DNA of 64,000 nt, taken from an uncultured delta proteobacterium (lineage in GTDB: Bacteria > Desulfobacterota > Binatia > UBA9968). The translations under genes and the position numbers were made by a program. Location: assembly GCA_963840855.1 (NCBI GenBank), contig CAWJBB010000062.1, positions 97,261-161,260 of the forward strand, given 5' to 3'. How positions within the stretch are numbered: position 1 is the stretch's first letter; every line of letters starts with the position of its first letter. The notes beneath the pieces are model-generated. The model was not told the origin of the DNA and did not search any database. It worked only from the letters and a program-made list of their open reading frames with translations. Of this stretch, positions 1 to 64,000 are shown piece after piece.

Positions 1-2037
1 ATGCATCAAGATAAACCAGCCGTCGGTATTCTTTTGCGTGGTTCCGGTTTTCCCCGCCACATCGGCGCGCACGCCAAACAGCGTTCGCACGGCTTGTCCG
101 GTGCCTTGGTCGACTGCGCCGCGCAGCATGTTGATCAAATTTCCCACGGTTTTTTCAGTCATGACGCGCTTGTTTTCGGTTGCGAACTGGGCGAGCACGT
201 TGCCATTCTTGTCGGTGATGTGGGTGATATAGGTCGGCTGGCGGTATTCGCCGATGGCAGCGATGGTGCTGTAAGCGGAGACCATTTCCAACGGGGTAAC
301 CGGACTGGTCCCGAGCGCTAACGCCGGTACCTCGTCGAGCTTACTTCGGTTGACCCCCATGCTGCGCGCTAGCTGCGCGGTTTTTTTGGGACCGACTTCC
401 TGCATGACCTGCGCGGTGATCGTGTTTTTCGAATAAATGAGACCCTCCCGCGCCGTCATGCGCTGACCGGTGGGCTCCGATAGATCGGAAGGACGCCATA
501 CGCTGCCGTCCGGCAGGGGAATTTCCACTGCGCGGTCGGTGAAGCGTTTATCCGGTGACATCCCCTGCTCGAGCGCCGCGCCGTAAACAAACGCTTTAAA
601 CGTGGAACCCGGTTGTCGCCTGGCCTGCGCCACATGATCGAATTGGTCGGTTTTGAAGTCGCGGCTACCGACCCACGCCTTAACGTGACCGGTGGTCGGA
701 TCGATGGCCACAAAGCCGGCCTGCAAACGCGTTTTTTCGGCACGCAGCTTAGCGATGAATTCACGATTGCTCTTGAGCTCCGCCAGGGCAGCTTCAGGCG
801 CCGTGCCGGAATCAACCGCGCTGCGGTAAGCCGCGGATTCCCGAATGAACAAATCGACCAAGCCAGCCTTGGTTTTCCAAAAAAATCCGAAAGGCTGCAC
901 ACGCCGGCGCAGATCGACGTACGCGTTGGCGCTCGACGATATCAATCGCTCGGAACTCAGTCCCCACTCGACATCGGCGACAGCCTGCAAGGCCTCCATT
1001 TGGCGGTTTACGGCTTGATTGGCAAGCGCCTGCAAACGCGAGTCGATGGTGGTGTACACGATCAATCCGTCGGAATAGATGTCGTGGTCGTTACGATCGG
1101 CCCAATCGATCAGCCATTTACGAATGTGCGCGGCGAGATGAGGAGCGGGACCGACTGCTTCGGGCTGGCGTTCAAAATCGAGCCGGATCGGCTGGGTTTT
1201 TAGCCTATCGAAATCCGCCTGGCTCAACACCTCGCGCTTGACCATTTGCGACAGCACCACATTGCGGCGCCGAAGCGCGCGCTCGGGATTGAGCACCGGG
1301 TTGTAGTAGCTGGTGCCTTTCAACATGGCGATCAAGGTCGCGCTTTCGATGACATTTAGTTTTTGGGCGGGCTTGTCGAAGTACGTGCGCGCCGCCATTT
1401 CGATACCGAATGCGTTGTACAAAAACGGCATGCTGTTGAGATACGTTTCTAATATTTCTTTCTTTGTATAGGCGTATTCGATTTTAATCGCAGTGATCGT
1501 CTCCTTTATTTTCCGTGTCACCGTCCGTTTGCGGCCAATTTCCTCCGGGTATAGGTTGCGCGCGAGTTGCTGGGTCAGAGTCGAACCGCCCTCCGGGTCG
1601 CCGATCAAGGCGCGCAAGACGCCAGTCGCGGCGCGCTGCAAGTCAATGCCGTAGTGCTGGTAAAAGCGGTGATCTTCGGTGGCGATCAGCGCGTTGATCA
1701 CATGCGGCGAGACTCGATTTAGCCCGACCCAATCGCGGTTCATCGGCTTAAAAGTGGCCAGGCGCTTGCGATCGGATGAGATCAACACGCTGGGCTGGTC
1801 GATTTTGGCTTTCCGTAGATCGGAAATACTCGGCGTGAACGGGATCAAAATGACCGCGTACGCGGATAACAGGGTTAAGCCAAGCGCGCCTAAAGCGGCC
1901 AGACCTTTGGCGCCACAAAACAGCCGGACCCGCATACTCAAGGTCGGATCGATCACAGCCCTGAAGTAGCCTGAGAGCCGCCGGTACAAGCGCGTAACGA
2001 GTCCGGGAGACCTCATGGTTTCATCCGATTGCTTCAT
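1..2037 (-). CDS. Class A penicillin-binding protein (PBP1A family), partial, runs off the left edge
   Basis: Hand translation of the minus strand gives transglycosylase motifs ATEDHRFYQHYG and GGSTLTQQLAR, and transpeptidase SxxK motif RQPGSTFK in frame with ATG at 2037 (alternative 2016). Probably absent from the ORF track because its stop lies outside the window. Confidence 0.9.
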   Translation of the reverse strand, partial: MKQSDETMRSPGLVTRLYRRLSGYFRAVIDPTLSMRVRLFCGAKGLAALGALGLTLLSAYAVILIPFTPSISDLRKAKIDQPSVLISSDRKRLATFKPMNRDWVGLNRVSPHVINALIATEDHRFYQHYGIDLQRAATGVLRALIGDPEGGSTLTQQLARNLYPEEIGRKRTVTRKIKETITAIKIEYAYTKKEILETYLNSMPFLYNAFGIEMAARTYFDKPAQKLNVIESATLIAMLKGTSYYNPVLNPERALRRRNVVLSQMVKREVLSQADFDRLKTQPIRLDFERQPEAVGPAPHLAAHIRKWLIDWADRNDHDIYSDGLIVYTTIDSRLQALANQAVNRQMEALQAVADVEWGLSSERLISSSANAYVDLRRRVQPFGFFWKTKAGLVDLFIRESAAYRSAVDSGTAPEAALAELKSNREFIAKLRAEKTRLQAGFVAIDPTTGHVKAWVGSRDFKTDQFDHVAQARRQPGSTFKAFVYGAALEQGMSPDKRFTDRAVEIPLPDGSVWRPSDLSEPTGQRMTAREGLIYSKNTITAQVMQEVGPKKTAQLARSMGVNRSKLDEVPALALGTSPVTPLEMVSAYSTIAAIGEYRQPTYITHITDKNGNVLAQFATENKRVMTEKTVGNLINMLRGAVDQGTGQAVRTLFGVRADVAGKTGTTQKNTDGWFILMH

Positions 2038-2335
2038 AGTTCAGCGATGAGTGAAAAGTCCCGACGGTGGTTAGACGTACGGAGCACCCGATGATTATTT
2101 TACCAGTTCGATAGAAAGGGTTCAGCCCCTTGCCTGATGGGGGCCGGGCAGATCGGCCCAAAGCAGTCGAGGGATTATATGGAGGTCACTCATTAGAAGG
2201 CAGGTCAAGAAGCACAGAGGAGAAAATGTAACGGGAATCTTTTGTCGCCTTGGACGTGCAGATAAAGCTTCTTTGCGTGCTCTGAACGAACCGCCAAGGG
2301 GTATACGGCTCTCTTAAAGTGCGCTACCTAAGCCG

Positions 2336-3466
2336 TTACCTGACGTCGGCCTTGGGAAAGCCGTATGCTTCCACGATCATCTTTATCCGTTCCGGTGACT
2401 TGTGATAGGTGCGAAAATCGTTCAGCGAAACTTTTTTTCCTTTTAGCAATCTGGCGATCTCGCCGTCGGCGAAGACATTCGACTTGAGGGGGTTGAATTC
2501 ATCGATGATTTTCTGCGCCTCAGGACTGGCATTGTGCTCGAGAAACAGAAGCGCGCGAGAAGGGTTTGGGGCGGATTGCAGAACTCCGTCAACGTCCTGG
2601 ATTTTTGCCGGTACGGGTTCAATAATTTTACAGCCGAGGGATTTGGTGACGTCCTTTGCGGCGGCGCGCATGCAGGAATGGTATTGCGTCATCTGATGGA
2701 GATCGTATTCGCCGGCAATGATCCCGCTCATGGCGCGTGTCTGGCCTCGAACCCAGATGGGTTCCTGTTCCTTGATCTTACGGGCATAGTTTTTGACCCA
2801 CTCTTCACCCATGGCGGGCACGAGGGCGGCGAGGCAGTAGGGCCGGATATCGACAAGCATCTTTCGTCCCTTGAACTCCGGCTTCAAGAAGTCTTCCCAC
2901 GTATTCGGGACCTTGTCGGCGGCAAGCTGTTTCTTGTTGTACGCGATGGAGCAGAGCGCAGAGCCGATGCTCACCACGCTGCGGTATTCGGGATCAACCA
3001 TCTTGGGGTTGATCTTCAAGACTCCCTGCTCCACCATCCCTAAGACATCGAGTTTCTTCGCATACGGCGCATAGTCGTTATAAAAATCTTCCGGGAGGTG
3101 TAGCGTATCCCATTCCTTGACCGTTCCCGCCTTGAGCTCCAAGAGAAAGCGTTGGGCCGTGTCTGTCCCCGTCATCTCCTGGATTTCAATATCCGCGAAG
3201 GGGTATTTCTTTTTGAAAGAGGCCATGAGGGGCTTGAACGTATTCGGGTCCAATGAACTTTGGGCGCGAAGTTTGCCCTCTCTCTTGGCGCTGGCAAGGA
3301 TTTCGTCATGGCTGGTAATGAAGGCATAACCCTTGGCATCAGCCGCTTGCTTAGCTTTCTGGAGTGCAGCGGCGGTTACCGAGGCGGCGAATGCCGGCGC
3401 GGCGAATAGCCACGAGCCCAGAAAGAACAACACGGTTACAATTGTGGTAGCTATCATGTTTTCCAA
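2336..3466 (-). CDS. ABC-type extracellular solute-binding protein (Fe3+/thiamine/polyamine-like fold)
   Basis: Signal peptide; AKREGKL, YNKK, PNTWEDFLKPEFKG motifs; paralog of 44958..46079. Confidence 0.8.
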   Translation of the reverse strand: MENMIATTIVTVLFFLGSWLFAAPAFAASVTAAALQKAKQAADAKGYAFITSHDEILASAKREGKLRAQSSLDPNTFKPLMASFKKKYPFADIEIQEMTGTDTAQRFLLELKAGTVKEWDTLHLPEDFYNDYAPYAKKLDVLGMVEQGVLKINPKMVDPEYRSVVSIGSALCSIAYNKKQLAADKVPNTWEDFLKPEFKGRKMLVDIRPYCLAALVPAMGEEWVKNYARKIKEQEPIWVRGQTRAMSGIIAGEYDLHQMTQYHSCMRAAAKDVTKSLGCKIIEPVPAKIQDVDGVLQSAPNPSRALLFLEHNASPEAQKIIDEFNPLKSNVFADGEIARLLKGKKVSLNDFRTYHKSPERIKMIVEAYGFPKADVR

Positions 3467-3682
3467 CCTCCTCGGCGACGCGATCTGCTAGTCGGAAATT
3501 GGGGCACGGAAATGGACGGACGTTGCATTGTAATTGGAGTATTCGTTCGGAGAATATGAGATTAGTCGATCGCTGTCAAAGTGATTCCAACTCCTGTTGT
3601 AGCATGGTGATCACGTCTGGGTGTGGAAGCAATGCTTGACTGACGGTTGACTGCCTCTGGGGTTTCATCCAGACTATAAACC

Positions 3683-4621
3683 ATGGCAGTGGAAAAAGTC
3701 ATCATTGCTCAGCCCCGCGGCTTCTGCGCCGGCGTGGACATGGCAGTGGAAACCGTCGAGCGCGCGCTCGCGCGCCACGGCGCGCCGATTTATGTGTTCC
3801 ATGAGATCGTGCACAACAAATATGTGGTCGAGAATTTTACGGCGCGCGGTGTGCGCTTTGTTCAGTCCATCGATGAGGTTCCCACGGGCGCAAAATTGGT
3901 TTTCAGCGCTCATGGCATATCTCCCTCGGTGTGGCAACGGGCCAGAGAAAAACGGCTGGAAATCGTCATCGACGCCACTTGTCCGCTGGTAGAAAAAGTC
4001 CATCGCGAAGTGCGCAAATTCGCCGCGCAGGGCTACTGGATCATTCTCGTCGGTCACGAAAATCATGACGAGATCGTCGGCACCAGCGGCGAAGCGCCGG
4101 AGCGCATCCGAATCGTGGCTAATGTCGATGACGCCAACCGGGTTGAGATTCCTGAACCCGAGAAGGTCGTGGTGCTAACGCAAACCACGCTCAGTGTCGA
4201 CGACACTCGCGACGTTATCGATACACTCAAACGGCGCTTTCCCAAGCTCGTCACCGCGGCCAAAGAAGACATCTGCTATGCGACGCAAAACCGCCAGGAC
4301 GCCGTTAAGCAGCTAGCTAAGGAAGTCGATCTGGTGCTGGTGATTGGCTCGCGCAATAGCGAAAATTCCAATCAGCTCCGAAAAGTCGCCCAAGCTCAGG
4401 GAGTGAAAGCTTATCTTGTGGATGATCACCGGACCATAAATCCAAAATGGCTGGATGGTATTCGCCGCCTTGGTATTACTTCGGGTGCGTCAGTGCCGGA
4501 GCACTTGGTGCAAGAAGCCGCTGAGTTCTTCAAGACTCAAGGCGCGCAAATTTCGACCCTGGGGTTTACGGAAGAAAATATTCGCTTCAGCCTACCCAAA
4601 GAGATATCGGATTGCGCTTGA
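3683..4621 (+). CDS. ispH: 4-hydroxy-3-methylbut-2-enyl diphosphate reductase
   Basis: PRGFCAGV, IVHN, SAHG, DATCPLV, QTT, ICYATQNRQ and SGASVP motifs. Confidence 0.97.
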   Translation: MAVEKVIIAQPRGFCAGVDMAVETVERALARHGAPIYVFHEIVHNKYVVENFTARGVRFVQSIDEVPTGAKLVFSAHGISPSVWQRAREKRLEIVIDATCPLVEKVHREVRKFAAQGYWIILVGHENHDEIVGTSGEAPERIRIVANVDDANRVEIPEPEKVVVLTQTTLSVDDTRDVIDTLKRRFPKLVTAAKEDICYATQNRQDAVKQLAKEVDLVLVIGSRNSENSNQLRKVAQAQGVKAYLVDDHRTINPKWLDGIRRLGITSGASVPEHLVQEAAEFFKTQGAQISTLGFTEENIRFSLPKEISDCA

Positions 4622-4627
4622 ACTGCC

Positions 4628-5092
4628 ATGGAACGGCGCAGCATTAAGGATCTTTCTTCAGCAATTGCTCTCGCTGCGTTTGGGCTCTACGTGACCATTG
4701 AAGCCGCGCGCTTTAGCTATCTAACCGAGGATGGTCCCGGTCCCGGTTTCCTGCCCCTTTGGTTGGGCATTGCCATCTGTAGTTTGTCCTTGTGTTTGAT
4801 GGTCGTTAATCAGCTTCGTGCGGCGGAGAAACCGCTTGGCAGGGAGCGCGACTGGTCCTCTGGATCCCGAGCGATGTCCGGCTGGCTGGCGTTCATGGGG
4901 GCGGTTTTACTATTTCCGTTCTTGGGGTTCACTCTCTGCCTGGTGCTACTGACCGTATTTCTCATCGCATTGATGGAGCGACGGTCGATTTGGAGCGCTG
5001 TCCTCGTCGCGCTGGGACTCGGCATCGGGTTTCACCTGATATTCGTCGTTGCTCTGGGACTTTCCTTACCGAAAAGCCCTTTGGGTTTTTAA
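4628..5092 (+). CDS. tctB: Tripartite tricarboxylate transporter small membrane subunit
   Basis: Four to five hydrophobic segments, GPGPGFLP motif, directly upstream of tctA. Confidence 0.88.
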   Translation: MERRSIKDLSSAIALAAFGLYVTIEAARFSYLTEDGPGPGFLPLWLGIAICSLSLCLMVVNQLRAAEKPLGRERDWSSGSRAMSGWLAFMGAVLLFPFLGFTLCLVLLTVFLIALMERRSIWSAVLVALGLGIGFHLIFVVALGLSLPKSPLGF

Positions 5093-5106
5093 GAGGCAAA
5101 CCAGAA

Positions 5107-6618
5107 TTGGACGCGCTTGACAACCTTCTGTTGGGATTTTCGGTGGCCCTTAGCCCCGCCAATCTGTTTTGGTGCTTCGTTGGAGTTTTTCTCGGAACTA
5201 TCGTGGGGATCCTTCCCGGATTGGGACCGCCGGCGACCATCGCCATGCTCCTTCCACTGACGTTTAAATTGGATCACACCACCGCCATCATCATGCTCGC
5301 CGGCATCTACTATGGCGCCAAGTACGGCGGTTCCACGACGTCCATCTTGCTCAACGTGCCGGGCGAGTCGGCTTCAGTGGTCACCTGCCTCGATGGGTAC
5401 CAAATGGCCAGGCAGGGCCGGGCCGGCGCCGCATTGGGCATCGCTGCGATCTCCTCCTTCGTCGCCGGTACATTCGGCGTGTTGGGCTTGATGCTGGTCG
5501 CGCCTCCCCTGGCGCGCTTTGCGCTCAAATTTGCGCCGCCTGAGTATTTCGCGCTCATGGCCCTGGGCCTCGCCATGGTGGTATTTCTGGCTGGCAAGTC
5601 GATGCTCAAGGCGCTGCTCGCGATGCTCGTGGGCCTCTGGTTTGCGACCGTAGGCACGGATCTATTCAGCGCCGAATCGAGGTTTACGTTCGGCAGATTC
5701 GAGCTCCTCGACGGCATCGATTTTATCGTCGCAAGCATCGGTATCTTCGCTGTCGGCGAAGTACTCGCCAATTTGGAAACCCGCGGCGGGACTGAATTAT
5801 TTAAAGTTTCCGGGCGCCTCAAGAGCCTGCTTCCGACACTTGAAGAGATAAAGGCTTGCCGATTCGCGTTCGTGAATGGTTCGCTGGTGGGATTCATTAT
5901 CGGCGTCCTGCCGGGAGCGGGTTCCACCATTTCGTCGTTCATTTCCTACGGCTTGGAGAAAGCGGTTTCAAAGCATCCCGAGAAATTCGGCACCGGCGTG
6001 ATAGAAGGCGTGGCGGCGCCGGAAGGCGCCAACAACTCGGACACCTGCGGTTCGCTGGTGCCGCTGTTGACACTCGGCATTCCAGGATCGAATACGACGG
6101 CGATTCTGCTTGCGGCGCTCATTCTCTGGGGATTCAGGCCGGGGCCGCTCCTGATTCAAGATAATCCCACTCTTTTTTGGGGCCTGGTTGCGAGCATGTA
6201 TATCGGCAACATCATGCTGTTGATCTTGAACCTGCCGCTGGTGCCGCTCTTCGCCCAGATCCTGCGGGTACCCTATTATGTTCTCTACCCTGCGATTCTC
6301 GGCGTATCCATCGTCGGCGCCTACAGTGTGAGTAGTAGTTTATTCGATGTTTGGATGCTGGGTTTTTTTGGGCTTCTGGGTTACGTTATGCGCAAGCTGG
6401 ATTTTCCCGCGGCGCCACTAGTGCTTGGATTGGTGTTGGGCGATGGTCTGGAGCGGGCGCTGCGCCAATCGCTAATGATGTCCCAGGGTGATTTGTCGAT
6501 TCTAGTGACCAGACCGCTTTCGGTGACGATGCTGCTACTGACCTTGGTCATCATATTGATGCCGCTTTTGCGAAAGGTGAAACAGTGGCGCTTGAAAACG
6601 GCCGGTGAAGAAGCTTGA
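5107..6618 (+). CDS. tctA: Tripartite tricarboxylate transporter large membrane subunit
   Basis: GILPGLG, YGGSTTSILLNVPGE, APEGANNS, PLLTLGIPG motifs; likely TTG start at 5107. Confidence 0.93.
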   Translation: MDALDNLLLGFSVALSPANLFWCFVGVFLGTIVGILPGLGPPATIAMLLPLTFKLDHTTAIIMLAGIYYGAKYGGSTTSILLNVPGESASVVTCLDGYQMARQGRAGAALGIAAISSFVAGTFGVLGLMLVAPPLARFALKFAPPEYFALMALGLAMVVFLAGKSMLKALLAMLVGLWFATVGTDLFSAESRFTFGRFELLDGIDFIVASIGIFAVGEVLANLETRGGTELFKVSGRLKSLLPTLEEIKACRFAFVNGSLVGFIIGVLPGAGSTISSFISYGLEKAVSKHPEKFGTGVIEGVAAPEGANNSDTCGSLVPLLTLGIPGSNTTAILLAALILWGFRPGPLLIQDNPTLFWGLVASMYIGNIMLLILNLPLVPLFAQILRVPYYVLYPAILGVSIVGAYSVSSSLFDVWMLGFFGLLGYVMRKLDFPAAPLVLGLVLGDGLERALRQSLMMSQGDLSILVTRPLSVTMLLLTLVIILMPLLRKVKQWRLKTAGEEA

Positions 6619-6653
6619 TGCGAATTACGGTAAAAAGGCAAAAAGGAGATCTT

Positions 6654-7631
6654 ATGGAACGAAGCATATGTTCGCTGAGCGCGATTTTCCTCGTATTGGC
6701 GTTAGCGGCGCCGCTATCCGCGCAGTCGTTTAAGCCTACGAAGCCCATCGAAGGGGTCGTGCACACGGGCCCGGGCGGCGGCTCGGACATCTTGGCGCGG
6801 GCAATTGCCGAAATGATGGAGAAAGAAAAACTCCTGCCGCAACGCTTGCAGGTGGTCAATAAGTCCGGCGGCAACAGCGCCACCGCCATGGCGTACCTGG
6901 CGGAGAAAAAGGGCGAGACCCATACCATCGGATTCTTCACCGGGGTCTGGGTTACCAATCCTTTAACAACCCTGGAGGCGAAGGTCATGATCAACGATCT
7001 GACCCCCATGGTCCGTTTGGTTTTGGAGCCTGCAGTGGTGGCCGTCAAGGCGGATTCGCCATACAAAAACATGAAGGACTTGATCGAGGCGGCCAAGAAA
7101 AGCCCTGGCCAGCTGAAGCAGTCGGGGGGCTCCGTCACCGGTCGAGATAACTTGGTGCGTCTGGTGATTCAGAAGGCCACCGGGGCCAAATGGGTGTACG
7201 TCTCCTTTCCGAGCGGCGGAGAGCGGATTGCCAATTTGCTTGGCGGGCATGTGCAGTTGATGGTGATCGAGCCGCAGGAGGCCGGTGAGCATATCAAGGC
7301 GGGTAATCTGAGAGTCATTGCCGCCTTGACGGAAAAACGCTTGCCGTCGTTTCCCGATGTCCCAACCTTGAACGAGCAAGGCATCGACGTGCCGGTCATA
7401 CCCCAGACGCGCGGGGTGGTGGCGCCGCCGGCGGTTCCAACGGAAGTGGTGCAGTACTGGGAAGGAGTTTTTGATCGCTTCACCAATACGGCAAGTTGGA
7501 AAAAATATCTCGAGCAAAATCAGTTCGAAGACGGCTACCTCAAAGGTCCGGGGTTGAATAAATTCTTTGATAGTCTGACCGAACAAATGCGCGAGGTACT
7601 CAAGGAAGCCGGCGCCAAAGTCGTGCGCTAA
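6654..7631 (+). CDS. tctC: Tripartite tricarboxylate transporter substrate-binding protein (Bug/TctC)
   Basis: Signal peptide, PGGGSDILAR, VNKSGG, LLGGHV, PDVPTL; AAGGAG RBS before ATG 6654. Confidence 0.9.
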   Translation: MERSICSLSAIFLVLALAAPLSAQSFKPTKPIEGVVHTGPGGGSDILARAIAEMMEKEKLLPQRLQVVNKSGGNSATAMAYLAEKKGETHTIGFFTGVWVTNPLTTLEAKVMINDLTPMVRLVLEPAVVAVKADSPYKNMKDLIEAAKKSPGQLKQSGGSVTGRDNLVRLVIQKATGAKWVYVSFPSGGERIANLLGGHVQLMVIEPQEAGEHIKAGNLRVIAALTEKRLPSFPDVPTLNEQGIDVPVIPQTRGVVAPPAVPTEVVQYWEGVFDRFTNTASWKKYLEQNQFEDGYLKGPGLNKFFDSLTEQMREVLKEAGAKVVR

Positions 7632-7724
7632 ATCGTGCTTCGTGTTCGTTGCGTTCCGTTTCGTTCGAAGAAACGCAGCATCGACTGCACGAGCAACGAG
7701 ACACTGAAACTTGGACCAATCGCC

Positions 7725-9094
7725 ATGAACGCCACTCAACGCCTCGCGAACTACGCCGTGACACCTTCGCTACAGTCAGATCCCGCGTGAAGCGATCGAC
7801 CGGGCCAAGGCTTGTATACTGGATATTTTAGCGGTGTCCCTTTACGGGTCGACCAAGCCGTGGAGCCGGGCCGTTGTCTCGTTTGTCCGCGCCTCGCGCG
7901 CTAAAGGTCGTTCGACCGTATTTGGCGAGCGATGGAAAGCAACTGCCGCCCAAGCGACGCTTGCCAACGGCGCCATGGCTCACGCCTTCGAGCTCGACAA
8001 CGTCCGTCAACCCGGAGCCGGTGTCCACCCTGGAGCGACTGCGTTTTTGCCCGCGTTGGCAATGGCGGAAGAGACAAGAGCCGATGGTAAAGCGCTGCTG
8101 ACCGCTTTCGTAGCGGCGTGCGAGGTGGTGTCTCGGATCGGCGTTGCCGCGGGAAACTCATTGGAGAAAAGGGGTTTTCATGCGCCGGCATTAACCGGAA
8201 CCTTCGGCGGTGCCGCAGGGGCAGGCAGGCTTCTCGGTCTGGACGAAAAACAGATGGTGAATGCCTTCGGTATCGCCGGTTCCTATTCCGGCGGGCTCAT
8301 GGAGTTCTCCCGCTGCAAAGAAGGCGCGATGATCAAGCGCCTCCATATGGGCAAAGCCGCGGAGGGCGGGGTGAATGCCGCTCTGCTGGCGAGCAAGGGA
8401 TTCGCCGGCCCGGAGAGCGTGCTGGAAGGAAAATTCGGATTCTGCCACGTCTTCTCGGACGCGCCGCAGCTTGCCGCTCTGACGCGCGGTTTAGGGCGCG
8501 ATTTTGAGTCCATGAATATCGGCATCAAACGTTATGCTTGCCACATCAACGCCCATGCCCCGATTGAAGGCCTGACCAAGCTCAGAGCAGATCATCAATT
8601 TGGCCCCGCGGACATCAAAGAGATCACTGGTTGGCGGTATTGAAAAGCTCGTGACGCATCACGCCATTTATGCGCCGACTGATCTCATGGCGGCGCAATA
8701 CAGCATCCCCTTCTGTGTTGCTTTAAGTCTATATGATGATCCGATGGATCCGGGTTCTTTTGACGAAAAGAGAGTTAGGGACAAAGAAATCCTCGCAACG
8801 ACTCGACGGGTGCGGCTCAAGATCGACGATGAGATTGAGCAGAAACATTGGGACAGAGCGGCGCGAGTGACAGTCCAGCTCAAAGACGGCCGGCGCTTTG
8901 CCGCCCTGATCATTCACTTTCGCGGCGCGCCGAAGAATCCCCTCAGTCAGGTAGAGCTTGAGGACAAGGCAAAGCGGTTGACGAAGTCCCTGCTCGCGCC
9001 CAAAACATTCGACCGGCTGGTTGAATCGGTTTTCACGCTGGAGAAAGAAAAGAAAGTCTCGGCGTTGAGCTCGCTGCTCCGAGGTAATCGGTGA
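7725..9094 (+). CDS. MmgE/PrpD family protein, split by two frameshifts (~7760 and ~8630)
   Basis: MNATQRLANYA start, NGAMAHAFELD, HPG, KRLHMG, KRYAC, AQYSIPF, GAPKNPLS spread over successive frames. Confidence 0.85.
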
Positions 9095-10218
9095 AAATCC
9101 TCAGGGTCGAGTGCTTTCCGTTAGTTTTGCCCGTCCGAGAGGTGTACGGCGGAGCGGCCGGATTCCTCGAAGACTGCCGCCCCTTGCTCGTGCGCGTCGA
9201 AGCACAAGGCGGCGTCGAAGGTTGGGGCGAGGCCACACAAGGCAGACCGGGCAACACCTACGAGACTCTGGAGACAATGACGGTGATGGTGCGGAACTAC
9301 TTTGCGCCTCGGCTGATCGGCATGGATCTCGAGGATATCGGACCGGTGGTGCAACAGCTCCAGCAAGTCCGCTACGGCAATCCGCTCAGCAAAGCAGCAG
9401 TCGAGACCGCGCTTTTCGACGCGCTGGCGCGACACTACCATGTTCCGCTCTATGTTCTGCTCGGCGGTCCGTACCGAAAAAAGATTGCCCTAACCGGTGG
9501 CCTGGGGCTCGACTTGGGACCCAAGGAAATCGTCGAGCAAGCGCGCCGCCTCAGGGGAGAAGGTTTTACGGCGTTCAAGCTCAAGATCGGCCAGAAGGAT
9601 CGGTCACAAGACGTAGCGCGGGTGCGTGCGGTGCGCGAGCAGGTGGGCGACGAGGCGACGATCCGAGTCGATGGCAATGGAAGTTACTCTTTCGTTGAGG
9701 CGCGCGAGGTTTTAAATGAGCTTGCGCGCTTTCACATCGCCGACGTCGAGCAGCCGCTGGCGCGCGGCGATCTGCAAAGCCTCGCGGAACTACGCAAAGT
9801 GGTTGGAATACCCATCGCCGCGCAAGAAAGCGTCAGCACGCCGGAGGATGTTTTGGCTGTGGTGCGGGAGAAGGCGGCCGATCTCTTGAAAATCAAGCTC
9901 ACGCATATCGGCGGCTTCAAGCGGGCCTTGCAAGTCGCGGCCGTCGCCGACGCGGCCGGCATGCCGGTTGTCGTCGGACAGGGCAGCGCATGCACAACGA
10001 TCCTCTCGGTCGCTGAACTACATCTTCACGCCGCGTTGAAGAACGGCCAGCCCGGCGGTGAGATGACCGGCTTTCTGCGCCTCGCCGACCAAGGCCCCTT
10101 CGGTCGAATCGGGTATAAGAACGCAAAAGTGTACCTAAACAATGACGCTGGTTTAGGACTCGATATTGACCGAGACTCGATCGAATCGCTCGCACTTCGG
10201 TCGGCGCCTAAGAATTGA
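9091..10218 (+). CDS. Enolase superfamily enzyme (muconate lactonizing enzyme / mandelate racemase family)
   Basis: GWGE, KLKIG (KxK), RVDGN, EQP, AQES, KIK motifs. Confidence 0.88.
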   Translation: MKILRVECFPLVLPVREVYGGAAGFLEDCRPLLVRVEAQGGVEGWGEATQGRPGNTYETLETMTVMVRNYFAPRLIGMDLEDIGPVVQQLQQVRYGNPLSKAAVETALFDALARHYHVPLYVLLGGPYRKKIALTGGLGLDLGPKEIVEQARRLRGEGFTAFKLKIGQKDRSQDVARVRAVREQVGDEATIRVDGNGSYSFVEAREVLNELARFHIADVEQPLARGDLQSLAELRKVVGIPIAAQESVSTPEDVLAVVREKAADLLKIKLTHIGGFKRALQVAAVADAAGMPVVVGQGSACTTILSVAELHLHAALKNGQPGGEMTGFLRLADQGPFGRIGYKNAKVYLNNDAGLGLDIDRDSIESLALRSAPKN

Positions 10219-10223
10219 CCATT

Positions 10224-10240
10224 TGCCTACCAAACGGGCA
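10224..10240 (+). promoter_or_regulatory. Putative NtrC-like activator binding site
   Basis: 17-bp imperfect palindrome TGCCTACCAAACGGGCA about 75 bp upstream of the sigma54 promoter of amtB. Confidence 0.45.
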
Positions 10241-10315
10241 AGTGGCTCGACCCAATCTAACGCCGAACTAAGAGAACGGCGTTGACATTTCAAGAGAATT
10301 TCTATTATAGGTCGT

Positions 10316-10331
10316 TGGCATACCGGTTGCT
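10316..10331 (+). promoter_or_regulatory. Sigma54 (-24/-12) promoter of amtB-glnA-PII
   Basis: TGGCAT-ACCGG-TTGCT matches TGGCA(C/T)-N5-TTGCW upstream of nitrogen assimilation genes. Confidence 0.8.
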
Positions 10332-10404
10332 CACCACGGTCATTGCTTGCACGCTTTTGGATTGATAACGCCTAGTCTTTGAACAACTACTGGGAGGATT
10401 AATC

Positions 10405-11802
10405 GTGAATCGGCAAAAACGAAATTGTGCAATGATGCTTCTACTGGCTTGCATGTTGTCGGTCTCAATGGCCATGCCGAGCCGTGCTCAAGACGCCCCG
10501 AAATCACCGACAGAAGCTCCACAGGCAACTGTGCCTGCGGTCACTACTCCCGCTCCGCGCGGCCGGCAGCGCCGCCTAAAATCGACAAAGGCGACACCGC
10601 TTGGATGCTGACCTCGTCGGCGTTGGTGCTCATGATGACGATTCCGGGACTGTTTCTTTTCTATGGCGGTTTGGTGCGACGAAAGAACGTGCTCGGCACG
10701 ATCATGCATAGCTTTATAATCGTCGCGGTAATTACCATTCAATGGGTCCTCTGGGGTTACACTCTTGCGTTCGGTCCCGATATCGGGGGCATTATCGGGA
10801 GCCTCGCATGGATGGGCTTGAACGGTGTCGGCCCTGAGCCAAACGCCGACTACGCCGCGACAATTCCTCATGCGGCCTTTATGATCTATCAGATGATGTT
10901 CGCGATCATCACGCCGGCCCTGATTACCGGCGCGTTCGCCGAACGGGTAAAGTTCAGTTCCTTTCTGGTTTTCATCCTGCTTTGGGCAACGTTCATCTAT
11001 GATCCGCTCGCCCACTGGGTATGGGGTGTCAAGGGCTGGATGCGGGAAATGGGCGCGCTCGATTTTGCCGGCGGGACGGTGGTCCACATAAGCTCGGGCG
11101 CTTCGGCTCTGGTGGCGGCGATCATGTTTGGCAAGCGCATCGGTTACGGACAAGAAGCGATGCCGCCACATAATCTGCCTTTTAGCGTGATCGGCGCGGG
11201 TCTTTTGTGGGTCGGTTGGTTCGGTTTCAACGCCGGCAGCGCGCTGGCGGCGGACGGCCTGGCCACTTCTGCTTTCGTAGTGACCCATGTCGCCACGGCC
11301 GCAGCCGCTCTTTCCTGGCTCGCCATGGACTGGATTTTCAGAGGCAAACCGACGGTCTTGGGGGCCGCCAGCGGCGCCGTAGCCGGGCTGGTTGCGATTA
11401 CACCGGCATCCGGATTCGTTGGGCCGATCTCGGCGATCTGGATTGGCATCGGCGGCGGCGTGCTTTGTTCGATCGCCTGTAGCCTAAAACCCGGGTTGGG
11501 ATACGATGATTCCTTAGACGTCGTCGGCGTGCATGGCAGTGGGCGGAACTTGGGGAGCGCTCGCCACGGGCCTTTTTGCTTCCAAGGCGATCAACGCCGC
11601 CGGCAACGACGGCCTTTTCTTTGGCAACCCCGGGCAGCTGTGGACTCAAATTGTTGCCGTCGCTGCTACCTGGATTCTCGCGGTCGTCGGGACCTGTATT
11701 CTCCTCTCCATCGTGAAGGCGATAATGGGCCTGAGGCTCGTAGATGAAGAGGAGCGAATGGGTTTGGACTTGAGCCAACACAACGAGCGCGCTTATGAAT
11801 GA
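10405..11802 (+). CDS. amtB: Ammonium transporter AmtB, split by frameshifts (~10560 and ~11540)
   Basis: GDTAWML, FYGGLVR, DFAGGTVVH, GWFGFNAGS, DDSLDVVGVHG, GLDLSQHNE. Confidence 0.95.
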
Positions 11803-11892
11803 TTGAGAGGGAACCAGGGGTAGCTCTCAAGCGCAGAATGTGATACCAAAATTGTCGCCAACTTTAATCAATCACCGGAGGGGAGGAGTTCA

Positions 11893-13309
11893 ATGTCAGT
11901 TAAAGACGCCCTAGACATGGCGAAGAAGAACAAAGCGGAGATCGTGGATTTAAAGTTCATCGATTTACCGGGCCTATGGCAGCATTTTTCGATACCGGCC
12001 ACAGAATTGAGCGCGGAGTTGTTCGAAGACGGGCTGGGCTTCGACGGCTCGAGCATCCGGGGATTTCAGTCGATCAATGAATCCGACATGATCCTGTTGC
12101 CCGACGCCGACACCGCCATGATGGACCCGTTTACCGAGCACTCAACCATCAGTTTTATATGTAACGTGCTCGATGCCATCACCCGCGAGCCGTATACCAG
12201 AGACCCGAGATACGTCACGCAGAAAGCCGAGAAGTATTTAAAGTCCACGGGCCTGGCCGACACCAGTTACTGGGGTCCGGAGATCGAGTTCTTTATATTT
12301 GACAGCGTGCGTTTCGACCAGAACCATCATGAGGGCTACTATCATATCGACTCCATCGAAGGTTTTTGGAACGCGGGGAAGAACGACGGGCCGAATTTGG
12401 GCAACAAGATCAGATACAAAGAGGGTTACTTTCCCGTGCCGCCGATGGACCAGTACCAGGATTTGCGCTCCGAGATGGTGCTGAACCTGGAGAAATGCGG
12501 CGTCAAGATAGAAGTTCACCACCACGAAGTGGCCACCGCCGGGCAGACCGAGATCGACATGAGATTCGACACCATGACCAGGATGGCCGACAAGGTGTTG
12601 CTGTATAAGTACGTCATCAAAAACACCGCCCAGAAACGCGGTAAAGTGGTCACCTGTATGCCCAAGCCGCTGTTTCAGGACAATGGATCGGGAATGCACT
12701 GTCACCAGAGTCTTTGGAAAGCCGGCAAGAATATATTCTATGACAAGAAGGGCTATGGGCTGATCAGCGACACGGCGACGGTATTATATCGGCGGCTTGC
12801 TCAAGCATGCCCACGCGCTGTGCGCATTTATCGCGCCCACGACAAACTCCTACCGGCGCTTAGTTCCCGGTTATGAAGCGCCAATCAACCTGGTGTACTC
12901 GGCGAGAAACCGCAGCGCCTGCGTGCGTATTCCCATGTACTCCACCAGCGAGAAGGCCAAGCGGTTGGAATTCAGAACCCCCGATCCAAGCGCCAATCCG
13001 TACTATGCGTTTCCGGCGATGATGATGGCGGGGTTGGACGGTATCAGGAACAAGACCGAACCGCCGAAACCTATAGACAAGAACCTCTATGAGCTGGAGC
13101 CGGAAGAAGCGGCGAAGGTAAAGTCGATGCCGGGGTCCTTGGATCAATCCCTGGACGCCCTGGAGAAAGACCACGACTTTCTGCTGCGCGGGGACGTGTT
13201 CACTAAGGACGTGATCGAAACCTGGCTAGAGTACAAGCGCAAGGCCGAGGTCGATGCCATCCGGCTTCGTCCCCATCCCTGGGAGTTTGCGCTGTATTTC
13301 GATATCTAA
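11893..13309 (+). CDS. glnA: Glutamine synthetase type I, split by a frameshift (~12780)
   Basis: [47 protein letters not shown], adenylylation site NLYEL. Confidence 0.97.
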
Positions 13310-13732
<423 letters not shown>

Positions 13733-13749
13733 TTTTTGCGCCCACGGAG

Positions 13750-13828
13750 TTCAAGGTTTCCGGATTCAAGGATCCAGGTTGAAAGAGGTTATTTCATCCG
13801 CGTTGAACCTTGAACTTTGAACATTGAA
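13750..13828. repeat. Inverted pair of degenerate heptamer arrays (GTTCAAG / TTGAACC)
   Basis: gttcaaggtttccggattcaagg ... ttgaaccttgaactttgaacattgaa between convergent genes. Confidence 0.7.
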
Positions 13829-13846
13829 GTATCCGTACCTCACCGG

Positions 13847-15448
13847 CTATTCCTTCTCCCCTTTATCTTCTCCTGGCTGTTTGCCGGGTTCAAAACCTCC
13901 CACTTCATGATAGACGACTTTCTTTTCTTCCTCGAAGGCGCGCACGGTGGGTATCTGTCCCGGTAAGCCGAGTTTTTTCCATTCGCCCGCTACTTTGTCG
14001 TAAATCTCCTTGCGCAAAGCGGTGCGTTTGGAGAACACCGGCAAGTAACGGTGTTCCTTGCAGGCGTTGATTAGCGCTTTCGAACCATAGGGCCGTTTCT
14101 CCGGCGGATTCTGTGTCGGGTCGAGCCAGGTGCTCCAGGTGTTGCGCAGAATATCGATATCGTCGATTGGATTGCAGCGGCTGCTCATGGCCCAGATTAC
14201 CTGATCCATGTCAGTGGGATCGACATCCTCATCGACCGCAATAATCCATTTTGTGAAGTAAGCGCCACCCGGGACCTGGGCTGCAAGCGCCAACGCCTGC
14301 GCCGCATGACCCGCGTAGCGTTGTTCGAGGGCGATGACCGTCATGCCGAACCCGCCGGCGCCGGCGGGATGAGCATAAACTCCCTGAATCCCCGGCACGC
14401 CGAGTTTGTCCAAGTCATCCCAGATGCGCGCCGAGCGGATAATGGAGAAAAAACCGCTCTGCTCGTTTGACGGGTAATCCGCCATCAACGCATTGGTCAA
14501 AATCGGATTGCTGCGATAGTGGACCGCGGTCACTTCGACCAGCGGGCAACCGGCTTCAGGTCTGCCATAGTAGCCGGGAAATTCACCGAAGGGGCCTTCG
14601 CTCTTGATTGAGTTCGGCTTAATGATGCCTTCAATCATGAATTCAGCATTGGCGGGGAGTAAAAGACCAGTCGTCTTGCCCTTGACCACTGGAATCGGTT
14701 CGCCCTTGATGCCGCCCAGGAACTCATATTCGGAAACATTTTTGGGAAATGTCTGTGATCCGACGACCATGAATAACGGATCGATGCCCCAGGCGGCGGC
14801 GACTTCCACAGGCTTTCCCTGTTGCCATGAGCGAGTGATGTGCAGCCGCGCGTCTTTTCCCGGAGAGAGATATAGACCGGTTTCATTCTTTCCCTGCAGC
14901 ATCATGCGGTAGGTGCCGACGTTGAGATAGCCGGAGTCAGGATCGCGGGTAATGACGCAATCGGCGGTGCCGGCATAACGCCCGCCGTCCAAAGGCCAGT
15001 GCTTGGGAATCGGCAACTGCGTAAAATCGATCTGATCGCCGGTGAGCGTGTTCTCGTAGAAGCCGGCCTGAGACTGCGGCACCTCGCGGGGAAGCGTGCG
15101 AAATTTGAGCTTTTCCTTAACCCGGCGAATCAGTTCCACAATTGGCGTGTCGGGCGGCTCTTCCATCGTTAGAGCGATGCGCGGGATGCTCGGCCCGAGG
15201 ATGTTCCACAGGGAACGGGCTTTGTACGGGCTTTTTTCGTAGCCTTTGATATTGTCGAATAGTATCGCGGGGGAGGGCGTATGTTTTGCCACCAGGTAAC
15301 CGATGGCGCTCATCTCCTCCTCGCAGCTAACCGCCTCGGATACGCGCACCAGATCGCCCATATCTTCAACGCGATCAAGCCACTCGCGCAGATCCTGAAT
15401 CGGCCCCCTGCTCGCGGTTGCGGTTACTTTTTCTTCTCGCTTGGCCAT
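13847..15448 (-). CDS. UbiD family (prFMN-dependent) decarboxylase
   Basis: DLREWL, DGGRY, NVGTYR, EGPFGEFPGYY, VDEDVDP; GGAGG RBS before ATG 15448. Confidence 0.92.
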   Translation of the reverse strand: MAKREEKVTATASRGPIQDLREWLDRVEDMGDLVRVSEAVSCEEEMSAIGYLVAKHTPSPAILFDNIKGYEKSPYKARSLWNILGPSIPRIALTMEEPPDTPIVELIRRVKEKLKFRTLPREVPQSQAGFYENTLTGDQIDFTQLPIPKHWPLDGGRYAGTADCVITRDPDSGYLNVGTYRMMLQGKNETGLYLSPGKDARLHITRSWQQGKPVEVAAAWGIDPLFMVVGSQTFPKNVSEYEFLGGIKGEPIPVVKGKTTGLLLPANAEFMIEGIIKPNSIKSEGPFGEFPGYYGRPEAGCPLVEVTAVHYRSNPILTNALMADYPSNEQSGFFSIIRSARIWDDLDKLGVPGIQGVYAHPAGAGGFGMTVIALEQRYAGHAAQALALAAQVPGGAYFTKWIIAVDEDVDPTDMDQVIWAMSSRCNPIDDIDILRNTWSTWLDPTQNPPEKRPYGSKALINACKEHRYLPVFSKRTALRKEIYDKVAGEWKKLGLPGQIPTVRAFEEEKKVVYHEVGGFEPGKQPGEDKGEKE

Positions 15449-15485
15449 CGTAAATCCTCCGAGCATTGCTCTCTAAGTTTGAATT

Positions 15486-16232
15486 TTACAGTCGACTGCC
15501 TTTGGGCAAGAGAGATCTGAAATATGCAAAGGCGTCATAGGAACGGTACATCATATTCTCTTTCATGAAATCAATATCATTTTGCGGCATCACCGCCGGT
15601 TTACCGACGCAGCTGGCGACGAACTGCATGTATGCAGTCCTTTCCAGGTAGATCGCGTGAACCGTAGCATATTCCAAGCTGTCGCCGACCACAACAATCC
15701 CATGGCCTTTAAGCAGCATCGCCATACGGTCGGCCAAAGTTTGGCAAATCTCCTTGCCGTCTTGAACCGTATATATCAACCGCGGACTGGGAAAAATCGG
15801 CGTCTCAGGGGCAAAGACCGCAGCCTGATTGTAAATCGGCAGGATCGGCGTGCCCGCCACGGAAAAAGCGGTGGCCAATGCTTGATGCGTGTGAACCACC
15901 GAGTTGACATCCCGGCGGGCGTTATAAATCGCCGCGTGGATCATCGTTTCCCGCGGCGGATTCTTGAGCTTGGTGACGGCCCGCGTGCCGCCCGCCCTGG
16001 CGTAGTTCTGTTCGCAATCCTCCATGTATTCGTCGATATCCACCAGGATGATATGTTTCGGAGCGATTTCGCCGAGGGGCGCGAGCACCGGTTTGATGAA
16101 AAACTTCCGTGTCCCCGGTATGCGCGCGCTCACGTGACCGTGGTAATCGGCCAGGCCCTGGTAAAACATAATGCGGTTACCCAGGGCGACTTTCTTTTTC
16201 AGTTCCTCCAGATCCTTCTTACTGCTTGCCAC
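15486..16232 (-). CDS. Class II aldolase/adducin family protein
   Basis: GHVSAR, IHAAIY..R.DV.SVVHTH, LLKGHG motifs. Confidence 0.88.
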   Translation of the reverse strand: MASSKKDLEELKKKVALGNRIMFYQGLADYHGHVSARIPGTRKFFIKPVLAPLGEIAPKHIILVDIDEYMEDCEQNYARAGGTRAVTKLKNPPRETMIHAAIYNARRDVNSVVHTHQALATAFSVAGTPILPIYNQAAVFAPETPIFPSPRLIYTVQDGKEICQTLADRMAMLLKGHGIVVVGDSLEYATVHAIYLERTAYMQFVASCVGKPAVMPQNDIDFMKENMMYRSYDAFAYFRSLLPKGSRL

Positions 16233-17211
16233 TTAAATTCCCCTTTCTTGCCAGAGGTCGGAGGTCAGAGGTCTGATCTCCGACTTCTGATCTCTGACTT
16301 TCGTTGTCTCCCGACCAGCGGATGTTCATCCAGTTCCACTGATCGGGATAGGCGCGCACGGTTTTTTCGAGCCACTGAGTCATGCGCAAAATGTTCTCGG
16401 CGATTTCCGCCTTGCCGTTGCTGGACCGAGCTAATTCCAGTTCCGGCTCGATTACGAGTCGCAAAGTATCATCGGGTTGCCGGACGAGGCAGGCGGGGAC
16501 GACGGCGGCGCCGGTTCTTGACGCGAGCGTCGCTGGACCCCGACGCGCCAGGACGGTGCGACCGAAAAATGCTGTGGGTATGCCATTACCTCGGCGATAT
16601 TCATCCGTGATCATGACCGCGATCTCGTTGCGTCTGAGCACCGCGTTAATCTCCTGCAGCGCTTGACGCCGAGGCCGGGCGTGGATCGTGCTTAATCTTA
16701 TCTGCAAGCGGTAATCATCCAAGAGTTTGCCAACCTGGCCCTCGCCGCGGTGATTGATCAATACGTGAATGGGATGGCCCTCGACCGCTAATCTGGTCCC
16801 CACCAGAAAAAAATTCCCCAGGTGCGCGCTCAATACGATGACGCCTTTGCCTTTAGCCAGAGCCGTGTCCAGGTGCTCGCGCCCATCGACCGGAATCGCG
16901 GCGCGCCTCTCGTTATCGGAAGATTCCAGAGCGATAACCATCTCAACGCAGGCGCGAAAAAAATTCCGTAAAGATCGCCGCGCTATCGCGCGCGCACTGG
17001 CAGCTTCCCCGCGACCGGCAAAAGCAACATTTAAATTCCTTATTGATCTCGTCCGGTAACCCCGAAATAGCAAGAAGGCCAGGCTTGCCAATGCGTCACA
17101 GAACCCGAATAGCCCTCGCCGCGGGAAAATTCTAACGGCGAGACATCCTAATTTGAAACCAAAAAGGGTAGCTGCGTAGGAGGTCTTTTCAACAAACCAC
17201 CGCGTCATCAA
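16219..17211 (-). CDS. Lipid A lauroyl/myristoyl acyltransferase family (LpxL/HtrB-like)
   Basis: GKGVIVLSAHLGNF, FFG, YPDQWNWM..RW; C-terminus runs through heptamer repeats. Confidence 0.82.
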   Translation of the reverse strand: MMTRWFVEKTSYAATLFGFKLGCLAVRIFPRRGLFGFCDALASLAFLLFRGYRTRSIRNLNVAFAGRGEAASARAIARRSLRNFFRACVEMVIALESSDNERRAAIPVDGREHLDTALAKGKGVIVLSAHLGNFFLVGTRLAVEGHPIHVLINHRGEGQVGKLLDDYRLQIRLSTIHARPRRQALQEINAVLRRNEIAVMITDEYRRGNGIPTAFFGRTVLARRGPATLASRTGAAVVPACLVRQPDDTLRLVIEPELELARSSNGKAEIAENILRMTQWLEKTVRAYPDQWNWMNIRWSGDNESQRSEVGDQTSDLRPLARKGNLSGKQ

Positions 17212-17462
17212 AGTTCATCAAAATAAGCCGATTGGTCTCTCCCAGAAACACCAAAGGAGCCCAATCTACGACACTTTTTCGCCAGCCGCAAGGGACTGTG
17301 GCGCCCCACGAGGCCTTCTGAGAAAGTCGCCGTACGGTAAAAAACACTTGTAAAAACAGTGAGTTACAAATCTAAGGCAATTGTATCTTGGAGCCGCAGT
17401 GGTTTTGTTCCGGAACTACTTGTGGTACAAACTGATAGCGAGCCGTCGGTAGGAAAATTGCC

Positions 17463-17840
17463 ATGCGGATGATGTTGCCAACGATCAAAGAACGCCGGGT
17501 TGTGGACCGCCTGTTGTCGACCTTTTTCGCCGACTACAAGGCCCAGGATTTCAAAAGGGCGGTCTCCGCGCTCTGCCGCTTTTACCATTTGAAAAATCCC
17601 AAGGTCGAGTGGTTTGAATACATCGATTGGGGCAGGACCGCCGGTAAGACTTATGAAAACGGCCAGATCTATCTGGTTCACCCCGAAAACTGGAAAAAAG
17701 GGACGAAATACAATTCGGAGCGAAGCTGGGTCAACATGGTTTACCACGAAATGGGACATTATATTTTCTGGGCGGATGCGGAGACCAAGGCTGATATGTT
17801 CGCCTCCCGAATGGTGCGCGGCGTGAACGGGAACAAATAG
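17463..17840 (+). CDS. Small hypothetical protein with HExxH zincin-like motif
   Basis: 125-aa ORF containing VYHEMGHY followed by E..AD.FA. Confidence 0.7.
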   Translation: MRMMLPTIKERRVVDRLLSTFFADYKAQDFKRAVSALCRFYHLKNPKVEWFEYIDWGRTAGKTYENGQIYLVHPENWKKGTKYNSERSWVNMVYHEMGHYIFWADAETKADMFASRMVRGVNGNK

Positions 17841-17900
17841 TCATTCAATTTCACCCAGGACCGGCCTAATAAATCTTTTTTCGCCTCTCTGACTGGGGCC

Positions 17901-17993
17901 GTGGAATACAAAGATCCGCTGAAACTGCCCAACGCGAATTTTCCCATGCGGCTGAAGCCTCGTTATCTCGACGGCGTTAACCGGTCTAGATAA
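17901..17993 (+). pseudogene. Relic 5' end of a type 1 isoleucyl-tRNA synthetase gene
   Basis: GTG-started 30 codons MEYKDPLKLPNANFPMRLKPRYLDGVNRSR*; the first 17 residues resemble the IleRS1 N-terminus (DYKxTLNLPxTxFPMR). Confidence 0.7.
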
Positions 17994-18057
17994 TTGCATC
18001 ACCTTGGAGTACTTATCTTAGGTCTGTAAAAAACTAGTGTGTCTTAGAGCATGAGCC

Positions 18058-21000
18058 TTGATGGTGATGTCGTTTACGTTCAATAAAGTCAACAGCGAAG
18101 TCGATTTTCCCGCCCTCGAACGTTCGATCCTGGATTTTTGGCGGCGAGCGGATGCTTTCGAGCGTCTGCGAAAAAAAAATCAGGGTAAACCGCCATGGTC
18201 GTTCCTCGACGGCCCAATCACTGCAAACAATCCCATGGGTGTTCATCACGCCTGGGGCCGCACGTACAAGGACTTGTATAACCGTTACTTCGCCATGACC
18301 GGTCATGAGTTGCGCTATCAAAACGGTTTTGACTGCCAAGGCCTTTGGGTGGAAGTAGAAGTAGAAAAGGAGTTGGATCTCAAATCGAAGCAGGACATTG
18401 AAAATCTTGTGACCGGCGATCGCTTTGCGAGCATCGATCGCTTTGTCGCTCTCTGCAAAGAGCGGGTCGATAAGTTCGCTCGTATCCAGACGGATCAATC
18501 GATCCGGCTTGGTTACTGGATGGATTGGGATCGTGACGATGATTGGCTCAAGCCACCCGACCTCAGAAGAAGCTACTTCACCATGTCCGAAGAGAACAAC
18601 TACACGATCTGGAGCTTCCTAAAAAAATGCCACGATCGTGGCCTGGTTTATCGAGCCTACGATGCGATGCCCTGGTGCCCGCGATGCGCCGTGGGAATCA
18701 GCCAAATGGAGATGCACGAGGGCTACCAAAAAGTCCCGCATCAAGCGGTATTTGTGCGCTTTCCACTGCGCGGCCAGCCTGGGGAAAATCTACTTGTTTG
18801 GACGACTACGCCTTGGACATTAACCAGCAATGTCGCCGTGGCGGTCAATCCTGGTCTCACCTACTTAAAGGTCCGTCATCGGGGCGAAATTTACTTTCTG
18901 GCGAAAAATACTTTCTCCGCTCAACGGCTGGACGAGGAGTTCCGAAAAAAGGAGTGGATCGAAGGGGTTCCCAAGCTGAAGTCGATTGAACAGATTTTCA
19001 AAGAAAAGGGGGGCTACGAGGTACTTGGCGAGCTTGCCGGGAGCGAGATGCTCGGGTGGACTTATGATGGGCCCTTTGATGAGTTCGAAGCGCAAAATTA
19101 TCCTGGGGGGTACCCTGCACAGATTGCGGATGTGGCGATCAAGCAACAGTGGGGACCGTCAAAGCCCGCTCGAGAAATTCATCGCGTGATTTCATGGGAC
19201 GCGGTCAGCGAGGCCGAAGGCACCGGCATCGTGCACATCGCACCGGGATGCGGCAAGGAAGATTTTGCTCTCGGCAAAGAGGAAAGTCTCGTGCCGATTG
19301 CGCCACTGGATGAGGCCGGCATTTTCCTCGATGGTTTTGGCGAATTGAACGGTCGTTCGGCCGTAGATCCAGCCACCGTGGATTGGATCCTATCCAACCT
19401 CCAGCAAAAGGGACGGCTGGTCGCGGTGGAGCGTTATCCGCACAATTATCCGCACTGTTGGCGCTGCAAGACGGAGCTTCTTTTCAGACTCGTCGATGAG
19501 TGGTTTATCGATATGCGATGGCGTGACGCCATTATAAGGATTTGTCATGACGCCCGTTGGATACCAGAATTCGGTCTGCACCGAGAACTGGACTGGCTCA
19601 AGAACATGGGCGATTGGATGATCTCTAAAAAACGTTACTGGGGGCTTGCGCTCCCCATTTGGGTCTGTGAGAGTTGCGGCGCTTTCGATATCGTGGGCAG
19701 TCGGGATGAGCTCAAAAACCGGGCTATAGGCGGCTGGGAACGGTTCGAGGGACATACGCCGCACAGACCTTGGATTGACTTGGTAAAGATCCGTTGTGCC
19801 AAGTGTGGCGGTTCGTCGAGTCGGATTCCTGATGTCGGCAATCCTTGGCTTGACGCCGGTATCGTCCCCTATTCCACTCTGGGCTACAACCGGGACCGGA
19901 CCTATTGGGAAAAGTGGTTCCCGGCCGATTTCATTACCGAGTGTTTTCCAGGTCAATTTCGAAACTGGTTCTATGCACTCCTGGCGATGAGTGCCCTGAT
20001 GGAGAACCGAGCCCCTTTCAAGGTTCTTTTGGGGCATGCGCTGGTGCGCGACGAAAAAGGCGACGACATGCACAAGTCCAAGGGAAACGCCATTCCCTTC
20101 GAGGACGCGGCGGAAAAAATGGGGGCGGACGTGATGCGCTGGATGTTTTGCCGCAACAATCCCGCCAACAACATTAATTTTGGTTACCGCCCGGCAGACG
20201 ACGTCAGAAACCGCTTCGTACTGAAGCTTTGGAATACCTACGCGTTCTTTTGCAACTACGCCCGATTGGATGGCTTTGACCCAAAGTCACCCGCCGTTCC
20301 CGTTCAGCAACGGCCGGACATCGACCGCTGGATCCTATCCGACTTGCAGCTGTTGATCCAAAGCGCCCGGCGCGAATACGAAGACTTCAACGTGATGGGA
20401 TTTTGTCTCCTCGCCGAAGATTTCGTCGCCGAGAAGCTAAGCAACTGGTACGTGCGTCGGAACCGCCGGCGTTTTTGGAAAAGCGAGCAAAATGATGATA
20501 AATCTGCCGCTTATCAAACTCTTTACACCGTCCTCACGACGCTGATCAGGCTGTCTGCGCCGGTCATGCCGTTCCTGACCGAAGTCATGTACCAGAACCT
20601 GGAGGGGAGCGAGACAGAACCGGTGGACCGTCCGGTAAGCATTCATCTTTGTGACTTTCCACAGGCCGATCCCTCCCTCATCGACACGGAACTTTCCGCC
20701 GATATGGAGGCGTTGCTTAAACTGGTGTCCCTCGGTTCTGCTGTCAGGAACAGCGTTAAAATCAAGGTTCGCCAACCGCTGGCGGAAATAAGGATCCAAC
20801 CAGCCACCGATGCGGAACGTCATGCCGTCTTGCGATTTAGCGAGCAGATCGCCGAAGAACTCAACGTAAAAAAAGTGAGCCTGCATGATGCCGCGCAGGG
20901 TCCGCTTTTGCGTTATGAGATTAAACCGAACCTCAAGTCGCTCGGTCCAAAGCTCGGCCAGCGAGTAAAAGAAGTCCAAAGCGCTTTAGCGGCTCTGGAT

Positions 21001-21454
21001 CCCGTTGTCAGTGACAGAGAAAATCCAGACCGACGGCCGCCTGGAAGTGTCCTACTCCGGCGGGACTGTGGTCTTGGAAAGCAATGACATTTTGACAAGT
21101 ACGAAAGCGCCCGACGGCTGGGCAGGACTGGCCGATCACGGCACGCAGATCATCGTCGACGTACGCGTCACTCAGCAACTCGCTTTCGAAGGGACTGCCC
21201 GGGAGATTGTCCGACACATCCAGGACTTGAGAAAACAAGCCGGCCTTGAAATGGAGGACCGCATCCGCTTACATTTAAAGACGGAATCTGCCACGGTGCG
21301 AGAAGCAATCGCGGCTCATGAACACTACATCCGCGGGGAGACTCTAGCCATAGAGATCGCCAGGCAGCCGGTCGATGGTGATGCTCACAAAGCGGAAATC
21401 AATCTCCAAGGTGACACGTTGACCATAGAACTCGCCAAAGCCGCCCGGGTCTAA
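18058..21454 (+). CDS. ileS: Isoleucyl-tRNA synthetase, type 2, split by a frameshift (~21005)
   Basis: FLDGPITAN, GVHH in place of HIGH, WTTTPWTL, GTGIVHIAPG, YPHCWRC, DWMISKKRYWG, DMHKS, KPNLKSLGPKLG and REIVRHIQDLRK (IleRS2 C-terminus); no C-terminal zinc finger. Confidence 0.95.
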
Positions 21455-21646
21455 TCCTCGAAATTGACGACTCAGTGGTTCGTTAAATATGGACATGCTT
21501 CAAGCTGATCTACCTATGGACTTTTTCGAAAGTCAGATTACGGAAGTCGAAGAATGTCCCGGAAACGGCGTCTTAGCTGTTCAGCAGGCCGTTCACTTCA
21601 ATGTCCGTTGCTGCTGCGCGGCGGTACTCGCTTCGGGAGCCGCAGC

Positions 21647-22144
21647 TTGAGCGCCAAGGCCAAACTGACTCTGACGTGGATTGCGTTCATCGTCGCCGCG
21701 GACCAGGTGACCAAGTTGTGCGTGGACCGATGGTTGCCGCTCCATCATTCCATCCCGGTGATCGATGGTCTATTTAGCCTGACTTATATCCGCAACACCG
21801 GCGCTGCGTTCGGCATCTTCGCCGGCAGCGCCGCCGCCTTTCGCCTGCCCTTCCTGATTATTTTTTCGCTGGTCGCCATCGGCTTCGTGGTGACGATGCT
21901 CAGGCGCTTGCCGGATAATCAAACCGGGCTGATCACCGCGCTGGCGTTTATCATCGGCGGCGCCGTCGGGAATTTGATAGACCGAATCGCCTACGGTGAA
22001 GTCATCGACTTTCTCGATTTTTACTGGCGAAGCTACCACTGGCCGGCGTTCAATCTCGCCGACAGTTTTATCACCGTCGGTGTCCTGATCACCGTCTTTT
22101 ATCTGATCAAAGCCAAAGGCGAAGACCCCTTCGCCGCGCGTTAA
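21647..22144 (+). CDS. lspA: Lipoprotein signal peptidase II
   Basis: DQVTK, NTGAAFG, GGAVGNLIDR, VIDF, FNLADS; likely TTG start at 21647 with GGGAG RBS. Confidence 0.95.
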   Translation: MSAKAKLTLTWIAFIVAADQVTKLCVDRWLPLHHSIPVIDGLFSLTYIRNTGAAFGIFAGSAAAFRLPFLIIFSLVAIGFVVTMLRRLPDNQTGLITALAFIIGGAVGNLIDRIAYGEVIDFLDFYWRSYHWPAFNLADSFITVGVLITVFYLIKAKGEDPFAAR

Positions 22145-22476
22145 GTCTTTTTTCCGAGCGTGACCACCGTTGCGCCCCAGCTGCCGGCTTCGGCTGGCGC
22201 GTCATGGAACGACGCCACCGCCGGGTGCTTTTCAAGGACGGAGCGAACGACGTTGCGCTGCACGCCCTTGCCTTTGCCGTGGATCAAGCGCACTTCAAGA
22301 ATTCCCGCATCGATGCATTGTTGCAGGTATTCTTCGACCACGCTGGGAATGTCCTTGGGCTGGAACGGATGGAGATCGAGATGATCCTCGATGGGTAAAA
22401 TGACCGGGTCGACGAATGGAGAGCCGGTTTCGTTGCCAGAGGGATCGAAGCCCTTGTCTTTGCCTCGCTTGCCCAT
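22141..22476 (-). CDS. Smr/MutS2 C-terminal domain protein
   Basis: LDLH, RLIHGKGKG, GSWGATVV. Confidence 0.9.
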   Translation of the reverse strand: MGKRGKDKGFDPSGNETGSPFVDPVILPIEDHLDLHPFQPKDIPSVVEEYLQQCIDAGILEVRLIHGKGKGVQRNVVRSVLEKHPAVASFHDAPAEAGSWGATVVTLGKKT

Positions 22477-22510
22477 AAAAAAGAGGGCAAGAAAGTTGTT
22501 CTTGCTCTCT
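22477..22510 (-). terminator. Probable intrinsic terminator after the ABC operon
   Basis: Minus-strand hairpin AGAGAGCAAGAA...TTCTTGCCCTCT followed by a T-run. Confidence 0.6.
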
Positions 22511-22534
22511 GCGATCGTTAGTTCACGGGCTATT

Positions 22535-23551
22535 TCAATCCCAGCGTTTGTCGCCTTTAAGCCGGCCTCCCACCTTGGCGAGCGCCGCTTCGATGATCGA
22601 CAGATCGACGAGTTTATCGTAGGTCGGTTTTTCTTGAGCTTTGATGGTTCCCAATTCTACTTGACGGTTGATGGTCCACTCGACCATGTCCTTCGGGAGA
22701 CCGTCGTTGACCGGCCACGCGCCGGCATTCGCGAGAATATCGTAAGTTTGCCCCACCGCGTCGGCGTCCTGCTGAGTGTATTTGACGGCGATCTCCACCG
22801 TCTTGGCCTTATTGTTGTAAATAAAGCGATTCGCTTTAACCAGCGCTGTCATGATGTCGACGTAAAGTTGACGGTTTTCTTTGATCTCTTTTTCGGGAGC
22901 GATATACGCCGCGTAAAGCCATTTCGGCAGCGGTTCCCAGAGATTGACGAGAATATTGAGATCGGGTTTTTTCTTTTTGGCGACGATCGCTTGATCGACG
23001 TGAAGAATGGCGGTATCGATCTGTCCGCTGAGCAATCCGGCCACACGCCCTTTGGTGCTCACCGGCACATACTCCACGTCCTTCTGTGTTAGACCGCAAC
23101 TCGCCATCACGGCACGGCTCATGACTTCATTGAATGCGCCAACTTCCTGAATGCCGATCTTGCGGCCTTTGAGTTCTTTGCAGCTTTTGATGTCGCCCTG
23201 CACCAGCATCGATTGAGAGAGCTTGTGCGAATAGGTGCCGAGCACCTTGGTGCCTGCGCCGCGCGCGGCGGCGATGATCGCCGGATCGGAACTTGTCCCG
23301 GTGATATCGAGCCCGCCGGCGACACTGCCTCTTAACGTCTGCGTGCCGCCCTCGAAGGTCACTAACTCGACGTCGATGTTAGACTCGCCGAAGAATCCCA
23401 TCTCTTTGGCGATATAGGGCGGCAAGTGCACCACGTTGGGCGGCGTAACCGGCACACCGAAAACGATTTTACGCTTGGTCTGCGTCTCGCCCGCTTGCAA
23501 GCCCAGGGTCAAACTAATCGACGCCACGAGAAGGCAAACGATCTTTTTCAT
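22535..23551 (-). CDS. ABC transporter substrate-binding protein (NitT/TauT/SsuA family)
   Basis: Signal peptide MKKIVCLL, AKEMGFF, ELKGRKIG, LLSGQID. Confidence 0.88.
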   Translation of the reverse strand: MKKIVCLLVASISLTLGLQAGETQTKRKIVFGVPVTPPNVVHLPPYIAKEMGFFGESNIDVELVTFEGGTQTLRGSVAGGLDITGTSSDPAIIAAARGAGTKVLGTYSHKLSQSMLVQGDIKSCKELKGRKIGIQEVGAFNEVMSRAVMASCGLTQKDVEYVPVSTKGRVAGLLSGQIDTAILHVDQAIVAKKKKPDLNILVNLWEPLPKWLYAAYIAPEKEIKENRQLYVDIMTALVKANRFIYNNKAKTVEIAVKYTQQDADAVGQTYDILANAGAWPVNDGLPKDMVEWTINRQVELGTIKAQEKPTYDKLVDLSIIEAALAKVGGRLKGDKRWD

Positions 23552-23571
23552 AGAATCCCCTTTTGTTCGGC

Positions 23572-24327
23572 TTAATCCTTTTCTGTCGAGCTTCGCCACG
23601 GAGCGATGCGTCCTTCAACCCACTTGGCCAACCACATAAGTCCTACTCCTAATATCATAACCACGACTATGGGAACAAAGAGTTTATCCGTCTCCAGCGC
23701 ATTGGCGTAACGGACGATCATATAGCCCAAGCCGGTAACCGATGTATAAAATTCGGCGACGATCATGCCGACTAGGCCGCGGCCGATCGCGAGGCGCACG
23801 CCAGCCACGATGAAAGGAATGGCCGACGGGATGATCAAATGACGCCAGAGCTGCGACTCGCTTGAGCAGAAAGAACGTGCAACCTCTTGAAGATTGCGGT
23901 CGACATTTTTCACGCCTTCATAGGTGTTGAGCAGCACCGGAAATACCATGAACGAAAAGACGATCACTACCTTGGCTGGGATTTTAAAACCGAACCAGAG
24001 AACAATTAACGGTACGACGGCGACCATCGGTGTCGAATAGAGCGCGTTAATGTAGATATCGGTGGCCCATTCGACGACCGCAAAACGCCCCATGGCGACG
24101 CCGAGGAGCACCCCCACAACAATGGAAAGTACAGACGCATAGGTTAGCACGAGCAGACTTCCAGACATGTAACTCTGCAATTCGCCGCTCGCCACCAACT
24201 CGACAAAGGCCCGCGCGATGGCCAGGGGATAAGTAAACAGGATCGGGTTAATCCGCCGGCCGAAGTATTCCCAAAGCAAGATAACGACGACGAAGGAGAG
24301 CGCACGCACGGCAAACTTGCGGTTCAT
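23572..24327 (-). CDS. ABC transporter permease (NitT/TauT family)
   Basis: PLIVLWFG, EVARSF (EAA loop), IVAEF, GLGY. Confidence 0.92.
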   Translation of the reverse strand: MNRKFAVRALSFVVVILLWEYFGRRINPILFTYPLAIARAFVELVASGELQSYMSGSLLVLTYASVLSIVVGVLLGVAMGRFAVVEWATDIYINALYSTPMVAVVPLIVLWFGFKIPAKVVIVFSFMVFPVLLNTYEGVKNVDRNLQEVARSFCSSESQLWRHLIIPSAIPFIVAGVRLAIGRGLVGMIVAEFYTSVTGLGYMIVRYANALETDKLFVPIVVVMILGVGLMWLAKWVEGRIAPWRSSTEKD

Positions 24328-25109
24328 TGATCTTTCCTTCCAGATTCCTCGCCGCCGAGATCCTGCATGAGCATCTCCCAGAGAGAGTTTCTCAATTCGA
24401 TATAGCGCGGATGAGCACGCACCGAGATTATTTTTCTCGGCCGTGGGATGTCGACGTGAACGATTTCGCGGATGCGGCCGGGGCGGCGCGACATCATCGC
24501 GATGCGGTCGCCGAGCAGGATCGCTTCGTCGATGCTGTGTGTGACAAAGATCAACGCTTTTTTCGCTGTTTCGAGAATTCGCAGTAGCTCCTCTTGCATC
24601 ATCTCTCGGGTTTGGGCGTCCAACGCGCCAAAAGGCTCGTCCATGAGCAAAAGCGAAGGGTTGATTGCCAGCGCCCGCGCGAGGCCGGCGCGCTGCTGCA
24701 TGCCGCCGGAGAGTTGATGCGGATAGGACTTGGCGAAGTCCTGGAGCCCCATAAGCTCGAGATATCGCGTGATCGTGTTAGAAATCTCTTGTTTTGAGCT
24801 TCCCCTCAGCTCCAAGCCATAAGCGATGTTTTCATCGAGCCGCTTCCACGGAAACAGCCCGAAATGTTGGAACACCATAGCGACGTCTGGCCGGGGTCGA
24901 GTTACTGCGGTGCCGTCGAAAAGAATTTCACCGCGGTCGCGGGGAATCAAACAATCGATGATTCGCAACAGCGTTGTCTTGCCGCAGCCGCTTGGTCCGA
25001 GGATACACAGGCTCTCGTCGGCTTCGACTTCTAGATTGATATCCTGCAGCGCTACCACATCGCCGCCGCTGAAGGTCTTGGTGAGATTTCGAATGACGAT
25101 CTTGGCCAT
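24324..25109 (-). CDS. ABC transporter ATP-binding protein (NitT/TauT family)
   Basis: GPSGCGKT, LSGGMQQR, LLMDEPFGALD, VTHS. Confidence 0.95.
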   Translation of the reverse strand: MAKIVIRNLTKTFSGGDVVALQDINLEVEADESLCILGPSGCGKTTLLRIIDCLIPRDRGEILFDGTAVTRPRPDVAMVFQHFGLFPWKRLDENIAYGLELRGSSKQEISNTITRYLELMGLQDFAKSYPHQLSGGMQQRAGLARALAINPSLLLMDEPFGALDAQTREMMQEELLRILETAKKALIFVTHSIDEAILLGDRIAMMSRRPGRIREIVHVDIPRPRKIISVRAHPRYIELRNSLWEMLMQDLGGEESGRKDQ

Positions 25110-25116
25110 GCGGAGA

Positions 25117-26424
25117 TTAAACTGCTGGGGTTTCCAACAATTGCTTGACCTCTTGCAGAAAGCGCGCAGCGATGGCGCCGTCAATGACCCGATGATCGGC
25201 GGACAGTGTAGCGGTCATCATGGGACGGATCATCATTCCGACTTCGTCAGCAACCACGCGCGGCGCTACCCTTCCCGTTGCCAGAATGGCGCACTGCGGC
25301 GGGTTGATGATCGCGATAAAGCTATCGACGCCGAGCATGCCGAGGTTCGACACCGTAAATGTTCCGCCTTCGTAATCCAGCGGGAAAAAGTTTTTTTGTT
25401 TGCGCCTTGTCGGCCAGCTCGCGGCTCTTTTGGGCTAACTGGGTTAACGTCAACCGGTCGGCGTTGCGAATGACGGGGACGACGAGTCCTTCTTCCAGCG
25501 CCACCGCCATGCCGATATTGATGTCGGCGTGAACCTTGATTCCCTGCTCCGTAAAAGTTGAATTCACCGACGGGAAATCTTTGAGCGCTCGGGCGCAGGC
25601 TAGCAGAATAAAATCATTGATCGACGGAATCGACTCGTCGCCGCGCTCCTTCAACTCGGTTCTGACCTTGACGACCGCGGTCATGTCGATATCCATGCTC
25701 AGATAAAAATGCGGCGCGCTCTGTTTGCTTTGCGTCATGCGTTGGCCGACGATCCGGCGCATGGGGCTCAGCGGCACCAAGTCCGGCGCCGTCGAGGTAG
25801 GGGCGACCGGCCGGTCGCCCCTACTTTGCGCTTGTGCGGCGCGAAGCACGTCTTCCGCCAAAACACTGCCTTCGGGCCCGCTGCCGCGCAGCGTTGCGAG
25901 CTCGATTCCCTTTTCTTTGGCGATCCGCTTTGCCGCTGGAGATGCAAGAATGCGCGTTCGACCAGGAGGTGAAGTTTCGGAGGCGAGAAAATCCCCCTTT
26001 GATCCCCCTTTATAAACGGGGAAACAGGGGGATGATTCCGCTGCGGGGTTGTCTTTTCCGGCGGGAGGGCCAGACGAGACTCGCTCCCCTCTCTCTCTGG
26101 GAGAGGTTAGGGTGAGGGCGAGAGCCTGCCCCGGACGACGATCCGAGGGTGAGGGTCCTGAAGCGTAGCCGGTGTCGCCACTTCGCCCGGCGCAAGGATG
26201 ACTGCGATTTTATTTCCGACCGGCACTTCGTCGCCGGGCTTCGCCGTGACATGCGTCAAAATTCCAGAGGCCGCTGCTTCGATCTCCACCGTGGCCTTGT
26301 CGGTCTCGACTTCCATCAAAGGCTCGCCCTTTGAGACGGACTCGCCTTCGGCTTTTAGCCACTTGAGCAGAGTTCCAGTTTGCTGCGCCACACCGAGGGC
26401 GGGCATGATCACATTGGTTGCCAT
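25117..26424 (-). CDS. Dihydrolipoamide acyltransferase E2, split by frameshifts (~26150 and ~25385)
   Basis: Lipoyl domain EVETDKA, subunit-binding domain ASPAAKRIA..GSGPEG, catalytic domain SNLGM, AIINPPQ, DHRVIDG. Confidence 0.9.
25797..25824. repeat. GTAG-type REP palindrome inside the E2 coding sequence
   Basis: Perfect 28-bp palindrome GTAGGGGCGACCGGCCGGTCGCCCCTAC, read as RGDRPVAPT. Confidence 0.85.
25988..26157. repeat. Cluster of palindromic repeats (TCCCCCTTT/AAAGGGGG type and CCCTCACCC..CCTCTCCC type) inside the first E2 linker
   Basis: Similar motifs occur intergenically at 40814..40891 and 31097..31179. Confidence 0.75.
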
Positions 26425-26550
26425 GATTTTTAGGCGAGAGGCGGAAGGCGACAGGCGTGAGGAAAATTATTTCCTCTTTGCGCGTTTTGTGATGCCTTCT
26501 GTTTCTCGGTTTTCGCTTCCTTAATCCAAAAATCCAAAATCTTTCCTAAC

Positions 26551-26616
26551 GTAGCCCGGATGGAGCGTGAGCGAAATCCAGGGACCCTGGATTACGTTTC
26601 ACTTCATCCCGGCTAC
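26551..26616. repeat. GTAG-type REP doublet
   Basis: GTAGCCCGGATGGAGCG..AATCCAGGG and inverted CCCTGGATT..CATCCCGGCTAC. Confidence 0.8.
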
Positions 26617-27204
26617 GTCCCTGAGTTTCTTAGCTCCTCGACCGTATTTCCGTCCTTCCGTATTTTGCGGTCCTTTCGCTAAGATAAAACCAATCTTTCG
26701 TTTCTTCGGCTCGGATGGGGCCATAAGCTGGCGGATCGCGTCAAAGACCACCTTGAATTGCGCATCGTACCTTTTCTCCAGCGCCTCCAGTTTCCGCGCC
26801 AGTTCAGCATTAGTGGCAAGTAACTGGCGCAAGCGAACAAAGGTCCGCATGATTTCAATGTTGACCTCGACTGCGCGCTTGCTTCGCAGAACGCTCGAAA
26901 GCATGGCAACGCCTTGTTCCGTAAAGGCGTAAGGTGGGTGCCGTCGACCACCCCAATCGGAACTTGATATCGCAAATTGCGATTTCAAGTTGCCAACCTG
27001 CGCCTTCAAGCTTTGGAATTCCGCTTCACTCAGCTGAAACATAAAATCGTCGGGAAAACGATTACGATTACGTTTGACCGACTCGTTCAGTCTACCTACG
27101 CTAACTCCGTATAGCAGAGCTAAATCGGCATCAAGCAGGACTCTGTGGCCGCGAATGAGAAGAATCGCGTGCTCAATTCGCTCGGCTGAAACTTGCTTGG
27201 CCAT
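26599..27204 (-). CDS. ORF6N domain DNA-binding protein
   Basis: [62 protein letters not shown]. Confidence 0.9.
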
Positions 27205-27222
27205 CTAGTATCTGTTCCCTGT

Positions 27223-28540
27223 CTAGCTCTTCACTCTCTCCAGCGCTCCCGGGTTATTCAAATTCGATTGCGTTTCGCGCGTGGTCGATAGTTCGCCGCC
27301 GGTGGTGAAATAGTGGGTTCCGGCTACGAGCAATTTTTCCGACGGGAAGCGCGTGATCACTTCGCAGCCGTCTTTGGTCACGACAACTTCCTCTTCCAGC
27401 CGGGCGGCAGACCACCCGTCCGACGCGGGCCAGTAGGTTTCCAGAGCGAAGACCATGCCTTCTTCGATGACTTCAGGATTCTCCAACGAAACCAGCCGGC
27501 TGAAGATCGGTTTCTCCCAGATCGACAAGCCGACGCCGTGGCCGTATTGGAGAGCGAAGGCGGCTTCTTCGTTGGCGAAGCCGAATTCTTCGCGCCTTGG
27601 GCCAGAGCTTGACCACATCGGCCGTGGTGATGCCCGGCTTGACGATACTGATCGCCGCGTCCATGTAGTCGCGGCTGCGTTTGTAAGCATCGACCATCGC
27701 CGGCGAAGCGCTTCCCACCGCGAAGGTGCGGTAGTAGCAAGTGCGATAGCCGTTGTAGCTGTGCAGGATATCGAAGAACGCTGGGTCGCCCGGGCGGAGC
27801 ACGCGGTCGGTATAAACATGGGGATGCGGGCTGCAGCGCTCGCCGGAAATCGCATTTACGCCTTCGACATGTTCCGAGCCGAGGTCGTAAAGCACTTTGC
27901 TGACGACGCCGACGCATTCGTTTTCCTTGACGCCCGGTTTCATGAAACGGTAAAGCTCGTCATAGGCGGCATCGACCATCATGGTCGCGGCATTGAGCAG
28001 CGTGATCTCGTCTTGGGTTTTGATTTTCCGCACCTCGTGCATTAGTTGCTGGCCGTCGACGACTTTGATGCCTTGCGCCTGTAGTGCGAAGAGCACCGGC
28101 ATCTCGATCACGTCGACACCGACAGGCTCGTTGAGCAGCTTGCGTTTGTCGAGTTCGAGCCGGATTTTTTTCGCGACATCTTCAGCCAAACCGGATCCCG
28201 GATTGGTCGCGCCGCGCAGTGTGGAAATACCGGCGCGGGAACGCTCGCCGAGCCATGGGCAATAGATTTGATGATGGCGCGCCGCCGAGCCGAAGTCCCA
28301 GAGGATCGGCTCATCGTCTTGCGGTAACAGCGAGAAACGCACCAGCTTATCCATCGCCCAGGTGCCGATATGGGTGGCGGTGATGTAGCGGATGTTGTTC
28401 ATGTCGAAGCAGAGCAGCGCGCCAAGCTCCGATTTCTTCAGCGCGGCTTTGATGCGGGCCAGCCGCTCCTGCCGAAGCCGCTCGATATTGACGCGCTCTT
28501 CCCAATCGACGGCCATCAGGCCAAATGTTTTAAGGCCCAT
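27223..28540 (-). CDS. M24 (Xaa-Pro peptidase/creatinase) family protein, split by a frameshift (~27595)
   Basis: NIRYIT, RKIKTQDEI, YGHGVGL, GMVFALE, RLEEEVVVT. Confidence 0.88.
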
Positions 28541-28661
28541 ATTTTACCCTCCCGTTTCGGGTTTCGAGTCTCGGGTTTCGAGTTGAACCTGAAGTGCGCT
28601 TTCCGGCAGTTTCCAATTCCGCCTGCTTCCTAAAATCGAATTTCCTCGCCCTCCTGAGGAG

Positions 28662-31096
28662 CTGATCGTTACCCATAATCCTTATGGCTGGCGACTGGGG
28701 GATTGGGGTCAGGGGGTTGCTGCATAGAATGATCATGTTGTTTAAAGATCAAGAAAGCAGTGGCGATGTCTTGCAAGCGTTGCAGACCGCGAGCAAGGGT
28801 TGTCGAGCCGGGCTCGCCGTCACCCTTTCGGCCAAGGAAACCTCCGAGCTCAGCGGTCAGGCGTGTGATCTCGCGCAGGTTGGGTGGAGTGGAAGGCAGC
28901 GGTTGATCGGGACGCTTGAAGGCCAACAGCGCCTGCCACTCGTGTTGTTCAAAAGCAATGCTACACGGCGCCTGTGGGCGGGTGCGCGAGAGTTTCTTGA
29001 TATGCTCGATTCTCCAGGCCACCACCAAATCGATGGCCAGGCAATTTTCCCAAACTGTGCGATCAGCGAGTTGACGATTCTCAATGCGGCAACCACTCTT
29101 GAGCGTGCGATGATACTCCTCGATCCCCCAGCGCTTATTGTACCAATCGATCTTTTCGACAGCCTGCTCGAAGCTGTCGACCTCGAGCGTGGTCAACAAC
29201 ATCCACTCGATGGCTTCTTTGGGCGAAGGTGGATTGACTTCGGTGACGTAGACGGCCCAAAGGCTCAGCGCACCCAACGAAGGATTGCGCTTGGGAGCGT
29301 GCAACTCCACCTGCGCAAAGCGAATCTCCAGCACACAAGTGCGGGCCGCTCGCCCCTTGCGTCGGGGCAGATAAAGGACACGCTGACCCGCCACCGCTTG
29401 GCTTTCCATGTACGGCCAAAGACACGCGCTGCTATCTTTGACTCGTCGGTCCTGCTCAGCTCTAACCAAAAGCTTAGGGTGAGCCGGATCGCTTTTGGCC
29501 AACAAAAACAGCTCGTAGACATCGGCCTCGCGATCCCCGACACTGACCACCGTTGTGGCGGCTCCAAGCTGGCGTTGCAGGCGCGCCGCGCCCTGAAAAC
29601 TCTTGAGCCATTTGTAGCTCTCTTTTTGTTCAATCGCTCGCTGGTAACGGGTGGCACGTTTACCGAACTGCTTAGGATCGCGCGCCCAGGCCTGGATGTC
29701 GACCAAACCCATCGCCGTGCCCGCAGGCGTGTAGGCCATCGTATCGTGCAAAAGAATGCCCTGTGCGCCGTCGACATGCGTATTAATCGGTCCCAGCCCT
29801 TCCATGTCGGCGTGGGTGTCATAGTTAAAGCTGGTGGTGTCCTGCACCGCCAGCACCACGGGAATTTTCTCGCGCGCAATGCGCTCCATGGTGCTGTGAT
29901 AGTGCGAGGAAAGGATCGCCTCCATGTTTACGGCCTTGTGCTCAAACAATCGATAAGCCGCTTTGGTTTTGGCGCGGCTTTGGCAGGCCTGCGGAATATT
30001 GGCCCCGGGCTGCGCATAGAAATCACGCGCGACGGTAAACAGCCGCTTTCGATGGCGGCGATCACGCAGCCGGACATAACCGAACTCTTGTTCCGCCCAG
30101 TCCCGGGGTGGCTTGGGCAGCTTGCCGCACCGGGTAGGCGACAGACGCGCCGGGCCAGGCTCCTCGCACAAACGCTTTTGGAAGTCAGGGACCAACGGGT
30201 AGAGATAAATGTCTTTGATCGGTTTTTTCTCTCGATGGGCTCGATCTTGACGACCGCGCCCGCAGGTCTTGCCCACATAGATCCAATTGGCGGCACGATA
30301 CGAGGTGGCTGCAAAACGTTTCGACTCAACGTAGGTCTCCAACAAAAGCGGTCTATAACCATACGCTTGAGCCCAATCCCCTGGCAAGCGTTTCTGTGCC
30401 ATCGCCAAAATCTTGGAAGCCAGATTCTTTACCCCCACCCCGCGCACGATCACAAAGCGCGAGTTGGCCACTACCTTTTGCAGATGACTCTGACGCGCCG
30501 CGTGACTCCAGCCAATCCAACGCTCGCGCGCCTTCAAATGCAACGCCGCCGCACTGAAACCCAACGCTCCCAGCCATCCCTGCTCGCAGCCGATCAAGTA
30601 ACGCAGCTGCGCGCCACACAACGGTCGATACCCCAAGTAGTGATGGGTCGCTACCAGCTTCTTCCACTGCAAGTCCAGCTCACGATCTTTGGAACTAACC
30701 AAAACCAACTTAAGCCCGCGCAACTCCTTGACCGAGCCCTCAAGTCGCCAAGGCACATCCAATCGAGTCCGAGCAAAGCTCGATCCGCTAAAGCGCACAC
30801 GCCGGCGTGGCGCTGGCAAATCGATCAGTCCACGCTCAGCCAAGCGCCCCAGCGCTACTCGACAGCTCACTGCCTTGCGTTGGCCGTTCTCGGTGCGCCA
30901 GCCCAACCAGTCGCACACCCGCCGGGCCAACTCCGCTCGCGACCCCTGCGGTTGCTCGCGCGCTGCCGCGTTGATGCGATCCAACACTTCGGGCGCAAAC
31001 AATTGTCCGCACACCACCACGCTCGCGTCCATCTGCGCACACTGTGCCACAAATCATTGTCAGTGTCCAGCGTATGGAGATATGGAACATGATCAG
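28662..31096 (-). mobile_element. IS4-family (IS50/Tn5-like) insertion sequence, 2435 bp
   Basis: Imperfect 16-bp terminal IRs CTGATCGTTACCCATA / CTGATCATGTTCCATA (12/16 match); 9-bp direct repeat CCTGAGGAG at 28653..28661 and 31097..31105. Confidence 0.93.
28669..31050 (-). CDS. IS4-family DDE transposase with N-terminal DUF4338 (DruA-like) domain
   Basis: N-terminal HHYLGY, NSRF, NLASKIL, LLETYV, SYRAANW; C-terminal WAEQEF, QDTT, DREAD, YNKRWGIEEYHRTLK (YREK), LGGFLGRKGDGEPG. Confidence 0.92.
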   Translation of the reverse strand: MAQCAQMDASVVVCGQLFAPEVLDRINAAAREQPQGSRAELARRVCDWLGWRTENGQRKAVSCRVALGRLAERGLIDLPAPRRRVRFSGSSFARTRLDVPWRLEGSVKELRGLKLVLVSSKDRELDLQWKKLVATHHYLGYRPLCGAQLRYLIGCEQGWLGALGFSAAALHLKARERWIGWSHAARQSHLQKVVANSRFVIVRGVGVKNLASKILAMAQKRLPGDWAQAYGYRPLLLETYVESKRFAATSYRAANWIYVGKTCGRGRQDRAHREKKPIKDIYLYPLVPDFQKRLCEEPGPARLSPTRCGKLPKPPRDWAEQEFGYVRLRDRRHRKRLFTVARDFYAQPGANIPQACQSRAKTKAAYRLFEHKAVNMEAILSSHYHSTMERIAREKIPVVLAVQDTTSFNYDTHADMEGLGPINTHVDGAQGILLHDTMAYTPAGTAMGLVDIQAWARDPKQFGKRATRYQRAIEQKESYKWLKSFQGAARLQRQLGAATTVVSVGDREADVYELFLLAKSDPAHPKLLVRAEQDRRVKDSSACLWPYMESQAVAGQRVLYLPRRKGRAARTCVLEIRFAQVELHAPKRNPSLGALSLWAVYVTEVNPPSPKEAIEWMLLTTLEVDSFEQAVEKIDWYNKRWGIEEYHRTLKSGCRIENRQLADRTVWENCLAIDLVVAWRIEHIKKLSRTRPQAPCSIAFEQHEWQALLAFKRPDQPLPSTPPNLREITRLTAELGGFLGRKGDGEPGSTTLARGLQRLQDIATAFLIFKQHDHSMQQPPDPNPPVASHKDYG

Positions 31097-31179
31097 CCTG
31101 AGGAGGGAGAGGATAAAGGTGAGGGTGGCGTATGAACCGCTGCCCTCACCCTTCCCTCTCCCGGAAGCGGGAGAGGGTA
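31097..31179. repeat. Pair of REP-like CCCTCACCC/CCTCTCCC palindromes, the first interrupted by the IS
   Basis: ..gggagaggataaaggtgagggt and ccctcacccttccctctcccggaagcgggagaggg. Confidence 0.75.
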
Positions 31180-31222
31180 ATCTTTGGTTCATGACAGACC
31201 GATCGTCGAAAAATGACCATCA

Positions 31223-32245
31223 TCATGACTTCCCACACAACGTTTTAGCCATGTCTGCCACCGACTCCGGGGTCGGCACGGTCTGATCTTCGAGCACCGG
31301 CGAAAAAGGCACAGGCACATCCATCGCGCCCATGCGTTTCACTGGCGCGTCGAGATAGTAAAAAGCGCCGTCGGCGATCACCGAGGCGATTTCCGCTGTG
31401 ACACCGTAGCGCTCGTAGCCTTCGTCCACGACGATGGCGCGGCTAGTTTTTTTCACCGATTCGATCAACGTTTGCTTATCGAGCGGGACGGTAGTTCGGA
31501 CGTCGATGACTTCGGCGCTGATGCCGGAAGGTTCAAGGGATTCAGCTGCTGCGAGGGCGACGTGCACCATACTGCTGGTTGCGACCAGCGTGATGTCGCT
31601 GCCAAGGCGCTTCACGTCGGCGACGCCGAGGGGAATCGTGTAGTCGCCTTGCGGCACCGGGCCTTTCAACTGGTACATCATCTTGTCTTCGAAAAAGACC
31701 ACCGGGTTGTCGTCGCGAATGGCGCTCTTGAGCAGTCCCTTGGCGTCGTACGGCGTGGCGGGAATCACTACTTTCAGCCCAGGAACATGACTCACCCAGG
31801 CGTGCAGGCTCTGGCTATGCTGCGCGGCAGAGCGGCGCGTGGCGCCGAGCGTGGTTCGCAGTACCAGCGGCACTTTGAGCTTGCCGCCGGACATGTAGTG
31901 AATCTTCGCCGCCTGGTTCACCAGTTGGTCCATCGTCAAGGTTATGAAGTCACCGAACATGATGTCCACCACCGGGCGCATACCGGTCATGGCCGCGCCA
32001 ACGCCGATGCCACTGATGCCGGCTTCGGAGATCGGCGAATCGATCACGCGTTCTTTGCCGAATTCTTTGACCAAGCCCGAGAGCACTTTAAAGGGCGTGC
32101 CAGCCTCCGCGACATCTTCGCCGATGATGAAAACCGTCGGATCGCGGCGCATCTCCTCGGCCAGGGCTTCGTTGATGGCTTGGGCGAAGGTGATCTCTCT
32201 GACCTTGGCCGTCGCAACGGGCGTGTCTTGAGACATTTTCGCCAT
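31223..32245 (-). CDS. 2-oxoacid/acetoin dehydrogenase E1 beta subunit
   Basis: GEDV, DSPISE, DQLVNQAAK, AQHSQS, PYDAKGLL, LDAPVKR. Confidence 0.95.
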   Translation of the reverse strand: MAKMSQDTPVATAKVREITFAQAINEALAEEMRRDPTVFIIGEDVAEAGTPFKVLSGLVKEFGKERVIDSPISEAGISGIGVGAAMTGMRPVVDIMFGDFITLTMDQLVNQAAKIHYMSGGKLKVPLVLRTTLGATRRSAAQHSQSLHAWVSHVPGLKVVIPATPYDAKGLLKSAIRDDNPVVFFEDKMMYQLKGPVPQGDYTIPLGVADVKRLGSDITLVATSSMVHVALAAAESLEPSGISAEVIDVRTTVPLDKQTLIESVKKTSRAIVVDEGYERYGVTAEIASVIADGAFYYLDAPVKRMGAMDVPVPFSPVLEDQTVPTPESVADMAKTLCGKS

Positions 32246-32342
32246 GGATGTGAGCAATCAGCGGTAAGCTCTCTCATTTTGGATTTTAGATTTCCGATTT
32301 TCGATTCCAATCCAAAATCCAAAACCCAAAATCGAAAATAGA

Positions 32343-32525
32343 TCAGGCGTAGACATGCTGATCCACTTCACTCGGCTCGGGATAAGGCGCATTGAGCGCG
32401 AAGTTCACGGCGTCTTTGATTTCCGTGGCGACTTCGTTTTCGATTCGCTGCAATAACTTGCCATCGGCCAATTTATTCTTCTCAAGCCAATCGGCGAACA
32501 GCTTCACCGGATCGCGCTGCTCCCA
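32343..32525 (-). pseudogene. Second, diverged copy of the E1-alpha 3' end (about 60 codons, no start)
   Basis: WEQRDPVKLFADWLEKNKLADGKLLQRIENEVATEIKDAVNFALNAPYPEPSEVDQHVYA*, paralogous to 32554..32740. Confidence 0.85.
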
Positions 32526-32553
32526 GCCTGCGAGGGAATGACACTGAGGGCTC

Positions 32554-33566
32554 TTAGGCGTACACATGCTGATCCACTTCGCCCGGGACCGGATACGGTG
32601 CATTCGAGTGCGAATGTTACTGCTGCTTTAATTTCCGCCGAGACTTCGTTTTCAATTTTATCAAGAGATGAGTCGGCGTCAACCAGTTTGTTTTTTTTCA
32701 ATCCATTCCGCGAGCAGCTTCACCGGATCGCGCTGAGTCTTCCACTCTTCTTCTTCCTTTTTTGATCGGTAGTAAGCGCGGTCGATGTCGCCGACATGAT
32801 GGCCGTGAAAGCGATAGGTGTTGCATTGGAGAAACGCGGGGCCGGCACCGCTGCGGGCGCTATTTACTAATTTTAGCGCTGTGGCATGCACGGCCCTTAC
32901 ATCCTGGCCATCGACCGATGCCGTGTGAATTCCGAAGGCGGCGGCCCGCGCGGTCACCTTACCCGCGGTGGTCTCACTGTAGTGCGTGTACTCGTTGTAC
33001 TGGTTGTTCTCGCAGACGTAGATGACCGGCAGCTTCCAGAGCGAAGCCATGTTCATGGTTTCGTAAAGCAGTCCTTGTCCCAACGCGCCGTCGCCGAAAA
33101 AACAGACCGCAACTTGATGGCTGCCGCGCATTTTTGCCGACATCGCCGCGCCGGTGGCGATGCCGGCGCTGCCGCCGACGATGGCGTTGGCGCCGAGGTT
33201 GCCGGTGTCTTGATCGGCGATATGCATCGAGCCGCCTTTGCCGCGGCAGTAGCCGGCTTCTTTGCCGAGCAATTCAGCGAACATTTTGTCGACCGACGCG
33301 CCTTTCGCGAGACAATGGCCGTGGCCCCGGTGTGTGCTCGTGATGTAATCGTCTTGCCTCAATGCTTCACACACGCCGACGGCAACCGCTTCTTCGCCGA
33401 TGTAGAGGTGGGCGAGTCCGGGCATCTTGGCGCCGAGGTAGAGTTGATTGACCTCTTCTTCGAACAAGCGGATCTTGAGCATCTGGCGGTAGAAGTGAAG
33501 CCAGCGCTCGTCGCGGATAAGAGCAGCCTTCGGTGTTTTTGGTTTGCTCTGTTTGGATCGAGCCAT
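32554..33566 (-). CDS. 2-oxoacid/acetoin dehydrogenase E1 alpha subunit, frameshifts near the 3' end (~32695 and ~32605)
   Basis: HLYIGEEA, THRGHGH, GKGGSMH, FFGDGA..NN ThDP motif, YRFHGH, ends EVDQHVYA*. Confidence 0.93.
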
Positions 33567-33603
33567 GGTCAAAGATCGCTTCGCCCAAAGATTGGTCGGA
33601 GTC

Positions 33604-33634
33604 CTGGATTCCTTCCCGCCTGCGCGGGAATGAC
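33604..33634. repeat. GTCATTCCCGCG-type palindromic repeat (partial)
   Basis: ctggattccttcccgcctgcgcgggaatgac; relatives at ~32525, 34678 and 52917. Confidence 0.75.
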
Positions 33635-33707
33635 GACAGACGACCACCCGCCCTTTAGTCGATTCTTTGATACAGATAATGCAGCATCCCGTCGCTCCAA
33701 TGCTCCA

Positions 33708-34601
33708 TTACTTCAACACTCCAGTCGTTACGCCCGCCAGCTTGGCGAGAACCTCGAATAAAACCGCAAAGTCCTGCTTTTCCAAACCCATCCCGCGGGC
33801 GGCAGTGAGCATTTGATTGGCGATCGCCGTGGTTGGCAGCGGCACATCGAGTTGGAGGCCCATTTCTAAAGCTAGCAGCAGGTCTTTCTGCATCATATTG
33901 ACATCGAACCAGGCTTCGTCCGGCATGTTCAAAACGAACGGCCCCCGGTACTTGACCATGGGCGAGGCCATGACGCTGTTGAGCAGAACTTCGACGGCGG
34001 TTTCGCGCGCGATGCCGCTCTTTTCAGCGAGCAAAACGCCTTCGCTAAATGCGAGCATCTGCACGGCCAGGCTCAAATTCGTTGCGACCTTCATCGAAAC
34101 AGCGAGCCCGTTGGCGCCGACGTACGTCGCCTTCGGCCCGATGGCTTGGAGAATCGGCAGTACTTTCTCAAAGGTATCCCGCTTACCGCCGACCATGAAT
34201 GAGAGCTTGCCTTCTTCGAGGGTACTGACGCTGCCTGACACTGGGGAGTCGAGCATCTGGGCGCCCTTGGCTTCGACCTGTTTGGCCAAATCGCGAACTG
34301 CCGCGGGACTTACCGTGCTCATGTCGACGTAAATTTTTCCCGCGCTTAACCCGGCCAAAATTCCATCCGCCCCGCCGGTGACCGCCTCCAGTGCCTGCGT
34401 GTTGGCGATCATGGAGAAGGTGATCTCAGTTGCCGCTGCGACGGCACGCGGGCTGTCGGCCCATTTCATGCCGGAGTCCAAGAGCCACTGCGCCTTGGAG
34501 CGAGTGCGATTGTATCCCGTTACGCTATGTCCGGCGTCGAGCAGTCGTTTCGCCATGCGGCTGCCCATGACGCCGAGACCGACAAAACCGAGATTGATCA
34601 T
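33708..34601 (-). CDS. NAD(P)-dependent beta-hydroxyacid dehydrogenase (3-hydroxyisobutyrate dehydrogenase/tartronate semialdehyde reductase family)
   Basis: GFVGLGVMG, DMSTVSP, DSPVSG, MKVATN, KDL. Confidence 0.92.
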   Translation of the reverse strand: MINLGFVGLGVMGSRMAKRLLDAGHSVTGYNRTRSKAQWLLDSGMKWADSPRAVAAATEITFSMIANTQALEAVTGGADGILAGLSAGKIYVDMSTVSPAAVRDLAKQVEAKGAQMLDSPVSGSVSTLEEGKLSFMVGGKRDTFEKVLPILQAIGPKATYVGANGLAVSMKVATNLSLAVQMLAFSEGVLLAEKSGIARETAVEVLLNSVMASPMVKYRGPFVLNMPDEAWFDVNMMQKDLLLALEMGLQLDVPLPTTAIANQMLTAARGMGLEKQDFAVLFEVLAKLAGVTTGVLK

Positions 34602-34677
34602 TGGTGTATCCTGAAAATAACCCTCAGGCGCGAACCGGAGAGTTCTCGCAATGCAGGCTGGAATCCGACTTTATCCC

Positions 34678-34765
34678 GTCATTCCCGCGCAGGCGGAATC
34701 CAGTGTTTCATTTTAGTGGCCCTCTCGCCGCCAGTACCCTGGATGCCCGCGTTCGCGGGCATGAC
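34678..34765. repeat. GTCATTCCCGCG-type REP doublet
   Basis: gtcattcccgcgcaggcggaatccag ... ctggatgcccgcgttcgcgggcatgac. Confidence 0.85.
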
Positions 34766-34865
34766 GAATTTTCTTTCACCTAGCAACAGCGAACTTCAAC
34801 CAGACCGCAGTGCGGCGGTAAAGACAGTTAACCCTACACGAGATTAGCTGGTAGCATGCCCTTCC

Positions 34866-35879
34866 TTAGCTCTCCGCTTTTATGTATTTGCCCATCTCCT
34901 TCAAGGTTTCGGGCGTCTGATTGAGGAGCGCGTCGAAGGCTTTCTGCACTTGCTCGTAACCGATGTACTGAAGGTCAATCTTAGCTTTTTTCGCCTCCGC
35001 TAAGAGCTCCGGATCCTTGATCGCCTTGGCCAAAGCTTCGCGCAACATCGCTACGCGATCCGCCGGCGTGCCCGGCGCGGCCGCGAACGCCCGGCCGATG
35101 GACAGCGGAATAGACTTGATCGCCATAAGCGACTTGCCGAGCGCGCTGGTGGCGAGATCTTCGTCCACCGGCAGATTCTCAAAGCCCGGCACCGCCACCC
35201 GGCCGCGAACCAGCGGGCGCACCGCGCCGCGGTCGGCGGCAAGCTTGATCGTCGTCGCCAGCGCGGACCAGGTGTCGACTTCCTTGCGCTCGATGGCCAA
35301 TAGCACATCGCTGTTTGCCGGATAGCCGGAGACGAGCTTTAACTTCAGCCCGGCGAACTCCTTGAGCAGAAGGGGAAAGTCGTGGGCGTTGGAGCCAGGG
35401 CCGGTGGTGCCGGCGACCAGCTCGCGGTCGGCTTTTTTTAGCTCGTCGAATGACTTGTACGGCAGGTCCGGCCGAATCGAAAACATAACACCATCGGCGC
35501 CGGAAGAACCGAGCCACTGAAACTTGCGCACATCGAAGCGCACCTGCTCAACCTTTGAAAGTTGGGCAATGGCAACGTTGGGGTTGGCGGCGAGGATCGT
35601 CAAACCGTCAGGCTTGGCTAAATTGAATACGTTATTGGTCGCTAGCAGGTGGGCCGCGCCGGGCATGTGCTGGACTATCACCGCGGGTTTGCCGGGAAGA
35701 TATTTGCCCAGGTGATGAGCGACGATCTGAGCGGCGATCTCCAGACTACCAGACTTCGCCCCAATGAGAATGGAGACGGTTTTTCCTTCGTAATAATTTG
35801 CTTGCCCCCAGACCGGCCCAACCGTGAACACCAGCCAAGTCAAACATAAAAAAACTTTCAGCGTCCGCAAATGGTTCAT
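34866..35879 (-). CDS. tctC: TctC/Bug-like substrate-binding protein
   Basis: Signal peptide, YYEGKTV, HMPGA, KPDGLTI, VSGYP, APGTPADRV; downstream of tctAB. Confidence 0.8.
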   Translation of the reverse strand: MNHLRTLKVFLCLTWLVFTVGPVWGQANYYEGKTVSILIGAKSGSLEIAAQIVAHHLGKYLPGKPAVIVQHMPGAAHLLATNNVFNLAKPDGLTILAANPNVAIAQLSKVEQVRFDVRKFQWLGSSGADGVMFSIRPDLPYKSFDELKKADRELVAGTTGPGSNAHDFPLLLKEFAGLKLKLVSGYPANSDVLLAIERKEVDTWSALATTIKLAADRGAVRPLVRGRVAVPGFENLPVDEDLATSALGKSLMAIKSIPLSIGRAFAAAPGTPADRVAMLREALAKAIKDPELLAEAKKAKIDLQYIGYEQVQKAFDALLNQTPETLKEMGKYIKAES

Positions 35880-35974
35880 AAATATCTCCTTAATAGTAAT
35901 CATCCTCAGATCAACGATTTCGGCACGGCGACCCAAGGTTATTTGATTAGAGTGACGCGAGTCAAGCACATTGA

Positions 35975-36454
35975 TTACAGGCCGAGCCAAGTTTGAATGA
36001 CTCCGGTCTCGAATTGTAACCGCACCAAGCGTTGGAAAAGCGCATAGAAACCGCCCCATGATACTATAGTAAGCGTCAGGGAGCGCGGCCAGCTTACTTG
36101 ACTCTGAAGTTTTAAATAAAAAAAGAGAAACAGCGGAACGGTAAGCGGGAAGCCTAAAAGATAGACGGACAAAATGAAAGCGACGATCCAGGAAAAGATG
36201 GCGATGGCGCGCCGGCGCGCGACTTCAGGAGATACTTCGTCGGCAAATTCCGCTTCGACCGCGGGACCGCCGGCTTTCTCAGGCGCGCCGAAGAGTTCCA
36301 AGAACAGATGGATTAGCGCGAGAATGATGAGAGGTATGGCGATGGCAAGGGGGAAAAATCCTGTCTTGAACGACCATTGCGATGCGGAATAAATCGCATA
36401 GCCGGCTACGGCGATGAGAAAGACACTAACATAAATATGTCCCTTTTTTTTCAT
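35975..36454 (-). CDS. tctB: Tripartite tricarboxylate transporter small subunit
   Basis: Four hydrophobic segments; ATG overlaps the tctA stop (TGATG). Confidence 0.8.
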   Translation of the reverse strand: MKKKGHIYVSVFLIAVAGYAIYSASQWSFKTGFFPLAIAIPLIILALIHLFLELFGAPEKAGGPAVEAEFADEVSPEVARRRAIAIFSWIVAFILSVYLLGFPLTVPLFLFFYLKLQSQVSWPRSLTLTIVSWGGFYALFQRLVRLQFETGVIQTWLGL

Positions 36455-37959
36455 CAATCGCTGCCGCCGGCCCACGCCGGTTTTTCCCGCACAAACGGAT
36501 AGCCGACGACAACGACCAACAGAACAATCAGTAGCATCACGATCGGATGGGTCAACCAGGCGAAACCATAGCGCGACACCGAAATGAAAAGATAGGTTTC
36601 CACCAGCTTGCCGAGAACGAAGCCCAAGACCAGCGGCGGCCGCGGCCAACCCCATAACACCATGAAATAGCCGAGTACGCCGAAGCCAAAGGTGACGATC
36701 AGATCGGCAAGCTGGCCGTTGGCGGTGTAACTACCGACGAATACCAGCAATAGAACAAACGGAATGATCAGACCGCCTCGGATGTGGGTCACTTTCGCCA
36801 GTTGATTGAGGACGGCGAGCGATAAGACAACGGTAATGATATTGGCGATGACCAAAGTCCAGACCATAGAGTAGGTGACGGCGAGATGTTTGCTGAGCAT
36901 ATCGGGGCCGGGCATAAGGCCCATGATCATGAAAGCGCCGAGGAGAATCGCCATCGCGCCACTTCCCGGCACGCCGAACGCGATCGTTGGAATGAGATCG
37001 CCGCCTTCTTTTGAATTATTCGCCGCGCCCGGACCGAGGACGCCGCGCACATCTCCTTTGCCGAAGCCTTCCCGGTCCTTGGTATCCTTGGCGCTCTGCA
37101 CCGCGTGCGCGTAGGCCATCCATTGAGCGACGCCGCCGCCTGCGCCCGGCATGATGCCGATAAAAACTCCGACCATCGAACAACGGACGACCAGCCAAAA
37201 ATGGCGAAAGGTGTCTTTGATGCCTTCAATGACCCCGCTGCGGAGATTTTCCGCAGCGCGGTCGCCCGCAATCGAAGTCCCGCGCACGGCCAGGTCAACC
37301 AGTTCAGGGATCGCAAAAATTCCCACCAAGACGGGAACCAGATCAAGACCTTCCCAGAGATACATCAGTCCCATGTCAAACCGCAGCGATCCCGACTGTC
37401 GTTCTTGTCCGATCGTTGACAGTAATAGACCTAACAAGCCCATCGCAAAGCCGCGAATCTGGCCTCTGAGGCTTAATCCACTGAGGGACGTGATGCAGGC
37501 AATGCCGATCATGGATAACAAGAAGAGCTCGGGCGAGCCGAAAGTGAGAACCAAGGGACGGACGATGGGAATTGCCAGCGCCAGCGTCGCGGCGCCGATC
37601 AGCGCCCCGATCAGCGAGCTCATCAACGCGGCACCGAGCGCGCGCCCTGCTTCGCCCCGTTTCGCCATGGGATAACCGTCCACGACGGTGGCGGCGGAGA
37701 GTCCTTCGCCCGGAACGCCGAAAAGTATCGAGGTTATATCGCCGGTGGTCGCGGCTACGGAATGCATGCCGAGCAAGAACGCAAATGCTTCGACCGGGCT
37801 CATCTTAAAGACAAACGGGATCATCAAAGCCAACGTCGCTGCACCGCCGATGCCGGGAAGCAAGCCAACGCAAAACCCGAGGCTCATGCCGACGAGCATC
37901 AGACTAAAGGCTTTCCATTGGAGAACTAGAAAGAGACCGTCGATAAAAGTGTCGAACAT
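36454..37959 (-). CDS. tctA: Tripartite tricarboxylate transporter large subunit
   Basis: GLLPGIGG, SILFGVPG, DGYPMA, ANNSKEGG, PTIAFGVPG. Confidence 0.92.
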   Translation of the reverse strand: MFDTFIDGLFLVLQWKAFSLMLVGMSLGFCVGLLPGIGGAATLALMIPFVFKMSPVEAFAFLLGMHSVAATTGDITSILFGVPGEGLSAATVVDGYPMAKRGEAGRALGAALMSSLIGALIGAATLALAIPIVRPLVLTFGSPELFLLSMIGIACITSLSGLSLRGQIRGFAMGLLGLLLSTIGQERQSGSLRFDMGLMYLWEGLDLVPVLVGIFAIPELVDLAVRGTSIAGDRAAENLRSGVIEGIKDTFRHFWLVVRCSMVGVFIGIMPGAGGGVAQWMAYAHAVQSAKDTKDREGFGKGDVRGVLGPGAANNSKEGGDLIPTIAFGVPGSGAMAILLGAFMIMGLMPGPDMLSKHLAVTYSMVWTLVIANIITVVLSLAVLNQLAKVTHIRGGLIIPFVLLLVFVGSYTANGQLADLIVTFGFGVLGYFMVLWGWPRPPLVLGFVLGKLVETYLFISVSRYGFAWLTHPIVMLLIVLLVVVVGYPFVREKPAWAGGSD

Positions 37960-38001
37960 AGGGCGTTGCTATTTCGTATTGCCGCCCCTGATTCATCGAT
38001 G

Positions 38002-38092
38002 AGGGGGGCTTGCTGTCACTTTGGGCTCGCATCCTACGCGTACCGCCGATGTACGCTCCGGTGCGAGCCCTCGCTCCGCCTCGCACCCCCGC
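38002..38092. repeat. Long imperfect hairpin (MITE/REP-like element)
   Basis: gggctcgcatc..gcgtac-N7-gtacgc..ggtgcgagccc nested inverted repeats. Confidence 0.55.
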
Positions 38093-38134
38093 CTTCTCGA
38101 CGGCCAGGTTAGTCAAATTCGGCGGATGTTGAGT

Positions 38135-40651
38135 CTAGAGAACTTCCGCGGCGGGGCGATTCCCTGTGCGCGCGTCGCCGGATAAATCATTAAGCAGCTT
38201 GGCAATGGCCTGATAATTGACCGGCTTGGTCAAATGTACGTCGAAGCCCGCTTCTTTGGTACGGCGACGGTCTTGTTGTTGACCCCAGCCCGTCAAAGCG
38301 ATCAAAATCACATTCTTGCCCCAGGGCTGTTGGCGGATCTTGCTCGCCGCTTCGTAGCCATTTAATTTCGGCATTGCAATATCGAGAAGCACAATATCAG
38401 GGTGAAATTGCGCCGCGGTATCGACGGCTTCAAGACCATCTAGGGCGACCCGCACATCGTTGCCGTCCTGTCGCAGCAGGCGGGCGAGCAGCTGCGCCGA
38501 TTCTGGAAAGTCATCGGCGACCAATACCCGGCGCTGTCCCGTGGCCTGCGGCTTGGCGCTGTAGATTCGTTCGACATCAGGGGACGCCGGCGACGGCCTG
38601 CCGATCACCGGAAGTCGCACAATAAACTCGCTGCCTTGGTTAAGCCCAGCGCTTTCCACTGCAACGGAGCCGCCGTGTATCGCCACCAATCGGTTTACCA
38701 GCGTAAGCCCCAGCCCGAGCCCTCCCTCAGACCGGGCGAAAGATCGATCCGCCTGAAAAAACAGGTCAAAAACCCGGTTCAAATCTTCCGCGGCGATGCC
38801 AATGCCGGTGTCTGTGACCCTTATACAAATCTCATCGCCGTCACACTCGACTGAGAGACCGATGCGGCCTGACCTCGGGGTGTACTTGGCGGCATTGTTG
38901 AGCAGGTTCATGATCGCTTGGGTCAGCCGGATTTTATCACCGGACAGATACACCGGCTCCGTCGGCATGTTAAGCGTAAATATATGCCCGCGCTCGTTCA
39001 TCAGAGGTCGGCACGATTCCACGGCCCCATTAATGATCTCGGAGAGGTGCAGGTCTTCCTTGCGCAGCTCGAGTTTATCACGGGTAATCCGGCTTACGTC
39101 GAAAAGATCATCCGTCAAGCGGGTCAGATAATTTACCTGCCTATCGATGATGTCCCGGCCCCACCCGATCTCGGCATCCGTCGCCGCCGGCGACTGTAGC
39201 AGACTCACAACGTTGCGGATCAGGCCCAAAGGATTTCTCAGTTCGTGGGCCAAAGTGGCCAGGAATTCGTCTTTGCGGCGGTCGGCTTCACGCAATGCCA
39301 TCCCGCTCTGCCGCAGAGCATGATCGAGACGAAGCCGTTCCGCGGCCAGCCAGGTGCGTTCGGCCACGGCGCCGACCAATGCTACCTGCCGTTCGCTCCA
39401 CTGGCGCGGTTCTGGCGCCGCGAGAAACAGACAGGACGCCAATCGTCCATCTCGGAGCAGCGGAGCGACGATTAAAGCCCGGATGCCCGCCTGGTCGAAG
39501 CCATTGCCGTCGAGCGCGGCGCGTTCATCGCCCGTGGCATCATTGACAACAATCGTTCTTCCCGCCTTTCCGTCGTCAACAATGGCCGCGCCAAATTGTT
39601 TGAGAGGGTAGGTGCCTGCCAGCGACCGCGCGTGGCGGCGGTAGTCGCGTTGTACCACGAGCCGGTCGTGTTCAATATCGATTTCCGCGAAGCCGCAGCG
39701 GCCCGCGCGGAGGTGCTCCCCAAGAGCTACGGCAATGGCCCACATCATCTCATCTGGATCGGTGGCGACCCTAATGCACTCGCCGACATCAAGCAAAAAC
39801 ATAGTATCGGCTTCGGCTTGTTTGCGGTCGGTGATATCCCGGACCGCGACATTGACGCCCATCACCGCGCCGTTTTCATCTCTGACCGGGTGATAGCTGG
39901 CCAACCAGTGGCGCTTTTCATTGGGGCGGGCAACCGTGGCGCCCTCAACTTCCACGTCAAGTACCGGCCTCCCTGTATTGATGACGCGCCGGTAATGTTC
40001 CTCACCCGCGTCGGCCATGTCCGGCGTGGCTTCACGCACCGTCTTGCCGAGATAAAAATCCGGCGGATGGCCGTGCATTTCCGCGAGGGTATTGTTCATT
40101 GCCAAATAACGGAGATCGCGATCGACAAAACAGAGACCCACAGGGGCCGACGCGTAAGTGGTTCTCAGCTGCGCCAGGCGCCCGTAAGCGACACGCTCGC
40201 TCGATCGCAACGCTTCCACGTCGCGCGTGTGGCGCAGTGCCACAACGGCAACCGTCCAAATCACGATCACGGACAAGCTGTGATTAAGGACGCGCAACCA
40301 TTCGGGCGCTCCGGCAACCGCCGGCGCAAGAACGTAATCAGGAATCGCCAATAATGTGCAGGTTACCGCGACCAGGAATTTATCGCGGCGCCGGGGTAGA
40401 GCGACCACGAACAATAAGGCCGCGACATAGTACATCGGTATCGCCAGGTCGATTGGGACCCAGACATCGGCCAGGAAAAGCGCGACCACAAGCAGGGCTG
40501 GCAAGAAGCGAAAGGACGACGCAGCAAATCGAGACATTGCTTTCAGTGAGGGCATGCTCATTCGATTCGTTGTCGGCATGAAATTCATCAACACGTCCGC
40601 TATTTTGTAAGGTAACCGGGGCAGTTTCTTTGAGAGTGCACACTGTACCAA
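38135..40651 (-). CDS. Membrane-bound hybrid histidine kinase (TM-PAS-GAF-HisKA-HATPase-REC); true start probably downstream of 40651
   Basis: FLATLAHELRNPL, NLLNNAAKYT, DTGIG, GLGLGL, receiver LLDIAMP and HLTKP. Confidence 0.92.
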   Translation of the reverse strand: MVQCALSKKLPRLPYKIADVLMNFMPTTNRMSMPSLKAMSRFAASSFRFLPALLVVALFLADVWVPIDLAIPMYYVAALLFVVALPRRRDKFLVAVTCTLLAIPDYVLAPAVAGAPEWLRVLNHSLSVIVIWTVAVVALRHTRDVEALRSSERVAYGRLAQLRTTYASAPVGLCFVDRDLRYLAMNNTLAEMHGHPPDFYLGKTVREATPDMADAGEEHYRRVINTGRPVLDVEVEGATVARPNEKRHWLASYHPVRDENGAVMGVNVAVRDITDRKQAEADTMFLLDVGECIRVATDPDEMMWAIAVALGEHLRAGRCGFAEIDIEHDRLVVQRDYRRHARSLAGTYPLKQFGAAIVDDGKAGRTIVVNDATGDERAALDGNGFDQAGIRALIVAPLLRDGRLASCLFLAAPEPRQWSERQVALVGAVAERTWLAAERLRLDHALRQSGMALREADRRKDEFLATLAHELRNPLGLIRNVVSLLQSPAATDAEIGWGRDIIDRQVNYLTRLTDDLFDVSRITRDKLELRKEDLHLSEIINGAVESCRPLMNERGHIFTLNMPTEPVYLSGDKIRLTQAIMNLLNNAAKYTPRSGRIGLSVECDGDEICIRVTDTGIGIAAEDLNRVFDLFFQADRSFARSEGGLGLGLTLVNRLVAIHGGSVAVESAGLNQGSEFIVRLPVIGRPSPASPDVERIYSAKPQATGQRRVLVADDFPESAQLLARLLRQDGNDVRVALDGLEAVDTAAQFHPDIVLLDIAMPKLNGYEAASKIRQQPWGKNVILIALTGWGQQQDRRRTKEAGFDVHLTKPVNYQAIAKLLNDLSGDARTGNRPAAEVL

Positions 40652-40813
40652 GCTTGTCCATGGCGCACAAGCAAAATTCGTCCGAGCGCGAACCTAAAAT
40701 CAGAAAAAAATCGCGACTATTGCGGTATCAACTCCGGGATTTGACCCGAGTGGTCGCGCCGTGACAGGTCTTCACGAAGGCCCTGGTTCCGTCAAAGTCG
40801 TGTTGAGGAAATT

Positions 40814-40891
40814 AAAAATCCCTCTAAATCTCGCTTTACAAAGGGCGACTTTGTATACCTCCGTTTTGAAAAAGGGGGAAGGGGGGATTTC
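40814..40891. repeat. TCCCCCTTT/AAAGGGGG-type palindromic repeat doublet
   Basis: aaatccctctaaatctcgctttacaaagggcga ... cctccgttttgaaaaagggggaaggggggattt. Confidence 0.7.
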
Positions 40892-41027
40892 TGGAAAAAC
40901 GCGAGTTGGATTTCAAGTAAGGTGCAATTGACTTTGACGTTGCCTTGTCACGGAGGTATCGCAGCTTGACAAGGCGGCAGGCGCGGATGATAGATGGCAA
41001 GATAATAATTGAAACGGAGAAAATTGG

Positions 41028-42623
41028 ATGGCGAGCAACAAGTACTATCGCGATTTTCGCGAACATCTTAAGGCCGTCGAAGAGCGCGGTAAGTTAATCC
41101 GCATCCAGCGTGAGATTAATAAAGACACCGAGCTCATGCCATTGGTACGCTGGCAGTTTCGCGGCCTCGACGAGACTCAGCGCAAGGCGTTTATGTTTGA
41201 AAACGTCGTGGACGGCAAGGGCAAACGCTACGATATGCCGGTAACGGTCGGGACTTTGGCTGCGACCACGGAGATTTATGCCATCGGGATGATGTGCAAT
41301 CCAGACGAGATCCACGAGCGCTGGACCCAGGCGCAGATGAATCCGGTGAATCCTGTCAAAGTAAGCGCCGGACCGGCACAGGAATTCGTGCGACAGGGTC
41401 GAGACTTATTGAGCGGTCATGGTCTCGACATGATCCCCGTGCCAATTTCCACGCCAGGGTTCGACAACGCGCCCTATTTGACATCGGCCAATTGGATTAC
41501 CAAAGACCCGGAAACCGGCATCTACAATATTGGCAACTATCGCAGCCAGATAAAAGCGCCGGACCGCGCCGGCGGTTTCTTTATGGCACAACATATGGGG
41601 CTGCATTGGCGCAAGTGCAAGGCGATGGGGAAGCCGCTGGAAGCCGTTATCGCCATCGGGGTGAGTCCGAATATCGCCTACGCGGCGACGGCAAAGATTC
41701 CCTTCGATTTCGACGAGTACCGGCTCGCGGGCGGTTTGGCCGGCGCGCCGGTGGAGGTCACGCCAGCCAAGACCGTCGACTTGCTGGTTCCGGCCACGGC
41801 GGAGATCATTATTGAGGGGAGCATCCCAACGGATTCTATCGAACCGGAAGGCCCCTTCGGCGAGTATCCAGGCTACATGGGACACCGCAGCGTTTCACCC
41901 TATTTACAGGTGAGCTGTATCACGCACCGGAACGGCGCGATCTATACCGCGCTCATGAGTCAGTTTCCGCCCAGCGAGTCGAGCAAAATCAAACATACGG
42001 GCACGGAAAAAATCATCTACAAGTTTTTACGCCACGATAGCGGCAACTCGGCGGTCATTGACGTCGCGCTCCATGACGAAGTGAGCGGCAGCGGCCAGAA
42101 CTATTGTGTTATCAAAATGCGCAATGCGACCAAGGCCGACGCCTGGCGAGCATTGAATGCCAGCGCCGGTTTTACTGGAAGCTACGCCAAGATCTGCGTG
42201 GCGGTGGATGAAGATATAGACATTCGCGATCCCGCGATGGTCAACTGGGCGATTTGTTTTAACGTGCGCCCTGACGAAGACGTATCAATTGCCAAAGGAA
42301 AATCGCCAGGTCTAGACCCGTCGTCGCACCCGCCGGGGATGGACAGCCTTCAGGCGCGCATGACGTCGGTCAGCGCGTTATTGATCAATGCCGTCCGCCC
42401 TTGGCCCTATACGCCGGTGTCGTTGCCGCGCAAAGAATTCATGGAGCGGTCCAAGAAGATTTGGGAAGAACTGGAACTGCCGCCGCTCCAGCCGCGCATG
42501 CCCTGGTACGGCTACAGCCTTGGCGCGTGGACAGAAGAAGACGAAGCAGAAGCCAGTCTCGCGGTCAAAAGCGAATATTTCGTAACCGGCAAGAAACAGA
42601 CGGGACAGCGACAGAAGCCCTAA
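41028..42623 (+). CDS. UbiD family (prFMN-dependent) decarboxylase
   Basis: DFREHL, NIGNYR, EGPFGEYPGY, VDEDID. Confidence 0.92.
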   Translation: MASNKYYRDFREHLKAVEERGKLIRIQREINKDTELMPLVRWQFRGLDETQRKAFMFENVVDGKGKRYDMPVTVGTLAATTEIYAIGMMCNPDEIHERWTQAQMNPVNPVKVSAGPAQEFVRQGRDLLSGHGLDMIPVPISTPGFDNAPYLTSANWITKDPETGIYNIGNYRSQIKAPDRAGGFFMAQHMGLHWRKCKAMGKPLEAVIAIGVSPNIAYAATAKIPFDFDEYRLAGGLAGAPVEVTPAKTVDLLVPATAEIIIEGSIPTDSIEPEGPFGEYPGYMGHRSVSPYLQVSCITHRNGAIYTALMSQFPPSESSKIKHTGTEKIIYKFLRHDSGNSAVIDVALHDEVSGSGQNYCVIKMRNATKADAWRALNASAGFTGSYAKICVAVDEDIDIRDPAMVNWAICFNVRPDEDVSIAKGKSPGLDPSSHPPGMDSLQARMTSVSALLINAVRPWPYTPVSLPRKEFMERSKKIWEELELPPLQPRMPWYGYSLGAWTEEDEAEASLAVKSEYFVTGKKQTGQRQKP

Positions 42624-42628
42624 TATAG

Positions 42629-42713
42629 TTCAAGGTTCAATGTTCAAGGTTCAAAGTCAGGGATTGTGCTTATGCGGTTCTTAAATCTCCTCCGAATACC
42701 TTGAACATTGAAC
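42629..42713. repeat. Inverted heptamer arrays (GTTCAAG)n ... (TTGAAC)n
   Basis: gttcaaggttcaatgttcaaggttcaaag ... cttgaacattgaac. Confidence 0.7.
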
Positions 42714-42800
42714 GGGTTGGAAGGCAAAGCAGCCCAGTTATTCGCTCGTCGCCCGCAGGTTCAAGTTATTGCGCACACCGGAAAACACCTTTCTTTAACC

Positions 42801-43553
42801 ATGTCTTTCGATCGCACCCAGCTACTCGTCGGCGCCGCGCTATTGTTCGCCGCATTCGTCAAAGGGGTGACGGGGTTGGGATTTCCACTGATCGCGACGC
42901 CCATGGTGGCGCTCCTGCTGGATATTCGCACAGCGGTCACGATTCTCATTCTGCCAAACCTTCTTATGGATTCGGCTCAAGTTATCCGCGGCGGGTTTCC
43001 TTATGACGTCTTCCGGCGCTTCGCAGGATTGATTGCGCCAACCATTATCGGTGTTTTTCTGGGCACCATGGTTCTCGTCAAGCTGCCGCTGTGGATGCTT
43101 AATTTTTGTCTCGGCGTACTGGTTGTGGTTTTCGTGTTCTCCAGCGCGCTGAGATTTGATTTCACGATTTCACCCCGCGCGGAGAAAATTCTTGGGCCGG
43201 TGTGCGGCTTCATTAGCGGCATTCTCAACGGCATGACCAACGCCGCCGGGCCCGCTCTAGCGATATATCTCTACAGCCTCAAGCTTGAGAAGCGGACTTT
43301 CGTGAAATCCATTTCGACCATCTTCGTTACGACGAAAATCACCCAATTGGTTGCCATCTCGACCTGGAACCTTTTAAACTGGCACACGATCACCCTATCG
43401 ATTCAAGTATCATTGTTTACCTTGGCGGGGTTCTATGCGGGAATGAAGATCCAGGACCGCGTCAACCAGCAAACGTTCAATCGCGGATTGACGGTGCTGT
43501 TATTGCTAATCGGTGTGATCCTCATTTGGCGGGCGGTCACGCAGAACGGCTGA
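42801..43553 (+). CDS. TauE/SafE family membrane exporter
   Basis: VKGVTGLGF..P, SGILNG...AGP, about eight hydrophobic segments. Confidence 0.88.
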   Translation: MSFDRTQLLVGAALLFAAFVKGVTGLGFPLIATPMVALLLDIRTAVTILILPNLLMDSAQVIRGGFPYDVFRRFAGLIAPTIIGVFLGTMVLVKLPLWMLNFCLGVLVVVFVFSSALRFDFTISPRAEKILGPVCGFISGILNGMTNAAGPALAIYLYSLKLEKRTFVKSISTIFVTTKITQLVAISTWNLLNWHTITLSIQVSLFTLAGFYAGMKIQDRVNQQTFNRGLTVLLLLIGVILIWRAVTQNG

Positions 43554-43563
43554 CCCCCAACCG

Positions 43564-44667
43564 CTATCCCCAAAGCGCTTGCACCGTGCTAACCAGGAGT
43601 TGCAATTTTCGCCGTTGATCTTCGGTGGCGATTCGGTTGCCGATAATCGAAGATGCAAAGCCGCATTGGGGGCTGAGCCCCAACCTTTCTATGGGAACGT
43701 ATTGTTTGGCTTCGATTACGCGCTGCTTTAAGAATTCCGACGATTCGAGTTGCGACCTTTTTGTCGTTATCAGTCCAAGCACAACGAACTTATCGTCTGG
43801 CAAGTCGCGGAGCGGTTCATAGGAGCCGGAGCGGGCGTCGTCATACTCCAGTAACAGCCTTTGCGCCTTTAGCTTTTGAAAGAGTTGGCGGCTGATCGCC
43901 TCATACCCTCCCGCCGACAGCCACCGGCTGCCTTGATTGCCGCGTCAGATGTGAAATCCAAATGTTACGCTCGGAAAACCGCTCATCACGGCATTATCCA
44001 GGTCAATTCCTAGTGACAACCATTGATCAATGCTCCAGCCTTGGTTTTCATAGAACCTTCGGGTCTGGGGAGCGAGCAGAAGGCCGTAGTGCGGCGCATC
44101 GATTTGAACGTAACTGGCTCCGAACCGGGCGAGTTCCGCCACTTCGTCGCGCAGGATTTGCACGATGTCGGCAAAAAGGCTCTCGAGTGTCGGATAAGCT
44201 CCTTTGGAATATTCCGCGGACCAAAAGTTGGCCCACAGACCGGGGCTGGGCAGCGTGAGCTTTGGGATGCGTTTGGTTTTGGACTTCAGGTAAACGAATT
44301 CATCAACGGACAAATATCGTTGGCGCTTGAGTTTACTGACAACGCCCAGTCGCGATGGCCGGGATGTGCGGTGAACTCCTTCATCATCATGCCAGTCGCC
44401 CCAAAGAAAGGCATCGAGATCGTGGTCGCCGAAGCCGTCCACCGCGGCGGTCATTTGGCTCTGAAAGGACTGTCGCCGCATCTCCCCGTCAGTCACGACT
44501 TCTAAACCGACGCTCTCTTGCAGCGCGATGGCGTCGTCGACGGCGCGATCTTCGATTGCTTTGAATCGGTCCTGACTGATGACTCCGGCGGCGAGTTGTT
44601 TTTGAGCTGCCAGCAGCTCCGGAGGCCGAAGCAGGCTGCCGATGATATCAGCGTGAACTGAGAGCAT
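43564..44667 (-). CDS. Cobalamin-independent methionine synthase II (MetE C-terminal-like) family protein, 367 aa with in-frame TGA at codon 241; candidate selenoprotein
   Basis: IGSLLRP, TDGEMRR, VQIDAP, FHI*RGN, LEYD, VLGLITTK, LSPQCGFAS all in one frame; ORFs 43945..44667 and 43564..43803 join with no frameshift. Confidence 0.9.
43916..43932 (-). promoter_or_regulatory. Candidate bacterial SECIS hairpin
   Basis: GGCAGCC-GGU-GGCUGUC stem-loop starting 12 nt after the UGA; loop begins with G, 19 nt from the UGA. Confidence 0.6.
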
Positions 44668-44957
44668 ATTCTCTTACTCAGTGATCGCGTGACTACAACA
44701 GGAACCAAAGCCAAAGATCAGCTCGAAACTAGGCCAGTCCGATACTAAACTCAACCGATTTGCTTGGCAATTTGACTCCCCATTCCCGTATTCCCTTTTG
44801 ACGTTTTGTTCGGCCCGACCACAATCCCGACCGCCGCGAATGCCTCCCCGGGATTCGATCGCCGTTCCCTCTTTTCCCCATTGACTGTACCCTCGCAGCT
44901 ACGTTAACGTCAGCCGTTAATTAGGACCCGAAGGCTCGGCGCTATTGAAATGCGGCT

Positions 44958-46079
44958 ATGAGGAAAAAAGTGATGAAACTTTTGGCGGCCATTGTTCTTT
45001 GCATCATGCTGGCGGACGTATCGTTTATATTTGCCGGGCAAGCAAGCCCGGCGCCGACAAAAAGTAAACAAGCCGATGCGAAAGCATACGTCTCTTTTGG
45101 CAATCATAGCGAGATAGTCGAGAAAGCAAAGAAAGAGGGAAAGTTGCGAATTCTGGTCAACATGGATCCGGCCACCTTGAAGGCGGCCGGTAAAGCGTTC
45201 AATCAGAAGTATCCGTTTATCAATCTGCACGCGCAGGAAATTACCGGTACCGATATGGCGCAGCGTAACGTACTGGAAATTAAGAGCGGGCAGGCCCGGG
45301 AGTGGGACATCATTTATCCGAGCCGAGACCTGTACAGTGAGTACCTACCCTATCTTTGGAAGGTTGATCTCCTCGGCATGGCCGAGCGCGGCGTCCTGCA
45401 AATTCCCGCGCCGATGATAGACCCGAAGAACCGCAACATCGTCGCGCCTTATACGCGTCTCATCGTGTCTGCTTACAATAAGACTCTGGTGAGTCCGGAG
45501 CAACTGCCAAAATCCTGGGAAGATTTTCTCAAGCCTGAATTTAAGGGCAGGAAGTTTGCGTTGGATATAGGACCGCGACCGATCGCATGCCTCGTGCCCG
45601 CGTGGGGATTGGAAAAGACTCTGGATTTCGCGCGCAAACTGGCGGCCCAGGATCCGATCTGGGTACGTGGCGTAAGCCGAACGTTACCCTTGATTATCGG
45701 CGGCGACGTGCCCATGATGACAGGCACCATGTTTCACAGCGTGAAGCGAGCAGAAATCAAGGACCGCACCGGCGTTCTGCAGCACCTTGTTCTCGAGCCG
45801 GTTCCGGTTTTCCTCACTTCGGAACAGGCGATTCTGGCTACCGCGCCAAACCCACATGCAGCCCTGTTGTGGCTGGAGTGGATGGCCGGCGCGGAGTCGC
45901 AAAAGATCGCCGACGATCAGGAGCCAATGGGATCGTCTCATCTCTTCCGCGGCGGCGGCGTCGAGCAGCAACTCCGCGGGAAGAAACTCTCCTGGGTCAC
46001 CTGGGAGCAACACGCGAACATGGAGTCGTGGATGGTCAAAGTGTTTGAAGCCTACGGCTTTCCCAAAGCACAGCGGTGA
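44958..46079 (+). CDS. ABC-type extracellular solute-binding protein
   Basis: Signal peptide, AKKEGKL, PKSWEDFLKPEFKG, APNPHAA; paralog of 2336..3466. Confidence 0.82.
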   Translation: MRKKVMKLLAAIVLCIMLADVSFIFAGQASPAPTKSKQADAKAYVSFGNHSEIVEKAKKEGKLRILVNMDPATLKAAGKAFNQKYPFINLHAQEITGTDMAQRNVLEIKSGQAREWDIIYPSRDLYSEYLPYLWKVDLLGMAERGVLQIPAPMIDPKNRNIVAPYTRLIVSAYNKTLVSPEQLPKSWEDFLKPEFKGRKFALDIGPRPIACLVPAWGLEKTLDFARKLAAQDPIWVRGVSRTLPLIIGGDVPMMTGTMFHSVKRAEIKDRTGVLQHLVLEPVPVFLTSEQAILATAPNPHAALLWLEWMAGAESQKIADDQEPMGSSHLFRGGGVEQQLRGKKLSWVTWEQHANMESWMVKVFEAYGFPKAQR

Positions 46080-46118
46080 GCCAAGGGTTAGCGTTCCTCT
46101 TTACTTCTCGTCCCTCGC

Positions 46119-47489
46119 TTATTCCCCGCCCAAATGGATCATGAGTTCCTTTACTGACTCAAGTTCCTCCAGGCGTCCGACTGTTTGGATGATGGCTGCT
46201 TGCTTCTCTTTGCCGAGCATTCGGCTTGTGAGCTTGGTAAACTTTTGCTGGATCAGCTCATCGGTAACGCGGTTTTTGTGGTGCCCGGGCGGATAGAGGG
46301 TTGTCGCCTCACAGCTCTGCCCGTTTTTTGTTCTAAGAACCACACGGCTCACGGCAGCTTCCGGCCAATGCTGGTCAAGAGACGCATCCGACTGAAGCGT
46401 GGTCCGATCAATAACAGAGAGAACATTAGGATCGCGCAGCTTCGCATCGGCATACTGCTCGGGTCCAAGTTCCCCATCCACCATGGCGACAGCCAAGCTG
46501 TAAACCAGGCTGTGATTTGCGGTGTCTCGATTCTGCGGCCTCAACCTGGAGGTACTGTTCCATATTCCGTCGTGTCCAATGTGTTCTTTTGTCGGTAGAA
46601 ACAGAGTAATGGCCTCGACGTCGCGCCAGCTTAGGCGGTGCTTCTCGAGCAAGCTGAACATACTGGTTACGGCAGTCTGGGCGGTGCGAACAGTGTTGAA
46701 CCACTTGGTATTAACCTCCATCACCTTATACTCAACCACAGGCGCCAGCAGACGCTCCATATCGATCCCCCCTGCCACAGCCTTTTCAAATACACCCGCG
46801 CTGTCGATAATGTCCGTCGGCCCGGTTAGCCCTGCGCCAGCCATGAGAGCCCCGAGAATTCCAGTCGATGCCACCATTCCATCGGCAACGCTCTTGCTGG
46901 CGGGAATACTGCCACTGTTGACGCTCAAGGCATTGGCGTGAGTCGCAGCGATAGCAAGCGCGTTCTTCAATCGATCGATGTCGAGACCCAGAAGCTTACC
47001 CACGGCCAGGGGTACGGAAAATTCCAGGTACGTGCCGCTGAACCAGCCGCGAGAGCCGATCTTGCACGCCTCTTGGAAACGAATCTGGATTTCATACCCG
47101 GCCACGATAGCGGCTATCAGATCTTTCCCGCTGGCGCTTGTGCGCTCCGCGACGGCTAGACAAGGTGGAATATTAAAACAGGGGTGGCAGGCATCAGGAC
47201 CCGCGTGAGAGTCCATGTAATCCAGGTAGCGCAGCATCGTCGAATTCACCAGAGCAGCCTTCTCGCACGACGTTCGGTAGGTAGCGCCAAGGACGGTGGA
47301 TTCGGGCTTCCCTCCTAAGTCTGCCGCCACGTTGCGCATGATGACGCTCGGCTCTCCATGAAAGCCGCCGAAGGCGCAGCCCAAGGTATCCAGGACCCGC
47401 CGCTTTGTTTCTTTCACAACCTCCTCCGGCAACTTACTGAATCGGATGTCTGACACTAGCTCTGCCAAACTGTTAGCTACTGTTTTCAT
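46119..47489 (-). CDS. MmgE/PrpD family protein
   Basis: LDTLGCA, RYLDYMD, HP, TANHSLVY, PGH. Confidence 0.9.
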   Translation of the reverse strand: MKTVANSLAELVSDIRFSKLPEEVVKETKRRVLDTLGCAFGGFHGEPSVIMRNVAADLGGKPESTVLGATYRTSCEKAALVNSTMLRYLDYMDSHAGPDACHPCFNIPPCLAVAERTSASGKDLIAAIVAGYEIQIRFQEACKIGSRGWFSGTYLEFSVPLAVGKLLGLDIDRLKNALAIAATHANALSVNSGSIPASKSVADGMVASTGILGALMAGAGLTGPTDIIDSAGVFEKAVAGGIDMERLLAPVVEYKVMEVNTKWFNTVRTAQTAVTSMFSLLEKHRLSWRDVEAITLFLPTKEHIGHDGIWNSTSRLRPQNRDTANHSLVYSLAVAMVDGELGPEQYADAKLRDPNVLSVIDRTTLQSDASLDQHWPEAAVSRVVLRTKNGQSCEATTLYPPGHHKNRVTDELIQQKFTKLTSRMLGKEKQAAIIQTVGRLEELESVKELMIHLGGE

Positions 47490-47598
47490 CTAACCCCCTC
47501 CCAAGCGTCTAGACCCGATAAAACAAGGTAACCAAGGTTCTATTTGGATTAAGCACGCAGATAGGCTGCATGATCCGACGTTGCTTACAGCCTCATAG

Positions 47599-48312
47599 CT
47601 AACCATCCAGCTCAGGATAGTGGCGAAAGATGCCTTGTTGATTGAAAGGCAAGCGCCGGTCGGACGCGAGATATCTGGCGAGTCGGCGGCGAGCCGCTAC
47701 GCGGTCATGCAGCCCCACCAGCCTAGAATATTTGGATTCCAGCTTCGCCATCGCGCGTGGAAAGGCGTAGCGCAAGCCTTCGATCATCTGAAACATCGAC
47801 AGATCGACGTACGAAGCTGCTTTGCCGACGAGATAGTCGCTTTCATTGCGCTTCAGCGCCTGCCCGAAATAATCCAGGAACTTCGGCAAGCGCTCGGCCC
47901 TGAACTCCGCCGCGCGCCGCTTCGCTTCGCGCTTCTGGTCCTCGTAATAAAGGCCGCCGGAGATCGGATGATGGCTATCGTGGACCTCGGCGACCCAATC
48001 GGCGATGGTGAGCTGCAGTTGATGCGCCCAGAGCCGGGTCGCCTCGTCTTTCCGCACTAGGCCGAGGCGCGGGCCGAGAAACAGAAGGATGTTTGCGGTT
48101 TGCGCGATCACCAGCTTGCCGGCTTTTAAAAACGGCGGCGCAAACGGGAGGCGCCCGACCGAGCGGCTTTCCATCAAGCGCATCATCCCCGCCATGCCGT
48201 GCCTCGATTGGCGCGCAACGTCCACGTAATCCGCGCCGGCGTCCTCCAGCGCAAGGCGAACAAACTCCCCGCGGCCCTGTATCGAGGGCCAGTAGTACAG
48301 CTCGTAGCGCAT
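47599..48312 (-). CDS. Glutathione S-transferase family protein
   Basis: YELYYWPSIQGRGEFVRL, FAPPFL, QTANIL, SYVDL. Confidence 0.9.
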   Translation of the reverse strand: MRYELYYWPSIQGRGEFVRLALEDAGADYVDVARQSRHGMAGMMRLMESRSVGRLPFAPPFLKAGKLVIAQTANILLFLGPRLGLVRKDEATRLWAHQLQLTIADWVAEVHDSHHPISGGLYYEDQKREAKRRAAEFRAERLPKFLDYFGQALKRNESDYLVGKAASYVDLSMFQMIEGLRYAFPRAMAKLESKYSRLVGLHDRVAARRRLARYLASDRRLPFNQQGIFRHYPELDG

Positions 48313-48402
48313 GTGGATTTTCCTCCGCTAGAGTCGGGTCTTGGGAGATCGTCCAGACCGCACGCGGTTATAGCAATCATCAACGCCAATTCGCGTAATC
48401 CC

Positions 48403-49206
48403 TTAACCGGGTTTGGATGCTCCGGGAAACAGGCCGTGCTTGGTAAGAAACTCGATCATGAAGCGGTCAAATAGCCAGGGCTGTTCCATCTGACAGGCGT
48501 GGCCGGCTCCCGGCAAGACCTTCAATTCGCAATTGGGGATGCGCGCCTGGAGCGCGAAGGCGCTCTGGTGGCTGCCGTCTTCGCTGCCGGTCAGGATTAT
48601 CGTCGGACAGGCGATGCGCTCGTGATGGCCGTCCGGATAGGGCTGCGCCAGCGCTTTGAACTGGTGGAGGATCGTCTCAACATCGGCGAATTGGTTGCGC
48701 TCGGTGAAAAGGTTGGCAAAAAAATGTGCCAGCGGCGTGGTGCGAAACGCCGCGCTCAGATCCTCGAACGTGTATCTCCAGCGGTAGTCAATGCCGTTGG
48801 CCGTGTAGTTCTCGATCCGCCGCTTGGTGAATTCCTTGGTAGGGTTGTAGCCTGTGCCCGACAATACCAGCGCCGCGGTTTTATCGGGGCGCTGGTGGTG
48901 CATATAAGGAGCGATCGACGATCCGACCGAACAGCCGACCAGGACCGCGCTTTCGCCGGGCGCCGCGTCGTCTATCGCTTCCCAACAGGCCTCGGCCATG
49001 TCGGTCATGGTCAGGCCGGCATCGGCCTTGGGCGAGCGGCCGTATCCCGGGATGTCGATGGCGATGCAGCGGTACCAAGTCGACAGATGCGCCAGCTGGA
49101 AAATCCAGCACGACTGGTCCATGGGGTTGGGATGAACAAAGGCGATCACCGGCCCTGTTCTGCCCATCCGTTCATAGTAAAGCGGTCCATGAATATGCGC
49201 GGCCAT
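48403..49206 (-). CDS. Alpha/beta hydrolase
   Basis: DIPGYGRS, GCSVG nucleophile elbow, GSED, AGH. Confidence 0.88.
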   Translation of the reverse strand: MAAHIHGPLYYERMGRTGPVIAFVHPNPMDQSCWIFQLAHLSTWYRCIAIDIPGYGRSPKADAGLTMTDMAEACWEAIDDAAPGESAVLVGCSVGSSIAPYMHHQRPDKTAALVLSGTGYNPTKEFTKRRIENYTANGIDYRWRYTFEDLSAAFRTTPLAHFFANLFTERNQFADVETILHQFKALAQPYPDGHHERIACPTIILTGSEDGSHQSAFALQARIPNCELKVLPGAGHACQMEQPWLFDRFMIEFLTKHGLFPGASKPG

Positions 49207-49217
49207 GATATTTTTCC

Positions 49218-49937
49218 TTAAAGCGCCGGAGCGTACAGGTTGTCAGGCAATCCGCGGATGTAATCGATGGTTTCCTTGAGCGAAATCACGTCGGCGTATT
49301 TCATGGCCATGTCGAAGAGATTGATTTTGTGCGACGCCTGGCCGCGATCGAAGACGCACTCCTCCACCACCGAGACTTTCATGTTGTAGGAAAAGGCGTC
49401 GATGACGCTGGCGCGCACACAGCCGCTGGTAGTAGTGCCGGCGACCAAAACGCTGTCGGCGTGGACTTCATTGAGCATGCTCATGAGCGGCGTGCCGAAG
49501 AACGCGCTGGGCTTTTGCTTGCGCACGACGATATCGCCCGGCTGGGGCGCGATGTCGGCGACGATTTCATTGCCTTTGTCCCATGTCTCGGTCATGTCCT
49601 CCGTTGAGCGGCTGTTTTTCGCCTGCCAGCGGCCAAAGGAGACGGTATTGGTTCGGTCATCGTGACCCGTAGTGTAAAAAGTCGGCAAATGTTTCCTGCG
49701 CGCTGCCGCGAGCAGCTCGACTATATGATGAACCCCTTCCCAGCCTTCCGCGCCGCAGCTGTTGCGAAATCGTTTGACGGATTCCAGGATGGGTTCCGGC
49801 TTGTCACCGACGAAGTTATAGTTGACATCGATGACGAGCACGGCCGGCCGTTGACCGAAGCCGGCGCGCTTGCCGTAGCCGGAGAGCGCGAATACCTGTT
49901 TGTCACGATCAGTTAGCGTATCGTCCCAAGTGGCCAT
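49218..49937 (-). CDS. Isochorismatase-family cysteine amidohydrolase (NicF / N-carbamoylsarcosine amidase-like)
   Basis: GFGQRPAVLVID, K..PSAFFGT, GTTTSGCVRAS (Asp-Lys-Cys triad). Confidence 0.9.
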   Translation of the reverse strand: MATWDDTLTDRDKQVFALSGYGKRAGFGQRPAVLVIDVNYNFVGDKPEPILESVKRFRNSCGAEGWEGVHHIVELLAAARRKHLPTFYTTGHDDRTNTVSFGRWQAKNSRSTEDMTETWDKGNEIVADIAPQPGDIVVRKQKPSAFFGTPLMSMLNEVHADSVLVAGTTTSGCVRASVIDAFSYNMKVSVVEECVFDRGQASHKINLFDMAMKYADVISLKETIDYIRGLPDNLYAPAL

Positions 49938-50144
49938 GAATCCATCCTCCTGTTTTAATGATTTCTACAATTCCAATAGGGCGGATTGCGTTGATGTGTC
50001 AAGGGATGGAATGGGCGTTGTTCAATCGCTGCACTACGTTCAAGCCGTTCAAGTCGTTCAAGGCGTTCCTCCTTCATCCTCTTGAATGCTGTTCGCTCGT
50101 CTGGTTCATTTGACGGAATGCGTATTGGCCTATAACTTCGCGCA

Positions 50145-50696
50145 ATGATGAGTACTATTATTAGTTGTCTGGCAGTTATGCTGGCGCTTCTGTTGAGCGG
50201 TTGCGGTTCATCGGTTGCACTCTGGACCGACGGCGAAGTGCCATTCGTGCGCTCGGCGCCCGAAGTCATCGACCGCATGCTCGAACTCGCGCAGGTGAAA
50301 CCGGGAGACGTTGTCTACGACATCGGTAGCGGCGACGGCGCGATCATTATCCGGGCCGCAAAAAAATATGGCGTGAAAGGCGTGGGCATCGAGATCGATC
50401 AAGACTTGGTGCTGAAAGCGCGCAACAACGCGTTCCGGGAGAAGGTCGAACACCTGGTGGAATTTCGCGCTCAGGATGCGTTTACCGCTGATGTTTCGCC
50501 GGCCACCGTTGTCACGCTTTATATGCTGCCGGACTTCAACGCCAAGCTCCGGCCCATGCTCGACCGCCAGTTAAAGCCCGGCTCGCGGGTGGTATCGCAT
50601 GATTTTCAGATCCAAGGCTGGGTGCCGGACAGAGTAGAACGAGTGAAAGGCGATTTTCTGCACGATCATACCGTGTTGCTGTTTGAAATTCGCTGA
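50145..50696 (+). CDS. Class I SAM-dependent methyltransferase, possibly a lipoprotein
   Basis: VPFV, YDIGSGDG, GIEID, LKPGSRVVSHDF; N-terminal LLLSGC lipobox-like sequence. Confidence 0.85.
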   Translation: MMSTIISCLAVMLALLLSGCGSSVALWTDGEVPFVRSAPEVIDRMLELAQVKPGDVVYDIGSGDGAIIIRAAKKYGVKGVGIEIDQDLVLKARNNAFREKVEHLVEFRAQDAFTADVSPATVVTLYMLPDFNAKLRPMLDRQLKPGSRVVSHDFQIQGWVPDRVERVKGDFLHDHTVLLFEIR

Positions 50697-50715
50697 GCCT
50701 GTTGAAAAAATCCGT

Positions 50716-51723
50716 TCAAGGCGACCGGTACAGCGCGTCAATGAAGCCGCTCGATTGCATCTGGCGCACGAAGGAGTCGTCGAAGAATTTTCTCGGGTCG
50801 GCGTCTTTTGCTTTAGGAACTCTTCCACCGAGGTCGTCCAGTACCGACCGCATTGCCTCTGCTGTGGTCAACGGTACCTTGAGCAAATATTTCTGGATGT
50901 CGATCTCGTAAGAGTCGTCGAGCGCGGCGGGATTCGCCGTGCGCAGGTATTTGCTCATGACCTTCAGAGCAAAACTTTTATCTCGCTTGGCGCGGGCGAT
51001 GGCTTCCGTTTGCGCCATCATGTAGCGACGCACTAGATCCGGGTCCTCCTTGATTAAGCGACCACGGGTCGTCATGCCCGTGAAAGCATAGGGAATACCA
51101 AGCGATGCTACGTCGAGCAGAGTGCGGTGGCCGAGTTTCAATGCTTGCGTAATCGCCGGGTATGAAAAGATGCCGGCCTGGATACGGTTCCCATGTATCG
51201 CCGGGACCATGGATTCCATGCCGCCGACCTGAACGATGGCGACGTCTTTATCCGGGACGAGACCAAAATGCCGCAGGGCAAAGCGCGCGCCAACATCGAT
51301 GGACGTGCCGAATCGGGTAATGCCGATGGACTTGCCTTTCAATTGCTCGGCTTTGTCAATCTCCGGGCGTGCGATAAGTTGCTGAACCAAAGTGTCAAGC
51401 GTCGTTCCGACCACCATGACATCCGCCCCGCCCAAAGCCGCGCTTGCCGTCGTACCGCCTGAGATCTGCAAGAACTGCACTTCGCCGGCGATCAACGCGT
51501 TCATGCCCTCGACGCCTGTGGGAGTGGCGATCACCTCCACGTCTAAACCATGCTTGTGAAAAATTCCCGCCTCGCGCGCCACCCAGGGTGGTATCATCAC
51601 CGCGGACAGCGACGTGAAGGCCATACGCACCTTGAGCAAGGGCCGAGCGTCGGCCCCGTACGACCAGGTCGCGGCAGTGACGCTCAGCGAGAGACCCAGC
51701 AAGGCAACGATGCAGCTCTGCAT
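50716..51723 (-). CDS. ABC substrate-binding protein (NMT1/SsuA family)
   Basis: Signal peptide, GIFHKHGLDVE, LKGKSIGITRFG. Confidence 0.85.
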   Translation of the reverse strand: MQSCIVALLGLSLSVTAATWSYGADARPLLKVRMAFTSLSAVMIPPWVAREAGIFHKHGLDVEVIATPTGVEGMNALIAGEVQFLQISGGTTASAALGGADVMVVGTTLDTLVQQLIARPEIDKAEQLKGKSIGITRFGTSIDVGARFALRHFGLVPDKDVAIVQVGGMESMVPAIHGNRIQAGIFSYPAITQALKLGHRTLLDVASLGIPYAFTGMTTRGRLIKEDPDLVRRYMMAQTEAIARAKRDKSFALKVMSKYLRTANPAALDDSYEIDIQKYLLKVPLTTAEAMRSVLDDLGGRVPKAKDADPRKFFDDSFVRQMQSSGFIDALYRSP

Positions 51724-51724
51724 C

Positions 51725-52730
51725 TCACTGCCAGCCGTAAAAGCGTTTGGCGTTTTCTCCTAAGACTCTGGCTTTAGCCTGGTCTGATATGTCTTTGCGG
51801 CCGCGGATCGTGGAAACTACATGAGGAAATATACCGTCCCAGTGGGGGTAGTCGGAAGCGAAAACGATTTTGTCATCGCCAATGCGCTCGATCACATAAG
51901 GGAGTGTTTCTTCTTCGGGTTCCATCGCGATGAACCAGTTGCCATGTTTTACATACTCGCTGGGTTTCCGTTTGCACAGCGGGGCTTCGACTTTGCCGCG
52001 CTTCTCCCACTCCTCATCCATCCGTTCCATCCAGTAGGGAACCCAGCCGACGCCGCATTCGAGGAAGGCGAATGCGGAGATTTGGGAAGCGCTCGGCCAC
52101 CCCGCCGTAGATCAAACCGGCGAATTGGATGAAAGTCTCCACTGGTCTTCCGATGGTGTGCATGTGTATGAAACTATCGAAGCGGATTTCCCCCGCCGGC
52201 CCTTCGCGCCGGTTATGGACGCATAGCGGCGTGTTTAATCGCTGCAATTCCTCATAGAGCGGCCAGAAGGTTTGAGATCCTAGATGTTCCTTCATGCCTT
52301 GACTGGCCACCGCGATGGCCACCAGTCCGAGTTTGGTTACGGCGCGGTTGGCTTCTTCGATTGCGGCTTTGGGATCTTGCAACGGCAACAACGCAACACC
52401 TTTGAGACGCGGGCTTTGACGGCAAACCTCGGCGATGAAGTCGTTGTAGGCTCGGGCGTAAGCCACGGCATAGTCGCGCTCCATCAGACCGTTGACTGCG
52501 AAGCTGCTGGTGGGAAACAATACCGAGACGTCGATTCCCTCAGTGTCCATGTCCTTGAGGCGCGTCGGTATGTCATTGTCCTCTATACCACCGACAAGTC
52601 CACCCATGGAGGTATCGAGACCATCGGAAGGCAAGAGAGCCCCGGCGCGTTTGGAGTATGGCTCTGGCAGGTACTTGCGGATATCTGAATTTTTCTCGAC
52701 GATATGGCCATCTGCATCGATCGTGGTCAT
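51725..52730 (-). CDS. Amidohydrolase_2 family protein, split by a frameshift (~52070)
   Basis: IDADGH, DMDTEGIDVSVLFPT, CVH, RFPNL, FASDYPHWD. Confidence 0.88.
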
Positions 52731-52916
52731 CGTAGCTTCTCCCTCTTAAATCGGCTTTGGTTTAAATGACTTGACGGGACGAAGCTTAGTCGGGGAACAG
52801 GCGGGTGTCAATGGGAACCGGGCGCGTGCTCGTGAATCGTGATCGTCTTTTGAACACGAACCACGGACACGAACAACCTAGTCGGGTGTCTCCGCTGTTC
52901 CTGACAAAATTGAAAC

Positions 52917-53004
52917 GTCATTCCGGGCCAGCTGGCGAGAGCTAGCTCGACCCGGAATCCAGGAAAATCAGATGGTGCTGGATGCCCGCTTTCGCGGGGA
53001 TGAC
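52917..53004. repeat. GTCATTCC-type REP doublet
   Basis: gtcattccgggc...cccggaatccag ... ctggatgcccgctttcgcggggatgac. Confidence 0.75.
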
Positions 53005-53085
53005 TGTTGTGCGACCCCGATTTTTTTATCCCCTCTGGGACGCTACACAAGTGACGTTCAAAATTTCGGGATCAAAATCGTAGCT

Positions 53086-53127
53086 AAAAAAACCCGGCTC
53101 ACTGTCGAGTGACAGTGAGCCGGGTTT
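53086..53127 (-). terminator. Intrinsic terminator
   Basis: 17-bp perfect stem AAACCCGGCTCACTGTC-gagt-GACAGTGAGCCGGGTTT with a T-run on the minus strand, 30 bp after the lipoprotein stop. Confidence 0.85.
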
Positions 53128-53157
53128 AGCTTCAGTGTATGAACAGCAGGAAGCCGA

Positions 53158-53502
53158 TTAATACTCTTTCTGCTGCGCCTTCAGCCGTTCGAGATCCTGG
53201 CGGTTTCGGTTGATCTGGTTCTGGTTGCTCTGAATCTGCTGCTGTTGGCGGTAGTTGGTGTTTTCCTGTCCCTGCAGCTGGTCGCCGACCAATGCGCCGG
53301 CGCCGAGTCCGAGGCCGCCGCCGATTGCCGCGCCCGCTCCTGGATGGCCCACCGCCGCGCCGATAAGTCCGCCGGCCGTCGCCCCGCCGAGGGCGCCGAT
53401 GCCGGCGCCTTTTTCTCTTGTACTCAACGGACCGCCTGCGCAGCCCGCAATCAAGAGCGCCCCTGCCAATACCAATATCGGTGCTTTGTTATGTAGTTTC
53501 AT
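53158..53502 (-). CDS. Glycine-zipper lipoprotein
   Basis: Lipobox IAGC, GxxxG repeats, Gln/Asn-rich C-terminus. Confidence 0.88.
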   Translation of the reverse strand: MKLHNKAPILVLAGALLIAGCAGGPLSTREKGAGIGALGGATAGGLIGAAVGHPGAGAAIGGGLGLGAGALVGDQLQGQENTNYRQQQQIQSNQNQINRNRQDLERLKAQQKEY

Positions 53503-53526
53503 AATATTTTCCTTTCTGAACTCTGT

Positions 53527-53811
53527 TTACAATTTTCTTTTTGAGCTATTGCCCTTGCGATTGACCTGATGCCGTTTAGAGTTTTCTTTTTTGTCGTTCC
53601 GGATTTGCTGGCGCTCTTCGGCGCGCACCCAACCCTTTTCGGGATCCGCTGACCATTGCCCATTGGTATTGGCACGGCCTTTATCACTAATATGCGCTTC
53701 GGCTTTGCCGCCCTTTGGTGGTGCAGCCTCCGCGTTGTGCGCCGCCACCAGTTTCATAGATGCCAGAGTTAGAGCTGCGAGTATGACAACGGTAGTGTTT
53801 CGCATTCTCAT
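53527..53811 (-). CDS. Small basic secreted hypothetical protein
   Basis: Signal peptide, low-complexity Lys/Arg-rich body; first gene after a sigma54 promoter. Confidence 0.7.
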   Translation of the reverse strand: MRMRNTTVVILAALTLASMKLVAAHNAEAAPPKGGKAEAHISDKGRANTNGQWSADPEKGWVRAEERQQIRNDKKENSKRHQVNRKGNSSKRKL

Positions 53812-53863
53812 TTCCTTGCCCTTTCGTCGGGCAGTGATTTATATCGAACCGTAAGGGTGTTTG

Positions 53864-53879
53864 AGCAACGGGTGTGCCA
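53864..53879 (-). promoter_or_regulatory. Sigma54 promoter
   Basis: TGGCAC-ACCCG-TTGCT on the minus strand, perfect consensus. Confidence 0.85.
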
Positions 53880-53963
53880 CGGCGAAAGGCACACAATTTC
53901 AACTACTTGCAATGAAGTTGCGGAATGCCCGGCGGGTAAAAAGGTATTGGGGGTCCGAAGAAT

Positions 53964-55319
53964 TTACTTGGTTTGATAAAGCGCCAGTTTGGCGTTGAGC
54001 GTTTTGGGCGTGATGCCCAAAAGCCGGGCGGCTTGCGTCTTATTGCCGCCGCTGGCGCCAAGCGCGCGTTCGATGGCTTGGCGTTCAGCTTCCGCTAGAG
54101 ATAAAGGCGCGCCGCTCGCCTCATCCTTTATTACCGCGGCGAGGCAGAACTGTCGAATATCGTCCTCGGCGAGGTTTGGACCCGGGGCCAAGACCGCGAG
54201 CCGTTCCATGGCATTGCGCAACTCACGGACGTTCCCCGGCCAGCCGTGGCCTTGCAGCGCCGGGGCGAAATCAGTGTTCCAGGGCAGCGCGGGACGATGG
54301 TATTTCTCGGCAAAAGATTCGAGAAAATGACGCGCCAGAAGCGCGATGTCTTCGCGGCGCTCGCGCAAAGCAGGCAGCTCTAAATGAAACACGCTCAATC
54401 GATAGAAAAGATCCTCGCGCAATTTGCCGTCTTTGACGGCGCTTGCCGGGTTGCGATTAGTCGCGGCCACGACCCGCACCGAGATCGGGATACTGGCGTT
54501 GCCGCCGACGCGGCGTATCTGGCCTTCTTCGAGCACGCGCAAAAACTTCGCCTGCACTTCCGGCGCCATCTCGGTGATCTCATCGAGAAAAAGCGTGCCG
54601 CCGTCGGCTTGCTCGAAGCAGCCCTGGCGGCGCTCGATGGCGTTGGTAAACGCGCCCTTTTCGTGTCCGAAGAGTTCGCTCTCCATGAGCGTTGCCGAAA
54701 TGGCGGCGCAATTGAGCGCGAGAAATTCTCCATCGCGTCGCGGCGACAGATCGTGCAAGGTTCGCGCTACCAATTCTTTGCCGGTGCCACTCTCGCCGCT
54801 CACCAACACGGCGGCATCGGTCGGGGCGATCTGGCCGAGACGCTGGTAGAGCTGGCGCATGGGCGGTGATTTGCCGATAAGTTCGCCGTAGGAACCGAGC
54901 GGCGACTCAAGCTTCTGGCGTAGGGCATTGGCTTCGCGCGCAAGGGCGACCTGTTTGAGGCCCCGTTCGAGCACCTCGCGCAATTTTGGCGGTTCCAGCG
55001 GCTTGGTCAGGTAATCATAGGCGCCGAGCTTGATCGCCTGCACCGCGGTCTCGATGGTGCCCTGCCCCGTCACCATGATCACGGCCAGTTGCTGGGCGCG
55101 CGCGCCCAGCGCTTCAACGAATTCAAGACCTGTCATTCCCGGCATCATAAGATCTGTGACCACGGCGTGCGGCAGATTGGCATTGCAAATATCGAGCGCC
55201 GATTTGCCGTCCGGCGCAGCGGTTGCGGCGTAGCCCCAGGTTTCGAGTAAAGCTTTGAGGCCGTCGCGAGTTGCGGCGTCATCATCGACGACGAGCACGC
55301 TGAGGCGCGGACGGGCCAT
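53964..55319 (-). CDS. Sigma54-dependent response regulator (NtrC/ZraR/AtoC family)
   Basis: Receiver domain, GESGTGKE, GAFTNA, LFLDEI, REDLFYRL, WPGNVREL, Fis-type HTH. Confidence 0.95.
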   Translation of the reverse strand: MARPRLSVLVVDDDAATRDGLKALLETWGYAATAAPDGKSALDICNANLPHAVVTDLMMPGMTGLEFVEALGARAQQLAVIMVTGQGTIETAVQAIKLGAYDYLTKPLEPPKLREVLERGLKQVALAREANALRQKLESPLGSYGELIGKSPPMRQLYQRLGQIAPTDAAVLVSGESGTGKELVARTLHDLSPRRDGEFLALNCAAISATLMESELFGHEKGAFTNAIERRQGCFEQADGGTLFLDEITEMAPEVQAKFLRVLEEGQIRRVGGNASIPISVRVVAATNRNPASAVKDGKLREDLFYRLSVFHLELPALRERREDIALLARHFLESFAEKYHRPALPWNTDFAPALQGHGWPGNVRELRNAMERLAVLAPGPNLAEDDIRQFCLAAVIKDEASGAPLSLAEAERQAIERALGASGGNKTQAARLLGITPKTLNAKLALYQTK

Positions 55320-55321
55320 GA

Positions 55322-56842
55322 TTAATTGACCTCCAGGGGTAGCGTGACGCGGAAAGCCGCCCCGCCGTCGCGCTCCTCAAACGCCAGGGAGCCACCGTGG
55401 GATTCGGCAACGAGCTGGCTCAACGGCAAGCCGATACCGCTGCCGCCAGCTTTCGTTGTCTTGCCGAACTCGAACAGTTCTTCTCTTCTTTCGCGCGGCA
55501 CTCCGGGTCCATTATCGGTAAAGCGCAGGACCAACTGGGGGCCGTCTTTTTGCGCCGTGACATGAATAGCGCCGCCATGGGGCTGCGCTTCCAGGGCATT
55601 GCGCAATAGGTTGTCGAACGATTGCCGTAGCCGAGTGGCGTCGCCCTGAATGTTCCACGGGCCCGGCGCCAGTTCCTGGGTCAACAGGATTTTCTGTGCC
55701 GCGCATGGCGCGGCGATCGCTTCCAGGCTCTGCGCGAGAACGCCTGCTACATCCACCGGTTTGCGCTCCATCGTCACCGGCGCAGAGTAGTCGGTAAAGT
55801 CGCGGATCAATTGGCTCACCTGGCGGACGCTGGAATCCACCGCGGCGAACGACCGTTCGGTTTGACCGTTGCCGGTCTCGGTGTTTGCTTGCGCGCCGTT
55901 GCGCAGCAGTTCGAGATGGACAGCAAGCGCATTGAGTGGCGTGCGCACCTCGTGCGCCAAGGTGCGCGCCGCAATGGCGAGGCGCTGGAGCGGCGCTGGG
56001 GCGCCGGTGGCTTTTCGCTGCTTCATGACTAGGCGGTCGATCAAGTCCAAGCTAACGCCGACTTCGTCCCGTCTCGCATAGTCGGGTCGCGTCGCGTAAG
56101 TGCCGGCTTCAGCCTGACGCAGCGCATCGCTGATAAGACGAAAGCGGCGCGTGTATAGTGTCGTGGTGAGAAACGCGCTCAACAAGGCGACGGCCCCGCC
56201 CAGGACGAATAAGAGCGCCAGTTGCCGCCATAACCCGGCAAGCATTTCGGTCCAATCCGCGGGATTGATCCAAAGCCTCAGCCCGCCGGGTCCCGCCACT
56301 CCTTCCGGCATTTGCAGTGGCACTAACACGTCGTAGTAAGTCGATTTCCCCTGGGTTTTAGAATTGATGGTCGTGACCCCGCGCGACAGACTGCGAAGCA
56401 GTTGGGCATCGAGTAAAGTCTCGCCTTTGGCGTGCCCCCTGGAACTATAGAGGACCGCGCCATCGGCGTTGAGCACCCACATCGCATCTATGCCACCGCT
56501 GCGATCAACAAAGGCCTGGATCAGTCCTTTCACTTCTGTGTGGCGCGACGGAGCGCGGCCCGGCACAACTGTAGCCTTTGGCGCCGCGCCGGGGAAGATG
56601 TTGCCGAGAAAGCTCCAAAATCCCGAAGTCTGTGGCTGCACGACGCGAGCCTGCGGCGTCGGCCGCGCGCGCAAACTATCCGCCAGCGCGATCTCCACCT
56701 GGCGGGCCATCACCAGCGCGGTTTGCAAGGTCGCCTCGGTGGTAAGCCGCTGGGCGATCAACCAGACACCGGCGGCGAAGAGGCCGAAAATCACGGTCAC
56801 CGTGGCGAGAAAAACCGCGACCTGTTGCTGGCGGAGAGTCAT
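55322..56842 (-). CDS. Membrane sensor histidine kinase
   Basis: Two TM segments, LAHEVRTPL, NLLRNA, DNGPG, GSGIGL. Confidence 0.92.
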   Translation of the reverse strand: MTLRQQQVAVFLATVTVIFGLFAAGVWLIAQRLTTEATLQTALVMARQVEIALADSLRARPTPQARVVQPQTSGFWSFLGNIFPGAAPKATVVPGRAPSRHTEVKGLIQAFVDRSGGIDAMWVLNADGAVLYSSRGHAKGETLLDAQLLRSLSRGVTTINSKTQGKSTYYDVLVPLQMPEGVAGPGGLRLWINPADWTEMLAGLWRQLALLFVLGGAVALLSAFLTTTLYTRRFRLISDALRQAEAGTYATRPDYARRDEVGVSLDLIDRLVMKQRKATGAPAPLQRLAIAARTLAHEVRTPLNALAVHLELLRNGAQANTETGNGQTERSFAAVDSSVRQVSQLIRDFTDYSAPVTMERKPVDVAGVLAQSLEAIAAPCAAQKILLTQELAPGPWNIQGDATRLRQSFDNLLRNALEAQPHGGAIHVTAQKDGPQLVLRFTDNGPGVPRERREELFEFGKTTKAGGSGIGLPLSQLVAESHGGSLAFEERDGGAAFRVTLPLEVN

Positions 56843-56904
56843 ATTGCGGGTATTTTATCAGATCACCGCCCAGGGGCATAGTTTTGTTGAAGTCTGGTTG
56901 ACTT

Positions 56905-57042
56905 GTGGCCACGATGTTGGTGCCGCCGCTCAACAAAGTGGCGCGCGAAAAAGGCTTCAACGAGCTGCTTTATTTTAACGAGATCATGCGTGTGTCGCTA
57001 TCGGGGTTGTCGATCCACGTCGATCAAATAAAAGACAACCCT
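56905..57042 (+). pseudogene. Internal fragment of an NMT1/SsuA-type binding protein gene
   Basis: ATMLVPPLNKVAREKGFNELLYF..GLSIHVDQIKDNP resembles the middle of such proteins (compare 50716..51723); no signal peptide or proper end. Confidence 0.5.
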
Positions 57043-57335
57043 TTTCCCCGGCGGATATCACCGACTGGAGTTTTGCCCGAAAACCCAATGAGCAGTTGAA
57101 AGGCTAGATAAAAAAGAATTTAACTGCAAAGAACGTGGTTCGACGTCGTGGCGCAAGTGACTGTAATTAAATCAATATGCTTAGAATACGGCGGAACTTA
57201 GATTTCTAGGTAAGTCGCATTCTTGACTCGTCTTGAATTCTTCCTTGTTCTAGAATTATACTAAATCGACATTTACATAGGTCTGATGGAAACACAAACA
57301 GGTATGATAACCCTCAACTCAAAAGATTGAGCATT

Positions 57336-57578
57336 ATGAAACAAAAAATAGGCACACTGATAGAGGAAGATATTATGCGGCTGGCCAAGCGGCGCGCCGC
57401 CGAAGAAAGGCGGCCCCTAAGCGATCTGATCCAAGATGCGCTAGTGCAGTATCTGCGAAAGGAGGCGGCGACACCGAAGGAACGGAACATCGCGTATCAT
57501 CTGTTCTGCGAGCAACCGATGAAAATACCTTCGGAGCAACTGCGATTTTTGCTCGAAGAAGACATGTGGGATTCATGA
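57336..57578 (+). CDS. Putative antitoxin (ribbon-helix-helix-like)
   Basis: 80 aa, KQKIGTLIEEDIMRLAKRRA..RPLSDLIQDAL; ATGA overlap with the PIN gene. Confidence 0.75.
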   Translation: MKQKIGTLIEEDIMRLAKRRAAEERRPLSDLIQDALVQYLRKEAATPKERNIAYHLFCEQPMKIPSEQLRFLLEEDMWDS

Positions 57579-58087
57579 ATTTAGACGATATCTCCAGTGA
57601 GAGTTATTGTATCCTCGACACCAATATTTTGATCTATGCGGAGCAAGGGGTGTCGCAACAAGCTCAACGCTTACTGCGCCGTATTGAAGAGCAAGACGTG
57701 ACGGGAGTATTGCCCCAGCCTGTGTGGCAGGAAACGATTCATCGGTTAATGATCATGGAGGCTATTATGCTTGGGCACATCCGGGGACCGAATCCGGCTA
57801 GGCAGCTCGCTGAAAAGCCGGAAACCGTAAAAAACCTGACGATGTACCGGGAAAAAGTCAAAGCGCTGGTAACTCTCGGTCTAGGTTTCGAGCCTTGTCA
57901 CGAAAGTGATCTTCTAATAAGAGCAATTGAGCTTCAAAAACGATATGGTTTGCTGACGAATGATTCCCTGATCGCGGCCATGGCTCTGCGATTGGGCGCG
58001 GATGCGTTGGCCTCCTCAGACGAACGCTTTCTAGATATCAGCGAGATTCGGGTCTACGTGCCTTCGGATCTGAAACTGTCCGTGTAG
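57575..58087 (+). CDS. vapC: PIN-domain toxin (VapC family)
   Basis: LDTNILIYA, WQE, LLTNDSLIAA, SSDERF acidic PIN residues. Confidence 0.88.
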   Translation: MNLDDISSESYCILDTNILIYAEQGVSQQAQRLLRRIEEQDVTGVLPQPVWQETIHRLMIMEAIMLGHIRGPNPARQLAEKPETVKNLTMYREKVKALVTLGLGFEPCHESDLLIRAIELQKRYGLLTNDSLIAAMALRLGADALASSDERFLDISEIRVYVPSDLKLSV

Positions 58088-58122
58088 CGAAAGAACTTCG
58101 ACTTGACGCTGCGACCCGCCGA

Positions 58123-59770
58123 TCAGTCGCGCATTCTCGAATAAGCGATTTCCCTGCTGGTGACGAATTCCAAAAGCGCGGCTTTGCCGTCGTCGGTAAC
58201 TTTCCGGGCTCGTTGTAACGCTCCGACGATTTGACTTGGGTCCTCAACTCTTTCGGACCATCCGCCCAGGGAACGAGCAAGGTCGGCGTAGTTGCCAAGG
58301 ATGTTCATCGTGCCGTAGCGCTCATGGGATGCTTCCATGGCATGGGTCTCGGCGGCCATGAAATTGTTGTTCAGCACGATCGTGAGAATGGGAATATTGT
58401 TGCGCACGGCGGTTTCAAAATCGAGTCCGGTCATGCCGAAGGCGGCATCGCCCATGAAGTTGACGCAGAATTTCTCCGGCGCCGCGAGTTTGGCGCCGAT
58501 AATCAGGCCGAGACCGGCGCCGAGAGCGTGGGATTTGCCCCAGCCCAGATAACTGCGCGGTGCCGGCGCCTGGTAAAAAGGTACTAATTGATTGCGCGGG
58601 CTGCCGGAGTCGTGGGTGACGATAACGTCCTTGCGGTCGAACAAATTCATGAACTCCCACATCACCCGATAAGGCGTCAGCGGTTTTTCACTGGACGTGA
58701 GCTTGGGCAGCCACTCCTTCATCCACTCTTCTTTACCTTTCTTGACTTCCGCTGCGACAACGCGGTCACCATCCCGTTTTTTGCCGCCGAGTAAATCCTT
58801 CGCCGCCTCGATAAACTGGCGCAACACTAACTTGGCGTCGCCGAGAATGGGATAATCCGCCGAATATTGTTTATTGATGTCGCGCTCGTCGTTAGTGGCG
58901 TGGATGATCACTTTCCCAGCAGGAACGGCCGCAGCCGTGATGTTGTGTTTAGTCAAGCTGGTGCCGACGGCGAATACGACATCGGCCTTTTGTAAAAAGG
59001 TATGAACCGGCCGCGGCATCACACCGGACCCGGTCCCAAGGGAAAGCACGTGGTGTTCGGGAAACGCGCTTTTGCCTTCGAGTGTCGTTGTCACAGGAAT
59101 TTGCAACAACTCGGCAAACTCAATCAATTCATCCGTCGCTTCAGCGTACAAAACACCCTGGCCGGCGTAAATTACCGGATTCTTGGCTTGCAATAAAACT
59201 TTAGCGGCCTCGGCCACATCGCGTGGGTTAGCTCCGCTGGTAGTGCGCTTGACCGGCGTATATTTCACATCCGCCACCGGGAAATTCCTCATCCGCGGTG
59301 TCATTCGGGATTTCGACCAGCACCGGACCCGGACGGCCCATCTTGAGGTAGCTAAAGGCGCGTCGCATAATCTCCGGAACCGCGCTGGCGACGGTGATTT
59401 CTTCTGTCCACTTGGTGACCGGCGCATAGGCCTGCACCGAGCGAAAAAAATGAAAGACCTGCGATGTATTGCGCGGGTGTCCCACCGGCAGACATAGAAC
59501 CGGCACGGAATCGGAATAGGCCGTCGTGATGCCGGAAAAAGCATTTTCGGCGCCCGGTCCGGCCTGCATGGTGAAAACCCCGATCCGTCTCCCGTTGTTG
59601 ACTCGTGTAAAGCCGTCGGCGATGCCGACGCCCACCCTTTCCTGGCGACATACGATGGGCCGGATGCCCGCTCTCGCCGCGGCTTCGATGAGCACATTGG
59701 TCGGATAACAGCTGAGAAATTCCACCCCCTCGCGCTTGAGAATTTCAGCGATGGCATCGACGACTTTCAT
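58123..59770 (-). CDS. ThDP-dependent enzyme (acetolactate synthase superfamily), split by a frameshift (~59280)
   Basis: MKVVDAIAEILKREG, RQERVG, GPGAEN, RPGPVLVEIP, MGDAAFGM..LNN. Confidence 0.9.
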
Positions 59771-59956
59771 ACGGCCTCCTCGACAGCAATTTACTGGACG
59801 ACAGTTGATAATTCTAAAGATAACCGATCTAACAAGCAGCATGCCTATCATTTCTGCCGCGTCCAGCCAACTGCTAAAATGGCTGCTAAAAATAGTTGCC
59901 TTCGGAGCACTCAGCAAAGCTTTACGAAAACAATCGGAGAAAGGATCATTACGACT

Positions 59957-61621
59957 ATGATGACGGGCTTTAAATACGTCGCCGAGGCGATCAAGGCGCA
60001 GGGCATTACCCATCTTTTCTTTGTGCCGACGATCATGATACCGACGATGGCGGAGTTGGAAGATTCCGGCATCACGCGCGTCACCTGTCATGACGAAAAA
60101 GCCGCAGCTTACATGGCGGACGGCTACGCGCGGGCGACGCACCGGCCCGGCATTTGCCTGGCGCAAAATGTCGGCTCGATGAATCTTGCCGCAGGGCTGC
60201 GCGATGGCCGCATGGCCGGCTCGCCGATCATCGCCATCACGGGTGGAGCCGATACGGCGTCGCGCTACCGCCATGTCTATCAAGAGGTGGAAGACTTTGC
60301 GGTTTTCGAGCCGGTGACGAAGATGAGCGTTGAAGTCGATCATGTGCGCCTGTTGCCGAATTTGCTGCGCCAGGCGTTTAGATCCGCCACCACCGGTTCG
60401 CCTGGCCCCGTGCATCTGCGCATGCGCGGCCGGCACGGTAACGTGCTCGAAGAAGAAAGCGAGTTTGAACTCATTTTCGAAGAGCGCTTTTCCCGCTACC
60501 CGGCGTTCAGGCCGGAAGCTGATCTCGAAGATGTCAACGACGCTATCCAAAAATTGCTGCAGGCCGCGCGGCCGATCATCGTTGCCGGTGGCGGGATAAT
60601 CAGATCGCAGGCTGAAGCCGAAGTCGTGGCGTTGGCCGAGAAGCTATCGTTGCCCGTGGTAACATCGCTCAACGGCAAAGCCGCGATCCCTGAAAATCAT
60701 CCTCTCAGTGTGGGCGTGTGCGGCACCTACTCGCGTTGGTGCGCCAATCGCGCGGTGGCGCAGGCTGATCTGGTGTTCTTCATCGGCAGCCACACGGGAA
60801 GCCAAGTCACGCATAATTGGCGGATTCCCAAATCAGGGACGCCGGTCATACAGCTCGATATCGATCCTGAGGAGATCGGCAGAAGCTACCCGACCCTCGT
60901 CGGCCTGGTGGGCGACGCCAGGGCCACCTTGCGGCGCATGGTCGAGGCGATCAAAGAACCCATCACCCGGCCCCAGTGGATCGAAACCGTGCAACGCCTC
61001 AAGAGCGAGTGGCGCGTGGAGGCAAAAACCGCGTTGCATTCGGATGACGTTCCGATTCGGCCGGAGCGTATCTGTCAGGAAATCACCGACTTCTTGCCCG
61101 CCGACGCCGTCTTGGTGGGCGATACCGGTCAAGCGGCGTTCTGGACCGGAACTATGATAGAGCTCAATTATCCAACGCAAACTTACATTCGCTGTGCCGG
61201 CTCTTTAGGCTGGGCCTTCCCGGCGTCACTGGGCGTCAAATGCGCATTGCCGAATCGCCCGGTGCTCTGCTTCACTGGGGATGGTGGATTCTACTATCAC
61301 ATTTCCGAACTGGAAACCGCCGCGCGCTTTGGCATCAACACGGTAGTGATCGTCAACAACAACCACTCCCTCGGTCAAGAGCAGCGCTTGTTCAATGCCG
61401 CTTATGGTGGAGCACAAAGGGGCCAGGCGCACATGATGTGGATGTTCAAAGAGAGCAACTTTGCGAAAGTCGCGGAGGGTATGGGTTGCGTCGGCATTCG
61501 CGTCGAAAGGCCAAGTGAATTGCGCGGTGCTTTAGAGAAAGCGTTTTCTTGCGGGGGGCCCGCGGTAATCGACGTGGTAAGCGACCACAGGGTCTTGCAT
61601 CCACGGGCGTGGTCCGAATAG
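59957..61621 (+). CDS. ThDP-dependent enzyme (acetolactate synthase superfamily)
   Basis: HDEKAAAYMADGYARAT, PGPVHL, GSLGW, TGDGGF..VNNN. Confidence 0.92.
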   Translation: MMTGFKYVAEAIKAQGITHLFFVPTIMIPTMAELEDSGITRVTCHDEKAAAYMADGYARATHRPGICLAQNVGSMNLAAGLRDGRMAGSPIIAITGGADTASRYRHVYQEVEDFAVFEPVTKMSVEVDHVRLLPNLLRQAFRSATTGSPGPVHLRMRGRHGNVLEEESEFELIFEERFSRYPAFRPEADLEDVNDAIQKLLQAARPIIVAGGGIIRSQAEAEVVALAEKLSLPVVTSLNGKAAIPENHPLSVGVCGTYSRWCANRAVAQADLVFFIGSHTGSQVTHNWRIPKSGTPVIQLDIDPEEIGRSYPTLVGLVGDARATLRRMVEAIKEPITRPQWIETVQRLKSEWRVEAKTALHSDDVPIRPERICQEITDFLPADAVLVGDTGQAAFWTGTMIELNYPTQTYIRCAGSLGWAFPASLGVKCALPNRPVLCFTGDGGFYYHISELETAARFGINTVVIVNNNHSLGQEQRLFNAAYGGAQRGQAHMMWMFKESNFAKVAEGMGCVGIRVERPSELRGALEKAFSCGGPAVIDVVSDHRVLHPRAWSE

Positions 61622-61703
61622 ACCGATTTGTCAGGGAATAGGACGAGCCGCATCGGCCCTGTCGGCTTGCAGGCACGTGCGCAATATTGCATAGTTAATT
61701 GTT

Positions 61704-62714
61704 ATGCTCGCGGATTCCTACAAGCGCCCGGTTAAAGATCTGCGGATTTCCGTCACCGATAGGTGCAATTTCCGCTGCACCTACTGCATGCCTCAAGACG
61801 AATACGAGTGGATCAATAAGAAGGAAATTCTGACCTTTGAAGAGATTACCCGGCTAGCGAATCTATTTGTCGGATTGGGCGTGGAGAAAATTCGGCTCAC
61901 TGGCGGCGAGCCGCTGGTGAGGAAAGATCTCGATCAACTTGTAGCCAAGCTTTCCGCGATCCCGCGGCTCGAGGATCTTTGCCTGACCACCAACGGTTCC
62001 CTGCTGGCGGAGCAGATAGAAGCGCTGAAAGCTGCCGGGCTCAAGCGGGTCAATGTGAGCATCGACACGCTCGATGATGAGAAATTCAAGCGTATGACCA
62101 AACGGGGCGATCTGGCAAAAGTTCTGGAAGGGATTTTCGCCGCCAAGAAGCATGACCTCAAACCGATCAAGCTCAATGCTGTGGTGGAGCGCGGCGTCAA
62201 CGACGACGATATTATTTCGCTCGTGGAGTTTTGTCGTGAGCATGGATTTGCCATGCGTTTCATTGAGTACATGGACGTGGGCAATGCCAACAACTGGACG
62301 CACGATAAGCTTGTCTCCAAGAAGGAAATCTTAGAAACCATCGGCGCTCGTTATCCCCTGCGCGAAATCGGCCGCGATCAGGGAAGCGCGCCCTCCGTCG
62401 ATTACGAGTTCGTGGACGGCAGCGGCGACATCGGCGTGATCGCCTCGGTGACCGAACCTTTTTGCGCCAGTTGTACCCGCGCGCGGCTTACCGCAGATGG
62501 GAAAATCGTAACCTGCTTATTTTCCCAGGGCGGCCACGATGTAAAAAAACTCCTGCGCGCCGGCGCCTCGGATGAAGAGCTTGTGAATTTGATCAGCTCA
62601 ATTTGGAGCAAGCGCGCGGACCGCTATTCCGAGGAACGGCTGCAAGCCATGCGTTCGGCAAATTACGACCCCAAGAGCCACAAGAAAATCGAAATGATCT
62701 CGCTCGGCGGTTAG
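61704..62714 (+). CDS. moaA: GTP 3',8-cyclase (molybdenum cofactor biosynthesis)
   Basis: LRISVTDRCNFRCTYCMP, RLTGGEP, RFIEYM, FCASCTRARLT..CLF, C-terminal GG. Confidence 0.97.
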   Translation: MLADSYKRPVKDLRISVTDRCNFRCTYCMPQDEYEWINKKEILTFEEITRLANLFVGLGVEKIRLTGGEPLVRKDLDQLVAKLSAIPRLEDLCLTTNGSLLAEQIEALKAAGLKRVNVSIDTLDDEKFKRMTKRGDLAKVLEGIFAAKKHDLKPIKLNAVVERGVNDDDIISLVEFCREHGFAMRFIEYMDVGNANNWTHDKLVSKKEILETIGARYPLREIGRDQGSAPSVDYEFVDGSGDIGVIASVTEPFCASCTRARLTADGKIVTCLFSQGGHDVKKLLRAGASDEELVNLISSIWSKRADRYSEERLQAMRSANYDPKSHKKIEMISLGG

Positions 62715-62733
62715 ACTGCGGTTCTTCTCAAAG

Positions 62734-63417
62734 CTAGAGCTGCCGCAGCGCGCGGATACGCTCATCCGTCGCCGGGTGCGTCGATAGCAACCCCCCGCCA
62801 CTGTTACCCTCCACCTGCATAATCCAGTTGAGTGAGCGGATCATCACGTTCTTGTCATATCCGGCGCGGCGCAAGATTGTCACCGCATGTCGGTCAGCTT
62901 CCAGCTCTTGAGGCCGGCTGTAGCTCGAAGCGATCAGATTGCCGGCGATGGGGGCAAAGTTGCCGCTGCCGGGAATGAGTTTTTCCAATAATACTGCTCC
63001 CAGATTCAATCCCACGCCCAAAACCTGCATCTTTGCCGGGTGACCTAGATCGTCGTGGGCGATCTCGTGCGCCAGGATTCCCCGCAGCTGATCGTCGTTG
63101 GCCCGGCGTAAGAGTCCTGTGGTGACCAGAAATTCGCCGCCCCCCGCGCTGCCCGCGTTGATGCTCGGCTCGTCGACGATGCGAACGCTGATTTCATTTG
63201 CCCGGCGCGATTGTTTCGACGCTCGAATGAGCGGAATCATGATACGCTGGAGCCTTTCATAGTCGCGCTTGCTGTCGTCGGGTGAATCTCGAGCCCGGTC
63301 CCTCAAGGCATGGGCCCCCGGTACAGCGCTTCCGCAGATCGATAGGAAACCGATAAGAACAACGAAAAACGCGCGGAATCCGCGCCGAGTCGCTTTCGTG
63401 ATTTTGTTGGCTGGCAT
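62734..63417 (-). CDS. M48 family zinc metallopeptidase, exported
   Basis: INA, LAHEIAH, YSRPQELEAD, STHPATDERI. Confidence 0.9.
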   Translation of the reverse strand: MPANKITKATRRGFRAFFVVLIGFLSICGSAVPGAHALRDRARDSPDDSKRDYERLQRIMIPLIRASKQSRRANEISVRIVDEPSINAGSAGGGEFLVTTGLLRRANDDQLRGILAHEIAHDDLGHPAKMQVLGVGLNLGAVLLEKLIPGSGNFAPIAGNLIASSYSRPQELEADRHAVTILRRAGYDKNVMIRSLNWIMQVEGNSGGGLLSTHPATDERIRALRQL

Positions 63418-63446
63418 TTCAACCCCTCCGGCTGATGGTCATTAAG

Positions 63447-63461
63447 GCAAATCAAGTGCCA
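63447..63461 (-). promoter_or_regulatory. Sigma54 promoter of the M48 peptidase gene
   Basis: TGGCAC-TTGAT-TTGC on the minus strand, about 30 bp upstream of the start. Confidence 0.75.
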
Positions 63462-63583
63462 TTTGAAATCCTTTCTAGTCACAAGCGGTTACAAATCGTA
63501 ACCGGCGGGCATAGAGTAAAAAAGAATGAATAGCGGAAAAAATTACCCGCATAGGCGTCTCGCAATCTGAGGCTAGATTGCGC

Positions 63584-63925
63584 TCATTTGCTCGCCACGG
63601 GAGCGCCGTCGCTCTTGGGTAGCAAACCGCGGGATTCCAAATCGAGCCGCTGTTCCGGCGTCAATTTATTTAGTTGTGCGAATCCGCGACTCTCGCCCCG
63701 CCGGATACAATCATCGAGGTAACTTTGGACCCAGGCGCTGCCTAGGGCGAAACCGGAACCGCTGCACTCCATCGTAGCGCCGCTCTGAGGATGGACGAGT
63801 TTGACGCCGTGAGTTGTACACGCCGGTGCGGTGAGAAGAAAGAACAGGACAAGAGCGCGCCTGAAGAAAGGGTTGAATGCCGGCTTCCAAATTGGATTGA
63901 TCACTAGGTCCCTTTGGAGTAGCAA
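63584..63925 (-). CDS. Hypothetical exported protein/lipoprotein (start uncertain)
   Basis: Hydrophobic stretch followed by APAC, two further Cys, plausible composition. Confidence 0.55.
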   Translation of the reverse strand: MLLQRDLVINPIWKPAFNPFFRRALVLFFLLTAPACTTHGVKLVHPQSGATMECSGSGFALGSAWVQSYLDDCIRRGESRGFAQLNKLTPEQRLDLESRGLLPKSDGAPVASK

Positions 63926-63959
63926 TAAAAGTCTAGCAAGAAAATTGCGGGGGTTTAAG

Positions 63960-64000
63960 ATGCTGCTGAAAGATAAAATCGCGCTGGTGACAGGTTCGAC
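63960..64000 (+). CDS. Start of a short-chain dehydrogenase/reductase, partial
   Basis: MLLKDKIALVTGS is a typical SDR N-terminus. Confidence 0.7.
   Translation, partial: MLLKDKIALVTGS

Follow-up and report, generated by a model that had tools for sequence, protein, structure and literature searches.

A Candidate Selenocysteine Codon at a Predicted Zinc-Ligand Position in a Small MetE-Like Enzyme of Candidatus Binatia

Introduction

The window analyzed in this study, a 64,000-nt stretch of a contig from an uncultured soil member of the Binatia, contains a MetE-like gene that is interrupted by one in-frame TGA. This raises the question of whether the TGA terminates the protein, reflects an error or gene decay, or is decoded as an amino acid. 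Our analysis indicates that the gene very probably encodes a genuine selenoprotein, in which UGA-241 is decoded as selenocysteine (Sec) at a position corresponding, by alignment, to a zinc ligand. Judged from its sequence, this small MetE-like enzyme almost certainly carries Sec in place of one zinc-binding Cys. Conservation of the UGA, the pairing of Cys and Sec forms at one column, purifying selection downstream of the UGA, Sec-specific hairpin features and the Sec machinery of the lineage were established here.

Gene Structure and the In-Frame UGA Codon

Translation with table 11 from the start ATG at window position 44667 to the TAG stop at 43566..43564 (minus strand) passed through exactly one internal stop, a TGA in the context G-F-H-I-stop-R-G-N. 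This bears out the proposal of the first-pass annotation that a single in-frame TGA splits one gene, which the ORF list gives as a 240-aa ORF (43945..44667) and a 79-aa ORF (43564..43803) in the same frame. Likewise, reading the TGA as U yielded the anticipated 367-residue protein with its downstream LEYD and SPQCGF motifs intact (LLLEYDD with E274, and SPQCGF with C335). The following features were assigned:

43564..44667, minus strand: core MetE-like CDS (PF01717, 1YPX/YxjG-type zinc enzyme), 367 residues on translation, TAG stop included
43951..43953, minus strand: His239 codon, predicted zinc ligand, aligned with chain His650 = native His618 of Thermotoga maritima MetE
43945..43947, minus strand: UGA codon 241, proposed selenocysteine, at the column of the first Cys of the H-x-C zinc motif
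43933..43944, minus strand: 12-nt spacer between UGA and hairpin, CGCGGCAAUCAA, codons R242-G243-N244-Q245
43916..43932, minus strand: proposed bacterial SECIS hairpin, codons G246-S247-R248-W249-L250-S251
43846..43848, minus strand: Glu274 codon, predicted zinc ligand downstream of the UGA, aligned with chain Glu674 = native Glu642
43663..43665, minus strand: Cys335 codon (SPQCGF), predicted zinc ligand downstream of the UGA, aligned with chain Cys736 = native Cys704

Public records contain a truncated product of 239–240 aa (a cluster of 48), annotated by JGI as "methyltransferase" and by NCBI as "hypothetical protein". That the public gene calls give precisely this product, and that the genome uses TGA more often than either other stop, would fit a true stop and a split enzyme, in which an N-terminal part of 240 residues is made alone or alongside a C-terminal part with its own start. 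This explanation is nevertheless very unlikely. The next in-frame start yields just the 79-aa ORF from 43803, which is devoid of Glu274, and therefore neither piece would have a complete zinc site.

Among contigs assembled from public sequencing runs, a 324-nt contig of run X1 (43733..44056) covers the site with 0 differences and leaves the TGA at 43945..43947 unchanged; X1 may be the source sample. A contig of run X5 also covers the TGA site, where it has no listed difference, and was left out of the support, with 18 of its differences unlisted. RNA run X15 gave one 264-nt contig (44460..44723), which does not extend as far as the UGA and is too short to demonstrate transcription of the gene over its full length.

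Conservation of the UGA and Selection Downstream of It

Diverged homologues sharing the TGA, as the selenoprotein proposal implied, were found both within the Binatia and in three other phyla. The TGA occupies the identical column in 30/30 fetched orthologue loci of Candidatus Binatia (60–94% identity), each time in the context FH[ILV]-U-RGNQG. Across 61 genomes of the same order, all matches of at least 60% identity covering the column (32 rows from 31 genomes) contain exactly one TGA; paralogue matches at 36–43% identity in these genomes have no TGA, bar three sporadic stops. Further TGA forms were detected in one Acidobacteriota MAG and one Anaerolineae MAG. Scanning the phylum Acidobacteriota (301 genomes) revealed the TGA form in one of four orthologue holders, and in a Latescibacterota class (121 genomes) it occurred in three of ten holders, the assignments to Acidobacteriota, Chloroflexota and Latescibacterota being taken from the title of the record or from its group.

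Metagenomes of soil and sediment commonly contain the family, with at least 119 stretches (contigs) matching a pattern that requires the TGA and leaves the hairpin free. Eighty of these contigs were fetched. In 72 of them the reading frame meets a stop before the contig ends, and 71 of these 72 have an open frame of 115–133 codons past the TGA. The same recoded stop codon recurs in more than 100 related genes. The median pN/pS was 0.27 before the UGA and 0.30 after it (400 random pairs from 93 Sec sequences), and synonymous divergence was saturated among the sequences that keep the frame open past the TGA. Purifying selection past the TGA is as strong as upstream; the relaxed 3' half that would mark a pseudogene was not observed.

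Both the open frames and the selection acting on them argue against termination at the TGA, and a split form with a gap, an overlap or a frame change was seen in 0 of the 30 loci. That the TGA stems from faulty sequencing or assembly, or that a nonsense mutation has recently made the gene a pseudogene, has almost no probability left. Frame-breaking 1-nt indels do occur in the same assembly, in selB on contig C1 near 39980 and in metH on contig C74 near 22965, and sporadic stops interrupt three paralogues from this genome and its relatives; however, those stops lie at three different, non-catalytic columns, whereas the TGA discussed here recurs in all 30 independent orthologue loci and the 80 metagenome contigs, and the public-run contig covers the site unchanged.

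Enzyme Family and Predicted Zinc Site

The product matches PF01717 (Meth_synt_2) over residues 9–339 with 57.6 bits (cut-off 21) and PDB 1YPX with E = 3.7e-45; the profile comparison with 1YPX extends end to end (E = 2.8e-94). At the level of subfamilies, NCBIfam PRK06520 (subfamily; 239.7 bits, cut-off 313) and PRK06233 (equivalog; 217.5 bits, cut-off 576) both remained below their cut-offs.

In the profile alignment, U241 falls on chain C652 of T. maritima MetE, corresponding to native Cys620, the chain-to-native numbering differing by a constant offset of 32. The native zinc ligands of this enzyme are His618, Cys620, Glu642 and Cys704 (PMC539065). The earlier assignment of the UGA to a zinc-ligand Cys therefore agrees with the predicted site from this alignment and ligand list, in which His239, Glu274 and Cys335 are the other members; these three residues are invariant in alignment A3. 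S11, E62 and D190 are also invariant in A3 and align with the MetE motifs GS, GE and ID(E)P, i.e., with the homocysteine-binding Ser, Glu and Asp of MetE named in PMC7857596. Because Ser11, Glu62 and Asp190 are kept, homocysteine or a near analogue of it is the most likely substrate.

The protein is a core single-domain relative of the MetE catalytic half, belonging to the 1YPX / Bacillus subtilis YxjG family and devoid of the folate-binding N-terminal domain. In the mechanism that we favor, UGA-241 would be decoded by the SelB/tRNA-Sec system, guided by the hairpin located within the coding sequence 12 nt downstream. Sec would replace the first Cys of the H-x-C motif and, together with His239, Glu274 and Cys335, would bind the catalytic zinc, thereby activating a thiol substrate for alkyl transfer. 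Selenium insertion, the binding of selenium to zinc and the identity of the substrate are parts that we infer.

The neighboring genes for UbiD, SBP, PrpD and GST are not conserved alongside the gene. Outside the Binatia, no shared flanking ORF was found among eight loci, except in the related pair L070/L072. With no neighbor conserved across phyla, the genomic context is silent on the substrate and the methyl donor.

A SECIS-Like Hairpin in the Coding Sequence

The hairpin GGCAGCC-GGU-GGCUGUC described by the first-pass annotation 12 nt past the UGA was recovered in the sequence, with the 5' arm GGCAGCC at 43932..43926, the loop GGU at 43925..43923 and the 3' arm GGCUGUC at 43922..43916, forming a stem of seven pairs, one of them G-U. 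According to the bSECIS model, the loop comprises 3–9 nt and is opened by G[G|U], the stem has 4–16 bp, the distance from UGA to loop is 16–37 nt, and the MFE is -7.5 kcal/mol or lower (PMC13188914). The hairpin fits these constraints (loop GGU, 7 bp stem, 19 nt spacing, -10.9 kcal/mol), and among 109 Sec forms, 100 have an energy of -7.5 kcal/mol or lower and all 109 have the G[G|U] loop start. No Rfam match was obtained within 43500..44700 at E values up to 1; to our knowledge, Rfam holds no general bacterial SECIS model.

Taken as a single sequence, the hairpin is unremarkable, and it rises above chance only by comparison with other sequences. Folding of 71 nt gave z = 0.01 relative to shuffled sequences and a different structure that lacks the hairpin; a 77-nt fold and a 40-nt fold both contain it. 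The element is short and mostly dictated by the conserved peptide G-S-R-W-L. In an alignment of 105 Sec sequences, 91.6% of cells were paired at the hairpin, and the inner four pairs were present in 102–105 of the sequences. In the covariation check proposed earlier for the TGA homologues, pair 48:60 occurred as C-G, A-U and G-C, but two-sided compensation is limited to eight cells in two pairs, and RNAalifold alone found three weak pairs with -1.11 kcal/mol in the same 105 sequences. Furthermore, the lowest codon entropies of the gene are those of G246, S247 and R248, all of them hairpin codons, and R248 is encoded by CGG, although CGC is the preferred Arg codon elsewhere in the gene.

Both forms to be compared at this column, TGA and TGC/TGT, were found, the Cys homologues sharing the column of the TGA. 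Close homologues with 58–73% identity have Cys there, as do all 120 of the 120 full-length database proteins listed at 63–73% identity. Seven genome loci with TGC or TGT were identified, and the distinct DNA regions encoding the Cys form number 16 in all. These Cys forms carry the same hairpin core of 4–5 bp. The loop, however, differs: among the Sec forms (n = 109), 98 have GGU and 11 have GUU, and among the Cys forms (n = 16), nine have GCU, three GAU, three GGU and one GUU, so that GGU or GUU is present in 109/109 Sec forms versus 4/16 Cys forms. Pair 47:61 is formed in 67% of Sec versus 6% of Cys forms and pair 48:60 in 83% versus 56%, and the mean hairpin energies are -10.8 and -7.4 kcal/mol, respectively. 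The stem of the Sec forms is longer and more stable than that of the Cys forms. These Sec-versus-Cys differences correspond to p-values of 7e-10 (Fisher) and 3.5e-5 (Mann-Whitney) with kinship ignored, for a Sec set collected by a TGA-specific pattern and a Cys side of 16 regions only.

Selenocysteine Machinery and the Genetic Code

Of the genes selA, selB, selC and selD, for which the first-pass annotation proposed a search of the genome, selA (616 bits) and selD, the latter itself containing a TGA, were identified. The selB gene is split into two frames by a 1-nt insertion in this assembly, and tRNA-Sec (selC) was not found in it (94% complete, 39 tRNAs). Were the selB insertion genuine and not introduced by assembly, translation in this strain would end at the UGA. 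All four components occur in relatives: tRNA-Sec was detected in four of five near-complete genomes (74–77 bits), selB is intact in five of five tested, and selA is present in 57/61. Outside the Binatia, selA was found in all five tested genomes holding the TGA or the Cys form.

The frameshifted selB and the missing tRNA-Sec of this assembly could also be taken to favor read-through of the UGA without selenium, by a near-cognate or suppressor tRNA inserting Cys, Trp or Arg, or by Cys carried on tRNA-Sec, the hairpin merely slowing termination. Homologues function with Cys at this column, and almost every sequence has C immediately after the UGA, UGA-C being a context that terminates weakly. 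We give this explanation only a slim chance. The G[G|U]N loop and the longer stem are specific to the TGA forms and match the SelB-type bSECIS, selA accompanies the gene both in the non-Binatia holders tested and in most relatives, and conservation of a TGA where homologues have a catalytic Cys is the standard signature of Sec.

Other departures from the genetic code were considered and rejected. Reassignment of TGA to a sense codon throughout the genome is contradicted by its use as the terminator of 693/1718 long open frames and by the neighboring TauE gene, which ends in TGA at normal length. Pyrrolysine or another recoding of the TAG and TGA codons in three paralogues was dismissed as well, these stops being at three different columns that are neither conserved nor catalytic.

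Comparison with Known Systems

The product resembles PDB 1YPX, a putative vitamin-B12-independent methionine synthase family protein, in consisting of a single catalytic domain of about 370 aa, and it has the motifs HxCRGN, LEYD and SPQCGF in common with the 1YPX/YxjG/YxjH type; unlike those proteins, which have Cys, this gene has the UGA. The closest Cys-form database proteins are named "cobalamin-independent methionine synthase II family" by NCBI. The methyl donor and physiological role of the YxjG type are unsettled as far as literature was found (PMC4360819).

With canonical MetE (TIGR01371, 5-methyltetrahydropteroyltriglutamate-homocysteine S-methyltransferase), the protein shares the PF01717 catalytic-domain fold family, and the four zinc ligands as well as the homocysteine Ser/Glu/Asp align. 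It differs in its length (367 versus about 750 aa), in having no N-terminal folate-binding barrel and in about 11 extra residues between the H-x-C motif and the Glu ligand. The TIGR01371 score was 42.9 bits (cut-off 930), with a match to model positions 431–602 only. MesA–MesD, likewise relatives of MetE with a single domain, have retained the zinc and homocysteine residues, as has the protein described here, and their methyl donors are other than methylfolate (Price et al. 2021, PMC7857596). The relationship to MesD is more distant than that to 1YPX (108.6 bits for structure 3RPD versus 319.5 bits). MesX (DUF1852, PF08908) had no match in the genome, and control genomes gave no match either. 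The word selenocysteine is absent from the main text of PMC7857596.

Most known bacterial selenoproteins are redox enzymes or carry Sec on redox metals. In formate dehydrogenase, Sec replaces a Cys ligand of Mo/W, and Cys homologues exist. The same applies to [NiFeSe] hydrogenase, where Sec replaces a Cys ligand of Ni (PMC13582414). The MetE-like protein is comparable to both in having, by alignment, Sec at the position of a Cys metal ligand and Cys homologues; unlike these redox enzymes with redox-active metals, it would employ zinc in group transfer. Sec in methyl-transfer enzymes has precedents in the arsenite methyltransferase, the methylated-DNA-protein-cysteine methyltransferase and MduS listed in a 2026 review (PMC13188914), whose folds are unrelated and whose Sec is not described in that list as a zinc ligand.

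An Apparently Unlisted Family and a Possibly SECIS-Ready Sequence

No MetE-like selenoprotein was named in the selenoprotein lists and papers searched, supplementary tables, which could list the family, and several key papers being outside the scope of the search. Within that scope, the result agrees with the first-pass remark that the family is not among the classical selenoproteins, and it seems to be missing from current lists. Gene callers cut at the UGA, and one-carbon and sulfur metabolism is consequently under-annotated in Binatia and other soil lineages.

We consider the chances about even that the broader picture holds, namely a widespread, unlisted selenoprotein family in which Sec directly ligates a catalytic zinc for non-redox alkyl transfer, with a SECIS-ready coding sequence and a role for the selenolate. 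As to that role, Sec may serve to tune the zinc site or to make a zinc thiolate prone to oxidation more resistant, both being guesses at present. A selenolate could make such a site robust in oxic soils; alternatively, the selenolate itself might act as a transient methyl acceptor. If this is true, the zinc-bound selenolate would be a natural experiment on the tuning of a thiol-activating, Lewis-acid zinc site by selenium, for which matched natural Cys forms (60–73% identity) are available for comparison.

With regard to the hairpin, the sequence coding for the conserved S-R-W-L looks SECIS-ready: it already folds into a suitably placed hairpin of 4–5 bp whose loop is G-N-U. Converting a Cys form into a Sec form would then take little beyond TGY becoming TGA, G or U at the Arg wobble position, and a stem lengthened by one or two pairs. 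The family is also a clean case for a SECIS origin inside a conserved coding sequence. A SECIS-ready sequence of this kind would explain the repeated Sec/Cys switches on a quick tree, at least four of which are well supported and which number 15 by parsimony.

Gene Structure and the In-Frame UGA Codon

The first-pass annotation had described a MetE-like gene broken by one TGA only, a read-through protein of 367 aa with downstream LEYD and SPQCGF motifs, and a hairpin 12 nt after the UGA. Translation (table 11) bore out the reading frame and the protein, and the hairpin was present as described:

44667..43564, minus strand: MetE-like candidate selenoprotein gene (start codon ATG at 44667, stop codon TAG at 43566..43564)
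43947..43945, minus strand: TGA, the single internal stop of the gene, in the context G-F-H-I-stop-R-G-N
43932..43916, minus strand: hairpin GGCAGCC-GGU-GGCUGUC, starting 12 nt past the TGA

With the TGA read as selenocysteine (Sec, U), the product comprises 367 residues, with LLLEYDD and SPQCGF intact downstream. It is very probable that this UGA encodes Sec within a functional gene family. Re-sequencing evidence for the site came from assembled contigs of public soil-metagenome runs: a 324-nt contig of one such run (X1) matched positions 43733..44056 with 0 differences, TGA included, and adds little because this run may be the source sample.

Conservation of the UGA Codon and Selection Downstream of It

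Within the order, 61 genomes were searched, this assembly included, and all matches of ≥60% identity covering the column carried exactly one TGA (32 rows from 31 genomes). By family, the carriers numbered 28 among the 37 genomes of the window's own, 3 among 5 of a second, and 0 among 19 of a third. One extra fragment of 80% identity spans residues 2–154 only, short of the column. At the fetched orthologue loci (60–94% identity), the TGA was located at the identical column in 30 out of 30 cases, in the context FH[ILV]-U-RGNQG[SG]RW; leaving out two genomes flagged as unpublished (G015 and G009), the counts are 29/59 and 29/29. The proposal that diverged homologues share the TGA was thus upheld by these loci, as well as by other phyla. 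Matches of 36–43% identity were paralogues, stop-free but for three sporadic stops (L025 on contig C72 of this genome, TAG; L218 on C157 of genome G018, TGA; L219 on C663 of genome G013, TAG). In contrast to the conserved UGA, these stops sit in three different, non-catalytic, non-conserved columns, and probably represent errors or decay.

Metagenome contigs were recruited with the degenerate pattern T-F-[GA]-x-H-x-TGA-R-G-N-Q, in which the TGA is present by construction and the hairpin is left free. At least 119 contigs matched, 80 of which were fetched. The stop was reached inside the contig in 72 of these, and the frame remained open for 115–133 codons past the TGA in 71 of the 72, with exactly 126 open codons in 58 of the 71; SPQCGF was intact in 65/72 contigs and LEY[DE] in 68/72. 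The only early closer (L120:129-233) has a stop 24 codons past the UGA, its peptide turning into SSSG, a change suggestive of a frameshift or an assembly error. Median pN/pS values, obtained from 400 random pairs among 93 distinct full-length Sec sequences, were 0.27 before and 0.30 after the UGA, with pS near saturation (0.73) on either side. This similarity argues that the gene part after the UGA is translated and constrained, and the relaxed selection of a pseudogene, named by the first-pass annotation as a sign against Sec, was not seen in the 3′ half.

Sec and Cys Forms Beyond Binatia

When one genome per species was scanned, 17 loci were obtained, of which 15 cover the column. TGA was found in eight, comprising six Binatia-type records (five from genomes already in the 61-genome set), one Acidobacteriota MAG, and one Anaerolineae MAG, and TGC or TGT (the Cys form) in seven, from Latescibacterota, Blastocatellia, Chloroflexota, Promineifilaceae, and Gemmatimonadetes MAGs with 58–65% identity. 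Orthologues were present in 4 out of 301 genomes of the phylum Acidobacteriota (one TGA, three Cys), in 4 out of 39 genomes of one Chloroflexota order (all Cys), and in 10 out of 121 genomes of one Latescibacterota class (three TGA, two of them on megabase contigs, and seven Cys). The selA gene was detected in all five non-Binatia holders tested, three of those having Cys forms. As the first-pass annotation had stated for homologues (HxCRGN), Cys occupied the column in 120 out of the 120 best full-length protein-database matches listed (63–73% identity, 367–409 aa).

A quick FastTree phylogeny combined 98 Sec with 74 Cys sequences, the latter drawn from loci (15) and from proteins P0002-P0060, and had three paralogues as outgroup; identical proteins, loci without near-full coverage, and proteins P0061-P0121 were omitted. 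Two Cys proteins (73% and 71% identity) nest within the Binatia-type Sec clade. Parsimony gave 15 Sec/Cys changes, at least four of which are forced by starred branches alone. Since the tree is quick and its sampling biased, Sec forms having been collected via the TGA pattern and Cys forms via the protein database, we claim only that switches occurred more than once.

The Candidate SECIS Hairpin

On the lone sequence, the hairpin was unremarkable: it was contained in the 40-nt and 77-nt folds, and a 71-nt fold chose a different structure (z = 0.01). When 105 distinct Sec-form regions were aligned without gaps, 91.6% of the cells of the 7-bp helix were paired, and its four inner pairs were formed in 102–105 of the 105 sequences. 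Pair 48:60 (alignment columns), which links the wobble bases of Gly246 and Leu250, occurred as C-G (79), A-U (4), G-C (2), G-U (1), U-G (1), or unpaired (18). The covariation expected by the first-pass annotation among TGA homologues was found in part: the observed score and paired percentage were reached by 0 of 500 shuffles, which related sequences can beat without structure, and slid helix registers scored far lower, but two-sided compensation was confined to eight cells in two pairs and RNAalifold alone returned three weak pairs only. R248 had the second-lowest codon entropy among 101 conserved codons with at least four-fold degeneracy (the entropies of G246 and S247 were lower, but both lie just below the conservation threshold); its codon was CGG in 81/93 sequences, whereas CGC is favoured at the remaining conserved Arg positions of these genes.

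As Sec and Cys forms share the conserved peptide G-S-R-W-L, the Cys forms represent the decisive control.

Hairpin features in Sec and Cys forms (feature; Sec, 109 regions; Cys, 16 regions)
Loop sequence; GGU 98, GUU 11; GCU 9, GAU 3, GGU 3, GUU 1
Loop opening with GG or GU; 109/109; 4/16
Pair 47:61 formed; 67%; 6%
Pair 48:60 formed; 83%; 56%
Inner core formed; all; all
Mean energy, 21-nt hairpin window; −10.8 kcal/mol; −7.4 kcal/mol
Energy −7.5 or lower; 100/109; 7/16

Naive tests of Sec versus Cys forms, which ignore relatedness and unequal sampling, gave 7e-10 (Fisher) and 3.5e-5 (Mann-Whitney). In the SECIS of E. coli fdhF, a loop G-U is read by SelB. The Sec-specific features, including the G opening a small loop to which the first-pass annotation had pointed, are those of the bacterial SECIS model as set out in a 2026 review (PMC13188914): a loop of 3–9 nt starting with GG or GU, a stem of 4–16 bp, a UGA-to-loop distance of 16–37 nt (here 19 nt), and an MFE of −7.5 or lower. 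Because Cys forms already have the hairpin core, the family may be predisposed to gain a working SECIS.

Sec Machinery and Genetic Code

The search for selABCD, which the first-pass annotation had proposed, gave a mixed picture. The assembly (7.1 Mb in 93 contigs, 94% complete, 8% contamination; the window belongs to contig C62) carries selA (616 bits), selB, and selD side by side on contig C1. In selB, one additional base, lacking in two same-genus genomes with 96% identity, breaks the gene into two frames (outside the window, C1 about 39976-39989, L003/L004; GCGCCGCAACGG versus GCGCCG-AACGG); selB was intact in all five relatives tested (645–706 codons open). Either the extra base is an indel of the assembly, or this strain has genuinely lost Sec decoding. 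Assembly indels are plausible, because metH, another essential-looking gene, is likewise broken at one point (C74, 20942-24494, outside the window), with two adjoining frames matching model positions 1–675 and 671–1182. No tRNA-Sec was detected in the assembly: ARAGORN predicted 39 tRNAs, none with the anticodon UCA; the best Rfam match (43 bits, below the 47-bit threshold) coincides with a tRNA-Ser; and BLAST with the relatives' gene gave no match. A tRNA-Sec was present in four of five near-complete relatives (74–77 bits), and selA in 57 out of 61 genomes of the order. The 91-nt tRNA-Sec (L194-L197; genomes G037, G041, G035, and G039) differs at few positions across two families and lies 10–16 kb from selA in three genomes. 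In the assembly, more long open frames end in TGA than in any other stop codon (693/1718), and the genetic code is therefore standard.

The selD gene (C1, 37592-38518, L011) has its own in-frame TGA (KAAG-U-AAKL), followed after 27 nt by GUGCAA-GUU-UUGCAC, a short stem with a G-U-U triloop. This hairpin resembles the one in the MetE-like gene and is a single case.

Protein Family and the Predicted Zinc Site

The protein matched PF01717, the catalytic domain of cobalamin-independent methionine synthase (57.6 bits, cut-off 21). The NCBIfam models that cover short 'B12-independent methionine synthase' proteins matched end to end with scores under their cut-offs, and the full-length MetE model matched only partially; MetE has a folate-binding N-terminal domain, which the selenoprotein lacks. 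Among solved structures, the best match was 1YPX, a protein of 375 aa from structural genomics; the E value was 3.7e-45 for the sequence by itself and 2.8e-94 for a profile built from orthologues and paralogues. The MesD structure 3RPD scored far below it (108.6 versus 319.5 bits, profile). In the profile alignment, H239, U241, E274, and C335 correspond to chain residues H650, C652, E674, and C736 of Thermotoga maritima MetE, and a constant offset of 32, counted off the printed alignment, turns these into His618, Cys620, Glu642, and Cys704, the four zinc ligands of MetE according to Pejchal and Ludwig (PMC539065). S11, E62, and D190, which do not vary across the family alignment, align to the GS, GE, and ID-P motifs of MetE, which hold homocysteine-binding residues listed by Price et al. 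(PMC7857596). Given its insertion, Sec is likely a zinc ligand; the role assigned to it by the first-pass annotation is supported by the alignment of U241 to Cys620. The enzyme would be a zinc-dependent thiol alkyltransferase, with homocysteine or a close analogue as the predicted substrate, and the selenolate would stand in for one of the two thiolate ligands of zinc.

Molybdenum is ligated through Sec in formate dehydrogenase, and E. coli MetE is sensitive to oxidation. Oxidation resistance is a reasonable guess at the reason for selenium, because hypochlorite stress leads to S-bacillithiolation of YxjG and of MetE (at an active-site Cys) in B. subtilis, with methionine auxotrophy as the result (PMC4360819); tuning of substrate nucleophilicity is another guess.

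The assembly encodes MetH and about ten short MetE-like paralogues, and no full-length MetE was found in it. These paralogues, an unusual expansion of core MetE-like enzymes, show 25–52% identity to the selenoprotein, are located on contigs C33, C41, C44, C72, C81, C87, C50, and C21 (loci L022-L028), and have Cys in the H-x-C motif wherever checked.

Relation to Known Selenoproteins and Genomic Neighbourhood

The 2026 review (PMC13188914) puts the known prokaryotic selenoprotein families at more than 110 and tabulates them with Pfam/NCBIfam accessions; its main text, supplements apart, has 0 occurrences of PF01717, MetE, homocysteine, or methionine synthase. In their available text, again apart from supplements, the deep-Sep paper, a 2022 review, and a preprint on deltaproteobacterial code expansion do not name a MetE-like selenoprotein, and 'methionine synthase' has 0 occurrences in the available text of the GOS, Sargasso Sea, 2006 Genome Biology, 2016 ISME J, and Olavius symbiont papers. 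Searches joining selenoprotein with the names of this family returned nothing relevant, those joining Binatota or Binatia with selenocysteine or selenoprotein gave the taxon names in none among the matches listed, and NCBIfam release 20 holds no selenoprotein-specific model for the family. Public gene calls of the family represent a truncated product of 239–240 aa. The literature covered agrees with the first-pass annotation, which did not count this family among the classical bacterial selenoproteins, and on balance we lean towards regarding it as undescribed so far. It would represent a new selenoprotein family that is recoded in the usual bacterial way; what is unusual is Sec on a catalytic zinc.

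A convergent gene for a TauE/SafE-family membrane protein (42708-43553, plus strand) comes within 11 nt of the selenoprotein gene's 3′ end. Among the Binatia orthologue loci L029-L057, 22 of 29 have this neighbour, as does L062; it was detected in 0 out of 9 loci of other phyla. A UbiD-like gene (41028-42623) is located ahead of the TauE/SafE gene in six loci.
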